A stretch of DNA of 64,000 bases from an uncultured Methanosarcinales archaeon (GCA_964409385.1 CAYPCY010000001.1:232546-296545), one strand, 5' to 3'. Shown: positions 1 to 64,000, counted from the stretch's first letter. Made by a program: numbers and translations. The notes: generated by a model from the letters alone, not told the origin.

Positions 1-483
1 ATCACTATATGTCATTGAAGGATGAAAATGTTCTCTTATTTTATCTATTTTTTCTAGTATATTCTCTTCAAGACCTAATTTTTTTTCTATTCGTCCAATT
101 AAAGATCTTTTTCCGTTTGATAATAAATCTTTTGAGGTTATTGCATTAATTAATTCCGCTTCATTAGTTATTTCTAGACTATAACAACTACCTTTTCCAC
201 AAAAAACACCCATTGCACTCATTGTTTTTCCATAAATAAAATCTCTTATTGTTTCTAGATTTTTTATTTTTCCTGGAACTATATAATCTCTAACTAGAAA
301 TTCTACATTTTCATTTAGTTCAAATCCTAACTCGCTAGGTTTATGAAATGGAAGAACTAGTAATTTTGATAATTCCATTGAGTAAAGTTTTTCTCTAGTT
401 TCGTCTGGAACATTTATCATTAAGTCTATGATATAATCATCCATGTTTTGTTTTTCCATACTATCTTCAAGCGTATTTTGCAT
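1..483 (-). CDS. Hypothetical protein, 3' end beyond window edge
   Basis: Manual translation from ATG at 483 (MQNTLEDSMEKQNMDDYIIDL...) stays open to position 1; not in ORF track. Confidence 0.6.
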   Translation of the reverse strand, partial: MQNTLEDSMEKQNMDDYIIDLMINVPDETREKLYSMELSKLLVLPFHKPSELGFELNENVEFLVRDYIVPGKIKNLETIRDFIYGKTMSAMGVFCGKGSCYSLEITNEAELINAITSKDLLSNGKRSLIGRIEKKLGLEENILEKIDKIREHFHPSMTYSD

Positions 484-514
484 TTTAATTTGGGGATTTT
501 AGGAATGGTTGAAA

Positions 515-907
515 TTATTTAAACGTTTCTATACTAACTGTCACTGTAGAGTTAGAATTTTTTAATTGTTTTATGAAGTTTCTTGATAAGTCTTTGCTTG
601 ATTTACTTGCTTGAATTCCAAATGTTCTTTCTGATAAAAAATTGCTTTTTCTTATTACTAATTCTTTATCATCTTGAAAGTTTTTATTTATTTCACAAGT
701 TAATTCTTCTTCTAACTTGTTAGTTTTTAAGATTATTCTTGCTTTCTTGTTGTTTTTAACGAATTCTTTCAGTTTTTTTAAGTTAAAATTAGAATTTACT
801 CCTATTATACAGTCTCCTGATTCAGTTAAATAATTCTCTTTAGTGAATTCTAAAGTATTTTTATGACTTCCTTTTATTAGATTATGTCCTTTCGCTTGGA
901 ACTTCAT
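515..907 (-). CDS. DUF371 family protein
   Basis: A-x-GH-x-x-I-x-x-x-H-x-x-T-x-E-x-T-K-E and GDCIIGV motifs, IRKS-x-F-x-x-x-RT. Confidence 0.85.
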   Translation of the reverse strand: MKFQAKGHNLIKGSHKNTLEFTKENYLTESGDCIIGVNSNFNLKKLKEFVKNNKKARIILKTNKLEEELTCEINKNFQDDKELVIRKSNFLSERTFGIQASKSSKDLSRNFIKQLKNSNSTVTVSIETFK

Positions 908-1134
908 AGAATGTCTTCGATAGGTTTTTTCTTGGTTTTTGCTTTTTCTGCTTGTTTTCCCATTTCTTCAGCTTCTTTTTCCAAGTCAACACCTAAATCC
1001 TTAAGTTCTTTAACATGCATTTGCATTAATTGCTCTACAATACCTAATATTCTCATTAATTCCATTCTTTCCTTAGCTAGAGTAGCTAAAGATCCCTTGT
1101 GAAATCCTGTTTGTTCATCTTTTGATTCAGCCAT
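904..1134 (-). CDS. Small helical hypothetical protein
   Basis: 76-aa ORF with ATGA overlap to the DUF371 gene. Confidence 0.7.
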   Translation of the reverse strand: MAESKDEQTGFHKGSLATLAKERMELMRILGIVEQLMQMHVKELKDLGVDLEKEAEEMGKQAEKAKTKKKPIEDIL

Positions 1135-1165
1135 TATCTTAAAGAATTAGGTTTAGTATAAAAAA

Positions 1166-1747
1166 TTAACTACAAGATCCTGCATTACAACTTCCTGAAG
1201 TACAATCTGAATTAGTTTCACATTCTTGTCCAGAATCGCAATTTTCTGCAACTCCAAGGTCTAGAACCACAGAATCTTGTTCTCTTGAAAATGTTGGGCT
1301 TGAAGCTTCACATCCCGTTCCTAAATACATTTTATTTCTTGACGCAAATTTAACGAATGAAGTTACTTTATTGCTTGTTGCTTCGAAGTATTTGGCTAAA
1401 GGACTTGAAGGACTAGTAGTCAAACCATATAATCCTACTGTTAAACTATTATTAAATCCCACAGGCTCCAAAAATTTCACTGGGGAAAAGAATGGAATTC
1501 CTTGACCTGCAAGAAAAGAATTAACTCCTGTTGATATTGTTAAACTAGTATTAAAAAATTCATAACTTCCTGATTGTCCCAAGCCCCAATAAGTATCAGG
1601 TAATAAACTAGTAAAAATTCCTGGAATTATTTGGTCTGCAGGGTGTGATGGATCTCTATCAGTGTCTGAATCAGCCAATACTGTGAAAGAAAATATTATT
1701 ATTAGTATTGATAATGTTATTTTTCTCATTATCTTATTTTCTATCAT
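1166..1747 (-). CDS. Secreted protein with C-terminal Cys-rich tail
   Basis: N-terminal signal peptide; C-terminal CDSGQECETNSDCTSGSCNAGSC. Confidence 0.7.
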   Translation of the reverse strand: MIENKIMRKITLSILIIIFSFTVLADSDTDRDPSHPADQIIPGIFTSLLPDTYWGLGQSGSYEFFNTSLTISTGVNSFLAGQGIPFFSPVKFLEPVGFNNSLTVGLYGLTTSPSSPLAKYFEATSNKVTSFVKFASRNKMYLGTGCEASSPTFSREQDSVVLDLGVAENCDSGQECETNSDCTSGSCNAGSCS

Positions 1748-1765
1748 TTTCTTATATATATTTTT

Positions 1766-2398
1766 CTATCCTACAAGTTCATGACAAGATTCTTTAATTG
1801 ACTCGTCTTGAATTTCTTCACATAATTCGTAATCGCCAGTAATTATGGCTTGTCTATAAATATCTTCATCACTTGTTGCTGATGTGGCTTTTTCAGAAGC
1901 TTCTAAACATTCTTGTCTTAAATAATCATCTTTTAAATCTTCACAAGTGGTTTCATTACCTCTTAACATATTCCTAAATTCTTCTTCTTCTTCAAGAAGT
2001 GTTGTTGTAGGTGTTGGATTATCAAAATAGTCTAAACAAGTTTGTCTCACATATTCATCTTGAATTTCTAGACATAATTCTCTATTTCCTGTCAGAACTG
2101 CTTGTCTGTATAATTCCTCATCAGGCAATAAAGTTACTATTGGTGCTTTTTTAGGTTCTTGAGGAATATACTCTGGCTCTTTAAGTAATTCTTTCACTCC
2201 GAATGATGTTGCTATTATTACTATTATTAATGTTATCACCATTTCTGAAATTAGAATTGTTTTTCTTTGATGTACTTGTTTTATTGCTAAGTCTATATTT
2301 TCTTTAGAATGACCTGCTTTTTTAAGGGATTTCTTAATTTCTTGAATTGCTCGTCCTGCATGCAAGCTTTTTTCTATGTACTTTGTTAATTCTGAAAT
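1766..2398 (-). CDS. Single-pass membrane protein with three Cys-pair helical repeats; probable ATT start at 2398 (ORF track starts 2365)
   Basis: Repeats YRQAVLTGNRELCLEIQDEYVRQTC / CEDLKDDYLRQEC / YRQAIITGDYELCEEIQDESIKESC; GAGGTG SD 5 nt before an in-frame ATT. Confidence 0.7.
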   Translation of the reverse strand: MSELTKYIEKSLHAGRAIQEIKKSLKKAGHSKENIDLAIKQVHQRKTILISEMVITLIIVIIATSFGVKELLKEPEYIPQEPKKAPIVTLLPDEELYRQAVLTGNRELCLEIQDEYVRQTCLDYFDNPTPTTTLLEEEEEFRNMLRGNETTCEDLKDDYLRQECLEASEKATSATSDEDIYRQAIITGDYELCEEIQDESIKESCHELVG

Positions 2399-2420
2399 TT
2401 TCCCACCTCTAATTTTAAAC

Positions 2421-3641
2421 TTATTTCTTTCTTTTTAATTTTTTCCTCTTTATTATCAAGTAAATATTCAGTACTATTAAGATAATAACTAGTCCTGCTA
2501 AAAGTTTAATATTTCCTCCTTCACCTTCTGAAACGAACCTTCCTGATGGAGAGCCTATTCTTACTTCATTACTTTCTAGGATTATATTGAATTCTTCACT
2601 CTTGCTCATTCCTAAATAGTTAAGATTTACTAGCATTTGATACCCTCCTGGTGCTAGGCCTTGAGTGTCCCAGTATGCAGTTAACACTTCTTTTCCTAAT
2701 GCTGGAATGTTTTTGGTTGGTGTTTCTGTCTTTGCAAGCAGGTTTCCTTCTTGCGAAATTTCTACATCTGCGTAAGCGTTAGTTATTGTTTCCGCCCAGT
2801 TATTGTTTATTATCAGGTCAAAACTTGCTATTCCTCCAAGTTTGAAACTTCCCGTGGATATTTCTTCAATATTTAATTCTGGAGTTCCTATAGTTAGGAT
2901 TTTTTCTGAAACTATTGTTTTACCATTGTATATTACTGAGGCTTTTGCAAAGTATTTTCCGTTTGGGAAGGTTGGAGTCCAGGGGATTAGTAATTGTTTC
3001 TTCTTTTTTGCCTCTATAGTTTTCTTTTCAACAGTTATAGTTTGTAATTTTTCGTTTGTTGGAGAATAAATTTCTACTAGTGATGCAACACCAACAGCAT
3101 TTTTCACTCCTTTATTTTCTATTTCTAGTACGAAACTATTTTCTTTATTTTGTTCAAAGTTTGGAGTTAGTAATTTTGCTGTTAAGAACGCTTCAGTGTA
3201 TGGAACTGTAATCCTTAATTTTATTGCTAAATTAATATTTGCTGTTATTTGTGAATTTTCAGTGTTTATTCTTCTTACTATTATCTTGTTTACATGTTCT
3301 CCTTCTTCAATACCTTCTGGAATATTTAATTTTACTTGTATTAATTCTTCTTCTTTATTTTTATCAAATTCTATTAATTCCTTGCTTAAACTAATGTATT
3401 CTTCCAAGTCTCCCTCAACATATAATACTACAGTATACTTTTCATTTTCAGAATTTAATATTTTTATTGGGAATTCTTTCTGGTTAGTATCTAATAATAT
3501 GTCTTTGGATGATGGTACAACTCCAATTCCCGAAACTAGATTTATTGTTATTACTAGTAAAAACAGTATTGTTATGGAAATGCGGGGTGAAGCTGATGAG
3601 GAGGAGCTTCCTACGTCCCCCGCAATTCCGTGAGCTTTCAT
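2421..3641 (-). CDS. Membrane-anchored surface protein with Ig-like beta domains
   Basis: Signal peptide, GIGVVPS start of mature region, beta-rich body, C-terminal TM followed by a basic tail. Confidence 0.75.
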   Translation of the reverse strand: MKAHGIAGDVGSSSSSASPRISITILFLLVITINLVSGIGVVPSSKDILLDTNQKEFPIKILNSENEKYTVVLYVEGDLEEYISLSKELIEFDKNKEEELIQVKLNIPEGIEEGEHVNKIIVRRINTENSQITANINLAIKLRITVPYTEAFLTAKLLTPNFEQNKENSFVLEIENKGVKNAVGVASLVEIYSPTNEKLQTITVEKKTIEAKKKKQLLIPWTPTFPNGKYFAKASVIYNGKTIVSEKILTIGTPELNIEEISTGSFKLGGIASFDLIINNNWAETITNAYADVEISQEGNLLAKTETPTKNIPALGKEVLTAYWDTQGLAPGGYQMLVNLNYLGMSKSEEFNIILESNEVRIGSPSGRFVSEGEGGNIKLLAGLVIILIVLNIYLIIKRKKLKRKK

Positions 3642-4579
3642 GTTGAATCCTCCCAGTAAAAGTCCATTCCTGCAGTTCTTTTACTATCTCCTGTTGTTGG
3701 AGCCTCGTATGGAGGTACTTCTATTAACAAGTCTATAGAAACATTATCATTTCCTGAAGAATAATTCAGTCTATGAACCATGTCGAGAATTTCACTTTCT
3801 ACATTTACGAAACTAATTTTTGATCCTGTTCCATTAATACTTGTTGAATTTCTAGCTTTTATTTTGAAATAACTAGTGTTTAATGCTTGACTTTCCCAAA
3901 TACTCTGATTAACAGTTAAGTTTTTCAAGTCTGCAAAATAATTCCCTTGGTTTATGAACGTGAAAGGTTTAGGACTGTCGTCAGTAGTATTATCCTTGTC
4001 TCCCAACGCTTTAGTTCCGAAATCAACAGTTGAATTATCCAAGTTAATCACTAGACTCCTAACCACTGTGAAGTTTGCCGTTGAAGTATCCCCAGTTAGT
4101 TTACCATCATAAGGAGTTACCCTCCAATAATGAATTGTAAAATCTAATTCTGAAGTGTAGTCATAATAGTTTGTAGAAACATTCGTATCAACCAGTTTTG
4201 AAGCAAAATCACTTGTTAGACTTAATTGGAAAGTGTAAGTTATCGAGTCTCCCTGAGCATCTGTTGATTCAGTCCAGTTAAACCTCGGAGTTCTATTAGT
4301 AAAAAGTTGATCTCCAGGTGTTGGATGAGTTAAAGTTACTGCTGTCGGAGCAGTATTTGTTGAGAAAGTATACCACAACCCAATTTTTGACTTATAATCT
4401 GAAGCGTTCGAGACTTCGGAAGGGTCAATACCCAGGTTTGATTTGTAATTAGAAGAATTACTTTCACCACCCGGTCCAATTCCCAAAGTGGGCATTTCAT
4501 AATTAGAACTATTTATTGATAACGAACTTGGCAGTATTAAAAATAAAATTATTGCTACAAATATTCTCCCCCTCATCAT
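3638..4579 (-). CDS. Secreted protein with Fn3/Ig-like domain
   Basis: Signal peptide; NTAPT...TPRFNW...TDAQGDSITYTFQ...HYWRVTPYDG pattern. Confidence 0.7.
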   Translation of the reverse strand: MMRGRIFVAIILFLILPSSLSINSSNYEMPTLGIGPGGESNSSNYKSNLGIDPSEVSNASDYKSKIGLWYTFSTNTAPTAVTLTHPTPGDQLFTNRTPRFNWTESTDAQGDSITYTFQLSLTSDFASKLVDTNVSTNYYDYTSELDFTIHYWRVTPYDGKLTGDTSTANFTVVRSLVINLDNSTVDFGTKALGDKDNTTDDSPKPFTFINQGNYFADLKNLTVNQSIWESQALNTSYFKIKARNSTSINGTGSKISFVNVESEILDMVHRLNYSSGNDNVSIDLLIEVPPYEAPTTGDSKRTAGMDFYWEDST

Positions 4580-6268
4580 TTATCCTAACTTAATAATTAC
4601 CGAACCACCATCACTCGTTATAGTCACATTAGTACTTGAAGTCGTATTGATTAAAGGACTGCTTCCTACACCACCAGTAGGCGAGAAAGTTATTGATTGT
4701 GTTGAATTACTAACTTCTAACTTAGCTGTTGGTGTTGTTGTTCCTATGCCTACATCGCCCCCCTCAAGTATGGTGAATAAATCTTTTCCAGCATTCCTCC
4801 ATAACAACGCATCTCCTGATGTAAACTTAAACTGTGCCTTTTCAGAACCTGCATTATCAAAATAGATATAAGCATGATTATTGCCATGTTTATCTATTCT
4901 TATGGCTGGAGTTCCTGTTCCATCTCCTATATGTAAGTCAACTTCAGGAGAACTAGTTCCTATTCCAACCTTCCCATCACTTGTTATCCTCATCTTTTCA
5001 TTCCCTGTACTATTAAAGAAACTAATATTCCCATTCTTAGATATTACATTATCTGTTGTTATATTCTCAGAGTTAATTACAACATTACCCAAGTAAGAAG
5101 TTCCGGTAACATTAAGATCTCCCACAACTACTAGTTTTTGAGCAGGACTTGTAGTCCCAATACCAACTTTTCCATTATTAAAAATGAACTTTGAATTTCC
5201 TTCATCAACCAATAAATAATTTCCATTGCCAGCCTCATCCATATCTCCAAACCAGACTTTAAGATTTGCTCCAGAAATATTTCCTTCTGCTTTAAACACA
5301 TTCTCTCCAACAACATCTCTATATGTAGCAATAGTTGTAATTCCTGATTGACCCGTTACACTAAGTGATGCTGCTTCTCCCGTTCCTCCAACAGAAAGCA
5401 ATGCTATAGGATTTGTTGTTCCAATCCCGACATCTCCATCACTGTTAATCCTCATTCTCTCTGATAAACTGACTGTTCCGGTTCCTGATCCAGTATAAAA
5501 AACCAAAGCTGAAGCTTCCGAACCATTAGTAGCAGTCGTCAACAATCCAGCAATCCTAGCAACATCTTCAGTATCAGCCACACTATCTTCTACCCTCAAC
5601 AATATTCCCGTCCCAATTCCTGCAGTTCCATTACTAACGCTAGAAGTAGTATGATCCAGTCTCAAAACATTAGTTATTGAAGCGTTTGAACTATCATCAG
5701 TCAAAACATGAAGATCAACAGCTGGAGAATTTGTTCCAATCCCAACATTCCCACTTTCAGTAACATATAGTGTGTTGTTTAGGCTGGTGTTGCCTGCAAC
5801 TTCTAACTTGTAAGTTGGAGAAGTAGTCCCTATCCCAATCCTATTATTACTTGAATCAATAAATAAAGTTCCTGAATCTATGCTTACATTATGACTTAGT
5901 GATATTGAAGAATCTAATCCTCTTGTTGTGAAGGAATATGGTGTGTTTGTAATATTCAACCGCGGTAACATTTCCGCGTCTGAATTAATTTGAACTCCTA
6001 GGTAATATTGGACTGAAAAGTCTAGATCTACAGAATCTAGTATTGAATTATATAATCCGTTTGAGTCTGTGGTTACACTCTTGTTTTGATTAAATAATGC
6101 ACTTCCTCCTGTAGGAACTGAATAAATACTGAAATTCATTACATATGTTCCTGTCAAGGTTGTATTATCTGTTGCGTTCTGTAATACTCCGTTTATGGTT
6201 AAACTTTGTGGAGATGCAACTACAAAACTTGTTAATAACAACATTAATAATAAAATTCTGAACTTCAT
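4580..6268 (-). CDS. Secreted fibre-like protein with G-x-VGIGT-x-x-P repeats
   Basis: Signal peptide; six (R/N/D/K)-(I/V)GIGT-x-x-P repeats typical of trimeric fibre-like surface proteins. Confidence 0.75.
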   Translation of the reverse strand: MKFRILLLMLLLTSFVVASPQSLTINGVLQNATDNTTLTGTYVMNFSIYSVPTGGSALFNQNKSVTTDSNGLYNSILDSVDLDFSVQYYLGVQINSDAEMLPRLNITNTPYSFTTRGLDSSISLSHNVSIDSGTLFIDSSNNRIGIGTTSPTYKLEVAGNTSLNNTLYVTESGNVGIGTNSPAVDLHVLTDDSSNASITNVLRLDHTTSSVSNGTAGIGTGILLRVEDSVADTEDVARIAGLLTTATNGSEASALVFYTGSGTGTVSLSERMRINSDGDVGIGTTNPIALLSVGGTGEAASLSVTGQSGITTIATYRDVVGENVFKAEGNISGANLKVWFGDMDEAGNGNYLLVDEGNSKFIFNNGKVGIGTTSPAQKLVVVGDLNVTGTSYLGNVVINSENITTDNVISKNGNISFFNSTGNEKMRITSDGKVGIGTSSPEVDLHIGDGTGTPAIRIDKHGNNHAYIYFDNAGSEKAQFKFTSGDALLWRNAGKDLFTILEGGDVGIGTTTPTAKLEVSNSTQSITFSPTGGVGSSPLINTTSSTNVTITSDGGSVIIKLG

Positions 6269-6564
6269 ATTGTGTAATTAGCCTCTCTAACTTTTATTTC
6301 TTGTACGCAAGTGAATTCTTTACAGAATTGTATTCCTGTCAGGTTCAAATTACTTAAAGGAACTACCACATTCTGTCCGTCAACATTCAAATTACAGAGT
6401 GTTCCTTCTTCTGTTTCGTAACAAACTTGTGCTGCTATTTCTTCTTCACTTATGAACCCTGAACATTCTGTTTGCAAACATTCCCATTTAGTATTGGTTT
6501 CTTGCAAATATTGAAAACCAACTAAAACAACTAAAACTGCTAAAACAATCCATTCTGGTTTCAT
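6265..6564 (-). CDS. Small membrane-anchored Cys-containing protein
   Basis: N-terminal TM, six Cys, ATGA overlaps on both sides. Confidence 0.65.
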   Translation of the reverse strand: MKPEWIVLAVLVVLVGFQYLQETNTKWECLQTECSGFISEEEIAAQVCYETEEGTLCNLNVDGQNVVVPLSNLNLTGIQFCKEFTCVQEIKVREANYTI

Positions 6565-6761
6565 TCTTCACCTCTCAAGAAAGTCTCTGCCTTCTTGTAA
6601 TATTCATCATCCTGACCTAAATTTTTAGGTGTGACTTCTACTTTGAAGTATTCTATTATTTTCTTCACTGCTTCTTGTTTTGTTTTCATTCCGTTCACTA
6701 GTTTGAAAATTTCAACAATCTTGTCTTCCTTCTCTGATAAGTCTAATTGTATCTTAACTAT
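6561..6761 (-). CDS. Small ribbon-helix-helix-like (DUF2683-like) protein, ATA start
   Basis: Not in ORF track; (M)VKIQLDLSEKEDKIVEIFKLVNGMKTKQEAVKKIIEY..., GGTGA SD upstream, stop overlaps next ATG (ATGA). Confidence 0.7.
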   Translation of the reverse strand: MVKIQLDLSEKEDKIVEIFKLVNGMKTKQEAVKKIIEYFKVEVTPKNLGQDDEYYKKAETFLRGEE

Positions 6762-6826
6762 TTTATATCACCACAATATATGAAAATATTTCATACCCTA
6801 AAATATAACTCCTTAATATATAAATT

Positions 6827-9800
6827 TTATGGGTCTGCAAAGTTCTCCGACACCTCACCACTTATTTTCATAGCACCAGTATTATCAACATAACCAACCA
6901 AATCATTACTCGAATTTCTAAACTGCAAAGCACTAATAGAAAGACTCATAGAACTTTGTTCAGTCAAAGCCCCAGACAAAAACAAACTACCATTATCTGC
7001 AAAATAAGCCACCACCCCGCCAGTATTATTCTGAACAATGAACGAATTACTTCCAGGAACTAAACTACTCTGACTTTGTAATAAAGAACCTTTAAGATAA
7101 ACATTTCCAACATCATCAACACTAGCAACAACAGCCCCAGTACTATTCTCAATAACAAACTTGTTAGAATTAGGAATATTATCAACAGAATAATTACTAA
7201 ATCTAGTAACACTAAAATAATAATCATCACTAACATTAGTAAATGAAGAACAAATACTATCAGAACATACAGAACCATCCCTAAACGGTTTTGCAGTTCC
7301 CAATATTGAAATATTAAATAAAGTCAAGTTTGCCGAATTATTCAATGTTGGAATCGCATCCCTATCAAAATAAATATTATTACTTGATATTATAGGATTA
7401 GTTCCAAACACTAAATCTCCAGCTTCTAAAATTTCTATGGAAGACCAATTAATAACTCCGAAAGAATTCTTGTAAACAATATAACCATTAGGAGAAGATC
7501 CTGAAATAATTTTAGAACTTGAAGCTTTCAAATCAGTATTAATTAATTGATTACCATCCGTTGGTGCAACCTTAAAATATAATGCTCTATTAACCGCAAT
7601 AAAAGTATTGTCTTGAATAGTATTATTATGTGATCCTGAAACTAGTACTCCAATACTTCCCGCCTCACAAGTATTATTAGTGAAAGTATTCCTCCCACCA
7701 AAATTTATTCCAAGAGGATAAGATGAACTAACATTAACAGTATTATTATCCACAGTACTAGTACTCACTGTATGAAAAAAAATCCCATTACTTCCAGTTT
7801 TTGAAATATCACAATTCTTAATAGTTAAATTCTCAACATTCATAGCATTAATTCCTCTAGTTGCAGTTCCATTCAAAGTATATCCTTTACAATCAAAATC
7901 AACATTTGAAGCAGTAATATTAACAATATAATCTCCCGAACAACCAATTACATCTTGATCCATATTAGTATCAGCCGTTATTATATCTCCACAAGATACT
8001 TGAGGATCAATAATTAAATGATTAGAAGTAGAAGCTGCAGTTTCTGAATAATAATCTGAACTAGTAACTGAAACAGTCCAATTATCTCCAATTATTGTTT
8101 CCCCACTATATAATGTTCTAGTATCATTCTCAAAAAATAATTTAATCTGTTCAGCAGTTAATACCCTGTCAAAAATTCTTACATCATCTATAGTTCCATT
8201 AAAATATCCAGAACTGGAAGCAGTAGTATAATTCCTTCCAACCCATACAGCTCCTGGAGTTGTAGGTAGTAAACCATTAAAGTCAGTATTTGATCCTTGA
8301 TAAGTCCCATCAACATAAAGACTTAAATTCCCCTTAGTATAAGTTCCAGTCAGTAAATGCCAATTCCCATCATTCAAGTCTCCCGAATAAGTAACATTAT
8401 ATTCAGTGCTAGAATTAATAATAGAAAATTCCCCTCCATTTAAAGTGCTGAGAACAAAAGGAACTTCACTTGACGGATTCACATCCACAACCTTATAAGT
8501 AATATTAAGATTATCAAAACCACGACCATCAGAAGAACATTTATAATTATCATGCTGCATTATTTTCAGTCCAAAATCTGAAGTTACATCCGCACAAAAA
8601 TCAGAATCTGCAGAAACATCCAAATCATGCAATCCCCAATTAGTTTCTACAGTTGTTAAAGATTCCAACCTATACCAGTAAGTTCCATTACAAGTGAAGA
8701 AGACACCATCACCACAAGCTCCTGAACTGCCTGCAGCACAAGGAGTATCTCCAGAATGGTCAGCTACTTGATGGCTTTCTTCACCAGTTTCTTTATGATA
8801 AAATGCAATCATAATATCACTAGCATTCTCCATTGAAAAATTAGTTTTCAAAACATTAGTAACATAATTATTATTGGTTGTAACATCCATCCATAAATAA
8901 TAAGTTCCTGCGTATGGAGAAGAACAACCACTTGCTTGAACATCTACAGAACTATAAGTAGCATCATTCGTTACAACACTCCAATTTGATGATATACTGT
9001 TAGACTCCCAACCGTCAAAAACTTCATAATTTGTTGTAGTACTTCCAACATCCTTAACAATAACATAACCTTCATTATCGGTCTTCACCCAGGCCATAAC
9101 TGTAATATTATCAGTTACATTAAGACTTGCAGAATGTCCAATTTCTAAATAATCATTAACCCCATCAAAACTATAGGCTCCTCCAAGATGACCTGATGAA
9201 GTCCAAGTCGCACTCGATACCGACGCATCATTAGAATGGGAAGAAGCATCTTTAACTCCTGAATTATTCTTAAAATCTAATCTCATATTAACAACTGCTA
9301 TTGAAGTAGCATTCCTCCTCCAGTCAGTAGTGTTAAAAACAGAATCACCATCAGGATCAGAAACATCAAAAGAAACAGTCAAATTATCTGAAGACTTATT
9401 ACTCCCTGTTGATGTTAAAGTAACATTTTCAAGATTAGGAACTACAGTCAAGTTAGAATATGAAACATTCAAGTAAGGCCTTTGGGAACTTGTTGAATAC
9501 TCTTTAGGCCTTAATTGTCTATCATTCAATTTAGAACCAAAATTCACAGAACTTGCAGAATCAGTAATTGATTTAGTAGAACTCATTACATAATCAGGAT
9601 CTGCCAATCTAACACTAGAATAAGTGTTTGAACTAGCATAATCTTCTTTCAATTGTGTAGTGACGTTTAAACAAGTCCAAGTATTAATAGTGTCTGAACT
9701 CCATGTTTCTGATGTTGAATTTGTTTCGGATTGTACATCATATGAAGAGTTTGTTATTGTCTCATCCCATGATTGATCATCAACTCTTGTTATTGTCGCG

Positions 9801-12800
9801 TCAGAGTCTTGAAGTCCGTTAAGGTCATACATGTACAAACAAACTTTTGCATCATCAATCTTCTTATTTGCTGGAATGCTTGAAATATCCCATTTCATTT
9901 GTATTTCTACCTTGTTTCCAGAATCTAAAGCGTGAATATCTGCCTCGTCCTCAGTATCCGTTAATTGTATTGAAGGATCAATAATTATTGGATATACTGC
10001 AAACTTGAACCAGTCATAATTCAAATTCATATAAAGCATAGTTCCAGAAACATTATAATCTAAATATTTGAAACTATTATTGGAATCAATCGCGTAAGCC
10101 CTTGGAATCTTATATTTTATATCATCATCTTTCCTAATATAAACAACTTGACTTTCAGTATCCAATGTTAATTCCATTCCTGGAATTGTTAAATTAATTG
10201 CTATAGTAAAATAATCATCAGCGCCAGGAGTTCCTTTCAATTCAGGTTTTACAGAAATATTAATTTCTTTCTCTATAGAATTTGCTAAGTAAGTATACAC
10301 TGCTGTAATGTTTGAGAATATTCCTTCATACTTGTAACTTCCTTGGTTTTCTAAACCTCCCTCTTCAGAACTTCTAGTTTCAGAAGCGGAATAGTTTCCG
10401 CCAATAGTATAACCAACACTTTCCATTTTAAAAGTGACATTAGTATCATTATGCTTCATCATAATTCCCATACTAGCATTCTTATCAAAATAAGCTTCAA
10501 ACTTTCCTTTAGTAATACACCTCTTATAATTTCCAGAGCAAAAATCTATGGTAAAGTCAATATCCTCAAATTCTCCTGAAGCGTTCTTGAAGAATTTTGA
10601 ACTTTGAAACATACTAAGTTTCCCTGCAGATGGTTCATACACTCTTTCATTCTTCCTGTCAATAGTCATTCCTGCAAATTCATCAATCTCTTCGTGGAAA
10701 ACATCAACAACTCTTGTCGTTACTTGATTTCCACATTTTAGTTTGTACTTGTAACCTCCTGGATCATCAAACATTTTTTTATAGAATTGATTTCCAGAAT
10801 CTTCCCTGGTCATATCAACAAAAGAACTCCACGTTTTACCTAGCTTCTTGAATTTTATTTTGCATACAGAATTTTCACCTGGAGCGTTACTGCCCCAAGT
10901 AGCATTGAAGGTTACATTCTCATCAACATAAATTTCTTGAGTATCACTAGTATCTGTAAAGTCTGATGGTAATGGAGGCATTATTTTAACAGCTGAAGAA
11001 TTTAATGGACTTCCATAATCTCTAGCATCATAAGGTTTGACTTCACACTTCCAAGATTCATCATCACTAGTATTTGCAGAATCAAGAACATTATTATTTA
11101 TTCCCTGACTCACATTATTTTTATACCAATCATACGCATAGGTTAAAGAGTCTGAATCTGCATCACTACCTCCTTGAGGATAACAAGTTAAATCCCTAGT
11201 TGTTAAATTATCAGGGTTTGAAGCATTCATTAAAGGAGTTGAATGGCTCGGTACTGAATTTGAAACTGTAATATTTACTTCTTTCTCTCCAGAATATGCA
11301 ATTCCATCATATGATTTTGTTCTTACTCTTATAGTGTCATGAATATCTCCAGAAGCAACTGTATAAGTTGCTGTTGTAGAATGTGCTTGTATTGTCGAAT
11401 CATCATTTATATTATGAAATTCGTAATAATAAGTTAAAGAGTCAGAATCTGCATCAGAACTTCCAGAACCTACTGCAGTTAATACTTGACTTATGTAAAT
11501 TGAAGAATTAAGACTTAATCCTGTTGGTGTTATTGGTTCAGTATTTCCTATCTGTACAACTGAAGAATTCACTGTAGTTCCTGAATAAGAATGAGCATCT
11601 ACTGGAGTATATTCAAATGTTAAATTATCATTTTTTGAAAAATTACCACTTCCTAAACTCGTGCTTGTTTCTCCAGAAATTACTGCTTTGTTCTTGAACC
11701 ATTTATATGTTGAAGAGCTAGAGTCAGAGTCTGAATCTGAAAAAGTTCCTGATCCTGTCAAATTACTAGCAGTGTATGCTGTAGAGGGACTTATTGCTAC
11801 TGAAGAAACTGAAGGAGGCCTATTAACTTCGAAAGGACTGCCTGTAATTCCAGAACCTTGAGATGATGAAGAACAATCATTATTACTGTCACAAGCAAAA
11901 GCATACCAAGAATAACTTCCTCCAAGTCTTGCTGCTGATTTAGTGCATGAAGCTTCAACTCCTGAATTAGTTAATGAACTCTCACAATAAGTAGTTGCTG
12001 AACAACTTCCTGAAAGTTGAGAATTTGAAGAACAAACTAATAAAGTGTACTGGTCAGAATCTACGTCTGTTGCAGTGACTGAAAAAGTAACGTCTGAATT
12101 ATTATTAGTTGGTGAGGAAGAACTAGAACCTCCATCTTTAGGTGGTGTAGTTATTGAAGGTGCAGAGTTTGCTACGCTACAGGTTAAAGAAGAAACTGAA
12201 CTTGTGTATGTACTTTTTCCCGCGACAAAATCACATCTTAAACCATAAGTGCCCGCACCCTCACACATTATTGTTTTAGCATATCCTGATCCTTTAGTTG
12301 GGTTAGACTGAGTACATGTTGAACCATTACAATCAACATCAGTAGCACTTGAAGGAATTGTAGAGAATGAACCGCTAGAATTATCTTTCCAATACAAAGT
12401 TGTTGATTTAGCTTTTGGATTAGCATTACGAGTACAAGTCATTGTTATAGTACTATCAACATCTGCAGAACTTGCTGATAATGAAAGTACCACGTCAGGA
12501 ACACTAGATTTTAATTCAGGTTGTTTTTCAATAATGTCAGCAGTTTTCTCTACTACTTCTTCTATAACTTCTTCTATTGGTTCTTCTTCAACAGGTTGTT
12601 TAGTAATCTCTTCAATAATATTCTCCCTGTCTATAATATCTCCTCCTCTACTAACTAAATAATCTATATTCTGAACATTAACAATTCCAGAATCCACTTT
12701 TATAAAAACAGAAAAATTTCCATGTTTCAAACTTAAATCACAACTTTCCAGACAATAATCATTAAAGCTTTCATTATTAAAATCTGCAATTAAGAATTTA

Positions 12801-13057
12801 CTTCCATCCTGCTCCACCCATATTAATCCAAAACCAGTAGTTTCTCCAGTGAAGGATATTCTTGTAGGTGTTTCAGTCAATGAATAATTTAGAACTTGAA
12901 TTCCTGTAAAACTTCCTGAAATATCTAAAGTTTCAGTAACTACAATTAATCCAGTTGGTGTATCTAAAGGTTGTAAAAGTAGAGATAGTAAAAAAGCAAA
13001 AACTATACAAATTACTATAAGTAGTTTACTATGGCCTCTCCCCCTCATGTGCCTCAA
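6827..13057 (-). CDS. Giant mosaic surface protein/adhesin (Ig-like repeats, DNRLRE-like domain, LamG, right-handed beta-helix, C-terminal repeats)
   Basis: N-terminal TM; D-x-DSD-x-x-x-Y-x-W Ig repeats; YPIIIDPS followed by WDISSIP...RPYLNVSY; YSFDGVNDY...WHLLTGTY...FNGTIDDVRIFDRVL; N-x-T-x-x-NN beta-helix. Confidence 0.85.
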   Translation of the reverse strand: MRHMRGRGHSKLLIVICIVFAFLLSLLLQPLDTPTGLIVVTETLDISGSFTGIQVLNYSLTETPTRISFTGETTGFGLIWVEQDGSKFLIADFNNESFNDYCLESCDLSLKHGNFSVFIKVDSGIVNVQNIDYLVSRGGDIIDRENIIEEITKQPVEEEPIEEVIEEVVEKTADIIEKQPELKSSVPDVVLSLSASSADVDSTITMTCTRNANPKAKSTTLYWKDNSSGSFSTIPSSATDVDCNGSTCTQSNPTKGSGYAKTIMCEGAGTYGLRCDFVAGKSTYTSSVSSLTCSVANSAPSITTPPKDGGSSSSSPTNNNSDVTFSVTATDVDSDQYTLLVCSSNSQLSGSCSATTYCESSLTNSGVEASCTKSAARLGGSYSWYAFACDSNNDCSSSSQGSGITGSPFEVNRPPSVSSVAISPSTAYTASNLTGSGTFSDSDSDSSSSTYKWFKNKAVISGETSTSLGSGNFSKNDNLTFEYTPVDAHSYSGTTVNSSVVQIGNTEPITPTGLSLNSSIYISQVLTAVGSGSSDADSDSLTYYYEFHNINDDSTIQAHSTTATYTVASGDIHDTIRVRTKSYDGIAYSGEKEVNITVSNSVPSHSTPLMNASNPDNLTTRDLTCYPQGGSDADSDSLTYAYDWYKNNVSQGINNNVLDSANTSDDESWKCEVKPYDARDYGSPLNSSAVKIMPPLPSDFTDTSDTQEIYVDENVTFNATWGSNAPGENSVCKIKFKKLGKTWSSFVDMTREDSGNQFYKKMFDDPGGYKYKLKCGNQVTTRVVDVFHEEIDEFAGMTIDRKNERVYEPSAGKLSMFQSSKFFKNASGEFEDIDFTIDFCSGNYKRCITKGKFEAYFDKNASMGIMMKHNDTNVTFKMESVGYTIGGNYSASETRSSEEGGLENQGSYKYEGIFSNITAVYTYLANSIEKEINISVKPELKGTPGADDYFTIAINLTIPGMELTLDTESQVVYIRKDDDIKYKIPRAYAIDSNNSFKYLDYNVSGTMLYMNLNYDWFKFAVYPIIIDPSIQLTDTEDEADIHALDSGNKVEIQMKWDISSIPANKKIDDAKVCLYMYDLNGLQDSDATITRVDDQSWDETITNSSYDVQSETNSTSETWSSDTINTWTCLNVTTQLKEDYASSNTYSSVRLADPDYVMSSTKSITDSASSVNFGSKLNDRQLRPKEYSTSSQRPYLNVSYSNLTVVPNLENVTLTSTGSNKSSDNLTVSFDVSDPDGDSVFNTTDWRRNATSIAVVNMRLDFKNNSGVKDASSHSNDASVSSATWTSSGHLGGAYSFDGVNDYLEIGHSASLNVTDNITVMAWVKTDNEGYVIVKDVGSTTTNYEVFDGWESNSISSNWSVVTNDATYSSVDVQASGCSSPYAGTYYLWMDVTTNNNYVTNVLKTNFSMENASDIMIAFYHKETGEESHQVADHSGDTPCAAGSSGACGDGVFFTCNGTYWYRLESLTTVETNWGLHDLDVSADSDFCADVTSDFGLKIMQHDNYKCSSDGRGFDNLNITYKVVDVNPSSEVPFVLSTLNGGEFSIINSSTEYNVTYSGDLNDGNWHLLTGTYTKGNLSLYVDGTYQGSNTDFNGLLPTTPGAVWVGRNYTTASSSGYFNGTIDDVRIFDRVLTAEQIKLFFENDTRTLYSGETIIGDNWTVSVTSSDYYSETAASTSNHLIIDPQVSCGDIITADTNMDQDVIGCSGDYIVNITASNVDFDCKGYTLNGTATRGINAMNVENLTIKNCDISKTGSNGIFFHTVSTSTVDNNTVNVSSSYPLGINFGGRNTFTNNTCEAGSIGVLVSGSHNNTIQDNTFIAVNRALYFKVAPTDGNQLINTDLKASSSKIISGSSPNGYIVYKNSFGVINWSSIEILEAGDLVFGTNPIISSNNIYFDRDAIPTLNNSANLTLFNISILGTAKPFRDGSVCSDSICSSFTNVSDDYYFSVTRFSNYSVDNIPNSNKFVIENSTGAVVASVDDVGNVYLKGSLLQSQSSLVPGSNSFIVQNNTGGVVAYFADNGSLFLSGALTEQSSMSLSISALQFRNSSNDLVGYVDNTGAMKISGEVSENFADP

Positions 13058-13153
13058 GAACTTTTAGAAGAATTTACTATATAAAACTTCCTAAATTTTA
13101 GAGAAATTTTGAAGTTCTAAATCTGCAAATCATATTTAGTAACTTGCGTTATT

Positions 13154-13198
13154 GAAAAGGTTTTTATACTACAAAACATACGAAAATTTAAGAGGTGA
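13154..13198 (+). promoter_or_regulatory. Archaeal BRE-TATA promoter and SD of gap
   Basis: GAAAAGG-TTTTTATA at 13154-13168; GAGGTGA just before the ATG. Confidence 0.55.
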
Positions 13199-14565
<1,367 letters not shown>

Positions 14566-14612
14566 AACAAAAAAAAGAAAAAATGTTGAGTTTAAAATTA
14601 TTTTGTTTTGAA

Positions 14613-14631
14613 AAGCCTCTGAAGGGAGTTG
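14613..14631 (-). repeat. 19-bp duplicate of the tRNA-Thr 3' end
   Basis: AAGCCTCTGAAGGGAGTTG at 14613-14631 and 14702-14720. Confidence 0.9.
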
Positions 14632-14702
14632 TCTGCGAAATTAAGAATTTCTTGAGTTCAAAACAAGTTATGAACAACCTTGTTCAACAAATAACATGAA
14701 CA

Positions 14703-14794
14703 AGCCTCTGAAGGGAGTTGAACCCTCAACCTCCACTTATCTCGGAAAAGTAATTAATACGAGAGTGGTGCTCTAGCCATTAAGCTACAGAGGC
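14703..14794 (-). tRNA. tRNA-Thr(CGU) with 19-nt intron at canonical 37/38 (intron 14739-14757)
   Basis: Cloverleaf GCCTCTG/CAGAGGC, D arm GCTT/GAGC, anticodon stem CCACT/AGTGG, T loop TTCAACT; CTCG/CGAG central helix of a BHB; U discriminator; no encoded CCA. Confidence 0.92.
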
Positions 14795-14795
14795 A

Positions 14796-14918
14796 TTAGT
14801 TAGTCTTTTGGCACTTGTTGCAAATTACTTTTTGCTTTCCCTTCTCTTTCACATAAGTTCCAATTATCTTATTCAAGAAAGTAGTTTCTATTTTTGCTTT
14901 GCATTTTGAACATTTCAT
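14796..14918 (-). CDS. 40-aa CxxC/CxxC zinc-finger microprotein
   Basis: MKCSKCKAKIETTFLNKIIGTYVKEKGKQKVICNKCQKTN; not in ORF track. Confidence 0.75.
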   Translation of the reverse strand: MKCSKCKAKIETTFLNKIIGTYVKEKGKQKVICNKCQKTN

Positions 14919-14990
14919 TTAATTAGTAAATATTAAGAATATTATAAAAGTTATCAAAAACATTTTATATTTCTAACAATAACAATTAAC

Positions 14991-15209
14991 ATGAGTCTTG
15001 AAAATAAAGTAAGATTTAATCCTTGATGGAACCTTTTAGAAACTATTTCTTCAAGATATGGTAAGGATGCTATAAAGAATTTTTCAAAATATTCTAATAT
15101 TAAAGATTATGATGAATTAATTAAACAAAAAGCTATTTATTCCAATTCGAGGAAGAAACATGAACAGAAACATTCTCTTCAGGAGTTACCTTCAGAGACT
15201 TATAAGTAG
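14991..15209 (+). pseudogene. Possible gene remnant with in-frame TGA at codon 12
   Basis: MSLENKVRFNP*WNLLETISSRYG...; TATA-like element upstream. Confidence 0.3.
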
Positions 15210-15315
15210 TTCCTTTCTTAGCATTCACTTCCCTATGAGTATTATCACAAAATGGCAATGTTTTACTATATCCACAAGTGCAAAATTTATATTTCAATCC
15301 TTTCTTTAATTTCAT
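15133..15315 (-). CDS. CDGSH-type iron-sulfur protein
   Basis: C-x-C-G-x-S-x-x-x-PFCD-x-x-H. Confidence 0.9.
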   Translation of the reverse strand: MKLKKGLKYKFCTCGYSKTLPFCDNTHREVNAKKGTTYKSLKVTPEENVSVHVSSSNWNK

Positions 15316-15896
15316 AATGCCAACACCAATAACCCTACTGCTAATAACATTGATACTGCATAAACTCCTTTATTCCAAGCAAATACTTTCTTACCATCAA
15401 ATATTCCAAACGGTAATAAATTAAATACTGCAAGCCATGCATTTATTATGTAACCATAAGTAAAGAAATCTTTAATTAATGAATTATCTGATGAAACTAC
15501 TAGAACTGCACATATTAAATAAACCACGCCCAAAAATACATTCATCATAGGCCCAGCCAGTGAAATTATTCCGTTTTGTTTTTTAGAAACCCTTCCTGAA
15601 ATCATTACTGCTCCAGGAGCTACTAGTATAAATCCTAAGAAACTCATTAATACTGCGAGCATTAGCATTGTTGTATTTGCTCTGAATTCTGCCCAACATT
15701 TATATTTTTGTGCAACGAATTTATGACTTAGTTCATGAAGTAAAAAAGCTATTCCTACAGTGAATGCTGATAAGAATATGCCTTCTAAGAACTTAAAACT
15801 TAAAGAAAATCCTTCATTAATTAGAATTGCAAAGGCAATGGATAATGCAAACCATGCCTTGAACAAATCTTCCTTTTCTAGTTTGGAAAACTTCAT
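15312..15896 (-). CDS. Site-2 protease (peptidase M50 family)
   Basis: HELSH, AGP-x-x-N, FNLLPFGIFDG, multiple TMs. Confidence 0.92.
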   Translation of the reverse strand: MKFSKLEKEDLFKAWFALSIAFAILINEGFSLSFKFLEGIFLSAFTVGIAFLLHELSHKFVAQKYKCWAEFRANTTMLMLAVLMSFLGFILVAPGAVMISGRVSKKQNGIISLAGPMMNVFLGVVYLICAVLVVSSDNSLIKDFFTYGYIINAWLAVFNLLPFGIFDGKKVFAWNKGVYAVSMLLAVGLLVLAL

Positions 15897-16198
15897 TCTG
15901 AAAGCATTCTTGCAAGTATTGCAATCACAAACAATGCAATTCCTATAGTTAAATAGCCAGAACCTGTTGTAAATCCTGTCTTTGCCTCAAAAAATTGTGC
16001 TAATCCTATAAGGATAAACACCACTCCTGTTAATGTTATTATTACTGTTGCTAATGCCTTTGCAACTTTTTCCACAATATGATCTGCTTTCTTTTCAACA
16101 TTAGACATGGTTTCCTTAACTAGTACTTTAACATCAACCAATCCCCTAATAAATTTGTTTAGTGAAAAGCAACTTATTGCATCTTTTGTTTTTTTCAT
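15893..16198 (-). CDS. Small two-TM membrane protein
   Basis: Two C-terminal hydrophobic helices; coupled overlaps with both neighbours. Confidence 0.7.
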   Translation of the reverse strand: MKKTKDAISCFSLNKFIRGLVDVKVLVKETMSNVEKKADHIVEKVAKALATVIITLTGVVFILIGLAQFFEAKTGFTTGSGYLTIGIALFVIAILARMLSE

Positions 16199-16311
16199 TA
16201 TTTACCTCCACAAGCATGTTTTACTTTACAAGCATCACATAATAGTATGCCACAACTTGGACAAGTATCTCTTGATATTCTCTTCTCACAAGACTGACAT
16301 TCTAGCTGCAT
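16198..16311 (-). CDS. 37-aa Cys-rich zinc-finger microprotein
   Basis: MQLECQSCEKRISRDTCPSCGILLCDACKVKHACGGK; TAATG overlap with next gene; not in ORF track. Confidence 0.75.
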   Translation of the reverse strand: MQLECQSCEKRISRDTCPSCGILLCDACKVKHACGGK

Positions 16312-16472
16312 ATAAATTTTTTTGTTTTAATTGTTTTTAATGTTTTCTTAAGTAAGAAAGTTTTAAATAATTAAAAAATTAAAGATTTTTTAAACTTAAA
16401 ACTTGCAGTTCTAAACTCAAAATTTACTTTAGTAAATTTTAAATATACTAATCCCTAAACTATTAGTGGGGG

Positions 16473-16745
16473 TTGTATATGGATAGCGACGAATTTGATG
16501 AGTTAATGAAAATTCAAAAGCGAGCAGCTTCTAGAATTATTGAAGAAAGTAATGAGGATGATAAAATTTCTTTAATAACTATTATTAATGAACTTTCAGT
16601 TTCTAAAAAAAGAATTCCTGTAGAATCAGTTATTTTAGAGGCTGAACAACAAGATATTTCTGAATCTACTGCTATTTCTTTATTAGACCAATTAAAAAAA
16701 GACAGAATAATTAAAGTAGAAGAGGGTTTTATTCAGTTTTCTTAA
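16473..16745 (+). CDS. Stand-alone winged-helix protein (MCM C-terminal WH-like); likely start ATG 16479
   Basis: IPVESVILEA...LLDQLKKDRIIKVEEGFI pattern. Confidence 0.6.
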   Translation: MYMDSDEFDELMKIQKRAASRIIEESNEDDKISLITIINELSVSKKRIPVESVILEAEQQDISESTAISLLDQLKKDRIIKVEEGFIQFS

Positions 16746-17079
16746 ATTTTAAGGCTAAATCTTGAGTATATTCAATATTTTCATTAATAGCAATGAAAAC
16801 TTTTTCTAACTCTTTTCCTAAATATGCCCAATGTTCAGGTCTTAATGTTAAATCCATTGAAACTAGCTTGTGATATATTTGTTGGGGAGTAACTCCATTT
16901 ATTTGAAAGATTATTTCATGATCATTATTAACAAATCCCACTTCTATCTTTCTAGTTTCCTTATTAGATCTTATTAAAAAATAGCCTTTTGGGTCTTGCA
17001 TCCAGAAAATGTCAGATACTTTAGCTTCAAAAACATGAAAATTTTTAGTTTTTACCTGATTTTCTAATTCTACCTTCAT
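16729..17079 (-). CDS. DUF4346 family protein
   Basis: DPKGYFLI...EH-x-AYLGKELEK...YTQD. Confidence 0.85.
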   Translation of the reverse strand: MKVELENQVKTKNFHVFEAKVSDIFWMQDPKGYFLIRSNKETRKIEVGFVNNDHEIIFQINGVTPQQIYHKLVSMDLTLRPEHWAYLGKELEKVFIAINENIEYTQDLALKFKKTE

Positions 17080-17116
17080 TTAAGCTAGAAATTGGACTCT
17101 ATTTAAAAAACTTAAG

Positions 17117-17143
17117 AAAAAAAGGGTTGGAATTAATCCAACC
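17117..17143 (-). terminator. Hairpin plus oligo-T terminator
   Basis: GGTTGGA-ttaat-TCCAACC followed by C and T7, immediately after the stop codon. Confidence 0.75.
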
Positions 17144-17284
17144 TTACTTGCCTAGAATTCTAAACATTCCAGTGCTACAGTTAGGACAAGAACCTTTCAT
17201 AGCTTTTCTGCCATTTTTCATTGTAGTTTCTTTCCCGTTACTAATTTCTCTTTTTGCTTTGCATTTTACACAGTATCCTTCCAT
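17144..17284 (-). CDS. DUF5679-like zinc-ribbon microprotein (46 aa)
   Basis: MEGYCVKCKAKREI...MKNGRKAMKGSCPNCSTGMFRILGK; GAGGTGG SD; not in ORF track. Confidence 0.85.
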   Translation of the reverse strand: MEGYCVKCKAKREISNGKETTMKNGRKAMKGSCPNCSTGMFRILGK

Positions 17285-17348
17285 GTTACCACCTCAAAAG
17301 TGATTATGAGCTCATCGTATATATATTTTGTGCTTATTTGAGCATAAT

Positions 17349-19649
17349 TTAGTAGCTAAAAAGAGTTTTTTGTTTGTTTCCTTGCAGTAAATCATCAAAA
17401 TTAACTGAATAAAAGCTTAAAACAGAGTCTGCTAATGGTTTTATTTGTTTTGTAATGTAATGTTCATAATCTAATTTACTTTTCAATTTTTGGATTGGTT
17501 CAGGACCATTCTCAGTAATTACATACTTTATCACATTATCTTCTATCTTATCAAGTAATCTTGCTGCTTTCACGTGTGGAGGGGTTGTTTTCACATATTC
17601 TGAAAGTTCTTTTCTCAACGCTTTTCTATAAACTAGTAATGAATCATACTTTCCTTTCTTTAAATCATCTACGAATTTTTTTACAAAATCTGCAACTTCT
17701 TTCTTGTGAAATATTCTATCTAATAATTCCAACTGGAATTTTTTAGAAAGTTCTGTCCAATCCCTTCTTACAAATTCTAGTCCTGTAAACTCTATTTTTT
17801 CCTTTCCTTTTTTATTTATCAAACCAGCATATCTTTTCTTTGCTCCTTTTTCACTTCCTCTGGCTCTTGGCATTAAGAATCTAATATATGTTTTTTCAAA
17901 TTCCAATTCTAAAAAGCTATTTTGTTTATGAACATCTTTAACATGATTGTCAAAGTGAGAATTAATCTTTTTTTCTATTTTCTTCCCTATAATTTCTGCT
18001 TGTTTTTCTGTTTTAACATTTAAATTCACAAATATTGAATCAGTATCTCCATATATTACTTCATGACCTTCTTGCTCTATTAATTTTGCAGATGTTTTTA
18101 TTATATAATGTCCAAAGCTTGTTATCGCATTTGTTAAGTCATAATTGTAAAACCTACAATTTGGAGATGCTAACACCCCATAGAATGAATTCATTAATAT
18201 TTTAATAGCATATCTTGCCAGTTCATTCTTTGATTTTCTTGCTTTTTCTCTTTCTTCCCATAAGTGTTGAATAATTTCTGGAAGGATTCCTTCTTCTCTA
18301 CTAAAACCAACTTCATTATGTGTAATTATTAAATTTCTTTTAGTTTTGTTTTTGGGAACAAAAGTTAAAGGGTCTATATTGAAAGTTCTTATAATACTTG
18401 GATATAAACTCTTAAAATCGCAAACTATTACAAAATCATAAATTCCTGGTTTACTTTGCATTACAAAACCACCAGTCGTTTTTTCTTTTACTTCCTTGAA
18501 TTTTAATGTTGGAGCTACATAACCTCTAGATCTTAATTTTTTCAGATATACAGAATCCAAGCTAGCAATGCTTGCCATTACCCTATCTAATGGCATTCCA
18601 GTAAGTAAACTTCTTTGTAATGTTAAGTCTAAAGCTCCTGATTTTTCAAGTATTTCAATTACTAATTCTGAATCTGTCAAATTATATTTTACTAGTTTGT
18701 TTTGATTATTCTTGTATAAATCTTCGATTTCCTTGCCTTTATTCTTGAATGAAATAGTTTTTTTCTTTCCTGTAAATTTTTCTGCTGCAGTATCCAACTT
18801 ATAATCAGGTAGATTAATGAATGATGTCTTTAACATTTTTATTCCATCCAGAATCATTCTTCCAGGGAAGTCTGCTTTAGAATCTCTCATGAAACCACTT
18901 TCTATTCTTAAACTACAAGGCCAGCTTGCCCTTCCAAGATCAAATTTTATTTTGTATTGCCTGAATTTTTTTTGTAGTATGAAAAGATCAAAATCTATCA
19001 AGTTCCATCCAGTTATTATATCAGGATCCAAACTATTAATCATTTCCTTAAATCTTTGTAACATTAATTTTTCTGTTGGGAAAGAAATTGCATTAGCCAC
19101 TTTATTTTTAGAAACTATAATGACCTTCTTGTAATCTTTAGAATATAATGATATACAATAAATATTCTTTAAGTCCATGCTAGTTTCTATATCTATCGCT
19201 AAAGTTTTTAATTTTGGAATAAACTCTGCAGGTTTTAATTTTGGTTCTTCATAAAATTCAATTCCTTCTTTTGATTTTGAATTCCCTTCAATTTCTATAC
19301 TTCCTTGTAAATTATTGTCAATCATGAATCGGTATTCAAACCTAATATCTGCTTCATAACTTGTTATTTTATGATCTTCAAATTTTTCTCTTAATAATTT
19401 AATATCTCTTGGAATATCTAGAATTACTTTAGTTAGTTTGTTTCCTTCAAAATTTTTTAAGTTAGTATTTTCAAAAGTTACCTTTACTAATTTTTTGGCT
19501 TTTGAAACATCAGAAGTTGTTATGAAAAAGTATGGTTTATAATGATTTTTTGTTATGAATGATTTTCCATTTTGTAAACGTCCAAATAAGTAAATATACG
19601 CCCTGCCCTTTTCTTCCTTATAAGTTGGATAAACTATGAATCCTTTCAT
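17349..19649 (-). CDS. polB: Family B DNA polymerase (Pol II-like)
   Basis: DIET, GWN-x-x-x-FD, DFKSLYPSII, KILMNSFYG, YGDTDS, KKRYAG; C-terminal QKTLFSY. Confidence 0.95.
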   Translation of the reverse strand: MKGFIVYPTYKEEKGRAYIYLFGRLQNGKSFITKNHYKPYFFITTSDVSKAKKLVKVTFENTNLKNFEGNKLTKVILDIPRDIKLLREKFEDHKITSYEADIRFEYRFMIDNNLQGSIEIEGNSKSKEGIEFYEEPKLKPAEFIPKLKTLAIDIETSMDLKNIYCISLYSKDYKKVIIVSKNKVANAISFPTEKLMLQRFKEMINSLDPDIITGWNLIDFDLFILQKKFRQYKIKFDLGRASWPCSLRIESGFMRDSKADFPGRMILDGIKMLKTSFINLPDYKLDTAAEKFTGKKKTISFKNKGKEIEDLYKNNQNKLVKYNLTDSELVIEILEKSGALDLTLQRSLLTGMPLDRVMASIASLDSVYLKKLRSRGYVAPTLKFKEVKEKTTGGFVMQSKPGIYDFVIVCDFKSLYPSIIRTFNIDPLTFVPKNKTKRNLIITHNEVGFSREEGILPEIIQHLWEEREKARKSKNELARYAIKILMNSFYGVLASPNCRFYNYDLTNAITSFGHYIIKTSAKLIEQEGHEVIYGDTDSIFVNLNVKTEKQAEIIGKKIEKKINSHFDNHVKDVHKQNSFLELEFEKTYIRFLMPRARGSEKGAKKRYAGLINKKGKEKIEFTGLEFVRRDWTELSKKFQLELLDRIFHKKEVADFVKKFVDDLKKGKYDSLLVYRKALRKELSEYVKTTPPHVKAARLLDKIEDNVIKYVITENGPEPIQKLKSKLDYEHYITKQIKPLADSVLSFYSVNFDDLLQGNKQKTLFSY

Positions 19650-19763
19650 AAGAATTCTTAATACTGAATATTATATAAATTTAGTGGGTTGTTTGCAATT
19701 TTCTCGAAAATTAATAAGTAATCAGAACAAAACAAAATTAATAAGTTTTTTATTGCTTATATT

Positions 19764-19976
19764 ATGAGAATAATATTTAGTTTTCATGCTTTACAGCAAA
19801 GTAAAAGAAGAAAAATTCCTAAACTTTTAATTATTGAAACAGTCAAGTTTCCTGATGCACTTATTAATACAGGAAATAAACAATATGCAATAAAAAAATT
19901 CAAGGAAAAGAGTTTAAAAGTTGTTTATGTTAAGGAAAAGCATATAAAGATTATAACCTCTTATTACATAAAATGA
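19764..19976 (+). CDS. DUF4258-like putative toxin
   Basis: IFS-x-HA...R-x-I...KVVY...IIT-x-Y; overlaps DUF2283 gene. Confidence 0.8.
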   Translation: MRIIFSFHALQQSKRRKIPKLLIIETVKFPDALINTGNKQYAIKKFKEKSLKVVYVKEKHIKIITSYYIK

Positions 19977-20173
19977 AAATTAGTTATGATAAGCAAGCAG
20001 ATTCATTATATATTGAATTTATTGAGGAAAAAGTAGATCATACTAGTGAATTGGATGAGAATACCATCATTGATTATGACAATTCTGGGAAAGTTATTGG
20101 TGTTGAATTATTATTTGTGAAGGAGAAAAATCCTTCTATTTTAGACAATGTTAAACTTGAAAATTTAAACTAA
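19973..20173 (+). CDS. DUF2283 putative antitoxin
   Basis: MKISYD-x-x-AD-x-LYI...IIDYD-x-x-G-x-VIGVE. Confidence 0.9.
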   Translation: MKISYDKQADSLYIEFIEEKVDHTSELDENTIIDYDNSGKVIGVELLFVKEKNPSILDNVKLENLN

Positions 20174-20217
20174 ATTTCACTGTTAAATTTATATACTTCA
20201 GTTTTTTCTATTAAGTT

Positions 20218-21933
20218 ATGAAAAAAAGAATTATGATAGTTCATAAGGACAGATGCAATCCAGTAGGTTGTGGTGGTTATCTTTGTATGAGGGTTTCTCC
20301 TAGTAATAAGATGGGAAAGGAAGCTATTGTTAAGGGTTCTGATGGTAAGGTAGAGGTTAATGAGGACGTTATCACTGATGCTGACAGGATTGCTGCTAAT
20401 AAATGTCCTTTCGATGCTTTATCTATGATTAATCTTCCTGAAAAGTTAACAAATCCTATTCATAGGTTTGGAAAGAATGGTTTTGTATTGTTTAAACTTC
20501 CAATTCCTGTCTTTGGGAAAGTAACTGGCATTATTGGACGGAATGGTATTGGTAAAACTACCGCTTTAAAGATTCTATCTGGCCAGTTAAAACCTAATAT
20601 GGCTTCAGAAAATGAGGCGTCTGAAGATGAAATTATTGATTATTTCAAAGGTTCTGAAGCACAATCTTATTTTGAAAAATTATTTAATAAAAAAATTCAA
20701 ATTTCTTACAAACCCCAACAGGTAGATTTAATTCCTAAAAATTATAATGGTACTGTTAATGAATTATTAGAACATGTTGATGAGAAAAAGGAACTTAAAA
20801 AAATCGCTAAACAACTTGATATTGAGAAAGTTCTAGATCATGATATTAAGAAAATTTCTGGGGGGGAATTACAAAGAGTAGCTATTGCAGCTACTGTTTT
20901 GAAAAAAGCTAATGTTTATTTCTTTGACGAACCAACTAGTTATTTAGATATTAAGCAAAGATTGAAAGTATCTAAATTTTTAAGAGATTTGGCTGATGAA
21001 AAAACTGCAGTTTTAGTTGTTGAGCACGATTTAATAATTCTTGATTATCTTGCTGATTTAATTCATATTGTTTATGGTAAGGAAACAGAATATGGTATTT
21101 TTTCAGGATTAAAATCTTCAAAATCTGGAATTAATTCTTATCTTTCTGGAATGTTAAAGGAAGAAAATATTCAGTTTAGGAGTAAAGCTATAAATTTTGG
21201 TGATGTTCAAGCTTTTACTAAGCAACAAGAGTCTGAATTAACTAATTGGAGTAAAGAAACAGTAACTTTTGGCAAGTTTAAACTTAATACTAATGAGGGA
21301 AGTATTAAGAATAATGAAATTGTTGGTATTGTGGGAGAGAATGGTATTGGAAAAACTTGTTTTGTGAAGCTTATTGCTAAGAAAAAACTGAAGATTTCTT
21401 ATAAACCCCAATATTTAGATGGTTCTGAAGAACTTGTAAGACGTGTCTTAAAAAATGCTATTAAAGACACTACTATAATGAAACATTTGGAGCTTGAACA
21501 TTTGCTGGATAAGCAATTGAACAACTTATCTGGTGGGGAACTTCAAAGGGTTATGATTGCAAAAACTTTGGCAGAAGATGCTGATTTAGTTCTTATGGAT
21601 GAACCTTCTGCCTATTTAGATATTGAACAAAGACTTGCAGTTTCTAAACTTATTGATGAACATTGTGGAATTACAGAAAAAGCAGCTATTATTGTTGATC
21701 ATGATTTATTATTTTTAGATCATATTTCTGATAATTTATTGGTTTTCGAAGGAGTTCCTGCTGATGAAGGAAATGTTACTGGTCCTTTCCCATTAAAAGA
21801 GGGAATGAATACTTTTCTTGAAGAATTAAATATTTCTTTCAGGAGGGATGAGGAAACTAAACGACCGAGAGCTAACAAACCAGATTCTCAAATGGACAGG
21901 AAGCAAAAACAGTCAGGTAATCTTTACGCGTGA
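20218..21933 (+). CDS. rli: Ribosome recycling ATPase ABCE1/Rli1
   Basis: N-terminal Fe-S domain, two NBDs (GRNGIGKT, GENGIGKT; SGGELQR twice), FRRD...RPRANK..SQMD hinge. Confidence 0.95.
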   Translation: MKKRIMIVHKDRCNPVGCGGYLCMRVSPSNKMGKEAIVKGSDGKVEVNEDVITDADRIAANKCPFDALSMINLPEKLTNPIHRFGKNGFVLFKLPIPVFGKVTGIIGRNGIGKTTALKILSGQLKPNMASENEASEDEIIDYFKGSEAQSYFEKLFNKKIQISYKPQQVDLIPKNYNGTVNELLEHVDEKKELKKIAKQLDIEKVLDHDIKKISGGELQRVAIAATVLKKANVYFFDEPTSYLDIKQRLKVSKFLRDLADEKTAVLVVEHDLIILDYLADLIHIVYGKETEYGIFSGLKSSKSGINSYLSGMLKEENIQFRSKAINFGDVQAFTKQQESELTNWSKETVTFGKFKLNTNEGSIKNNEIVGIVGENGIGKTCFVKLIAKKKLKISYKPQYLDGSEELVRRVLKNAIKDTTIMKHLELEHLLDKQLNNLSGGELQRVMIAKTLAEDADLVLMDEPSAYLDIEQRLAVSKLIDEHCGITEKAAIIVDHDLLFLDHISDNLLVFEGVPADEGNVTGPFPLKEGMNTFLEELNISFRRDEETKRPRANKPDSQMDRKQKQSGNLYA

Positions 21934-22620
21934 TCTTTTGAAAACTATAATTCCTAAAATCATAATTATTAATATTGGAATGAAAAGTTTTTTATTTCCC
22001 ATGCTTGAAATGAGCATTCCTGAAAATAATGGTTTTGATTTAATGTCTAAAAGTAAATTTCCTGCGTAAAGTTCTAATTTTTTCCCTCTTTTTTCAAATA
22101 TTATTTCTGTATCTGTATCTTTCAATAATCTAAATTTTTTTTCTTCTCCATCCAGAAATAATCTGAAAGTGGAGTTTGTTTCGCCAATATTTTCAACTAC
22201 TGCTCTTGTTCTAATTCCAAAAACTGCATCTCTAATTTTTGCTTGGGGAGTGTGTTCTTCAGAAACTTCAATAAAAATTTTAAATTCGGCATTTGATTGT
22301 ATGAAACCAGTTTGGTTTGCCCTCGCAATTATTGTTGTTAATATATTTTCATCAGTCCATTGTGAGATAGAATAATTTATAGTTACATCTTCAAATTTTT
22401 TTGCTTTGACAAAGATATTTTTTGGAAATTTTAGAGTTTCAGGACCTTGAAATTCTACAGTGAAATTTTTCTTTCCTAAATTGAATATTCTTAGTGAAAT
22501 TTCTCCTTCTCCTCCTGGAAATGTTTCTATTTCAATACTTGAGGGACTTATTCCTATTCCTTGAGCGAGTACTTGAGGAATTATTAGTAAGAAGAAAATT
22601 ATTTTTTTCATTTTTTTCAT
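21913..22620 (-). CDS. Membrane-anchored surface protein
   Basis: Signal peptide, GIGISPS, C-terminal TM. Confidence 0.7.
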   Translation of the reverse strand: MKKMKKIIFFLLIIPQVLAQGIGISPSSIEIETFPGGEGEISLRIFNLGKKNFTVEFQGPETLKFPKNIFVKAKKFEDVTINYSISQWTDENILTTIIARANQTGFIQSNAEFKIFIEVSEEHTPQAKIRDAVFGIRTRAVVENIGETNSTFRLFLDGEEKKFRLLKDTDTEIIFEKRGKKLELYAGNLLLDIKSKPLFSGMLISSMGNKKLFIPILIIMILGIIVFKRSRVKIT

Positions 22621-22627
22621 TTAATAT

Positions 22628-22709
22628 AAAACAGGAGTAAAACTGCAGAACTTGTCATTAGGGAGAAGTTTGAAACAAGACCTGCAGGATTATTTAAAAC
22701 TCCTGTTTT
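22628..22709. other. Nested three-stem inverted repeat (candidate structured RNA)
   Basis: AAAACAGGAGT/ACTCCTGTTTT, CTGCAG/CTGCAG, CTTGT/ACAAG nested. Confidence 0.7.
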
Positions 22710-22737
22710 GTGGCTTTATAGTGCGTGGGGTGAATAT

Positions 22738-22911
22738 TCAATGTTTGTATTCTTTTTCATTTAATATTTTTTCAAAATATGTTTTTGCTTCTTTTTTTGT
22801 TTTGAAAATTTTACTTTTTGAAACTCCAAAAAATGGAATTTTCTTTGTCACCTTATACAATTTTTTCCCGTTAGTTGAAAATAATTTTATTGTCACTTCT
22901 AATGTGTTCAT
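22738..22911 (-). CDS. 57-aa basic hypothetical protein
   Basis: MNTLEVTIKL...YKVTKKIP...SKIFKTKKEAK; ATGA overlap with the upstream gene; not in ORF track. Confidence 0.65.
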   Translation of the reverse strand: MNTLEVTIKLFSTNGKKLYKVTKKIPFFGVSKSKIFKTKKEAKTYFEKILNEKEYKH

Positions 22912-24104
22912 TTTGAAATTGCTGTTAGTCCTATTCTCGCAGTGTATTCTCCTGGTGTTGCTTGTCCTACTAGCAAGTTCATTCTTAATTCTTTATTTTC
23001 TTCAGGTTGTAGACTTACTGGAATTATTTCTCCTAGATAATATTCTTGACTTTCGTAAACTAGTGAAAAATTATTTATTGAAATTTCTGTTTCTGTATTT
23101 GTTATTTCTAAAAGTTCTGTTCGAAAGTCTGTTTCTACATTTCCATAATTTTGTAGTGAAATATTAATTTCTGAAGAGTCTTTTGGGGTTATGTTTCCTT
23201 CTCCATTTATTGAAACTGCTGCCAAACTTAAAAATTTGAAACTGGAAGTTTGGTTTATTTCGTTCGCAAATACTTGAAATTCATAATTTCCTGGAGTTTG
23301 ATAATGATTTATAGGAACAATTCCGTTGAAAGTTCCATTTTCTAATAGTAATGAATAATTATTATTTTGGAAGGTTATGGATGTTTCTAAACCTTCAAGT
23401 CCATTAGCATCGCTAATATTAACTCTTATTTGCACTTGGGAAGGTTCTCCTGGTGTTGGATATATTTCTCCAGTATTGCTAGTTTCTGAAATTACTTCTA
23501 TACTATTAATTTCTGGCGGCACATCTAATATTGTTATTGTAAATTCTGATTCAGTATCTTGATTTATTGGTTGTTCATATTCATTATTTCTAAAGTTTGG
23601 TTCTGTAATTTCAAAATCATTAAGATTGTTTAATGTATTAAGAAATTCTGTAGTGTATTTTCTTGATAATGAATTTCCTTCAGTAGTTTCCAAACTTGCA
23701 TTTCCTAAGAAATAAATACTTGGACTTCCCCAACCTATAGCATCTATTACTACTTCATTCTTTAATATTGCTATGCTTCCATCAATATTTTTTAAGTTGA
23801 AATTATGTTCATAATCTGATTCTTCCCAGGATGGATTATCTCTTAAGTTTGTATAATTCTCATCTGTTATTAGAAAATACTTATTTTCTCCTAGAATTAT
23901 TTCTGGTAGGATAACTTCATTTAAAGTTCCTGAATTTGTTCTTATAATATATTCTGACAGGTTTATTTCAGAACCATCATTATATATTTCTATTACTTCA
24001 CTATTGCTTTCGTCAATTGCATCATAGTATACTTCGGTTATTAAAAGTCCTTGAACCAGTGGTAAAAGTAAAAATAAAATTCCTATATTGATTATTTTTT
24101 TCAT
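22908..24104 (-). CDS. Secreted lamin-tail-domain (LTD) protein with Ig-like domains
   Basis: LLITEVYYD...EVIEIYN...L-x-N-x-x-G...IDAIGWG...SLSR. Confidence 0.85.
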   Translation of the reverse strand: MKKIINIGILFLLLPLVQGLLITEVYYDAIDESNSEVIEIYNDGSEINLSEYIIRTNSGTLNEVILPEIILGENKYFLITDENYTNLRDNPSWEESDYEHNFNLKNIDGSIAILKNEVVIDAIGWGSPSIYFLGNASLETTEGNSLSRKYTTEFLNTLNNLNDFEITEPNFRNNEYEQPINQDTESEFTITILDVPPEINSIEVISETSNTGEIYPTPGEPSQVQIRVNISDANGLEGLETSITFQNNNYSLLLENGTFNGIVPINHYQTPGNYEFQVFANEINQTSSFKFLSLAAVSINGEGNITPKDSSEINISLQNYGNVETDFRTELLEITNTETEISINNFSLVYESQEYYLGEIIPVSLQPEENKELRMNLLVGQATPGEYTARIGLTAISK

Positions 24105-24170
24105 AATTCTTGTGTAGAACTACTTTTTTTAATGAGTTACTTCTAAATTTGACTTGTTTTTTCCTAGAAC

Positions 24171-24794
24171 TTGAATGTTTTTTGTAAAAGAAAAATTTAT
24201 TATGTTTTTCATCTTAAGAAAAGTATGGGAAAAATTTTGGGAGTGATTTTAGGAATTGCAATTGTTTTGTTTAATCTTAATTTTTTAATTGTTGACATGA
24301 ATTTTTTTGAAAAAGAATTTCATAAATTAGATAATTATAATGATAAAATGATGAATGAAACAAAAAAGCTAAGTGTTTACTTTCAAGATTCCAGCGAATT
24401 TATTAATAGTAGTTTTTATACTTCTAATGAAATTTCTCATTTGAAGGATGTTAAGGATTTAATTAGTTTTAGTAGAATTTTAATGTTATTTTTATTACTT
24501 ATTTTTCTTTTAGAGTTTGAAAAGAAATCTTTATTTTATGCTTTTCCAACTATTGTTATTATTTCTTTAGTATTATTTGTTTTTAGTTTGAACTTTTATT
24601 TATTCTTTAGTAAGTTTCATGAATTATTTTTTGCAGGTAATTATTCTTTTCCTGCTAGTTCTTTTTTGATTCAGTCTTTTCCTGAACAATTCTTTAATGA
24701 TGCTTTTCTTACTATTTTATTTAGAAGTCTTATTTTTAGTTTTTTACTGTGGCTTTTTTCTTGGAAATATTTCAAACAAGGCAAGAATTATTAA
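24171..24794 (+). CDS. DUF1461/TIGR01906-like membrane protein (likely start ATG 24225)
   Basis: EISHLKDVK, FHELFF, FPEQFF, four TMs. Confidence 0.8.
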   Translation: MNVFCKRKIYYVFHLKKSMGKILGVILGIAIVLFNLNFLIVDMNFFEKEFHKLDNYNDKMMNETKKLSVYFQDSSEFINSSFYTSNEISHLKDVKDLISFSRILMLFLLLIFLLEFEKKSLFYAFPTIVIISLVLFVFSLNFYLFFSKFHELFFAGNYSFPASSFLIQSFPEQFFNDAFLTILFRSLIFSFLLWLFSWKYFKQGKNY

Positions 24795-27700
24795 TAATAG
24801 TATTATTGATATTATGAAGTAAATAAAATAATTTTCTTTTTCTGTTCCAAAGAATGTTGGTTGTTCTATATTTCCAAGATTGAAACTTAATTCTTTTAAG
24901 ATTGTTTCTTCCTCTGTTTTTAATATTATTATTAGTTTGTATTCTACAGGCGCAATATTTTCGGGTAGTTTTATTTCTTTTTCTAAAGTTTTATTTTCTA
25001 TTATTATTTCTTCTTTTTCAGTTAATAGTATTGTTCCAGTATTTGTTATTATTGAATATTCTAATGTTCCTTCTTTAATTTCTGGAGTTTCTAATATTAT
25101 TTTAAATCTTACTTTTTCAAGGATTACTTCACTTTCTAAGAATACTTCCATGGATAATTCTTTTGCTTCTTTCTCTTCTTCTTTTTCTTTTCCTGCAATT
25201 GCAAAATAGCTAAATCCTGGAGTTGTTGCTTTGTACTTTATTACATCACTTAATTCTTGTATTTTTTGTGTTGGTAATTCCTGCCATGAATTAGTGTATC
25301 TTAGTAAGGTTATTTCTTCAATATTATTTTCTTGCATCCAGTCTTTTTCTACAGAGAATTGTATTTCTACACCTTCAATTTCAGTTCCTCCTTCTATTTC
25401 TAGATAAGAGAAAACTTCTTTTTCTGGAGTTTCTATTTGTTCTGGTTTATTATCTAGTTTTTCTGCCTTTATTGTTAATTCTTGATCTTTAGTTGCAGTA
25501 AAACTTATTTTTTCTATTGGTAAATCTTCTTTTTCAAACTTAAATTCTGTTCTTTCTCCTTTAATTACAGTTTTCGTTATTGTTTGTTCATTTGAAGATT
25601 CTGGAGCTGTCGTGGTAGTAGTGGTTGTTGTAGATGTAGAACCGCCGCTTAGTTCTGAACTTGGAGTTATGTCTCCTATTGAATAATTAGTAAATCCTGT
25701 AACATTAAAATAATAAGTTGTTGAACTGTTTGTTAAACTTCCACATATTAAGGGCGGACATTCCTGACCATTTCTGAAAGGTCTTAAATCTCCAGTAACT
25801 CCTGGATTGTAAAATATTAAGTTAGCAGATTTGTTCAGTCCTGTTTGTGAAGAATTAACATAAATAGAATTATTTGAGATTATTATGTTTTGACTCAGAT
25901 TACTTCCTGAATTATTTACTAGTTGTAAATAAGTTATTTTTCCGTAATTAGTATTTTCTATTGTTATGATTGAACCAGAACCTTTAAAACTATAATTATT
26001 TATTTTTTGATTTATTAAGTGAGTATTATTAAGTCCTGCAGAAGATATTTTAAGGGAATATCCTCCTACGTTATTCAGACTATTGTTTTTGAAAGTTATA
26101 TTTTTGCTTGATACTGATGACACTATAAATGCATTTCGAGTTACTTCTTCTATAGTATTAGTTTGAAATAAATTACTTGAACTTTGAGTATTAACTATTA
26201 CATCTGATGTATTTCCTGTAACATTAATAGTATTATTAATCACTGTTATATTATTTGATATTGCTATGTTAAGACCTACTGAATCAGTATAATTTGTTAT
26301 TATTTTGTTTTCTATTATTATTGTTTTGTTTGCTCTTAGTAAGGAAATCCCATAACCTGCAAATTTGTTTACTTTAATAGTATTATTCTTTATATTATTA
26401 TTATTTGATTTTTCTATTGATATTCCATTAGAATCCTGTCCTGCTTTATTATCAACTGTTAAAGTATTATTTACTATTGTGTTATTTTCAGAAGTTAAAT
26501 AAAAATATATTGTGTGTGCTGTTTCTTCTCCTTTTGTTGTTATAGTATTATTGATTATTTGAGAGTTTGAATAATTGTATAATTGAACTCCGTGGCTTGA
26601 TAAGTCTGTAGTTTCTATAACATTATTTTTTATTGTTGAATTATATCCATTTCTTAAGTATATTGCTGGTTTTTCTTCAACACTTGCCTTTCCTTCAGTA
26701 AACAAACAATTCTTTATTGTTACATTATTATTTCCAGTACTATTAATTCCGTGTCCTTTATTGCCTGATGCTGTATAGTTTATTTCATATCCTTGACAGT
26801 TTATTTCTATATTTGATGCTTTGATATACAATCCTGTTCCTGTACAATTAATTCTATTCTGTAAAGTTAAACTTTCAGTAATATTCTGGCCGCAATAGTT
26901 AAAGTGTATACTGTAGTTTGTATATGTTGATTCGTTAAACCCTGTAACATTGAAATGGTAAGTGTCTGATTCGTTTGTTACTGTTCCGCAAGTGTTTGAA
27001 GGACATTGTTTGTTGTTTCTTGTTGTATATGTTGGCCAATCTCCTTGAACTTTGTATAGTGTTATGTTTGCGCTTGCATTTAGTCCTGTTTGTGAAGAAT
27101 TGACACTTATTAGATTATCAGATATTATTATGTCTTGACTTAGATTATTTCCACTGGCATCTACTGGTGTTAAATATTTTATTATTCCGTACTTGTTTTC
27201 GATCGTTAGTAAATTTCCATTAAATGAGTAAGCGTTTGCTTCTTGATTTTTTAATATTGTTCCATTAACTCCAGATTCTATGGATAAGTGATCTTCTCCT
27301 GTTGTTCCTAAATTATTATTTTCTATAGTGTTATTTTCTGGATAGCTTCCTGAGTATGCATCCCAGTTTATATTATATGATCCTGATTCTGCTACTGTAT
27401 TGTTTGCTATTATGTTATTTGAAGATCCTCTGTATAAATAGAATGCGTGAGCACTATATCCTGACGCATTTATTATATTATTTGTTAGTATATTATTTGA
27501 TGTGTCTTGCATCCAGAATGCGTCAATTCCGAGTCCGGTAGTATTTATTTTGTTTCCTGATATATTATTATTGGCAGAGTTTGATGTCATATAAACTCCG
27601 TATGCTGCTGATGTTATTTTATTATCTTTTATTACTTGGTTTTGTGTATATAAGTAAAATGCGGGTCCTGTTGTGGTAGTGGTTGTTATAGTATTATTAT

Positions 27701-28436
27701 AGAAATAATTTGTAATTACTACATTATTAAAATAAAATCCGCTTCCTCCTGATGTTTTTATTGTGTTGTTAATAAACTCATTATCTGCTAAAGAGGGAGT
27801 TAAATATATTCCTGCCGCGCTCATACTGTTTGTTGTTATGTTATTATTCGCTATATAATTTCTGTCTGGTCCTGATGTTAAATGTATTCCATAAGAACTA
27901 GTTCCTGTTGTGTTTATATTATTATTGGTTATATTATTATCATCACTTCCTAACACTAAATAAATTCCTGGGGAACTTGATCTTTTTGTTATTATTGTAT
28001 TATTTGTTATTTTTGAATTGGTTACGCCTAATAAGTAAATTGCTTGTTTTGCCGTTCCTGTAGTATTTCCTTCTTTTAAAACACAATTTTTTATTGTTAT
28101 ATTATTTGGAGTGCCACTTGTTGTTACCCCTCTATATCCTATACTTCCATTCCAGGCATATTCTATAGTATGTCCTTGACAGTCTAATGTTATATTGTCT
28201 GCGCCTAATGTTACCCCATCATTTGTGCAATTAATATCCGTCAATAAATTTTTGTCAGTTGTTACTGTAAGTCCACAAAGACTTCGCATGCTTTCCATTG
28301 TTTCTCCTGTTCCTAATCCTGTTGGTGTTTCTATTGAACTAAACAAGATTGCATAAAAGAAAGCTATTAGTATTACTATTGAAATTGTTTTTAGTGAATG
28401 TTTTCTTATTTTCTTATTTATTTTTAGTCCTTGCAT
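24744..28436 (-). CDS. Surface protein with two beta-helix (NosD-like) modules and a PGF-pre-PGF domain
   Basis: TLDCQG/EINCQG module starts, Asn ladders, Thr linker, YKATTPGFSYFAI, C-terminal TM. Confidence 0.85.
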   Translation of the reverse strand: MQGLKINKKIRKHSLKTISIVILIAFFYAILFSSIETPTGLGTGETMESMRSLCGLTVTTDKNLLTDINCTNDGVTLGADNITLDCQGHTIEYAWNGSIGYRGVTTSGTPNNITIKNCVLKEGNTTGTAKQAIYLLGVTNSKITNNTIITKRSSSPGIYLVLGSDDNNITNNNINTTGTSSYGIHLTSGPDRNYIANNNITTNSMSAAGIYLTPSLADNEFINNTIKTSGGSGFYFNNVVITNYFYNNTITTTTTTGPAFYLYTQNQVIKDNKITSAAYGVYMTSNSANNNISGNKINTTGLGIDAFWMQDTSNNILTNNIINASGYSAHAFYLYRGSSNNIIANNTVAESGSYNINWDAYSGSYPENNTIENNNLGTTGEDHLSIESGVNGTILKNQEANAYSFNGNLLTIENKYGIIKYLTPVDASGNNLSQDIIISDNLISVNSSQTGLNASANITLYKVQGDWPTYTTRNNKQCPSNTCGTVTNESDTYHFNVTGFNESTYTNYSIHFNYCGQNITESLTLQNRINCTGTGLYIKASNIEINCQGYEINYTASGNKGHGINSTGNNNVTIKNCLFTEGKASVEEKPAIYLRNGYNSTIKNNVIETTDLSSHGVQLYNYSNSQIINNTITTKGEETAHTIYFYLTSENNTIVNNTLTVDNKAGQDSNGISIEKSNNNNIKNNTIKVNKFAGYGISLLRANKTIIIENKIITNYTDSVGLNIAISNNITVINNTINVTGNTSDVIVNTQSSSNLFQTNTIEEVTRNAFIVSSVSSKNITFKNNSLNNVGGYSLKISSAGLNNTHLINQKINNYSFKGSGSIITIENTNYGKITYLQLVNNSGSNLSQNIIISNNSIYVNSSQTGLNKSANLIFYNPGVTGDLRPFRNGQECPPLICGSLTNSSTTYYFNVTGFTNYSIGDITPSSELSGGSTSTTTTTTTTAPESSNEQTITKTVIKGERTEFKFEKEDLPIEKISFTATKDQELTIKAEKLDNKPEQIETPEKEVFSYLEIEGGTEIEGVEIQFSVEKDWMQENNIEEITLLRYTNSWQELPTQKIQELSDVIKYKATTPGFSYFAIAGKEKEEEKEAKELSMEVFLESEVILEKVRFKIILETPEIKEGTLEYSIITNTGTILLTEKEEIIIENKTLEKEIKLPENIAPVEYKLIIILKTEEETILKELSFNLGNIEQPTFFGTEKENYFIYFIISIILLLIILALFEIFPRKKPQ

Positions 28437-28914
28437 AGATTGTCCATATAGTTCCGTATTTTCTTTTGAGTAAGTTTGATATTTCTTGTAGTGTTAGTCT
28501 TAATTCTTCTTTCAGATATTTCACTATAGCTTCTAACACTGGTAATTTTGTGTTAAAGATTTCTAAGGGGATTAGATGTTGAGAATTTCCTGTTAATTTT
28601 TCAGGATATTTTTTCTTTGAATTATTGTATGTTGTGTGTATGTTATGTATTGTTTTTCCTGTTATTCTTGAGATTTCTTTTAATTCTAATTGTTTATTTT
28701 CATGTGAATATTTTACTATTGTTTCTAACATGCTTAGTTCTTTTACGAAAACGTCTATTGGTATTGTGTTTGTTCCTTCTTTTAGTAATTGGAATAATTC
28801 TTTTGTTTTTAGGTTGTATTTTCTTTTTAGGAATTCAATATTTGTTTTTAAGAAGTTATAGTCTTGACTATTTAATAGAGTTTTTTTAGAGTATTTACTA
28901 CTTTTTTCATACAT
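28414..28914 (-). CDS. Tandem HTH putative transcription regulator
   Basis: Two repeats of L-x-x-LE-x-IVKY-x-x-E...EIS...I-x-T-x-Y. Confidence 0.75.
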   Translation of the reverse strand: MYEKSSKYSKKTLLNSQDYNFLKTNIEFLKRKYNLKTKELFQLLKEGTNTIPIDVFVKELSMLETIVKYSHENKQLELKEISRITGKTIHNIHTTYNNSKKKYPEKLTGNSQHLIPLEIFNTKLPVLEAIVKYLKEELRLTLQEISNLLKRKYGTIWTIYARTKNK

Positions 28915-29061
28915 GATTTAATATTATCTTTAAATTATATATTATTTAAATGTTTTTCTTTTTTCTATTAAAAAAAATAAATTTCAAAAAAGTCTAAACT
29001 TTTTTTTGTTTTGTAAAGAAATAGCTAAAGCTAATAACAAAATAAACAAAATAAACAAAAT

Positions 29062-29346
29062 TTATTCCTCGTCGTCAGGATTATAACTAGGAACTGCAGA
29101 TTTACTAATAATCATTATATCCCCAATACTCTTTACTAAAGGATGTGGAACAATAACCCCTTTAGCACTTCCTAAAACTTTTGTTAAGAAAGAATTTTTA
29201 GTAGCTTTCACCCTCCAACCAAACACCTTATTAGTATTTAATATCGCCTCTTCAACATCACCAAAGTAATCACCACTATCAGTGAATACTTTCATATCAT
29301 AAGCCTCTGATAATTTTTTTAATTTTAACATTAATACTCCCTCCAC
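29062..29346 (-). CDS. PRC-barrel domain protein (CdpB-like cell-division adaptor candidate)
   Basis: KVFTDSG-x-Y-x-G-x-VEE...IVP-x-x-x-V-x-x-IGDIMII. Confidence 0.85.
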   Translation of the reverse strand: MEGVLMLKLKKLSEAYDMKVFTDSGDYFGDVEEAILNTNKVFGWRVKATKNSFLTKVLGSAKGVIVPHPLVKSIGDIMIISKSAVPSYNPDDEE

Positions 29347-29405
29347 TAGTTCTAAGAAAAATGAGGGGGCTTAAATATATAAAGTTTTCTACTCTTCAGT
29401 AAAAC

Positions 29406-30068
29406 ATGAAAGACATCATCATCATAGGATCAAGCCACATTTCCAGAGATTCTGCTATTGAAGTTAAAAAAACTATTAAGGAAATAAAACCTGATTTTGT
29501 CGCTTTAGAGCTTGACAAGCAAAGAATTCGCGCATTAATTTCAGGAAAGGAAGAACAACCTTCAATAAAACTAATTAAACACATTGGATTTGGAGGTTAT
29601 TTATTTCTTAAAATAGGAAAATTTATCGAAAAGAAACTAGGTAATATAGTAGGTACAAAACCAGGTATTGAAATGAAACAAGCCATTAAATCTGCAAAAG
29701 AACATAATTGCAAAATCGCATTAATAGACCAAAATATACAAATCACACTAAAAAAACTATCTAAAGAATTCAAAATAAGACAAATTCTGAAAGATATAAT
29801 TAAAAGTTTGTTCAAAAAGAAAAAATTACTTTTTGACATTAGAAAAGTACCCAGTGATGAAATTATAGAAAAGTACATGTTAGAAGTTAAAAAAAACTAT
29901 CCAGGCATATACAAAGTTATTGTTGAAGAAAGAAACCAGTATATGGCAGATCAATTATTTAATTTAAAACAGTATTTTCCAGATGCAAAGATTGTTGCCG
30001 TTGTTGGTGCAGGTCACAAGAAAGGAATGATTAAGATACTTGAAGATAAATTCAAAACTTTTTCATGA
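29406..30068 (+). CDS. TraB/GumN family protein
   Basis: IIG-x-SHIS, VALELD-x-x-R, PG-x-EM, ERN-x-YMA, VVGAGH. Confidence 0.92.
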   Translation: MKDIIIIGSSHISRDSAIEVKKTIKEIKPDFVALELDKQRIRALISGKEEQPSIKLIKHIGFGGYLFLKIGKFIEKKLGNIVGTKPGIEMKQAIKSAKEHNCKIALIDQNIQITLKKLSKEFKIRQILKDIIKSLFKKKKLLFDIRKVPSDEIIEKYMLEVKKNYPGIYKVIVEERNQYMADQLFNLKQYFPDAKIVAVVGAGHKKGMIKILEDKFKTFS

Positions 30069-30276
30069 ATTCTTTTCTTTCCATTCTTAAATCTTTTTTT
30101 ATTATTTTCAGAAGTAAACCTTCTCCTATTTTTTCACCTTTATTATTTGGAATAACTGTAGTTCTTCCATCTTCATGTTGAAAAAACATATGACTTCCCT
30201 TTTGTCTTTTAAATTCAAATCCTTGTTTTTGAATAAATTTAGAAAGTTCTGATGCTGTCAACCTTGGTAATTTCAT
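30052..30276 (-). CDS. hicA: HicA toxin
   Basis: GF-x-x-x-RQKGSH...H-x-DGRTTVIP. Confidence 0.9.
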   Translation of the reverse strand: MKLPRLTASELSKFIQKQGFEFKRQKGSHMFFQHEDGRTTVIPNNKGEKIGEGLLLKIIKKDLRMERKEFMKKF

Positions 30277-30504
30277 TCAAACCTCAACTTCTAGTTGTTG
30301 AATGTCTAAAAATTTCTTTTTTAATTTAGGAGGTTTTTCTTCCAAATACAAAGAAATAGCTTCTTTTGTTCTTTCTATTAATTTTTGTCGTGTCTTTGCT
30401 TGAGTATGACATCCTGGAAGTTCAACTACTTCTGAAGTATAAAATCCATCATTTCCTTTTTCTATTAAAATATTAAATATTTTTTTCACAATCATATTCA
30501 ACAA
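30277..30504 (-). CDS. hicB: HicB antitoxin
   Basis: ELPGCHTQA-x-T...KEAI-x-LYLE. Confidence 0.9.
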   Translation of the reverse strand: MLNMIVKKIFNILIEKGNDGFYTSEVVELPGCHTQAKTRQKLIERTKEAISLYLEEKPPKLKKKFLDIQQLEVEV

Positions 30505-30611
30505 CTCTTTTCTTATATAATTTGCTTTTTTTAATTAATTAACCCCAAAAAAAGACATTAATTTTCGATAAATTCAAAACTTATTTATATTAAGAATCAT
30601 AAATTCACAAC

Positions 30612-31286
30612 ATGAAAGAAAAAGGATTTCTAATCACTGTTTTCGCATTAGCATTCTTAGTTTCTTTCAGAAAATGGGGAGGTTTAGTTTTTGATCCTGT
30701 TGAAGGAATAATTAATTTCATTCTCGCAATAATAATAATTTGGGTTGGTTTAAGCTTAAAACTTCATTTTCAAAAGAAATATTCAACAAGGCTAGGATAC
30801 GAATTCAAGTATGACTTTTCTCCTTATGGACTATTAGCAGGTGTTATTCTTGCAATTCCCACATTTGGTTGGTTTTTACTACTTCAACCTGGAACTTTTG
30901 ATTTGACATTAAAGAAAAGACATAAAACAGGAAGACTTTACAAAGGAGTATTATTCTTGGACATGTTAAAAACTTCATTGGTTGGAAGTCTTGCACTATT
31001 AGTTTTAGCAATATGTTTCAAAATACTTCATTCACTAACTCAAGAACCTTTACTTCAATACGGACTATTCATTTCATTAGCATTACTTGTTTATTCTTTA
31101 CTACCACTCCCAAAAAATGATGGTATTCATATTTTCTTCAAATCAAGACTTGCATTCCTAGCAATATTTCTTTTCTTCACGGCATTTAGCATCTCCTTCT
31201 ATTTTCTAAACCTACTACAATCTTTAATTCTTGCAATAATAGTTTCTATAGGATTATACTTTCAACTATCTAAATCACTCAAGTGA
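30612..31286 (+). CDS. Multi-TM protein resembling peptidase M50 but lacking HExxH
   Basis: LLPLPKNDG matches the N-x-x-P-x-x-x-x-DG region; the HExxH position reads LKLHFQK. Confidence 0.55.
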   Translation: MKEKGFLITVFALAFLVSFRKWGGLVFDPVEGIINFILAIIIIWVGLSLKLHFQKKYSTRLGYEFKYDFSPYGLLAGVILAIPTFGWFLLLQPGTFDLTLKKRHKTGRLYKGVLFLDMLKTSLVGSLALLVLAICFKILHSLTQEPLLQYGLFISLALLVYSLLPLPKNDGIHIFFKSRLAFLAIFLFFTAFSISFYFLNLLQSLILAIIVSIGLYFQLSKSLK

Positions 31287-31748
31287 CTGATATAATTTCA
31301 CAAAGAATTCTTCAGAAAAATTCATTCCAGTATCACTTAATAATTCTGCAAGTTCCTGACCTGGAACATCCTCTTCTTTTTTTGTTAACTTAAACAGTTG
31401 TTTCATTAAATCAGAATATACAAAACCATCCCTTACTTGCACAACACAATTATTACCTTTAAACAAAACATTCCCAGATTTATAATCTAAACAAACATTA
31501 ATAGGAAGATCTAAAGAATCAAAGAATTCTCTTAATAATCCTGAATAAGTTTCATTATTAAACTCTTCAAAAGTATTTTCTGTTTCAAAAACCCTACCTA
31601 AATATTTCTTTACCTTCTGTCTAGAACCTTTCTTAGTATATTTACTTTCTACAAGATACCCATAAATATTTTTTTTTACTTTCTTCTTTCTAACAAACAT
31701 ATTACTTGTGAAAACAATGAATTTAATATATTTTTTGTTAAAAATCAT
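31275..31748 (-). CDS. Hypothetical protein with basic N-terminal beta domain
   Basis: MFVRKKKVK...YLVES...RQKVKKYLGR; likely start at the second Met. Confidence 0.65.
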   Translation of the reverse strand: MIFNKKYIKFIVFTSNMFVRKKKVKKNIYGYLVESKYTKKGSRQKVKKYLGRVFETENTFEEFNNETYSGLLREFFDSLDLPINVCLDYKSGNVLFKGNNCVVQVRDGFVYSDLMKQLFKLTKKEEDVPGQELAELLSDTGMNFSEEFFVKLYQSLE

Positions 31749-31855
31749 CGTCGCCCCACCGACGAGAAATGCAAAAGATTTAAATACTACTAAACCATAT
31801 AAAAAGCAAGTCTTATTCGGGGGGATAAGAAAAATAAATTGTTGAGGTGGTCTGA

Positions 31856-32089
31856 ATGGCCGAGAAAGTTGGAAAAGCAGGAGTAAAAAGAGAAAATGGA
31901 TGGTTATATTTCGTTGATAAAGGCGGCAATATAGCTAGAGTCAAGATGTCCAGAGGCGGCGGTAAAAAAGGAAGGCAAAAACAACAAGTTGTTGCTAAGA
32001 CTGGAGTCAAGAAAGCAAAAGGATTCTTATACTTTGTTGACAAAGCTGGAGACGTCTCAAGAGCCAAAATGGCTAGAGGCGGAAAATAA
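31856..32089 (+). CDS. Small basic internally duplicated protein (nucleic-acid-binding candidate)
   Basis: Two copies of V-x-K-x-GVK-x-x-x-G-x-LYFVDK-x-G-x-x-x-R-x-KM-x-RGG; own promoter, SD and terminator. Confidence 0.85.
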   Translation: MAEKVGKAGVKRENGWLYFVDKGGNIARVKMSRGGGKKGRQKQQVVAKTGVKKAKGFLYFVDKAGDVSRAKMARGGK

Positions 32090-32090
32090 A

Positions 32091-32115
32091 AGGAATGTTT
32101 TTACATTCCTTCTTT
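32091..32115 (+). terminator. Hairpin terminator
   Basis: AGGAATGT-tttt-ACATTCCT followed by TCTTT. Confidence 0.65.
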
Positions 32116-32152
32116 CAGCAACTTTATAAAAATTCAAGCCTTTTCTTAATTA

Positions 32153-34291
32153 ATGTTAAAACTTAAACCTAGAATATACCAACAAGTTATTTTTAACACT
32201 GCCTTAACAAATAATTCATTAGTTGTCCTTCCAACAGGGCTTGGAAAGACCGCAATTGCATTAATGCTAGCAATAAAAAGACTAGATTCATATCCAAACT
32301 CCAAAATTTTAATCCTTGCTCCCACAAAACCACTTTGTGAACAGCACAAGAACACATTTGAAGAAAATATTGGTGAAACACTATTACTTACTGGATCCAT
32401 ACTTCCAGAAAAAAGAAAAAATCTTTGGAATACTGCAAAAATAATAATTTCAACACCACAAACTGTTGAAAATGATCTAATAAGTTCAAGAATTAATTTA
32501 GAAGATGTATCCTTAATTGTTTTTGACGAAGCGCACAGAGCTACAGGAGATTATTCATACGTTTTTATCTCATCACAATACCAAAAAACTGCAAAGTATG
32601 AAAGAATACTAGCATTAACCGCATCTCCAGGTTCAGATTTAGAAATTATTAAGGATGTTATGCACAATCTAAACATAGCAAAGATAGAAGTTAGAACTTT
32701 TGAAGATCCTGACGTGAAAGAACACACTTTCAATACTGAACTTAAATGGGTCGAAGTTGAACTTCCTGAAGAATTTAATAAAGTAAAAATAAAATTTGAA
32801 AATTGTTTGAAAACAAGACTTCTAAAGTTAAAACAAATGAAATTCATAACATCCCTAAGCATAAGTAAAAAATTATTAATCTCACTACAAGCAGAATTAA
32901 ATAAGAACTTCGCAATAGAAAAAGATTATGCCTTCCTAAAAGGAATAAGTATTATTGCTGAAGCAATGAAATTACAACATGCTTTAGAACTTTTAGAAAC
33001 TCAAGGAATAACACCCTTAAAAAAATATCTAGACAAGCTTAAAGAACAATCCATAAAAACTAAAGTTAAAGCAGTAAAAAACTTGTTTTTAGACCCTGAA
33101 TTTAAAGCTGCAATTTTCTTAGCTGAAGACTTATTCGAAAGGGGTATTGAACATCCTAAACTAGACAAAGTTAAAGAATTAGCCAAAACATTCAATAGTA
33201 TGATACTCTTCACACAATTCAGGAGTTCAGCATTAAAAATTCAAGAAGTTCTTAATTCAATAAATGTGACAAATAAGATTTTTGTTGGTCAAGCAAAAAA
33301 GGAAAAGATTGGACTTACACAAAAAGAACAAAAACAAATTATTGAAGAGTTCAGAAATAAAGAATTTAAAGTTTTAATATCAACCTCTGTTGGTGAAGAA
33401 GGACTAGACATTCCAAGCGTTGACACAGTATTATTTTATGAGCCAATACCCTCAGCAATAAGACATATTCAAAGAAAAGGAAGAACAGGAAGACATAAGG
33501 AAGGAAATGTTTCTGTATTAGTTGCTAAAAATACAAGAGATGAAATGTATAGGTGGAGTGCATTCCATAAAGAAAAAAGAATGTATAGAAACCTAAAAAC
33601 ATTGAAAGAACAAGTAACAAGACAAGTAAAACTTGCAAAATTCGAGAATTCAGGCATTAAGATTATAGTTGATCATAGAGAAAGAAGTTCTGGTATTGTC
33701 AAAAATTTAATTAATTTAGGTGCAACTCTAGATTTGAAAGCGTTAGAAGTAGGAGATTACTTGCTTTCAGAAAATGTAGCTGTAGAATTCAAGACAAAAC
33801 AAGATTTTGTAGATTCAATAATTGATGGAAGATTATTAACACAATTAAGAAGTCTTAGAAAATATTTAAAACCATTAATAATAATTCAAGGAGATGAAGA
33901 TATTTACAGCATTAGAAAAATTCATCCTAATGCAATCAGAGGAATGTTATCATACATAACTATAACTCTAAGAATCCCAATATTATATTCTCAAAATGTT
34001 AATGATACTGCAGAACTCCTAAATACTATCGCAAAAAGAGAACAAGAATCTAAAAAAGTTGAATTTGTTTATCATACTGCCAAACCATTAAGTTTAGAAG
34101 AACAACAAGAGTATGTTGTTTCAGCATTTCCAGGGATTGGAACTACTCTATCCAAACCATTACTAAAAGAATTCAAATCAATAAAAAACATTATCAACGC
34201 ACCTTTAGAAGAATTAATGAAGATAGACCTTATCGGAAAGAAAAAAGCCGAAACTTTAAGGGAGATTTTCGACTCTTTTTATGACAAATAA
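32153..34291 (+). CDS. hef: Hef helicase/nuclease (DEAH + ERCC4 + HhH)
   Basis: PTGLGKT, DEAH, TASPG, QRKGRTGR, VDHRE, GDY, EFKT, HhH tail. Confidence 0.95.
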   Translation: MLKLKPRIYQQVIFNTALTNNSLVVLPTGLGKTAIALMLAIKRLDSYPNSKILILAPTKPLCEQHKNTFEENIGETLLLTGSILPEKRKNLWNTAKIIISTPQTVENDLISSRINLEDVSLIVFDEAHRATGDYSYVFISSQYQKTAKYERILALTASPGSDLEIIKDVMHNLNIAKIEVRTFEDPDVKEHTFNTELKWVEVELPEEFNKVKIKFENCLKTRLLKLKQMKFITSLSISKKLLISLQAELNKNFAIEKDYAFLKGISIIAEAMKLQHALELLETQGITPLKKYLDKLKEQSIKTKVKAVKNLFLDPEFKAAIFLAEDLFERGIEHPKLDKVKELAKTFNSMILFTQFRSSALKIQEVLNSINVTNKIFVGQAKKEKIGLTQKEQKQIIEEFRNKEFKVLISTSVGEEGLDIPSVDTVLFYEPIPSAIRHIQRKGRTGRHKEGNVSVLVAKNTRDEMYRWSAFHKEKRMYRNLKTLKEQVTRQVKLAKFENSGIKIIVDHRERSSGIVKNLINLGATLDLKALEVGDYLLSENVAVEFKTKQDFVDSIIDGRLLTQLRSLRKYLKPLIIIQGDEDIYSIRKIHPNAIRGMLSYITITLRIPILYSQNVNDTAELLNTIAKREQESKKVEFVYHTAKPLSLEEQQEYVVSAFPGIGTTLSKPLLKEFKSIKNIINAPLEELMKIDLIGKKKAETLREIFDSFYDK

Positions 34292-34318
34292 TTTAAATAA
34301 GTAAGTCAAACAAATATC

Positions 34319-34891
34319 ATGACTAAAGAAATTCTTGCAAAAATAACTTTCCAAATTCAAGGAAAGCCAAAAAAACATGTTGAGGAAACTTTAAAGAATT
34401 ACATAGATAAAGTAGGTAATGAAGAAGATATTGAGATAAAAAAGTCTCATTTTGAAAAAGCGGAAAAACAAGAAAATTTTTGGAGTGCCTTTGCAGAAGT
34501 TAACGTTGCAGTAACAAATTTAGAAAAATTTACTTGGTTATGCACTAATTTCATGCCTGCAAGTATTGAAATATTAGAACCTTCAAGTTTTGAATTTAAA
34601 AATAGTGAATTACAAAATTGGTTGAATGATTTCCTAGCAAGACTTCATCAAGTTGATGCCATTGCTAAACAAACTCATAATTTGAACAAGGTTCTCAACA
34701 ATAATATTAATACAATAATCAAAAATTTTATTCTTGTATTAATGAAAGGTAAAATTTCAGATCCTGAAAAACTCGCTAAATTAATAGGAATTCCATTAGC
34801 TGTTACTAATAAATTCTTAGATTTAATGGTCAAAGAAAAAGTTCTTAAGAAAAATAAAGAGGAGTATGAACTTGTTAAAAAACAAGGTTGA
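34319..34891 (+). CDS. Hypothetical protein with C-terminal winged helix
   Basis: GKPKKHVE...FMPASIEILEP...C-terminal HTH; overlaps scpB. Confidence 0.7.
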   Translation: MTKEILAKITFQIQGKPKKHVEETLKNYIDKVGNEEDIEIKKSHFEKAEKQENFWSAFAEVNVAVTNLEKFTWLCTNFMPASIEILEPSSFEFKNSELQNWLNDFLARLHQVDAIAKQTHNLNKVLNNNINTIIKNFILVLMKGKISDPEKLAKLIGIPLAVTNKFLDLMVKEKVLKKNKEEYELVKKQG

Positions 34892-35570
34892 AGCAATTCT
34901 TTACGGAATTGGCGGGAAAGTTTCTTTAGATAATATTGCAAAACTTTGCAGATCTTCAGAATCTGAAGTTTTAGAAAGTTTGAAAGAATTACAAAAAGAA
35001 TATTCTGAAAGAGAAACAGCATTATTAATTATTCAAGATAATAAAGATTGGAAATTAATATCTAAAGAACAATATTCTTCAATAATTAGAAGAATAGTTT
35101 CTGAAGTTGAACTTCCAAGATCAATTATGGAAACTCTTGCTATAATAGCATGGAAACAACCAGTTTTACAATCAGAAGTTATTAAGATAAGATCAGCATC
35201 TGCTTATGAACATGTTTCTCAATTAGACAAACTCGGTTTTTTAACAAAAGAAAATTTTGGAAGGAGCTACTTATTAAAAACAACTGATAAATTTGCCAAT
35301 TATTTCGAGTTGGAAGGCGGAAAGGATCTTAGAAAATTATTAGAACAAACAAGAGAAAAACACGAGAAGAAACTTAAAAGATTGCAAATAAGACAAGAAA
35401 AACTTCATGAAGTTAAGGAAACTTACGATCCTGTCAGACATGAAGAATTTGATCATAAAGAACAACTTGAAGAAATTGAAAGCAAACTTTCTGAATCTAG
35501 TGAAAGAATAAGTACAGAATCTGAACTCGTAAAAAATTTAAAACAAGATAATACTGAAGAAGCAGAATGA
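34866..35570 (+). CDS. scpB: SMC-Scp complex subunit ScpB
   Basis: VEAIL, ETLAIIAWKQP-x-x-QSE-x-x-x-IR, TTDKFANYF. Confidence 0.92.
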   Translation: MNLLKNKVEAILYGIGGKVSLDNIAKLCRSSESEVLESLKELQKEYSERETALLIIQDNKDWKLISKEQYSSIIRRIVSEVELPRSIMETLAIIAWKQPVLQSEVIKIRSASAYEHVSQLDKLGFLTKENFGRSYLLKTTDKFANYFELEGGKDLRKLLEQTREKHEKKLKRLQIRQEKLHEVKETYDPVRHEEFDHKEQLEEIESKLSESSERISTESELVKNLKQDNTEEAE

Positions 35571-35722
35571 TACTAAAATGTCCTAAATGTAATAATTCAA
35601 TGAAGTATTATCCTATTAAAAAACAAGAAATTACTTTAAAAAAGAAAAAATGTGTTTATTGTAACAAGACATTTTCAATACATAAAAATCCTACTGAGAG
35701 TAATATCCTAAGTCTTGACTAA
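35567..35722 (+). CDS. 51-aa zinc-ribbon microprotein
   Basis: MILKCPKC...KKKCVYCNKTF; ATGA overlap with scpB; not in ORF track. Confidence 0.75.
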   Translation: MILKCPKCNNSMKYYPIKKQEITLKKKKCVYCNKTFSIHKNPTESNILSLD

Positions 35723-36539
35723 ATCCTGTTTTCTTAAAACACCTATCATAAAAGTCACACTGTCCAGTCCTCCACTTACATAAAGGACCTGGATTTTTAG
35801 GATAATCTTGTTTTTCTTGAGATTTTGTCTTCATATGAATCATTTCAATCTCTACTTTCGCAAAGTCTATTAATTCCTGAGTAACTTCAATTTCAATATC
35901 ATTATGTTTTAAGAAAAAAACGCTTGCTTTATGAGGAATTTTACCATGTTCTTCAAGATACATTAATGAGTATATTGCAAGTTGTAATTTATAATCTTCA
36001 GTTATTTTTGCTCTCTTTGAAGTTTTATAATCTGTAATTTTTATAATTCCATCTTTTTCCTCTATAACATCCACAAAACCACGAACGCCATACTTTTCAG
36101 ATTCATACTTTCTTTCTCGGATAGGTGTTAAGTTTTGAAAAGTTAAATCCAAATCCTTAGTTTTCAACAGTTCTTCTTCAAACCTTTTCTGAAAGTGATT
36201 AGTCCAGTTTAAGAGCATTTTCTTAGTATCTTGATAATAATTCATTAATTCTCCTTCTTGAAGCGGTAATTCACTTAATTTTACAGATTTCGCATCCCAA
36301 TGTTTATCTAATAATTCAAGAACTTTCTTATGAAAACATAAATGCCAATTTTTCAAATCAAATATTTTATCAAAAAAATCTTCTAGTACTGAATGAGCTA
36401 TATTTCCTCTAATTAAATGAATACTTGGAAATGTTGGATATTTCTTAATATAAGAATAATAATATCTTCTTGGACATTGTTTAAAAGTATTTATTGAAGA
36501 AGGACTTTGAATTCTTGCCGTTGTTATATACCTTTGCAT
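35691..36539 (-). CDS. PD-(D/E)XK nuclease, RecB/Cas4-like with Fe-S cysteines
   Basis: SPSS...QCPR, G-x-x-x-H, RGFVD, DYKT, QLAIY, C-terminal C...C...C. Confidence 0.9.
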   Translation of the reverse strand: MQRYITTARIQSPSSINTFKQCPRRYYYSYIKKYPTFPSIHLIRGNIAHSVLEDFFDKIFDLKNWHLCFHKKVLELLDKHWDAKSVKLSELPLQEGELMNYYQDTKKMLLNWTNHFQKRFEEELLKTKDLDLTFQNLTPIRERKYESEKYGVRGFVDVIEEKDGIIKITDYKTSKRAKITEDYKLQLAIYSLMYLEEHGKIPHKASVFFLKHNDIEIEVTQELIDFAKVEIEMIHMKTKSQEKQDYPKNPGPLCKWRTGQCDFYDRCFKKTGFSQDLGYYSQ

Positions 36540-36575
36540 AAATAAAAGAAATAAGAACGAACTATATTAAGTTTT

Positions 36576-36989
36576 CTAAGCTCCACCCAAAAATGCGAAC
36601 ATTGAACCCATAACAACTATTAAAAAAATAAATGCTAAAACACTAATTACTAATCCAGCAATTGCCAAACCCTTACCTTTTAATGCAGGATTCTTCTTTA
36701 TTTGAACTAAAGCAATAATTCCGAATACTAATCCTAACGGCCAGAATAAAAATGCAAAAATTAATGATAATATAGCCCAAATACAATATTTTCCACCTTC
36801 CTGAGCTGGAGATGCGACAGGTTCAACATCTGGTTGAACACTTTCAGGCTGTTCTGCTACCGGTTCAGGCTGTTCAGATACTGCAGCTTGCGCGGTAGCT
36901 TCTTCTACAGGCGCTTCATCTAATTTAGGAACTTCCTCTACAGGTTGTTCCACCAAAGGTTCAGGCTGTTCAGTTGTTTCTTCAGGCAT
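36576..36989 (-). CDS. DUF4190 membrane protein with acidic Pro-rich N-terminus
   Basis: AILSLI...GLVFGIIALVQIKK...GKGLAIAGLVIS. Confidence 0.85.
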   Translation of the reverse strand: MPEETTEQPEPLVEQPVEEVPKLDEAPVEEATAQAAVSEQPEPVAEQPESVQPDVEPVASPAQEGGKYCIWAILSLIFAFLFWPLGLVFGIIALVQIKKNPALKGKGLAIAGLVISVLAFIFLIVVMGSMFAFLGGA

Positions 36990-37051
36990 ACTCTTAATCC
37001 AAACTTAAAATATATAAATTTTTCCTTAAAAAAAAACTCTTAAAAACAAAA

Positions 37052-37150
37052 AATGTTTTCGAAACATTGAAATGCAAACCATTTCGGGCTTTGTTTTTCT
37101 AAAGGAAAAACAAAAAGTTAAAGAATTTTATCTCATAAAATTATTAACTT
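37052..37150. repeat. Four back-to-back inverted repeats upstream of gyrA
   Basis: Stems at 37052-37068, 37069-37085, 37090-37114 and 37115-37150. Confidence 0.75.
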
Positions 37151-37190
37151 CAAAAATCTACAAAATAGTTATTCTGTAATCTTTGATTTT

Positions 37191-37205
37191 CGAAAAGTTT
37201 ATAAA
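37191..37205 (+). promoter_or_regulatory. BRE-TATA promoter of gyrA
   Basis: CGAAAAG-TTTATAAA. Confidence 0.6.
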
Positions 37206-37256
37206 ACAAATTTCCTTCTTTTTTTATACAAAAACAGTGTTTTTTACGTGATTTAA

Positions 37257-39671
37257 ATGAGCAATAATAATAGCAATATAATTCCTCAAATTATTGAGGA
37301 TGAAATGAAGGATTCTTACCTCAGTTATGCAATGTCTGTAATAGTTGGCAGAGCATTACCAGATGTTAGAGATGGACTAAAACCTGTTCACAGAAGAATA
37401 TTATATGCCATGAAAGATATGGGCATGTTTCACAACAGACCTTTTAAGAAATCTGCAAGGATTGTTGGGGAAGTTCTTGGAAAATACCATCCTCACGGAG
37501 ACACTGCAGTTTACGATTCGCTAGTTAGAATGGCTCAAGATTTTTCTATGAGGACTCCTTTAATTAATGGCCAAGGAAATTGGGGTTCTCAAGATGGAGA
37601 TAATGCTGCTGCAATGAGATATACTGAAGCTAAACTTAATAAAATTGCAGAAGAACTTCTTGAAGATATTGATAAGGATACTGTTAATTTTAGTGATAAT
37701 TTTGATGGTTCGTTAAAAGAACCGATTTTATTACCTTCTAAATTTCCTAATTTACTAGTTAATGGATCTTCAGGAATTGCTGTTGGAATGGCAACTAATA
37801 TACCCCCTCATAATCTTGGAGAAGTTTGTTCTGCAGTTAAAGCGTTAATTGATTCTCCTGAATTGGAAGTTTCTGAACTTATGGAATATATTCAAGCGCC
37901 TGATTTTCCTACTGGAGGATTAATTTGTGGAAAACACGGTATTTTTGAAGCTTACAAAACAGGAAAAGGGAAGGTTAAAATGAGGGCTGTTGCAGAATTT
38001 GAAGAAAAAAAGAATAAAACAGCAATTATAATTTCTGAAATTCCATTCATGGTAAACAAATCAGTTCTTGTTGAACAAATTGCTAATCTTGTAAGAGATA
38101 AAAAACTTGAAGGAATTTCTGATTTGAGAGATGAATCTGACAGGGATGGAATGAGAATAGTTATTGAATTAAAAAATAATGCAACTCCTGATTTAGTTCT
38201 TAACAATCTTTACAAGCAAACAAGACTTGAAGAAACTTTTGGAATGAACATGCTTGCATTAATTGATAATAAACCAAAACGATTTTCATTAAATGAAATG
38301 CTTTCAGAATTTATAACTCATAGAGTTGTTGTTATTAAAAAAAGAACCAAATTCGATCTTAGAAAGGCAGAAGAAAGAAAACATATTCTTGAAGGTTTAC
38401 TTGTCGCATTAAATAATTCTGATGAAGTTGTTAAACTAATTAAAAAAAGTAAATCTGCTAAAGAAGCTAAAGACGTGTTAATTTCAAAATTAAATATTAC
38501 TCCTATTCAATCACAAGCAATTTTGGATATGAAACTTCAAAAACTTGCAGCTCTTGAAAAACAAGCAATCGTTGATGAAGACAAAAAACTTTCTGAACTA
38601 ATAATAAAATTTAATGAGATTCTTTCTAACAAACAAAATCTTCTTGAAATTTTAAAGAAAGAAATGGATTTTTTAATTGAAAAATATTCTGATGATAGAC
38701 GAAGTCAAATTATTGATGCTATTGAAGATTTCGAAATTGAAGATTTAATTGAACCTGAAGATGTTGTTATAACTATTAGTAATTCAGGATATGTAAAAAG
38801 AACAAGTCTTGAAAATTACAAGAGCCAAAGACGAGGTGGAAAAGGCATAATAAGTTCTAAAACTAAAGAAGAAGATTTTACTGAATCTGTCTTTATCGCT
38901 AATACTCATTCATTCGTGTTATTCTTTACTGATTCTGGAAAGGTTCATTGGCTAAAAGTCTACAAAATTCCTGAAGCAGGAAGAACTAGTAAAGGAAAAC
39001 CAATAATTAATTTATTAGATACTGATGATAAAATAAGAGGAGTTCTTCCAATCAGAGAATTTAAGGATGATGAATACATTATTTTATCAACAAAAAATGG
39101 CATTGTTAAAAAAACTTCTTCAATGGCATACTCAAAACCCAGACGTGGAGGAATTATAGCATTAGGACTTAAAGAAAATGATCATTTAATTAAGGCAGAA
39201 CTTGTAAAGAAAGATCAAGAAGTTATTATCGCCTCTAAAAAAGGTCAAGCAGTAAGATTTAATGAGTCTAAAGTTAGAGCAATGGGAAGAACAGCAACAG
39301 GAGTTATAGGAATTAGATTAAATAAAGGAGATGAAGTTATCGGTATGGTAATTGCTAATGACGATAAAAAATTATTAACTATTACTGAAAATGGGTTTGG
39401 TAAAAAAACCACAGTTTCAGATTATCGTCTAACTAATCGTGGGGGTAAAGGAGTTATTAATATTAAGACCTCCGAAAGAAATGGTAATGTTGTTAGTGTC
39501 AAAATTGTTGAAGATTCTGATGATTTAGTTATTGTTAGTAAAAACGGAATTCTAATTAGAACAAAAGCTTCAGAAATTTCAACTATTGGAAGAAATACAC
39601 AAGGTGTTAGACTTATGAGACTTTCCAAAGGTGATAAAGTTATTAGTTCTACACTTGTTAAAGATGAATAA
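37257..39671 (+). CDS. gyrA: DNA gyrase subunit A
   Basis: [29 protein letters not shown], GyrA box QRRGGKG, beta-pinwheel repeats. Confidence 0.97.
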
Positions 39672-40725
39672 ATTTTTTGTGACTTTTAATAAGGGTCTTT
39701 TGGATGTGTGTATTAATGAACTAAACAATTTTTCTATTAAGCCATTAAAAAAACTGGAAACTTCTATAATTTTTCAAACTAGTTTAGAAAAAGCAGCATT
39801 TTTATCTTTTAATTTAAAAAGTATTAATAGACTAGCATTATTAATTTCAGAATCAAACTTTTCTTCACTTTCTGATTTTAAAAAATTGAAGGTTAAAATT
39901 CCTGAGAAATTTGAAAATTTTTCTTTCAGGGTTTCTTGCGAAAGAATAGGTAATCAAAATTTTAAATCTTTAGATGTTGAAAAAATTGTTGGGGAAGTAT
40001 TAACTAAAAAAATTAGTGCAAAGGCTGATATGACTAATTATGAAGCAAATTATTTCTTATTTATTTATGAAAATAGTTCATTATTAGGTATTGATTTTTC
40101 AGGAGACAGTTCATTAAGAGAATATAAAATATTCACTAATAGGAATAGTTTGAAAGGTCCTGTGGCTTTTGCCACATGCTCCATTTCTGGTTTTAAAAAA
40201 AATAGAAATTTATTGAATGTAGAAGGTGGCTCTGGAGAAATTGCTATTGAAGCTTCATTATGGAGTTCTGGAAAATCTCCAAGACATTATCAAGAATTAC
40301 CTTATAAAAAATTTGGTCTAAAAGATAAAAATCCTGTTTCTTTTCCTTCTCAAATTTATTATGTTGATTCTCTTCTTGCTAATGTAAAATCATGCCAAAA
40401 AAATGCTAAAATTGCAGGAATTAAACTTATAGCATCTAAAATTGACATTTCTTGGTTGGATGTTAAGTTTGACAAAGAATTTTTTGATTGTATAATTTGG
40501 AATTGTAGAAAATCAGAGGTTCTTCATAAAAATTTAGCTAAGGATTTTGAAGAGTTTTTTTATCAAAGTGATTTCATTTTAAAAAAGAAAGGGAAAATTT
40601 TAATAATTAATAGATCTAAAGATATTGTTATAGAATCTGCTAAGAAAAAAAATTTCAACTTAGATTCAGAATTTAAGATTAATTCAGGAAAACAAGAAGA
40701 TTACTTTTTAATTTTCAAAAAATGA
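39664..40725 (+). CDS. THUMP-domain RNA methyltransferase-like protein (Trm14/RlmL-like), divergent
   Basis: [21 protein letters not shown]...[17 protein letters not shown] 39664 overlaps gyrA end (ORF track starts 39631). Confidence 0.8.
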
Positions 40726-41141
40726 ATTGCGACATGTGTGGACAAGAAAGTAAATTATTTACTATTGCTATTGAAAATTCTACTTTAAATGTTTGTAGTT
40801 CATGTTCTCAATATGGTTCTAGAATAAAGACAAAGATTGTTAAGAAACAAATTGATGAAATTCCTGAAATCATGACTGTTTTTTCTGAAGATTTTGGTAG
40901 TAGAATAAGACATGCTAGAGAATCTGAAGGGTTAAAACAAAAAGAACTAGCTTCTAAACTTGCTATTAAGGAAAGTTTACTTCATAATATAGAATCTGGA
41001 AAACATAATCCTGATAATAATTTAACTAAAAAAATTGAATCTTTCTTAAATATTAAAATTACCGAAAAAATTAAAGAAATAGAATTTACTAATGAAAAAA
41101 GTTCTAAATTAACTATTGGTGATTTGATAAAGAAATCTTGA
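40722..41141 (+). CDS. mbf1: Archaeal multiprotein bridging factor aMBF1
   Basis: CDMCG...VC-x-x-C zinc ribbon, HTH IR-x-ARE-x-x-GL-x-Q, TIGD tail. Confidence 0.92.
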   Translation: MNCDMCGQESKLFTIAIENSTLNVCSSCSQYGSRIKTKIVKKQIDEIPEIMTVFSEDFGSRIRHARESEGLKQKELASKLAIKESLLHNIESGKHNPDNNLTKKIESFLNIKITEKIKEIEFTNEKSSKLTIGDLIKKS

Positions 41142-42066
41142 AATAATCTATTGTTTTTTTCATTCCATCTTCAAAAGTTACTTGTGGTTCCCAGTTCAAA
41201 AGATTTTTTGCTTTTGTAATAGAAGGTTTTCTCCTTAAAGGATCATCTACAGGTAATGTTTTGAAAACAAATTCTGATTTTGAACCTGTTAATTTTACTA
41301 TTTGTTCTGCTATTTCCATTATTGATTTCTCATCAGGATTTCCTAGATTTATTGGTCCTGTTTCCCTTGAATTCATCATTTTATAAATTCCATTAATAAG
41401 ATCTGAAACGAAACATAAGCTCCTTGTTTGTTTTCCATCTCCATAAATTGTTAATCGTTCATTCTTTAATGCTTGAGTTATAAAATTACTAACAACTCTT
41501 CCATCATCACTATCCATGTTCGGACCGTAAGTATTGAATATTCTTATTATTGAAATTGGCAGTTTGAATTTTCTATGATAATCCATCATTAGAGTTTCAG
41601 CAACTCTCTTTCCCTCATCATAACATGCTCTGGGACCTAAGGTATTAACATTGCCTTTGTAATCTTCAGTTTGTGGTTGTACTTCTGGATCTCCATAAAT
41701 TTCTGAAGTTGACGCTTGTAATACTTTTGCCCCGTTAACTTTAGCAAATTCTAGAACATTAACTACTCCAACAGTATTTGCTTTTATTGTTTCTATTGGA
41801 TCAAATTGGTAATGTATTGGTGATGCTGGACATGCCAGATTGTATATTTCATCTATGTGTTCTTTGATTATTCCATTTAATGGTTTTGTAATATCATGCG
41901 CAATTACTTTAAAATTAGGATTGCCTTCTAATTCTTTAATGTTTTTTACTCTTCCAGTAAAAAAATTATCTAAACAAATTATTTTATTATTATTCTTTTC
42001 TAGTAAGAATTTGCACAAGTGACTTCCTATAAATCCTGCTCCACCAGTTACTAGTATTGTTTTCAT
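41113..42066 (-). CDS. UDP-glucuronate decarboxylase (UDP-xylose synthase) family SDR
   Basis: GGAGFIGSH, LACPASP-x-HYQ, ASTSE-x-YGDP, CYDEGKR, DGRVVSNF, DDP-x-x-R-x-P. Confidence 0.93.
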   Translation of the reverse strand: MKTILVTGGAGFIGSHLCKFLLEKNNNKIICLDNFFTGRVKNIKELEGNPNFKVIAHDITKPLNGIIKEHIDEIYNLACPASPIHYQFDPIETIKANTVGVVNVLEFAKVNGAKVLQASTSEIYGDPEVQPQTEDYKGNVNTLGPRACYDEGKRVAETLMMDYHRKFKLPISIIRIFNTYGPNMDSDDGRVVSNFITQALKNERLTIYGDGKQTRSLCFVSDLINGIYKMMNSRETGPINLGNPDEKSIMEIAEQIVKLTGSKSEFVFKTLPVDDPLRRKPSITKAKNLLNWEPQVTFEDGMKKTIDYFKISLSNHQ

Positions 42067-42138
42067 AATTAAAAGTAAAATATGTTAGTTTTTAAGTGTA
42101 ACTGTTAACTATTTAAACAGTATTAACTTAAACATTTC

Positions 42139-43377
42139 ATGAATATTTATTATTACTCTGAAGATTTAATCATGAATATAGGAATGGTTATTTTCTTTTT
42201 TGTTTTTGCCATGTTAGCAACAGTTTTTATTACTTTTTTAAAATCCGTAAGTATTAAGAAAGAGAAAAGGGATTTTCAACCTGGAATTTCAGTCTTAATT
42301 CCTGCATATAATGAAGAAGTTGTTATTAGACGAACTTTGAGAACTATTTTAAAGTCTGATTATGAGAATTTTGAGGTTATACTTATTGATGATGGATCCA
42401 CTGATAATACTATTAAGATTGCTGAGAAATTCAATATTAAAATTATTAATGGTAAACATAATGGTAAGTCTGAAGCTTTGAATCTTGGAATGAAGTTCGC
42501 AAAGTTTGATTTTATTGTTACTTTAGATGCTGATACTTTAGTAGATAAGAATTTTCTGAAAGAAATTATTAATCCTTTCTCTGATGATAATGTAGGTGCT
42601 ACTAATGGCATTGCTTTTATCAGACCCTTAAACATTATTGAACATTTTCAAGCTGTAGAGTTTTATTTTAATAATCTTATAAGAAATTCTTTTTCTAAGG
42701 TTTTTAATAATGGAATTTGGTTTTTTGGTGCTGCCGCTTGTTTTAGAAAGAGTGTTTTGGAAGATCTTAATGGTTTTTCTACTAAAGTCTTAACTGAGGA
42801 CATGGATATTTCTTTGAGGATTTTTGAGCATGGTTTTAAGGTTTTAACTGTTGAAACTTCTTATTATCATACTAGGGCTGCTAAAAATTTAAAGGAGTTG
42901 TTTGTTCAGAGGATGCGTTGGTTCTTTGGTGGTTTACAGTGTATGAGATTACATAAGAAATTATTAAGAAGAAAATCTTTCGCTGTTAAATATTTATTTT
43001 TTAATCAGTGGTTTTGGGCTTTTTTCTCAATAATTATTATTCCTTTAGTTATTTACGAGGTTAATTTTTGGATGCCTATTGGTTTTTTAAACATTTTTAA
43101 TTATTTATTTCGTTGGTTTAGTTTTTTAGGTCCTGTTTATGTATTATACATGCTTCCTGTTTGGGGTTTGAATTTTATTAACATATTCGGAGTATTTGCA
43201 GGCATTATAACTACTATTTTAATATTAAGTTCTATAATCAAGTTTAAAGGGAAAATAACTTTTTCCAAAGTATTAATTGCTTTCTTTTACTTTCCTTATA
43301 CTCTTATTTTAAATACTATTTTAGTAACTGCTGTCTTTAAACATGGTTTTAGTAAAAAGAAATATTTTAAGAATTAA
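42139..43377 (+). CDS. Processive GT2 glycosyltransferase
   Basis: IPAYNE, DDGS, DAD, TED, QRMRW, C-terminal TMs. Confidence 0.92.
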   Translation: MNIYYYSEDLIMNIGMVIFFFVFAMLATVFITFLKSVSIKKEKRDFQPGISVLIPAYNEEVVIRRTLRTILKSDYENFEVILIDDGSTDNTIKIAEKFNIKIINGKHNGKSEALNLGMKFAKFDFIVTLDADTLVDKNFLKEIINPFSDDNVGATNGIAFIRPLNIIEHFQAVEFYFNNLIRNSFSKVFNNGIWFFGAAACFRKSVLEDLNGFSTKVLTEDMDISLRIFEHGFKVLTVETSYYHTRAAKNLKELFVQRMRWFFGGLQCMRLHKKLLRRKSFAVKYLFFNQWFWAFFSIIIIPLVIYEVNFWMPIGFLNIFNYLFRWFSFLGPVYVLYMLPVWGLNFINIFGVFAGIITTILILSSIIKFKGKITFSKVLIAFFYFPYTLILNTILVTAVFKHGFSKKKYFKN

Positions 43378-43600
43378 AGTAAATAATAAATCCTGTAATT
43401 GTTAATATTATTGCTGTAATACTAATTACTAACGCGGTTATTGCATATCCTTTTCCTGAATACTTTTTTGGATGTTTTTCTATTAGTTTCAAAGCTTTGA
43501 AAGCCATAAATATAGAAACTAAAGTGAATCCTATGTTAAATAGTGGAATAAAAAACCCTAAACTTAAGAAGAAAGCTGTCTTTGCATGAAACTTATCCAT
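43367..43600 (-). CDS. DUF4190-like small membrane protein
   Basis: AL-x-x-I...GKGYAI-x-AL-x-IS. Confidence 0.7.
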   Translation of the reverse strand: MDKFHAKTAFFLSLGFFIPLFNIGFTLVSIFMAFKALKLIEKHPKKYSGKGYAITALVISITAIILTITGFIIYFNS

Positions 43601-44915
43601 TTTGGTTTCCGTGTTTTGCTAATATAAACCATTGCATTGGTCTATTAAACAATGCTTTTAAAACACCTTTAGTAACATAAAGAATTACTATTAATCCTAC
43701 TGAGAATGATGCTATTATCATTCTGGGAATTTCTCTTGCTTTTTTTGACATTACTAGAGTTATTATTCCTGTTAATAAAAATCCTGAAGTTAATAATATA
43801 TTCATTGTAGTTTCTGAAAAGAATTTTATCCACTGTACTGCTTCTGGTCTGTGTGTTAGTATTGATAAGAACCCTGTTACTCCTAATGAAAAAAACAATA
43901 TTGTTATCAAATATCCTGATAGTAGCATTATAACATTCAGAGAGTGTTTAGGTGCTTTCCAGAGTATTCCTCCAAAATGAAGTTTTAAAGCTTTAATTAC
44001 TCCATATGCCCATCTCATTTGTTGTTTTCCCAAGTCTCTTAATGTAAATGGTGTTTCACAATCACATTCTAAACTTTCTAAATAAGTTATTTTTTTTTCT
44101 GCTTTAGTTAGTCTTAATGAATATTCTATATCTTCAGTTAGTGCTCCTCTTCTCCAGCCACCCATATTAATTAGTGTTTTCTTCCTAACTGCTTCTGCAC
44201 TTCCTGCAATAAAACCATTACCACCAGTCCTCATTAGAAAGGGTAATGCTAACATATGAGAAAACATAGGTATTAAACCCCCAACTACTGAAACAATATT
44301 TTGTGAAAAATTCTTTATTCTCCATCTAGCCTGCACAGCATCTATTTTATTATTATGAACAAAAGGAGCTATTATTCTTCTCAAGAAATCTTTTTTTGGA
44401 AGAAAATCAGAGTCAAAAACTACAATATAATCTCCCTTAGTAAATTTTAACATATGATTTAAATTTCCTGGTTTGAAACCTATATTATTTCCTCTGCTTG
44501 TTACTTTAATACCATTCCATTTTGCAAATTCGTTGATTTTTCTAGAAACTTCTTTTTCAGAACTATCATTTCCTATTATAATTTCATATTTATCCTTAGG
44601 ATAATCAAATTCCAAACATTTTTTTGCACAATTTAATGCTGCTAATTCATTATATGTTGGTATTTGTACTGTTACAAAAGGTAATTGAGAATTTTTAATT
44701 GGTCTTTCCCTAATTTTTCTCTTGTTTAATATTAAATATAAACTTATCAATAAATAGGTAAAAGTTAGTAATATAGTGAAATAAAGTAAAATATTAAATG
44801 TTCCATTAAAGAATCCGTGTATATAATCAAGTATTAATCTAGAATTCTGAATATAGAAATTATATACTGTCGTTCCTGTTTGCTCATAAAAGCTATATAT
44901 TTGGGCTAGGTTCAT
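43593..44915 (-). CDS. Processive GT2 glycosyltransferase (cellulose-synthase-like)
   Basis: VQIPTYNE, GFK-x-GNLN, FDSD, VQARW, TED, QQMRW. Confidence 0.92.
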   Translation of the reverse strand: MNLAQIYSFYEQTGTTVYNFYIQNSRLILDYIHGFFNGTFNILLYFTILLTFTYLLISLYLILNKRKIRERPIKNSQLPFVTVQIPTYNELAALNCAKKCLEFDYPKDKYEIIIGNDSSEKEVSRKINEFAKWNGIKVTSRGNNIGFKPGNLNHMLKFTKGDYIVVFDSDFLPKKDFLRRIIAPFVHNNKIDAVQARWRIKNFSQNIVSVVGGLIPMFSHMLALPFLMRTGGNGFIAGSAEAVRKKTLINMGGWRRGALTEDIEYSLRLTKAEKKITYLESLECDCETPFTLRDLGKQQMRWAYGVIKALKLHFGGILWKAPKHSLNVIMLLSGYLITILFFSLGVTGFLSILTHRPEAVQWIKFFSETTMNILLTSGFLLTGIITLVMSKKAREIPRMIIASFSVGLIVILYVTKGVLKALFNRPMQWFILAKHGNQNG

Positions 44916-46039
44916 TTTTCATACTCCCATATCTCGTCAACTTTTGAAGAGTATGACCTTTTAAAATTTTTGCTATTCTCAAGCAGGAAATAGAGTTTTT
45001 CATTGTTAGGCCAGTATTTATTCTTTATTTCCTTATCTATATAAATATATTTTATTCCTGTTCTATTAAATTCTTCTTTAATAAAATCAATATTATTTGC
45101 ATAATAGTATTCTTTAATTTTTGTTTCGTTAGTGTAAACATTATCTAGATAGTATTGGAACCAAATAATATATTCTTGAGGAACTAATACTTTTTCTTTA
45201 TCTTTAAGCCATGCAATACTATTTAACATTTCATCTGTAGGGTTAGCCTTCAATATATTTCCACTCTGAACAAGAAATGAAAATAAAATTCCGCAAATTA
45301 CTAGTACAAAAGTTGTTTTTTTTAATAATTCTAAAGACCATTTTCTTTCATGAAGCCATTTTAAGAATTCTCCTGCATAGTATACTCCTACAATTCCAAC
45401 AAATATTCTTGCTTCTTTAATAAATATTGAAAAAAGAAGTATTAGTAAAAACATAATATTTTCTTGTTTATGTTCTCTCCAAGTATTAAAAATCCCAAAT
45501 ATTACTAGTAAAAAAGCAAACAGGCCAATTCCTAAAATAACTCCTAGATCAGCAAAATATATTGTTTTTTCAATAGTTAAATTTGTTATATTAATTAATA
45601 AAAATAAACTAGCAAGTAAACTTCCAAAAAAATATTTTTTTAATTCTTTCTTTTTCATTGAAGGCAGTGCTAAAAGACTTGCTAATATGAAGTAAGGCCA
45701 TTTTATTGCTAAAGTTGCAGCTAGAAAAATAAAACCATAAGGTTTTTTTCGGAAATTATAATATATTGCTAATAAGGTTATTGCTAGAATATCCATTGAA
45801 AGGTTTGAGGCTAAGTATGCTAGGGTTGTTGAAGAAATTATCATTAAAAAGGTGAAATAATTACTTTTAGTTTTATTGTATGCTATGAATAATATAATAA
45901 CTCCTAATAATATTGCTATATCTTTCGCTAATATTAAGTCAAGTCCTAATTCATAAGTTTCAATTCCTGGAGGTGCTTCTCTTATTAAAGGTAAGAACAA
46001 CAATAAAATTCCTATTATTAATAATATTTTTCTAATCAT
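44912..46039 (-). CDS. Polytopic membrane protein, GT-C-like
   Basis: Many TMs plus a soluble C-terminal domain (WLK...GIKYIYID). Confidence 0.6.
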   Translation of the reverse strand: MIRKILLIIGILLLFLPLIREAPPGIETYELGLDLILAKDIAILLGVIILFIAYNKTKSNYFTFLMIISSTTLAYLASNLSMDILAITLLAIYYNFRKKPYGFIFLAATLAIKWPYFILASLLALPSMKKKELKKYFFGSLLASLFLLINITNLTIEKTIYFADLGVILGIGLFAFLLVIFGIFNTWREHKQENIMFLLILLFSIFIKEARIFVGIVGVYYAGEFLKWLHERKWSLELLKKTTFVLVICGILFSFLVQSGNILKANPTDEMLNSIAWLKDKEKVLVPQEYIIWFQYYLDNVYTNETKIKEYYYANNIDFIKEEFNRTGIKYIYIDKEIKNKYWPNNEKLYFLLENSKNFKRSYSSKVDEIWEYEK

Positions 46040-47504
46040 TTTTTAGTCTGCATTCTGATTTGTAAATTTTCGTTTTTTTATTATATACTAGTTCAAAACA
46101 AGGATCATTAAGATAAGTTAATTCACCATATTTTTCTCTCGAATTTTCAGTTATCATAATATAATCTATTTCGTACTTGTTCAATAATTGTATTGCTGTC
46201 GTTTTGAAAGGTGTTTTATACATCATATTCACGTCTTTCAGTCTTTGCCCTGGATTTGGAGCTAACAAGAAATTAGTATCTATAATATTTCTTCTATTTC
46301 CAAAATAACTTATTAAATTTCCTTCATTTAATGTTCCTAAAACTATTGAATTTTCAGGAGTGTTTTCTAACCAATTTAACGCATTCACATCATAATCTTC
46401 TACTTTCTTGGAAGCAACACTTATTGTTGGTAAGATAGTTGTTAAAAACAATAATAATAATATTAAAGGAATATAAATTTTTGAAATTTTGCCTTTTATT
46501 TTATTAACATAATTTGTTGAAATTTGTAGTCCTTTACTTGCTAGTATGAATAGTATAAAACTAAACAATATTATTCCTTGTTGGAAAGAAAATAATTTCA
46601 ACCATAATAAAATAAAAAATGATATTACAAAACTTATTATTAAAAAATTATTTTTAATTCTTCTTCTAACAAAATTATTATATATTGTTATAATTCCTAA
46701 AATTAAGGGTATTATACTAATACTAAATACTATTTCGAAAAAACTAACTTGTTGAAAATAATTCTTTATTATATCAACAGGAATATTTTGTGTTATTACT
46801 CCCAAACCATGAGTTGTTATTGTATTTTTAAATATTAAAAAATTAGCCCACAAAATAAAAACAGTACTGAATATCATTGTTTCCACTTCTTCAATTCTAA
46901 CTCTTAAATTTTCCAGTTTTAACATTACAATATATATTAAAAATCCTAATACTAAAATTAGTGAAAAAGGAGTTGTCAAAACTAACAATGTTAATACTAA
47001 TAAGTATTTTGTCAAATTTTTATGATCTTTTAATCTCATAAAATAAAATATGGCCAGGAAAAAGAGTATTATTGAAAGGCTTAACGAACCAATACTATTT
47101 ATTGTTGCAGAATAAAATGCTGGAATAAATCCTGAGAAGAAACTCATTATTAATGCAATTTTACTGTTTGTTAATTCTTTAGTTACTAAAAATATAGGTA
47201 TTATTACTAAACTAGCTAGTATTGCATTAATAAATTTGACAGCTAATATTATTGGGAAGAGTAATGAAAATAAGGCCATTAAATAATAATATAATGGACT
47301 AGTTTCATGATAATTACCTGAAAAACTTAAATCATCTTGATATAATAAAAAACCAGTATTTTTCACACTTTCTACTTGTCTTAACTCAAAATATGAATCA
47401 GGGGTTAAATTTACTGTTTGAAAACCATAATATAATCGTAATATTAGTATTAATAATACAAAAATACCTAATAAAACTTGATAATTTCTTGTTTTTTCGT
47501 TCAT
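46032..47504 (-). CDS. Polytopic membrane protein, GT-C/STT3-like
   Basis: DSYF-x-LR first loop, PLYY, ALNWL-x-NTPEN, Y-x-IDYI. Confidence 0.7.
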   Translation of the reverse strand: MNEKTRNYQVLLGIFVLLILILRLYYGFQTVNLTPDSYFELRQVESVKNTGFLLYQDDLSFSGNYHETSPLYYYLMALFSLLFPIILAVKFINAILASLVIIPIFLVTKELTNSKIALIMSFFSGFIPAFYSATINSIGSLSLSIILFFLAIFYFMRLKDHKNLTKYLLVLTLLVLTTPFSLILVLGFLIYIVMLKLENLRVRIEEVETMIFSTVFILWANFLIFKNTITTHGLGVITQNIPVDIIKNYFQQVSFFEIVFSISIIPLILGIITIYNNFVRRRIKNNFLIISFVISFFILLWLKLFSFQQGIILFSFILFILASKGLQISTNYVNKIKGKISKIYIPLILLLLFLTTILPTISVASKKVEDYDVNALNWLENTPENSIVLGTLNEGNLISYFGNRRNIIDTNFLLAPNPGQRLKDVNMMYKTPFKTTAIQLLNKYEIDYIMITENSREKYGELTYLNDPCFELVYNKKTKIYKSECRLKND

Positions 47505-47557
47505 TTACTGCCTTGAAACCAAAAGCAATATAAAAAAATACTCTTTTTTAGGGTGTT

Positions 47558-48238
47558 ATGGACGAAAAACTTCTTATTCAAGACCATTTTTTATCTTCTT
47601 TACTAGATGGGGGGTTTGAAAAAAGTATTATTACAACAATTTATGGCCCTGCAAGTTCTGGAAAAACAACAATTTGCATGCTTTCGAGCATTTCATGCAT
47701 TAATTCAGGGAAAAAAGTGTTATTTGTTGATTCTGAAAGAGGATTTTCAATCAATAGATTTAGTCAGTTAAGTCCTAATTTTAAAGAACTTTTAGAGAAT
47801 GTTATTTTTTTCAATCCTTCTGATTTTGAAGATCAACATAGACTAATTTCCCAATTAGAAAAAGTGATTAATAATGTTGGATTAATAGTTGTTGATACTA
47901 TTAGTTTTCTTTACAGAATCGCAATTGCAAACAGGAGCGAAATTAAGCGATTAAATAATATTTTAATTTCACAAATGGGAATTCTTCAAAGTTTGGCTTC
48001 AAGATTTAACATTCCCATAATTGTTTCTAGCCAGGTTTATTCTAGTTTTGAAGAAAAAGATAAAGTTAATATTGTTGGGGGTGAAATTTTAAAATTTGCA
48101 AGTAAATGTTTGATAGAACTCTCTCCTAAAAAAGCAATTCTTGAAAAACATAGATCAATTCCCTTTAAAGAAATGGAGTTTGAAATTATTAGTGAAGGAT
48201 TTAAACATTATTCTTCAGTGAAATCTTCTAATGTATAA
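47558..48238 (+). CDS. radB: DNA repair protein RadB
   Basis: LLDGGFE, YGPASSGKT, VD-x-E-x-GFS, LEKHRS basic patch. Confidence 0.92.
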   Translation: MDEKLLIQDHFLSSLLDGGFEKSIITTIYGPASSGKTTICMLSSISCINSGKKVLFVDSERGFSINRFSQLSPNFKELLENVIFFNPSDFEDQHRLISQLEKVINNVGLIVVDTISFLYRIAIANRSEIKRLNNILISQMGILQSLASRFNIPIIVSSQVYSSFEEKDKVNIVGGEILKFASKCLIELSPKKAILEKHRSIPFKEMEFEIISEGFKHYSSVKSSNV

Positions 48239-48789
48239 GAAAATTTTTCTTTCTTGCCCTTTAGTAATTCTTTTGCTAGTATAAAAAACATTAAACCTAA
48301 TGATTTTTTACCTTTATTATTACAAGGTATTACTAAATCTATATTATTAGTTTGATTATTCGTGTCACAAAATGAAACTATTGGTATTCCTATCTTTCTC
48401 GCATCTTCAATAGCATTCCTATCAGGCCAGGAATCTGTAGCTATTAAGACTTTAGCTTCAATGAACGTTCTTAAATTTGGATTTGTTAACAATCCTGGAG
48501 GATATCTTCCAACTGAAATTCTTGTTCCTGTAGCTTTTCCAAATGCTTTTACTGGTTTCCAACCATTTTCTCTTCTTGAAACAATAAGAACATCTTCTGG
48601 TTCGTAATTTTTTAGGAAGTTTATTAGAATTTTTAGTCTGTCATTTATACTTTGAACATTTAATACTGAAAGTCCATCACCTCTAGTTTTGTAAATAAAA
48701 TTTTCCATATACTTAGTTTTAAATTTAGTTCCTATATGAACTCCTGCTTTTAAGTATTCATCATTTGGTACTAATAATTGTTCAGTCAT
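48208..48789 (-). CDS. rps2: 30S ribosomal protein uS2 (archaeal type)
   Basis: YLKAGVHIGT, GR-x-x-PG-x-LTN, CDTNN, IPCNNKG. Confidence 0.96.
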   Translation of the reverse strand: MTEQLLVPNDEYLKAGVHIGTKFKTKYMENFIYKTRGDGLSVLNVQSINDRLKILINFLKNYEPEDVLIVSRRENGWKPVKAFGKATGTRISVGRYPPGLLTNPNLRTFIEAKVLIATDSWPDRNAIEDARKIGIPIVSFCDTNNQTNNIDLVIPCNNKGKKSLGLMFFILAKELLKGKKEKFSYTLEDFTEE

Positions 48790-48872
48790 GCCTTTTTGGA
48801 AAAGAGTTTTGTTTATAAATTTAATGTCTGATTAGGATATACTTTTTTAATATGCTTAGTATTCGCTAGATT

Positions 48873-49397
48873 ATGAAGAATTATGTTTTAATTCGAGGAC
48901 CTGTTTGTTCTGGAAAGAGTAGTCTTGCTAGACATTTATCAAATAAAATTGCAGATTGTTATTTTGAAATTAATAAAGAAATTAATTTTTCATTACATAC
49001 TGCATATCTTTTAAATTTTGAAAATTTCAGAAGTAGGAATGTTAGTAAAAATTCAAATTTTCAAAATAATGATATGGCAACTAAATTATTAGTTCCTTAT
49101 TTGAATTTAAACATTAAAATGTTTACTCCTGTGATTGAAGGGTTATTTCAGGAAGATAAACTTGTTCAATACTTAAAAAATAATCTTAAGGGCAAAGGAT
49201 TATTAGTAAGACTTTCTCCTTCTCTTGATGTTTGTATTGAAAGAAATAATTTGAAAATAAACTCATTGGATAATAACACGATTGAAAAATCACATGCTAA
49301 TTTAAAATATTCGTGTATTAATGAGCTTGTTATTGATAATACTAATTTATCTATTGGAGATACTGCAAACAAAGTTTTTTCTTACTTTTCATTATAA
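48873..49397 (+). CDS. P-loop kinase-like protein (AAA_33/nucleotide kinase fold)
   Basis: IRGPVCSGKS, VCIERN lid, IDNT. Confidence 0.75.
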   Translation: MKNYVLIRGPVCSGKSSLARHLSNKIADCYFEINKEINFSLHTAYLLNFENFRSRNVSKNSNFQNNDMATKLLVPYLNLNIKMFTPVIEGLFQEDKLVQYLKNNLKGKGLLVRLSPSLDVCIERNNLKINSLDNNTIEKSHANLKYSCINELVIDNTNLSIGDTANKVFSYFSL

Positions 49398-49655
49398 GTC
49401 AAAATCAATATCTTTTCCAAACTCTTCAGAATCAGTTATTGTTTCGTCAAATTTGGGTTTTTCTTTTGCTCTTTCTGCGAAACCCATTTTTGGAAGGATC
49501 TTAGTTACTTTAACCCTTAATTTTTCTCCTTTTTTAGTTCCTGAAACAAATAGAATGAAACCTTTTACTTTTGCTATTCCGTCGCCTTTCTCTCCAACAG
49601 AGTCAATGGTTACTATTAACTCTTCACCTTCACTTACAGGAACTTCATTACTCAT
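49392..49655 (-). CDS. Single TRAM domain RNA-binding protein
   Basis: PV-x-EGE...GEKGDGIAKVKGF-x-x-FV. Confidence 0.92.
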   Translation of the reverse strand: MSNEVPVSEGEELIVTIDSVGEKGDGIAKVKGFILFVSGTKKGEKLRVKVTKILPKMGFAERAKEKPKFDETITDSEEFGKDIDFDL

Positions 49656-49737
49656 TGATTGTTCCTCTAGAACTTTCCATCATTAATCAAGATAATTTCT
49701 TTATTATTTATAAGTTTTATTGTAAATTAACATAATA

Positions 49738-50856
49738 TTAATTGCCTGGAGCACAATCTTGATTATTTCCTCCAGCTTCAAAAATACAAACATTCTTCCA
49801 TTTTTGATAGGGATTTCCATGAATTACTGTTGCTGCACAACAAGATTGTCTACTTCCGTCTTCTTGTAATTTATAACTGCATTTATCTATGTCTGCAAGC
49901 CACAATGCGTTTTGATAATCTGAAGTGCTTTCATTCTTTTCTTTTGACCAACACATTTCAAGGTCTGAAAATGTTTGATCATAACATTGTTCACCAACGA
50001 ATTCACATTGGTAATTTTCAAAAGAGTAAGCAAACATTTTCGGACACCAATAATTTTGTTCTGAACATATTTCTGGTTGTTCACTTCCTGTAAAATCATC
50101 AATATCATGTTCTGTTCCTATTGTAAAACAAGTAGGGTCTCCCTCTATTAATGCTACACATTCATCTACATTTTCACATTCTTTTTTTGCAAAAAATTCT
50201 TCTTCTTCACTTGCTGAAGATTCATCTATAACTGTGCCTATTATTGATTCTTCTTCAAATTCTATCATTATAATACCGCTTTTATCTGGTAGTTCAATTC
50301 CTGGCGCGCTCCTCATTGGTATTCCTCCTCTACACCATAATTTTAGTGGATAAGCTTCTTCATTTCCTAAATGGTTATTACTTTCTCCTGTTGATAAGCT
50401 AAGAATTGATAAATATTCATTATTTCCGTTAGTTTCAGGTTCTGTCTCACTCCATATACAATATATTCCTCCTGGTGCTTGAAAACTAGCATTTACCCAG
50501 TAAGGTTCGGAATATATTGTTGCAGCATGTGCATTTGTATTTCCTGAAAGTTTTAATAACGGTGCATTTCCCCAAATATCATCATTATTATAATTTGTTT
50601 CTTTTAATTCATCTCCTGTGCAACAAATATGAAATGGATAAATTACTATTTCTCCCGGAAAATCAAAATCTTTATTTTTTAAGGATGCGTGAGAGTTTGT
50701 ATCATTTTGTAAACTTAATAGTATCTCTTTCAAAAAACAAGCTCCTTCTAGATCGTCAGTTCCAAAATCACAAGAATGAAAAAATCTATTATCAACTGCA
50801 ACCGTAAAATTCATCATTATTAATATTAAGAGTATTAGGAGTTTTTTCATCCCCAT
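49738..50856 (-). CDS. Secreted Cys-rich protein
   Basis: Signal peptide; paired LKLSGNTNAHA / LSLSTGESNNHL motifs; many Cys. Confidence 0.7.
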   Translation of the reverse strand: MGMKKLLILLILIMMNFTVAVDNRFFHSCDFGTDDLEGACFLKEILLSLQNDTNSHASLKNKDFDFPGEIVIYPFHICCTGDELKETNYNNDDIWGNAPLLKLSGNTNAHAATIYSEPYWVNASFQAPGGIYCIWSETEPETNGNNEYLSILSLSTGESNNHLGNEEAYPLKLWCRGGIPMRSAPGIELPDKSGIIMIEFEEESIIGTVIDESSASEEEEFFAKKECENVDECVALIEGDPTCFTIGTEHDIDDFTGSEQPEICSEQNYWCPKMFAYSFENYQCEFVGEQCYDQTFSDLEMCWSKEKNESTSDYQNALWLADIDKCSYKLQEDGSRQSCCAATVIHGNPYQKWKNVCIFEAGGNNQDCAPGN

Positions 50857-51356
50857 ACCACCATTACCATTCTTACGGGTTTTCCTTTATAATTGACTAT
50901 TTTAGTATATTTTACTAGTGTTTTATCAAAATCTTCAACATCTATAAATGTAACTTCTATTTCTTCTACAAAATTTCCTATACAACATTCTAGTTCGTGA
51001 GTTTCATTGTAGGGAACAAGAACATTTGGTTGCATTAAGTTACAATAATAATTAGCTTCATCAATATGTGCTTCTGGAATTATGCATCCATTCTTTCCAT
51101 TACATCTAATGTCGCATTCTCCTTGTCTATTTGTACATTGTGGCGTGCAGCCTAATTCTGTACAGTCTGGATCTTTATTTCCTCCGTCACAAGTTGCGCC
51201 CCATGTTTCTGGACATATTCCATCTTCCACACCGCAGCAGTAATAATTTTCGCATAATTTAACTCCTCCGTCTTCATTACAAGTTGCAAAATCGTTTGCT
51301 CCTTGAACTAAGTATATGCTTACTGCTAGAATTAAAAATAACATCAACCTCTTCAT
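50847..51356 (-). CDS. Secreted Cys-rich protein
   Basis: Signal peptide; DGICP...DPDC; C-terminal GKPVRM-x-x-VVW. Confidence 0.7.
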   Translation of the reverse strand: MKRLMLFLILAVSIYLVQGANDFATCNEDGGVKLCENYYCCGVEDGICPETWGATCDGGNKDPDCTELGCTPQCTNRQGECDIRCNGKNGCIIPEAHIDEANYYCNLMQPNVLVPYNETHELECCIGNFVEEIEVTFIDVEDFDKTLVKYTKIVNYKGKPVRMVMVVWG

Positions 51357-51392
51357 TAATCAGAAATACAAGAAAATAATATATAAAACTTG

Positions 51393-52346
51393 CTATAAAT
51401 CATTTAATCCTTCTTTCTCAACAATGAATGCAGCTTCTCCTTCTGGCAAATTTGGACTGTCTACAAGTTTTGCAACTCTAGAACCTTTTTTTCCTTTTCT
51501 TAAATAAATTCTGAATGTTGATGCATGTGCAACTATATGTCCGCCTATTGCTTGAGTAGGATCTCCAAAGAACATATCTGGTTTTGACATCACTTGATTG
51601 GTTAGATAAACACAAAGATTGTTCATATCTGCTAGTTTTAGAAGGATATGCATGTGCTTATTTAACTTTTGTTGTCTTTCTGCAAGTGTTCCTCTTCCTA
51701 CAAATTCTGCTCTAAAATGTGCAGTTAGTGAATCTACAATTACTAGTTTAACATTCAAATTATCTTTTATTAAATCTTGGACTTTTTCAGCTAGCAACAT
51801 TTGATGATCTGAATTATATGCTCTTGCAACTTTAATATTTTGTAAGACTTTTTCAGTATCTAATCCTGCTCCTTCAGCCAAGTCTTTTATTCTTTCTGGT
51901 CTAAACGTGTTTTCTGTATCTATGTATACTATTATTGCTTCAGGATCTTGTTTTTGAAGGTTTATTGCTAAAACATGTGCTATTTGTGTTTTTCCACTTC
52001 CGAATTCTCCAAAACATTCTGTTATTGCGCCTGTTTCAAAACCTCCTCCGAGCATTTGATCAAATGCTTCTACATTAGTTGTTATTTTAGTTACTGCTTC
52101 TCTTCTTTTTAATAAATCAATTCCTGATTGGAAGCCCATGTCTGCTTCTTCTCTTGCAGCTTGTATCATTTTTCTTGCGGATGATTCTGAGACTCCTGAA
52201 GCATCTACTAATTCTCCTGGTGTAGCTACTGCTATTGCAATTATACTATTAAATCCTGATAATTCTAATTTTTCTACTGTCGCTGCTCCGACTCCTGGAA
52301 GATCTAAGACTGATTTTTCTTTCATAATTACCACTTGTTCTGTCAT
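51393..52346 (-). CDS. radA: DNA recombinase RadA
   Basis: DLPGVG HhH, GEFGSGKTQ, DTENTFRPER, RGTLAERQQ, DSPNLPE. Confidence 0.97.
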   Translation of the reverse strand: MTEQVVIMKEKSVLDLPGVGAATVEKLELSGFNSIIAIAVATPGELVDASGVSESSARKMIQAAREEADMGFQSGIDLLKRREAVTKITTNVEAFDQMLGGGFETGAITECFGEFGSGKTQIAHVLAINLQKQDPEAIIVYIDTENTFRPERIKDLAEGAGLDTEKVLQNIKVARAYNSDHQMLLAEKVQDLIKDNLNVKLVIVDSLTAHFRAEFVGRGTLAERQQKLNKHMHILLKLADMNNLCVYLTNQVMSKPDMFFGDPTQAIGGHIVAHASTFRIYLRKGKKGSRVAKLVDSPNLPEGEAAFIVEKEGLNDL

Positions 52347-52379
52347 TTTATATTACCTCCTTATTTTTAAGAGTTACTC

Positions 52380-52604
52380 TTATGCCTCGGAAACTATGCA
52401 GGCTTCGAATGCTTTTTGTAGAAGCAGATTTGCTTTTGGAAGGTCATTCACTCTTAATGTGTTTGTGTTTTTCCAATTTCCTTGTTCGTCTTTGTAGTTT
52501 CTTGTCAGACTTATTGTCTGAAAAGTTCCTTTTTCTGTTTTATTTTCCCAAATTGTTGCAGAGATTGCTCCTGCTTTGAATGATTTACTTGGTTTGTTAT
52601 TCAT
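52380..52604 (-). CDS. Small PC4-fold-like ssDNA-binding protein candidate
   Basis: F-x-AG-x-I-x-ATIWEN...R-x-YKD-x-x-G-x-WK-x-T-x-x-L-x-x-x-DLPK. Confidence 0.65.
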   Translation of the reverse strand: MNNKPSKSFKAGAISATIWENKTEKGTFQTISLTRNYKDEQGNWKNTNTLRVNDLPKANLLLQKAFEACIVSEA

Positions 52605-52605
52605 A

Positions 52606-52662
52606 TTATTTACCTCCTTGCTTTCGCTTATTATTTCAAGTCCTTTCGGACGGGGTAAATAA
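52606..52662 (-). promoter_or_regulatory. Structured 5' leader that pairs with the SD
   Basis: TTATTTACC pairs with GGTAAATAA (overlapping GGAGGT); internal GTCC-GAAA-GGAC hairpin. Confidence 0.6.
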
Positions 52663-52738
52663 GAATTAGTCTTTTTTGTTTAAATATATCACGCGAGAAT
52701 GTCCAGTGCAAATAATCTTTTTATTTCTCAAATATTTT

Positions 52739-52753
52739 GAAAAGATTTATAAA
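52739..52753 (+). promoter_or_regulatory. BRE-TATA promoter of the radical SAM cassette
   Basis: GAAAAGA-TTTATAAA about 70 nt upstream of the peptide ORF. Confidence 0.55.
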
Positions 52754-52821
52754 CAATAATTACTAAAATCAATTTAAAGAAGTTTTATGTTATTTGTTGA
52801 ATAATTAAAAGGCGATTTAAG

Positions 52822-53004
52822 TTGTTAGAAAATAAATTGAAAAAGATTCAAAAAAATGAAGAAAAAATATATTTTGAAAAATCAGCCAAACAAATCCAAG
52901 GGATATCCACAAAAGAATTTAATTTTAAAAAAGAATTTCAAACCAAAAAATATTCTACAGAACTTCCCATTGTTCCTTTTGTTAAATGTTACGACTGTAG
53001 TTAA
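52822..53004 (+). CDS. Putative RiPP precursor peptide
   Basis: 60 aa, charged leader-like region, C-terminal KCYDCS, 12 nt upstream of the rSAM gene. Confidence 0.55.
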   Translation: MLENKLKKIQKNEEKIYFEKSAKQIQGISTKEFNFKKEFQTKKYSTELPIVPFVKCYDCS

Positions 53005-53016
53005 ACAAAATTAATT

Positions 53017-54177
53017 ATGATTTTAAAAAATTGTATTTTGTTAAAAAAGAAAAAATCTTTTTTCTTAGAAAGCTTGATTTCTGACCAGTCAATTGAATTA
53101 AATAAATTTACTGCTAAAAAAATATCCCAATTAGGATTCAAAACTAAAAAAAAAACTAAAGGAAATGATAGTTTGTTAATTGATAAACTAAACAATTTTA
53201 ATTTTATTGAAGAAGGCATTTCTAAAATAAAAATAAGCGATAAAACAAATAAGTTAACTAATTTAGGTATTGAAATAACAAGTAACTGTAATTTAGTTTG
53301 TAAACATTGTTATTTGGGAGAAAAAACTAATAAGACATTAACTTTTGAAATTTTTAAAAAATTAATTGATGAAAGTAAAAAATTAGGTATTTATTCTATA
53401 GATATTACTGGTGGAGAACCTTTCACTGACAAAGCATTATTTAAAAAATTAAATTATGTTCGATCTAATAATCTTAAACTAACAATCACAAGCAACAATA
53501 TATTAATTGATAAAAAAATTGCTAAAAAACTTAAACAAATAAATACATCTAGAATGATTGTTTCGCTTTGTGGTTTTGAAAAAGAACATGAACAAATTTA
53601 CGGAAAGAAAACGTTTAATAAAACAATCGATGGAATTAAACATCTTGTTAAACAAAACATTCCTCTTTCGGCCAATTTTATAGTTTTTCCGGATAACGTT
53701 TATTTATTAAAAACAAAAAGATACATGAATTTTTTAAACAATTTAGGAATTGAAAGAATCATTCCAACCCCTGTAATAAATATGGGTTTTGCTTGTCAAA
53801 ATAAAGAGCTTATTCTTACAAATGCAGATTATTTAACTTTTTTTGGAATTGAAAAAAATAAAAAAACAGATTTAAATAAAATAGGTCTTGATTGTGCTGC
53901 TCAAAAAAAAAGAATTTTCATAAAAAGTGATGGATCAGTACTTCCTTGCCATTTATTTTCTAATTTTGAACTTGGCAATATTTATGAGAAGTCTTTAAAA
54001 AATATCATTGATTCTAATAAACAACTCAGTTCATTTAAATATTCTGATTTAGAAGATTGTTTAGATTGTTCAAAAATTACTTTGTGTGGAGGCGGTTGTA
54101 GAGGTCGAGCATATTCTATTAGTGGGAATCTATATGCTAAAGATGTTGAAAGTTGTAGAGGTTATGGATTATGTTAA
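53017..54177 (+). CDS. Radical SAM/SPASM domain protein
   Basis: CNLVCKHC, TGGEP; SPASM C...DGSVLPC...CLDC-x5-CGGGC...C. Confidence 0.95.
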   Translation: MILKNCILLKKKKSFFLESLISDQSIELNKFTAKKISQLGFKTKKKTKGNDSLLIDKLNNFNFIEEGISKIKISDKTNKLTNLGIEITSNCNLVCKHCYLGEKTNKTLTFEIFKKLIDESKKLGIYSIDITGGEPFTDKALFKKLNYVRSNNLKLTITSNNILIDKKIAKKLKQINTSRMIVSLCGFEKEHEQIYGKKTFNKTIDGIKHLVKQNIPLSANFIVFPDNVYLLKTKRYMNFLNNLGIERIIPTPVINMGFACQNKELILTNADYLTFFGIEKNKKTDLNKIGLDCAAQKKRIFIKSDGSVLPCHLFSNFELGNIYEKSLKNIIDSNKQLSSFKYSDLEDCLDCSKITLCGGGCRGRAYSISGNLYAKDVESCRGYGLC

Positions 54178-54617
54178 TAACTGAATTAAAAAATGAAAAT
54201 TTTAATGAACTCGTTAGTTTGAATAAAAAAAACATTAAATTCCATCAACAATTTAACAAATTAAAATATTGTTTAACAAAAGTTGAAAAGAAACAATTAG
54301 AAGTTGAATTAAAACAATTAATAATTTGCAAAACTTCCAAATGTTTTTTATTAAAAAACAAGAAAAAAAGCATAGGATTTATTTTAATTTCTTTTAAATC
54401 CGAACGGGCAAGAATTTGCGAATTATTTATTCTTAAAGAATTTCGTAAATTAGGATTGGGAAAATCATTAATTAATTTTATTATAGACTGGCTAAAGAAA
54501 AATACAAAAACTAAAGAAATTATTTTAGATGTTGATCATTCAAATACAACTGCAATTAATTTTTATGAAAAAATGAACTTAAAAAAGGATTTTATTAGAA
54601 TGAAAACTAGTTTTTAA
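54171..54617 (+). CDS. GNAT family N-acetyltransferase
   Basis: LFI-x-x-EFR-x-x-GLGK-x-L, N-x-x-AINFYEK. Confidence 0.9.
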   Translation: MLITELKNENFNELVSLNKKNIKFHQQFNKLKYCLTKVEKKQLEVELKQLIICKTSKCFLLKNKKKSIGFILISFKSERARICELFILKEFRKLGLGKSLINFIIDWLKKNTKTKEIILDVDHSNTTAINFYEKMNLKKDFIRMKTSF

Positions 54618-54634
54618 GAAATCAGTTAATTCCA

Positions 54635-55933
54635 TTAAATATCTTCAATATCTTCTAAGGATAATAAATTTTCTTCAGCAATAGTAACTTGTTCTTTTTC
54701 TTTAGATTGTTCTAAATGATTTTCTTCTTGAACATTATTCTCTGTTTGTTCTGTTGACTTTTCAGTTTCTGGAATATCTATTTTTATCACAGGTTCTTCG
54801 ACAGATGTTTCCGTTTCTACTTGTTCTGTTTCTAAATTCGGAGAATTTTGAATCTCAGAATCGTTTTGCGATTCTTCCGTTTCTAAATTCGGAGAATTTT
54901 GAACTTCTGAACTTTTTTCAACTTCTATTTTTTCTTCAGACTCTAATTTTTTTTGATCGTTAGTTTCTTGTAATTCTTCTTTAGGATCTGGATTTTTTAC
55001 TACGTTTTGAGCAATGAATTCTATCCTTCCTACTACTTGATTTTGTGATGCTCTTCCAGTGATTTTTATTATATTTCCTAATAAATCATTCTTCACTTGA
55101 GAAAATTCATCATTAGTCCTGAAAGGTTGAATTTGTTCATCTGTCATTCCTAATAATTGAATTGTTTGATTTTTGAAAAAGACACATCTTAAATTGTCAG
55201 AACCATCATCTAAGAAACAATTTAGAACATATGAATAGTTTGGTTGTATAACTCCGTGTTCTTGACATTCAAAAACTCCTTCTTTCTCCCTGGTTCTTTT
55301 ATTACATGTTGGACATACTTCATAAAATCTTAAGTCGTAAACTTGAACTATTGTTGATAATAATTCTACATTCTCATCATTTTCTTCAAGTTCTTTTATT
55401 GTTTTTCTTACTTTTCTTTGTGGTTCCTGAACTCCTTCTATTATAATTCCTTCAGGATTTATATTTAATGAAGATTTAGAATTTATATGAAGTTCTTTTC
55501 TATTATTTTGTTCTTTTAGATATCCTGATTCTATTTTTAGAATGTCTTCTTCATTAATTTTTTCTAACTGGTCTGCTTGATCATTCCATAATACTAGTCT
55601 TACAACTCCTGTTTCGTCACCTAATAAAAGACTTCCTACTTTTCCTTTTCTTTCATTAGTTTCAAAATGTCTAACTTCATATTTTTTAACTACTTTTCCA
55701 GAAATTGTGACATTTGATAATCCGCCTGCTAGATTTTTTATTTTTAGATTTTCAGCAGGTTCTAGAATCTTAACTCCTAATTCATTAGCTATTATATGTG
55801 ATGCTCCTTCTTCACTTATTAATCCTGAAAGCTGGTCTAATTTCTCTTTTATTTTATCAGCTAAACCTTCTTCAGTTAGTTTTCCAGAATCTATAATTCT
55901 TTTCTTAACTTCTTCTAATGGAATCTTAAACAC
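54635..55933 (-). CDS. rpa: Replication protein A (OB folds plus zinc finger) with acidic tail
   Basis: GDETG-x-x-RLVLW, CPTC...CQEHG, LDDGS. Confidence 0.9.
   Translation of the reverse strand: MFKIPLEEVKKRIIDSGKLTEEGLADKIKEKLDQLSGLISEEGASHIIANELGVKILEPAENLKIKNLAGGLSNVTISGKVVKKYEVRHFETNERKGKVGSLLLGDETGVVRLVLWNDQADQLEKINEEDILKIESGYLKEQNNRKELHINSKSSLNINPEGIIIEGVQEPQRKVRKTIKELEENDENVELLSTIVQVYDLRFYEVCPTCNKRTREKEGVFECQEHGVIQPNYSYVLNCFLDDGSDNLRCVFFKNQTIQLLGMTDEQIQPFRTNDEFSQVKNDLLGNIIKITGRASQNQVVGRIEFIAQNVVKNPDPKEELQETNDQKKLESEEKIEVEKSSEVQNSPNLETEESQNDSEIQNSPNLETEQVETETSVEEPVIKIDIPETEKSTEQTENNVQEENHLEQSKEKEQVTIAEENLLSLEDIEDI
54828..54903. repeat. 25-bp direct repeat with 51-bp period inside the rpa tail
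   Basis: GTTTCTAAATTCGGAGAATTTTGAA at 54828 and 54879; encodes QNSPNLETE twice. Confidence 0.9.
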
Positions 55934-55983
55934 TTTCTACCCCCTTCTAGAATTGAATATTTACATCTTTAAAAAGATTCGGG

Positions 55984-58143
55984 TTAAGAAACGCTTGATT
56001 TTAGACCTTTAGTGTTTTCTTGAATTACATTTGTGAAAGGTAATGGTACACCTGTTATATTTATGCTTATTATGTTGTTTTCTTGAAATAATTTATTGTT
56101 TTCTAGAAATTGTGTAAATTCACCTATTCCTTCCCATATTGGAATTGGTAAATTACTATTTGTTATTTGTTCTTGCGAATTATAAATGTAGTATTTGTAT
56201 GCTTTGTTTTGGGGTGCATTCCAGGATATTATGAAGGAATCTTGGTGTATTTCTATTTGTACATTTTCTAATGGTTTTGGTTTTGCATAGTATTCTATAT
56301 CAAAAGGAATTTCTGTTATTGTGTTATCTAAAATATCTATTGAAGTATCTAGTTTTGCACAGAGTCTTTGTATTGTTTTATCCCTAATACAAGTATCTTC
56401 TATTAAGCTATGTGTTAATCCTCCATTCCTAATTCCTAAATTATTAATATAATACTCTTTTAAACCATTATTAATAACATATCTTGTATCTATAGTTCCA
56501 ATTAATTCATGAGATACTTCTTCAAATCCAAGAATGTTTTTATTTATTATTAATTCTTCATTTTCTTGTTTGAATGTCGTATTTTCTCCATCTCGCATTA
56601 TTATAAAGTCTATAACAGCTTGTCCATAAAATTGATGAATTATACATTCACAATTCTGATGTGGTGATTCACTACAATAATGTGCTTCTTCAAATAATTC
56701 AATAAACTCATTAGTCTCGCAAGGATTATTTTCTACCGTAATATTATAACTTCCTTGATTGAAATTGTCAATATTATATTCTAGTTGTTCCATTGCTTCC
56801 TCCGTTCCATGATGGTTTAAGACTTCTTCTACAAAATCATATATTGGTTGAAAAATTTCAGGATTGTAAGAATTGTTTATCTTGAAACTTTGTTGGTAAA
56901 TTAAATCTCCTAATAATTGGTCTTCTGAACAATAACTTCCTAGAAGTTTTACTGCTCCGTTAAAATGTTTTGCTGCCCTATTTAAATGATTTCCTGTGAC
57001 ATTTAAATGCCAAGGATTACTTAAAGAAGGTCTTGGACTTCCTGCATTATACGCTGCTGAAGTAAGTATTGGGTCGAAATTTAATCCGAGATTATTCTTG
57101 TTTTTTATATATTTTGCAAGCAAAGGAATTTCTTTTTCAGGATTTTTCAACTCATCTACATGTTCTTGAAATCCAAGATCTTTTAATGCAGTGTCTGGAA
57201 GCACATGACCTATTCCTGTAGAACAAGCCACTTTATTATATTCGTTTTGACAAGAATTAGTTTGTTCAACACAATTTGTTGCTCCCCAATCGTCTACATT
57301 ACCACAACAGTATTTGTCTCTAAGTCCTGGCATTAATAATTCCATTTCGGCTAGTTCTTGATCAGTGTATTTATTGTTAACACTATTTTCACATCTTATA
57401 TTATCTATAGAATAAGGATCTAAAATATTTTTTGCTTCAGTACATAACACCATTACTATTAATTGTTCAGGAACACCTTGTTGTATGGCTGCATTAGTTA
57501 TTATACTTCCATACTCATCCACTACTTGTCCTGCACATGTTTCTTCAAGAAAAGGCACTTTATTTCCTTGTTGATTCTTAACTTCTAATCCTTCTTCCGT
57601 CAATTTCCATTCATAATTTGGTGAGGATGAGTAAGAATGATATTGTGTCAGGTAAGAATTACAAAATCCTTGATCGTTAGTTGTTATGGATATTATTGAA
57701 TCTCCCGTAACTACTTCAGTCTCTATAGTTTTTGTATCTTTATAATATTCTATTTTAGATTCAAAGTTTATATTATTTACATAATCATGTTTTCTCAAGT
57801 ATAGTTTTGTACTATTTTCAAATTCTTTCTTCAAGTATTGTTCATAATCAACCTTGCAATTATTAAATATGGGATCTACAAAATTATCACAATTTTTTTC
57901 ATGACTTGCAGTATAGAAATCAAATAGTGATAGTAACATTGCATTTTTAGAACTTAAGTAAAAATAGTTTTCTCCTTCTTTCTGATTATAAATTCCATTA
58001 GCTATTTTTATTTGATACTCGCCTATTTTATCTGTTCTTCCCGCAGTACTTATTTCTTGGGATGCTGCCACTAAGAAATAAATCATTAATGCAATTAACA
58101 TTAATGTTGTTAATCCTATTAATACTTGACCTTTATTTGACAT
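55984..58143 (-). CDS. Pilin-like (class III signal peptide) protein with lytic transglycosylase SLT-like domain and C-terminal Fn3-like domain
   Basis: MSNKG|QVLIG+TM; Y-x-x-II-x-x-AA-x-x-x-GVP-x-x-LI-x-x-V-x-x-TEA, GIGHVLPDTA, L-x-NPE-x-x-I-x-x-x-AKYI, AAYNAG. Confidence 0.8.
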   Translation of the reverse strand: MSNKGQVLIGLTTLMLIALMIYFLVAASQEISTAGRTDKIGEYQIKIANGIYNQKEGENYFYLSSKNAMLLSLFDFYTASHEKNCDNFVDPIFNNCKVDYEQYLKKEFENSTKLYLRKHDYVNNINFESKIEYYKDTKTIETEVVTGDSIISITTNDQGFCNSYLTQYHSYSSSPNYEWKLTEEGLEVKNQQGNKVPFLEETCAGQVVDEYGSIITNAAIQQGVPEQLIVMVLCTEAKNILDPYSIDNIRCENSVNNKYTDQELAEMELLMPGLRDKYCCGNVDDWGATNCVEQTNSCQNEYNKVACSTGIGHVLPDTALKDLGFQEHVDELKNPEKEIPLLAKYIKNKNNLGLNFDPILTSAAYNAGSPRPSLSNPWHLNVTGNHLNRAAKHFNGAVKLLGSYCSEDQLLGDLIYQQSFKINNSYNPEIFQPIYDFVEEVLNHHGTEEAMEQLEYNIDNFNQGSYNITVENNPCETNEFIELFEEAHYCSESPHQNCECIIHQFYGQAVIDFIIMRDGENTTFKQENEELIINKNILGFEEVSHELIGTIDTRYVINNGLKEYYINNLGIRNGGLTHSLIEDTCIRDKTIQRLCAKLDTSIDILDNTITEIPFDIEYYAKPKPLENVQIEIHQDSFIISWNAPQNKAYKYYIYNSQEQITNSNLPIPIWEGIGEFTQFLENNKLFQENNIISINITGVPLPFTNVIQENTKGLKSSVS

Positions 58144-58771
58144 AGCACAACACCACTTCTAAATTTGATTCTTCTTCTTCGTAAATTATTGGAATTTTTG
58201 CTGTTCTTATAGGAAATTCTAGTTCATTATTAGTTTCTGCCAATTTAGGTATTTTTCCATGAGAACATCTTATATTGTATGGTTTATACTTATTCTCTCT
58301 ACAACCATAAAAGATAGGGTCGCCAAATTGTAAATAATTATTGCCGTAATTTCCTTCTTCTAAAACCATAAATAATGCGTTTTGGAAAGGTTCTATTTCA
58401 TTGAAAAAATTGCTTATTGTATCACGTAATAACACTTTATCAGCAGTTTCTAAATAGCAAGATTTCACACCTATATCTGGTTTTTCTGTAAAAGGATTTG
58501 GACATCCATTATTATGTTCTGTACAGGAAGGATCTGAAAAATCTATTTTTCTTGTTCTTAAAAATTCTGAAATTGTAACATCAGAATTATTCATTTTATA
58601 ATTTAGCAAGGATTGCATTATTAATTCAGTATCTTGATATCCTGATTTTTGATTTATTCCTTCTTGTGTACTTGCTACTTTTGAGGCCATGAATATTAAG
58701 ACTAGGAAAATTATTGCAAATAAGAATAGAACAACCAAATCTACTGTTAATTTCTCTCCTTTCTTGTTCAT
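58133..58771 (-). CDS. Pilin-like protein (class III signal peptide)
   Basis: MNKKG|EKLT + hydrophobic helix. Confidence 0.75.
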   Translation of the reverse strand: MNKKGEKLTVDLVVLFLFAIIFLVLIFMASKVASTQEGINQKSGYQDTELIMQSLLNYKMNNSDVTISEFLRTRKIDFSDPSCTEHNNGCPNPFTEKPDIGVKSCYLETADKVLLRDTISNFFNEIEPFQNALFMVLEEGNYGNNYLQFGDPIFYGCRENKYKPYNIRCSHGKIPKLAETNNELEFPIRTAKIPIIYEEEESNLEVVLCYVK

Positions 58772-59262
58772 TTTGGCATTATTATCAAGGCTTCTAGAGT
58801 TCCTTTTTTTAATATTCCTCCTTGCATTATTGAGATTGGAATTTTCTTTTCCACACTATTATGTGCTGAACTTCCGAATGTTGTTCTGTCTATAGATTGT
58901 TTCCATCTTTCAAACCATTTTTCATTAAGAAATGCTTCTATTGGTGTTATTCCTGGACTTGTTATTGTTAGTCTTGCCGCTATATGTCTTGGACTTGTAT
59001 AGTTTATTTGTTCATTCAGATTTTCTGTTTTGAACTTTTCCAAGTCTATAATTCCTGTTTGTAACTTTCCTCCTTCTTCATAAGTTATAACGTCTGAATA
59101 GTATATTCTTTGAAACAACACATTCATTTCTAATTCTGTAGTATTTAATGCGTTTACTTTGAAAACTTGTACTAGCGCAACGACTGATGTTGCTAGTATT
59201 AATATTACAATTAGTCTAACAACATACGTCATGAAATCATAGAACATTCCTTTTTTTAACAA
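58768..59262 (-). CDS. Pilin-like protein (class III signal peptide)
   Basis: MLKKG|MFYDF + hydrophobic helix. Confidence 0.75.
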   Translation of the reverse strand: MLKKGMFYDFMTYVVRLIVILILATSVVALVQVFKVNALNTTELEMNVLFQRIYYSDVITYEEGGKLQTGIIDLEKFKTENLNEQINYTSPRHIAARLTITSPGITPIEAFLNEKWFERWKQSIDRTTFGSSAHNSVEKKIPISIMQGGILKKGTLEALIIMPK

Positions 59263-60002
59263 ATCGCTAGCACCTCTTTTAGTTTGTTTAAATGATTTCC
59301 TGGGCCTAGATTATTTCCTATTCCTATGTATAAATATTCAATAATTTCAGTTCCTCCAATACTTAAGTAAGGTAATTGCACTTCTTCAAATATTGGGTCT
59401 TGAGGGAACATTATATTATAAGGGTCTGAATATTCTATTTTAGTTCCTTGATTTATTTCTTCAACATGTATTATATAATCATAAACACCTAATGAATTTC
59501 CTATATTAGTTACTTGACAACCTTCTCCTAATACTTCTGAATCTAAGAAATAAGTATATTGTGTGCTTCCGTGTAATCCTACTTTTTTATAGTGTAATAC
59601 TTGCGTATAATCACTTTCATAACTTAATTCGGTTGGTTTCTTCACTATTGTAAAATTGTTAGAGTCTGTTCTTGAAGTTACTATGTTAATATCATTCTTT
59701 CCGAATACTGAAAAGTATGAATTTCCTGGCATTACTTTCGTATTATCTTTTCTTAATAGTATCACCCTGTCAGGATCTAGTATTACTGAATAATTGTGGT
59801 CTTCTCTCAGTTCGTAATATAATACGAAGTTAGGCACTGCTAGTATTAGGTTGTTTGATAGTGCTAAATCTTTAGAATAGTACTTGAACCAGTGATCATC
59901 ATCACTTATGTGTGTTTGCACATAATTAAGTAATGCAAAAACTACTAATGCTGTAAATAATAATTCCAGGATTGGAAAAAGAAGTGCTCTTCCGTTTTTC
60001 AT
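59256..60002 (-). CDS. Pilin-like protein (class III signal peptide)
   Basis: MKNGRA|LLFPILE + hydrophobic helix. Confidence 0.7.
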   Translation of the reverse strand: MKNGRALLFPILELLFTALVVFALLNYVQTHISDDDHWFKYYSKDLALSNNLILAVPNFVLYYELREDHNYSVILDPDRVILLRKDNTKVMPGNSYFSVFGKNDINIVTSRTDSNNFTIVKKPTELSYESDYTQVLHYKKVGLHGSTQYTYFLDSEVLGEGCQVTNIGNSLGVYDYIIHVEEINQGTKIEYSDPYNIMFPQDPIFEEVQLPYLSIGGTEIIEYLYIGIGNNLGPGNHLNKLKEVLAIC

Positions 60003-60038
60003 AAGTAGAATTGGTTAATTGAAACTATAAATATTTTT

Positions 60039-61109
60039 TTACTCTTGTAGAACTGGCTCTCCTTGCTCTGATTGTGCTTGTCCTGTTATTGCACAAGTTA
60101 GTCCATCGCCTACACATCCTATGGTTGATATTGAACAAGGATCATTATAACAAATTGAAGTTGTTGAGAATCTTGCGTATGATTTGCATTCTGTTACTTG
60201 ATCACAATTCAAGGCATAATAATCATTTTCTTTACAAACTCCTATTTTTCTTATTTTATCTTCACAAAAGCAAGGCTCTGTAATTTCTCCTTCGCAATTA
60301 ATTAATTCTTTCAACTCGCATTTCCCAGTAAATGTATCAAAATCACAATATTTATTTTCTGTCTGGTTTATTGTGAATTCTTTCTTTCCCTTGCAGAATT
60401 CATCTGAAGATTGAGAGCATGTTCCTAAGTATTTATTTCTTATCTTTCCTATTATTGATTCTGTTATTAACACATACTCCTTGTTTTGAAATGTCCTTTT
60501 TTCTATATATAATTCAACATTTTCACAACCTCTATGAGCTCCTTCTATATATGGAGGATAATATCCTTTTCCCAGGACTAATTTAGTGAAATTAAAAGGT
60601 TGTAGTGCTGAACTTCTTAAGTTTTCAGAACTTGAAGGATATTCAAAATCGTTTATCCTTTCTCCTATATTACACGCGAGAGAATCAGTTCCTAAAAAAG
60701 TTATTTCTCCTTCTAACACTTCACAACTTAACAAGTCTCTTTTTTCATACAAACAAAGACACGCATTTCCTGCACATTCATCAGGTTTCATCATTTTCTT
60801 ATATAAAGCTCCCAAATTTTGTGCTGATATTTCATCATCTTCCTTCCCAAAGCCTATAATCATAAAATCTTTAGGTAGTGTTGAAGTTATGGTTTCTGTA
60901 TATTCATCAACTTCTAAAGAGTGTGTAACTTGTGAATTTAATAGTTTTAAGAAATTATTTGCATATTTTTCATCTCCTGAACCTTCTGAGAATATGAATG
61001 GGAAAACAAGTGATGTTAATGCTCCTACAAAGAAGAGTATTGCTAAAGCTGCTATTACAAGGTCTTTTATCGCTTCTAGTGTTGTCTCTCCTTTCATGTT
61101 ATTACGCAA
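60039..61109 (-). CDS. Cys-rich pilin-like protein (class III signal peptide)
   Basis: MKG|ETTLE + hydrophobic helix; KP-x-x-C-x-x-x-ACLCL; C-terminal C-x-x-DPC. Confidence 0.75.
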   Translation of the reverse strand: MRNNMKGETTLEAIKDLVIAALAILFFVGALTSLVFPFIFSEGSGDEKYANNFLKLLNSQVTHSLEVDEYTETITSTLPKDFMIIGFGKEDDEISAQNLGALYKKMMKPDECAGNACLCLYEKRDLLSCEVLEGEITFLGTDSLACNIGERINDFEYPSSSENLRSSALQPFNFTKLVLGKGYYPPYIEGAHRGCENVELYIEKRTFQNKEYVLITESIIGKIRNKYLGTCSQSSDEFCKGKKEFTINQTENKYCDFDTFTGKCELKELINCEGEITEPCFCEDKIRKIGVCKENDYYALNCDQVTECKSYARFSTTSICYNDPCSISTIGCVGDGLTCAITGQAQSEQGEPVLQE

Positions 61110-61378
61110 CAGAGTTTTGCTTCTTTATCCTCTTGAGGACATCCGTTTCCTTCCATGACCGTTCCTACAAAACAATATGATTCATCCTGAACACAATAAC
61201 TGTTTGGAATTGCAGAGTCTGAACCACAAGGTGCTGTGGAGTCTGTTGAATTGTTTAAGTCTCTGAATCTTGGCACTAGAATAAATATTATTGTGAATAA
61301 TACTATTACCCCTATAACTATTAATATTAATTGACTCCATACTATTCCTTTAGAATCCATTGTCAAGTAATGCAGCAT
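61094..61378 (-). CDS. Small Cys-rich pilin-like protein
   Basis: MDSKG|IVWSQL + TM; six-Cys tail ending CC. Confidence 0.8.
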   Translation of the reverse strand: MLHYLTMDSKGIVWSQLILIVIGVIVLFTIIFILVPRFRDLNNSTDSTAPCGSDSAIPNSYCVQDESYCFVGTVMEGNGCPQEDKEAKLCCVIT

Positions 61379-61596
61379 TTAGGCAATTCAACATTTGTTT
61401 TGTTGCAATTAGCATTCCCTACAGGATTTTGTATTTCTCCTTCTAAACACCTATCCCTACAAGTTCCTGTACATTCTCCTAGTGTGTCTGCAGTGTCTTT
61501 TGACTTGTCTACAAAAATAAATACTATAACTGCAAGAACAATTATTGCTATTATCGCCATTACTAATGTTGAAAAAGTTACTTCTCCTCTTTTCAT
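61363..61596 (-). CDS. Small Cys-rich pilin-like protein
   Basis: MKRG|EVTFSTLVMAII; Cys-rich tail ending CC. Confidence 0.85.
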   Translation of the reverse strand: MKRGEVTFSTLVMAIIAIIVLAVIVFIFVDKSKDTADTLGECTGTCRDRCLEGEIQNPVGNANCNKTNVELPKCCIT

Positions 61597-61690
61597 ACTA
61601 TTTAATTCTCAGAATTGATTAATATATTTTGTGGTTGTTTCGAAATTTCAATAAAAAGACTTAAAAATAATAACTACTAATGAATACTCT

Positions 61691-61792
61691 ATGAAACAAG
61701 TTCAAATTTCAAAAGATTCAATTATGGAAGCAATCGAAGATAGTGAGTTTGCTAAAAAAAAGAAAGTAAAGCCTTGGAAATTAAAATTGTAA
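61691..61792 (+). CDS. 33-aa antitoxin-like peptide or remnant
   Basis: MKQVQISKDSIMEAIEDSEFAKKKKVKPWKLKL, convergent with and overlapping the relE-like gene. Confidence 0.35.
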   Translation: MKQVQISKDSIMEAIEDSEFAKKKKVKPWKLKL

Positions 61793-62040
61793 ATTTTGTG
61801 AGATCCAACTGCCAAGACAATTATTTTTTTCTTGTTTTCATCAATTTCATAAATCATTCTCAAATCTTTAGCTAAATGACAACTCCATTTTCCTTTTAGT
61901 CTTCCTTTTAATTTATGCGCGTGTAGTTCTTTTCTGGGATTTTTCAATAATTTTTGTAGCTTTATTTTCATTTTTTTATTATAGAATGAATAAAATTGTT
62001 TTTCTGCTAATTTACTTCTTGTCATTAATTCATACATCAA
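61702..62040 (-). CDS. RelE/YafQ-family mRNA interferase toxin
   Basis: AHKLKGRLKGKWSC...DLRMIYEID...VGSH. Confidence 0.88.
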   Translation of the reverse strand: MMYELMTRSKLAEKQFYSFYNKKMKIKLQKLLKNPRKELHAHKLKGRLKGKWSCHLAKDLRMIYEIDENKKKIIVLAVGSHKIYNFNFQGFTFFFLANSLSSIASIIESFEI

Positions 62041-62110
62041 TTAAATTAAAAAAATTACTTTTTATAATAACTGTTTAGAAATTTATTGAATTTTTGCAGA
62101 AATTAAGAAG

Positions 62111-62380
62111 TTATTTCGGAAGCACTTGTCTACAACAAAAATCACCAGAACTTGTCGCATTCGCATCCGCCTTACATCCTGGATCTCCTATCATATATCT
62201 TTGATAACCAGTAGCGCAAGCTCCTGAAGAAGTATCAATACATATTCCGTCGCATTGTTCTAAAGTTTTTTTAGTAAGATTTAATTTTCCTGTAAATATT
62301 AGTATAACAACCATTAACACAATTATAGCTATTACTGCCATTATTATTGTACTAAATGTTAATTCAGCTTTAGTTGTCAT
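62111..62380 (-). CDS. Small Cys-rich pilin-like protein
   Basis: MTTKA|ELTFSTIIMAVI; six-Cys tail with CC. Confidence 0.85.
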   Translation of the reverse strand: MTTKAELTFSTIIMAVIAIIVLMVVILIFTGKLNLTKKTLEQCDGICIDTSSGACATGYQRYMIGDPGCKADANATSSGDFCCRQVLPK

Positions 62381-62655
62381 ATGTACTTCTTACAACACAC
62401 ATTTCCAGTACTACATTTAAGATCTGCAGCGTAAGTATAACTTTGAGTTATTGAAGCATCATCACAAGCTTCTTGTGGAGTTTGAGTTCCTTCGAAATAA
62501 TTTGCGCATATCCCATTATTTTTTACACAATCAGTTACTGCTCCTTGGAACAAGTTCAACCTTCCTGTAAATATCAATGTTAGAACTACTAGAACTATTA
62601 GTACCAATGCTGCAGATACTATAACACCTAAAGTTAGATCTCCTTTCTTTTGCAT
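62377..62655 (-). CDS. Small Cys-rich pilin-like protein
   Basis: MQKKG|DLTLGVIV; six-Cys tail with CC. Confidence 0.85.
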   Translation of the reverse strand: MQKKGDLTLGVIVSAALVLIVLVVLTLIFTGRLNLFQGAVTDCVKNNGICANYFEGTQTPQEACDDASITQSYTYAADLKCSTGNVCCKKYI

Positions 62656-62695
62656 GTTCTAAAATCTAATTATTTACTATATAAACTTTTCGTAA

Positions 62696-63730
62696 TCATA
62701 CACAAAGATTACCATCCCACGCACAATTTCCAAATATGCAAGGATCTTCATTGCATAATTCTTCATTGAATAATTCTGATACGTGACCTCTTACATTATA
62801 ATCTGAACATTCTTGATAATTTTCACAGTCTGAAGATACTTTGAAGTTTGTAAGAACATCTAATTCACCAATATCAAATCCGTAATCGTATGACATTATA
62901 GTTCCTAAACAAAGATCTGATGAATTTTCATTAATTAAAGGAATATAGGAAACTCCTGTAGTGCCGTCATCTTTCTTATGAAAACACACACAATCATTTG
63001 TAGGAGTTATATATCCTATTATGTTTAAATCAAATATTTTCTTTCCACATTCTGTTAAAATAGTTGATTCTTTCTTATCGCAATTATTTGTTCTTTGAAA
63101 TCCTAAATCTATAATACAAACTTTTTTATTTATGTTTATTTCGAAATATGTTTCTTGATTTGTTAATGTGTGTCCTTCATAATAATCAGTATTTTGGTGT
63201 TTATTATTAAGTTGAGATATTATACATTCTATATCTCCCTCTCTACAAAATGGTTCTCCAGAACAGTCCCCTTCATTACATTCTTGATCACAAGTTTCTC
63301 CTTGGAATATCATTTCTTCTCCACCTCCATAGATACAAACACATTCGCTAGTGTAAAAGTAAGAACAAGCAGGAACATATTCAAAAATACAATCTACTTG
63401 TTCGAGATCATTATTCCAATCTTCTTGTTTTTCTATTAAACAAACATAATAAGAATCTGCCAGTAAAGAACTAGATTCTTTATGCAGTATAGAATCTTCT
63501 AAATTTGTTGCTTCTTTTCCGCCGCAAAGAGTTTGAGGTTGTGTATCCATACATAGTTTTGGTGGAGTCACTTCATCTTTTAACTTATCCAGTCCTAATA
63601 GTTTTCTTAAATCCTTTAATTTTTCAACAGGATTCATGAAGAAGGATATGAAGAAGAACACTATTATTACTGCTATAATCAATCCAATTAGTTTTTGCCA
63701 TTGGCCTTTAGAAGAATGGTAGACTTTCAA
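62696..63730 (-). CDS. Cys-rich pilin-like protein (class III signal peptide)
   Basis: SSKG|QWQKL + TM; C-terminal C-x-x-Y...C-x-x-DPC...C-x-W. Confidence 0.75.
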   Translation of the reverse strand: MKVYHSSKGQWQKLIGLIIAVIIVFFFISFFMNPVEKLKDLRKLLGLDKLKDEVTPPKLCMDTQPQTLCGGKEATNLEDSILHKESSSLLADSYYVCLIEKQEDWNNDLEQVDCIFEYVPACSYFYTSECVCIYGGGEEMIFQGETCDQECNEGDCSGEPFCREGDIECIISQLNNKHQNTDYYEGHTLTNQETYFEININKKVCIIDLGFQRTNNCDKKESTILTECGKKIFDLNIIGYITPTNDCVCFHKKDDGTTGVSYIPLINENSSDLCLGTIMSYDYGFDIGELDVLTNFKVSSDCENYQECSDYNVRGHVSELFNEELCNEDPCIFGNCAWDGNLCV

Positions 63731-63845
63731 TAATATTCACCCCGTCTTCTCTCATTATAAAGATTATTGCCATCATTATGAATATGAATATTACTGCTAG
63801 TATTAAGTAAACTAGTGTTGATTCCATTCCTTTTTTTGAATTCAT
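63708..63845 (-). CDS. 45-aa Flp-like minimal pilin
   Basis: MNSKKG|MESTLVYLILAVIFIFIMMAIIFIMREDGVNIIESLPFF; not in ORF track. Confidence 0.75.
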   Translation of the reverse strand: MNSKKGMESTLVYLILAVIFIFIMMAIIFIMREDGVNIIESLPFF

Positions 63846-63877
63846 AGTTTCTTTATTATTTGTTTAGTATTTATTTT

Positions 63878-64000
63878 TTACCCTCTCATGTTTGTTGGTA
63901 GGAAGTTACAGCCTATGTCTTCTAGTGCTGTAGGTTTTGATTCTACTATTAATACTGAGGCCATCCAATCTACTTCTTTTTCTTTGAATATTGAATAAAT
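63878..64000 (-). CDS. C-terminal fragment of an upstream gene
   Basis: Frame open from the window edge: ...DIGCNFLPTNMRG*. Confidence 0.55.
   Translation of the reverse strand: MYSIFKEKEVDWMASVLIVESKPTALEDIGCNFLPTNMRG

Follow-up and report, generated by a model that had tools for sequence, protein, structure and literature searches.

What kind of structure is built by a row of pilin-like genes that ends in a murein hydrolase? The question is raised by positions 55984-64000 of a window (the whole stretch of 64,000 nucleotides that was analysed; GCA_964409385.1 CAYPCY010000001.1:232546-296545) from an uncultured Methanosarcinales archaeon. According to our analysis the host is a tiny marine DPANN archaeon. 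The original prediction read the region as a complex type IV/Tad-like pilus with many minor pilins and with the SLT protein as terminal effector. Overall this interpretation is partly supported, and we propose that the array is probably the downstream half of a ~25-kb surface-organelle gene block conserved in Woesearchaeota-type DPANN.

Results

Between 55984 and 63845 we found 11 minus-strand ORFs (719, 212, 164, 248, 356, 94, 77, 89, 92, 344 and 45 aa), each of which has a short basic leader with G or A as its last residue and then a stretch of about 20 hydrophobic residues. The N-termini, in the same order and with a slash at the boundary (SNKG/Q, KKG/E, KKG/M, GRA/L, MKG/E, SKG/I, KRG/E, TKA/E, KKG/D, SKG/Q, KKG/M), match the 11 co-oriented class III leaders as first written, and the array of pilin-like genes as initially observed is thereby confirmed. 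The many overlaps claimed are present as well (4-23 nt at 7 of 12 junctions within the array), and both genes that had been set apart as exceptions, a relE-like gene and the gene at the edge, are real. The array continues beyond the window edge, for a total of at least 16 motif genes: past the edge lie five further ones (257, 159, 156, 318 and 153 aa) and, further out, a 1002-aa protein in which the motif follows a triplicated leader.

A scan of 959 crude ORFs, covering the whole 0.8-Mb genome, with a FlaFind-like motif definition gave 41 matches, 15 of them contiguous at C1:288529-301073. This clustering is well past chance (hypergeometric P ∼6e-19 for at least 15 of 19). The residue right after the last basic one is G or A in 18/21, 18/19 and 16/19 members of three array families; pooled, G/A is retained at position -1 in 52 of 59 despite an identity of just 13-22%, whereas only 24 of 156 (15%) other ORFs of the same genome with an N-terminal hydrophobic stretch have it. 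These data support the view that the genes are a real and conserved set encoding class III (prepilin-type) signal-peptide proteins.

The following genes all lie on the minus strand. Next to the terminal 719-aa gene (55984..58143, leader MSNKG/Q) a 212-aa protein (58133..58771, MNKKG/E) belongs to a weakly conserved family of positional orthologues; by itself it gave no phmmer match, and alignment of 19 positional orthologues revealed a LLNYLRTP-type motif and an invariant Pro. The 164-aa protein (58768..59262, MLKKG/M) represents a single-copy family that is near-universal in its class. Its alignment comprises 17 sequences, and a profile of the family matched in 310 of the 401 genomes sampled from the phylum (306/397 without four unpublished genomes), and its nearest Atlas clusters are unnamed proteins with Candidatus Woesearchaeota as the commonest taxon. 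The 248-aa protein (59256..60002, MKNGRA/L) collected 27 sequences, query included, in an iterated profile search; one relative carries a 3D domain in this family (L053:5340-7193, E 3e-13). In some relatives the family of the Cys-rich 356-aa protein (60039..61109, NMKG/E) likewise bears extra domains, either glucosaminidase and VanY or SLT (L052:2553-4412, L053:7497-9428).

Four six-cysteine mini-pilins follow. The first has 94 aa (61094..61378, DSKG/I); those of 77 aa (61363..61596, MKRG/E), 89 aa (62111..62380, TTKA/E) and 92 aa (62377..62655, QKKG/D) had 18, 24 and 26 matches in relatives, respectively. Within the array, the 112-aa gene at 61702..62040 was rejected as a pilin; it matches the YafQ/ParE/RelE toxin families (YafQ_toxin E 1e-9, ParE_toxin E 2e-6), and no antitoxin ORF was seen next to it. 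The Cys-rich 344-aa protein (62696..63730, SSKG/Q) is poorly conserved, with phmmer and iterated profile matches from one relative only. At 63708..63845 a tiny ORF of 45 aa (SKKG/M) consists of scarcely more than leader and helix. It had been predicted as an unannotated Flp-like gene: the gene is indeed conserved, with counterparts of 41-57 aa in the arrays of many relatives, but Flp family models did not match it. Its iterated profile gathered 19 sequences, namely the query, these array ORFs and some longer mini-pilins. The last feature, at 63878..64000, is the C-terminus of a gene of 280 aa whose start lies past the window (L007 424-1266). Its product has hydrophobic segments at the N- and C-terminus and is a paralogue of the neighbouring 257-aa protein; the two had 15 and 13 matches in relatives.

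The original prediction suggested looking for synteny across Woesearchaeota. An RPA-like gene neighbouring the array is present in 41 of 41 genomes, and its upstream DNA could be obtained for 32 of 40 relatives, each from a different family. In 22 of these 32 a co-oriented array recurs there with at least four motif genes; in addition, L067 has three motif genes beside the RPA-like gene and L070 has seven on the opposite strand. Matches in relatives by phmmer or profile were found for the mini-pilins, for the 164, 248, 356, 280/257, 159, 156, 318 and 153-aa families and also for a 906-aa TSP3 giant.

The terminal 719-aa protein combines a conserved pilin-like N-terminal module (∼residues 1-165) with a divergent SLT/GH23-like lytic transglycosylase domain (∼residues 205-400) with Glu236 as putative catalytic residue. 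Pfam SLT (PF01464) matched residues 309-369 at E 0.006 and 16.5 bits, under its gathering cut-off of 21.3. An hhalign comparison of the 719-aa homologue alignment with canonical SLT domains of relatives gave a probability of 97.2% (E 4e-11, 112 columns). Glu236 (CTEA) lines up with the E of QES, which is invariant, and AAYNAGS with AAYNxG; the GLMQ motif is interrupted by an insertion of ∼10 residues and, in the hhalign alignment, reads G-N...E-Q. The protein has five homologues, the bacterial ones with the same motifs, and a PDB profile search returned lytic transglycosylases in 12 of 12 matches, though at E 0.08-0.74. Judged from these alignments the domain is homologous to bona fide SLT domains. 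Elsewhere in the genome, at C1:55420-57473, the gene of a mini-pilin precedes that of a Sec-type SLT protein, which makes a second pair.

In relatives the terminal gene carries M23, amidase, VanY, glucosaminidase or NlpC/P60 domains instead of SLT; G043 has Amidase_2 together with this SLT-like domain at the same position. At E<0.01, Pfam domains of murein hydrolases were detected in the arrays of 19 of 23 relatives, 16 above the Pfam cut-off and three weak. Hydrolase and pilin-like module are covalently fused in 15 examined arrays, the present one included, whereas three relatives encode the module and a Sec-type hydrolase in two neighbouring genes. A profile of the module retrieved 2085 cluster representatives, in which it is always N-terminal (residues 1 to ∼170). 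When 108 module-bearing proteins among the best 150 matches were scanned for domains, 46 had a hydrolase domain starting at residue 190-290 (M23 14, VanY/M15 11, SLT 10, Amidase_2 5, glucosaminidase 3, NlpC/P60 2, 3D 1), and in 58 of the 108 no hydrolase domain was recognised. By its sequence, then, the terminal protein is a modular one, with a conserved pilin-like module and a swappable murein hydrolase. As in modular pilins, an N-terminal carrier is joined to an unrelated module that varies among orthologues, an assignment in which the carrier's being a true pilin hinges on the pilin tests below. The predicted role of the SLT protein as terminal effector is supported insofar as it is a conserved last member of the array, and the exchange of its catalytic module for other murein hydrolases fits such a role.

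If these proteins are pilins, their folds should begin with a long helix, and this was seen in both proteins modelled. The AF2 model of the 164-aa protein shows a helix (3-36) and an alpha/beta domain (pLDDT 89), and a model of the 719-aa N-terminal module shows helices 3-82 and 100-116 and three strands (pLDDT 76.5); in both, the long helix at the N-terminus leads into a small domain that contains a sheet. Foldseek returned no match at E≤0.001 for either model, and no solved pilin was among their structural matches. The best VIA Z of the 164-aa model was 6.0, to PDC/Cache-type sensor domains. Pfam and NCBIfam pilin models gave no match to array proteins at E≤0.1 save for ComGD on the 257-aa protein, which we dismissed as chance level (E 0.005; its 17 bits are far under the cut-off of 70). 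The canonical-looking pilins at the C2 locus described below likewise had no pilin family model match. As neither the 45-aa ORF nor any other array protein matched Flp/Tad families, the Tad-like part of the predicted pilus is not supported, while the class III gene set underlying it stands.

A genome with no prepilin peptidase or pilus ATPase would have refuted the original prediction, but both are encoded here, along with two T2SSF platform proteins. The A24 peptidase is a single genome match (C6:14312-14632, 63.4 bits) within a 266-aa ORF with Peptidase_A24 (E 4.5e-16), the archaeal C-terminal domain Arc_PepC_II (E 3e-4) and a GGGD motif. A locus on contig C2 combines a 479-aa T2SSE ATPase (E 8e-37), platform ORFs of 273 and 339 aa and the canonical-looking pilins, and a second motor candidate at C1:179-183 kb consists of a 754-aa ATPase, conserved throughout the order, and a 735-aa membrane protein. 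The machinery genes thus sit on C2, on C6 and at C1:179-183 kb, and not past the right edge, where they had been expected: no ATPase or TadC was found in the 20.5 kb by which the contig continues; besides further pilin-like genes, this DNA encodes giant secreted proteins and an S8 protease. In 6 of 41 genomes no T2SSF match was obtained, and one of the six is G025, which is complete in a single contig and has an 11-gene array; this makes the cognate motor uncertain.

Discussion

Taken together, the array and its terminal hydrolase suggest a contact organelle that is directed at bacteria. We favour, as the best and a somewhat better than even explanation, a surface organelle with class III subunits that presents a hydrolase on a modular pilin. 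The array proteins would be exported via their prepilin-type leaders, trimmed by the single A24 peptidase and assembled through their N-terminal helices by the ATPase and platform of a type IV filament whose genes lie elsewhere, either those of the system-1-like C2 locus or the 754-aa ATPase and 735-aa protein at C1:179-183 kb. Bulk subunits are likely the four six-cysteine mini-pilins of 77-94 aa and the 45-aa helix-only protein; the proteins of 248, 164 and 212 aa, and past the edge those of 153, 318, 156 and 159 aa, may serve as minor, initiating or tip subunits. The terminal carrier module would display the murein hydrolase, a divergent lytic transglycosylase, at the surface or tip of the structure, where it might bind to the peptidoglycan of a bacterial partner or prey, or open it locally. 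Several findings weigh against this reading: the array proteins have no pilin family match, the two models show no likeness to solved pilins, ATPase and platform genes are missing from the locus, the SLT score stays under the Pfam cut-off and the GLMQ motif is altered, and over half of the scanned module-bearing proteins lack a recognised hydrolase domain.

For class III-signal sugar-binding proteins of Sulfolobales a bindosome-like assembly has been proposed. Similarly, the leaders described here could export and anchor a complex of surface enzymes and adhesins on a short pseudopilus that never extends into a pilus. Many of the array's proteins are not typical small pilins but large enzymes or globular, Cys-rich ones, the motor genes are unlinked to the array and the models lack a match to solved pilins, all of which would suit such a complex. 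Nevertheless we consider it unlikely, since four conserved mini-pilin paralogues and a helix-only 45-aa gene resemble a bulk filament subunit, and the main Epd pilin, too, is described as having no globular domain (PMC13705601).

A short basic leader with a hydrophobic helix also resembles a plain signal-anchor. The array proteins might then be uncleaved type II anchors, with K-K-G/A reflecting the positive-inside rule, that tether exoenzymes and adhesins independently of each other; the missing pilin family matches and structural matches to pilins would agree with this. It is rendered very improbable by the boundary G/A, kept in three very divergent families far above the background, by the prepilin peptidase that the genome retains, and by gene order and translational coupling conserved across families of an order. 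We give even less credence to a type II secretion-like piston of pilin-like proteins that expels Sec-exported giants and hydrolases, the latter being soluble antibacterial or scavenging enzymes and not filament-borne. Secreted archaeal hydrolases that kill bacteria have been described (PMC12352652), and the separate Sec-type hydrolase genes of three relatives as well as the Sec-type signal of the second SLT protein of this genome would fit; however, the covalent fusion in 15 arrays speaks against it, and archaea of such kind have no outer membrane to cross.

How does the preferred reading, a surface organelle of class III subunits with a hydrolase on a modular pilin, compare to known systems? 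The tips of bacterial type IV pili and type II secretion systems are formed by four minor pilins with PilY1 and by GspH-I-J-K. The array resembles them in having about four conserved minor pilin-like genes beside a large putative tip protein (PMC8179133), but we found no relation in sequence or fold to the array proteins. PilB and PilC of Streptococcus sanguinis consist of a pilin carrier, a linker and an exchangeable module thought to be located at the filament tip (PMC8179133). Here, too, an N-terminal carrier bears an exchangeable functional module; yet PilB and PilC are pilins of bacteria whose modules are adhesins, lectins or others, whereas we describe an archaeal carrier family with murein hydrolases, and the main text of that paper contains none of the words 'archaea', 'peptidoglycan', 'hydrolase' and 'lysozyme'. 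Saccharibacteria, ultrasmall host-dependent cells, find and hold their bacterial hosts by type IV pili (PMC9894109, PMC11623550). These pili are bacterial and made of canonical pilins, and the abstracts of both papers do not mention a hydrolase-bearing pilin.

Murein hydrolases of Woesearchaeota are already in print, with bacterial peptidoglycan inferred as their target (PMC9723730, PMC8204110), and organisms and kind of enzyme are the same as here. The main texts of these two papers do not contain 'pilin' and do not mention pili (as 'pilus' and 'pili', respectively), nor do they describe the class III leader, the carrier module, the conserved array or the swapping among seven hydrolase families. 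Their supplementary families, such as the 51 of 'Module 98', may overlap those of the array. In the papers that we searched we did not find a link of these hydrolases to pilins.

The closest described layout is that of archaeal 'system 1', which corresponds to clade 1 of Makarova 2016 and includes the Epd pili of Methanococcus maripaludis. It shares class III leaders and an A24 peptidase with the present genome and, with the C2 locus, one ATPase and two platform genes (PMC13705601), a likeness of gene layout. System 1 is further characterised by pilin arCOGs of its own, such as arCOG06620, 05055, 05053 and 06584. Both also have many minor pilin-like genes, many of them located away from the motor genes, as well as a main pilin (here a likely one) without globular domain (PMC13705601, PMC4858521); the word 'peptidoglycan' is absent from the main text of PMC4858521. 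Unlike in Epd, the pilin-like genes here, 16 or more, are gathered in a conserved block of their own, far from any motor, with six-cysteine mini-pilins, giant secreted proteins and a murein hydrolase at its end.

RESULTS

A long array of pilin-like genes continues past the window

On the minus strand of the window (C1:232546–296545), between window positions 55984 and 63845, this small genome (0.80 Mb in 15 contigs, ∼30% G+C) carries 12 ORFs. Eleven of them start exactly as the original prediction listed them, with a basic leader of 3–11 residues ending in G/A and then ∼20 hydrophobic residues, and the array goes on beyond the right edge. Neighbouring genes overlap by 4–23 nt at 7 of the 12 junctions. 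Among the window's pilin-like proteins, a single family signal was found, an SLT match below threshold in the terminal 719-aa protein (55984–58143). The 12th ORF is a RelE/YafQ/ParE-like toxin gene (61702–62040, minus strand) lying alone inside the array with no visible antitoxin. Just past the edge, a 73-aa and 87-aa antitoxin/RelE pair, the second ORF RelE-like in appearance, is found on the plus strand (2229–2710 of L007, a stretch of contig C1 reaching beyond the window, equal to C1:298228–298709); toxin–antitoxin genes are lodged within the conserved array.

Immediately downstream of the array lie RadA and an RPA-like gene. Between these two, on the plus strand opposite to the array (53017–54617), are ORFs for a radical-SAM-looking protein of 386 aa, with CxxxCxxC near residue 90 and a Cys-rich C-terminus, and an acetyltransferase-looking protein of 148 aa. 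The stretch is present in marine/seawater metagenome DNA runs of two studies; among the sequencing runs listed no RNA run holds it.

Contig C1 extends 20.5 kb past the window. The gene at the edge starts there and encodes 280 aa; it is joined by a 257-aa paralogue (leader MKKG↓F) and four further motif-bearing members of 159, 156, 318 and 153 aa. Also on the minus strand are two Sec-type giants (L007 5071–10502), one of 906 aa with TSP3/Big_13 matches and a C-terminal anchor and the other of 904 aa, and a Cys-rich protein of 1002 aa (L007 11177–14185, equal to C1:307176–310184) whose KG↓Q leader has two extra copies of the leader segment ahead of it. This 21-residue segment with its SSSKGQ cleavage-type motif thus occurs three times, and a hydrophobic helix follows only the last copy. 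An S8 protease of 1198 aa with PKD domains and an LRR-type protein are encoded in the same region. In several families, TSP3-repeat Sec-type giants border the array at its distal end (L049:262–4608, L050:10911–14048, L051:40–2811, L060:11590–14610 and L066:9555–13238 in relatives), and giants and array seem to form one block.

The motif genes cluster more than chance would predict. A scan of 959 greedy ORFs from the whole genome required [KR][GA] no later than residue 45 and, after it, 18 residues with a mean hydropathy of ≥2.0. There were 41 matches, 15 of them contiguous at C1:288529–301073 (hypergeometric P = 6e-19); the 77-aa gene and the 1002-aa protein, both evident members, escape this crude scan.

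Conservation of the block within the order and outside it

The genome is the sole member of its family in our collection, where each of 40 relatives represents another family. All 41 genomes have the RPA-like gene. Up to 15 kb upstream of it were fetched in 32 of the 40 relatives, the contigs of the other eight ending within ∼3.4 kb. In 22 of these 32, 4–15 co-oriented motif genes abut the RPA-like gene; one locus (L067) has 3 beside it, another (L070) has 7 on the other strand, and the remaining eight have 0–2. Several of the ‘empty’ genomes have the array elsewhere: in G007, G009, G021 and G038 the 164-aa family turns up on a different contig or close by on the other strand.

Genes were tied to their positional counterparts in the relatives' loci by phmmer and iterated profiles. 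Three of the four mini-pilins have 18–26 matches and the 94-aa one has 6; the family measures 80–100 aa and shows exactly six cysteines in 20 of 28 members (pattern C..GG.C...C...C...CC). The 164-aa protein has 17 sequences, the 280- and 257-aa proteins 15 and 13, the four members of 159, 156, 318 and 153 aa 9 each, and the 906-aa giant 4. Iterated profiles gave 27 sequences for the 248-aa and 37 for the 356-aa protein, queries included. The 212-aa protein had no sequence match in these loci, yet it can be aligned with 18 positional orthologues. In a sample of genomes of the phylum, each with a completeness of 90% or more, the 164-aa profile was found in 310 of 401 (306 of 397 without four flagged as unpublished), nearly always in single copy, and its matches reach beyond the order to others of the class. 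The closest Atlas clusters of this protein are unnamed archaeal proteins, most commonly from Candidatus Woesearchaeota or Nanobdellota. An Atlas lead to DUF7287/DUF7288 (scores 0.83 and 0.79) was dropped, as 0 of 17 members match at E ≤ 1.

The terminal gene joins a common carrier to exchangeable hydrolases

With the 719-aa protein, a word-seeded search of 5.8 billion proteins returned only 5 homologues, two fragments from close relatives and three bacterial proteins that share the SLT-like region; phmmer gave 0 matches in the PDB. Among 200 genomes of the order the protein alone found one homologue, which in G043 occupies the same site beside the RPA-like gene and has an extra Amidase_2 domain. 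The terminal family is visible only through position and profiles. Its counterparts by position share an N-terminal module with a class III leader, a helix and the stretch IGExQ...YQxAE..LFY.D.AAK.S, and C-terminal to this module relatives carry SLT, Peptidase_M23, Amidase_2 or Amidase_3, VanY/M15, glucosaminidase, NlpC/P60 or 3D domains. Of 23 relatives' arrays, 19 have a murein hydrolase domain at E < 0.01 (16 above the Pfam cut-off; matches are weak in L048, L050 and L060), and none at this threshold was seen in L054, L056, L057 and L071. Hydrolase domains also sit on 356-aa and 248-aa family members in L052 and L053. A GDSL lipase is added in two of the positional counterparts, and GDSL/SGNH lipase domains stand with the murein hydrolases at the array end in three relatives (L064:138–2381, L053:272–4045, L068:3033–7277), a hint that lipids or O-acetyl groups may be attacked besides glycan and peptide bonds.

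With a profile of the module, HMMER found 2085 proteins at E ≤ 1e-3 among 1.84 billion representatives (1386 at ≤1e-10, 168 at ≤1e-30). A word-seeded search with the module gave only 1 protein, probably owing to its word filter. The match always lies at residues 1 to ∼170, in proteins of 144–1257 aa. Domains were scanned in the first 108 proteins of at least 230 aa among the best 150 of the 2085, some of them identical to proteins in the relatives' loci. A murein hydrolase domain at E ≤ 1e-4 was present in 46 (M23 in 14, VanY/M15 in 11, SLT in 10, Amidase_2 in 5, glucosaminidase in 3, NlpC/P60 in 2 and 3D in 1), Peptidase_C39_2 in one and only fn3 in three, and 58 had no family match. The genome also has a second pair, at C1:55420–57473 (L078 3421–5474), made up of a six-cysteine mini-pilin paralogue of 98 aa and, right after it, a Sec-type protein of 586 aa with an SLT domain (E 2e-5, 24.6 bits, above the cut-off).

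In the 719-aa protein itself, SLT scores 16.5 bits in Pfam, with a cut-off of 21.3. A profile built from this region, G043 and the bacterial homologues matched lytic transglycosylases in 12 of 12 PDB hits, weakly (E 0.08–0.74), and hhalign against a canonical SLT profile from the relatives' terminal proteins gave 97.2% with E 4e-11. That alignment places Glu236 on the invariant catalytic Glu and AAYNAGS on AYNxG, and the GLMQ motif is interrupted. On these profile comparisons we take the domain as a divergent, predicted GH23-type lytic transglycosylase.

Candidate machinery is encoded elsewhere in the genome

Motor genes had been suspected past the right edge; the 20.5 kb of C1 there hold no ATPase, platform protein or peptidase. 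The genome's single A24 peptidase gene is on contig C6 (266 aa, Peptidase_A24, archaeal C-terminal domain, GGGD motif). Two small ORFs without a Pfam family match lie near it at C6:16834–17606 (L009 7835–8607); the 142-aa one has a KKG↓LSPLITT... N-terminus, which we take to be of the classic archaeal pilin type. A compact locus on contig C2 encodes a 479-aa T2SSE ATPase and has two T2SSF platform genes together with two pilin-like genes; four further proteins there have canonical RGQAALEF-type N-termini, and one of these four exceeds 1,600 aa. With one ATPase and two platform genes it resembles archaeal ‘system 1’ as a 2026 census defines it (PMC13705601).

A second T2SSE ATPase of 754 aa (E 4e-14, C1:181–183 kb) adjoins a polytopic protein of 735 aa (pair at C1:178861–183282, L075 4859–9282); three paralogous membrane proteins of 182–207 aa lie nearby (L075 10413–12181). 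Of the order's 41 genomes, 40 have the 735-aa protein, at 38–60% identity; it is far better conserved than any pilin-like gene. T2SSF is matched in only 35 of 41 and was found neither in the complete single-contig genome G025 nor in G032; these two have full arrays and the 735-aa protein. A PDB search with the 735-aa protein gave no platform-type match, 11 of its orthologues have no T2SSF match, and hhalign against the two C2 platform (TadC-like) proteins reached only 36% and 11%; five further orthologues touch PF00482 below its cut-off (per-genome E 3e-4 to 8e-4). The 735-aa protein may be a divergent platform, and the pair may be the array's real motor. A motor is available in this genome, with two candidates for the array's own.

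DISCUSSION

The array is most simply explained as encoding the subunits of a type IV filament-like surface structure, with the motor genes lying elsewhere. The pilus interpretation in the original prediction holds in part: its terminal effector fits the exchangeable murein hydrolases on the array's terminal carrier, and the long N-terminal helix it called for appears in both predicted folds, while the motor does not lie past the edge. The model of the 164-aa protein (17-row alignment, pLDDT 89) has a helix at residues 3–36, a second helix and a four-to-six-stranded sheet; that of the N-terminal module of the 719-aa protein (21 rows, pLDDT 76.5) has helices at 3–82 and 100–116 and three strands. 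In such a filament the mini-pilins and the 45-aa helix-only protein would fit bulk subunits and the conserved mid-sized proteins minor ones, and the terminal protein would fit the ‘modular pilin’ design. We infer leader cleavage, filament assembly and the place of each subunit; the purpose might be attachment, entry, feeding or killing.

Other readings start from the same genes. No array protein matches a Pfam/NCBIfam pilin family, and neither model matches a solved pilin (Foldseek on PDB, VIA wide: no clear fold match). One such reading is a bindosome-like surface complex, which we consider unlikely. That the leaders are plain signal anchors is very improbable: a prepilin peptidase site needs a small residue at the leader boundary and a plain anchor does not, and G/A directly follows the last basic residue in 18/21, 18/19 and 16/19 members of three array families (identity only 13–22%), against 24/156 other ORFs of the genome with an N-terminal hydrophobic stretch. 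In three relatives (L063, L064, L074) module and hydrolase are encoded by two adjacent genes, the hydrolase with a Sec-type signal, an arrangement one might read as a secretion piston; next to the many proteins that bear module and hydrolase in one chain, this seems to us about as improbable.

For the filament-like structure, the enzymes suggest a target. Murein is the substrate shared by SLT, M23, amidase, VanY, glucosaminidase and NlpC/P60 domains, and these archaea, to our knowledge, have none; bacterial walls are therefore the most likely target. We tentatively propose, as possible rather than probable, that Woesearchaeota-type DPANN archaea share one class-wide contact organelle, a filament of six-cysteine mini-pilins whose tip bears an interchangeable murein-hydrolase ‘warhead’ on a common pilin carrier. 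In that case bacteria, and not other archaea, would be what much of this very large archaeal group lives or preys on, and from the type of warhead one could read which cell wall a given lineage attacks. We know of no identified host for any Woesearchaeota-type archaeon, and all cultivated DPANN archaea known to us live on other archaea. By joining pilus-type subunits with peptidoglycan-specific enzymes, the conserved block gives a concrete molecular handle on this host question: it offers proteins for labelling in cryo-ET and enzyme domains for sacculus assays, and the hydrolase type on the common carrier is a marker that could be matched to co-occurring bacteria.

Parts of this picture have precedents in the main texts of published work. 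Large murein-like lytic transglycosylase proteins of Pacearchaeota/Woesearchaeota and the idea of bacterial hosts have been described (PMC8204110, PMC9723730), as have secreted archaeal hydrolases that kill bacteria, for which only Sec and Tat signals were considered (PMC12352652). The diversity of archaeal type IV filaments is covered by PMC4858521 and PMC13705601. The latter, the 2026 census, calls DPANN pilin genes ‘scattered’ and not assignable to systems, and reports ATPase and platform as adjacent with unclear function; the conserved array helps to explain these ‘scattered’ pilins. In the main texts of these papers the hydrolases are tied neither to class III leaders nor to a pilin carrier or a conserved array of pilins, and our literature search, which lay mostly outside the subscription journals and covered main texts, found no paper that makes such a link. 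The ‘modular pilin’ design is known from bacteria (PMC8179133), and the terminal 719-aa protein resembles it in joining a carrier to a functional module. The array with its hydrolase-bearing carrier would be a variant of type IV filament systems with modular pilins.
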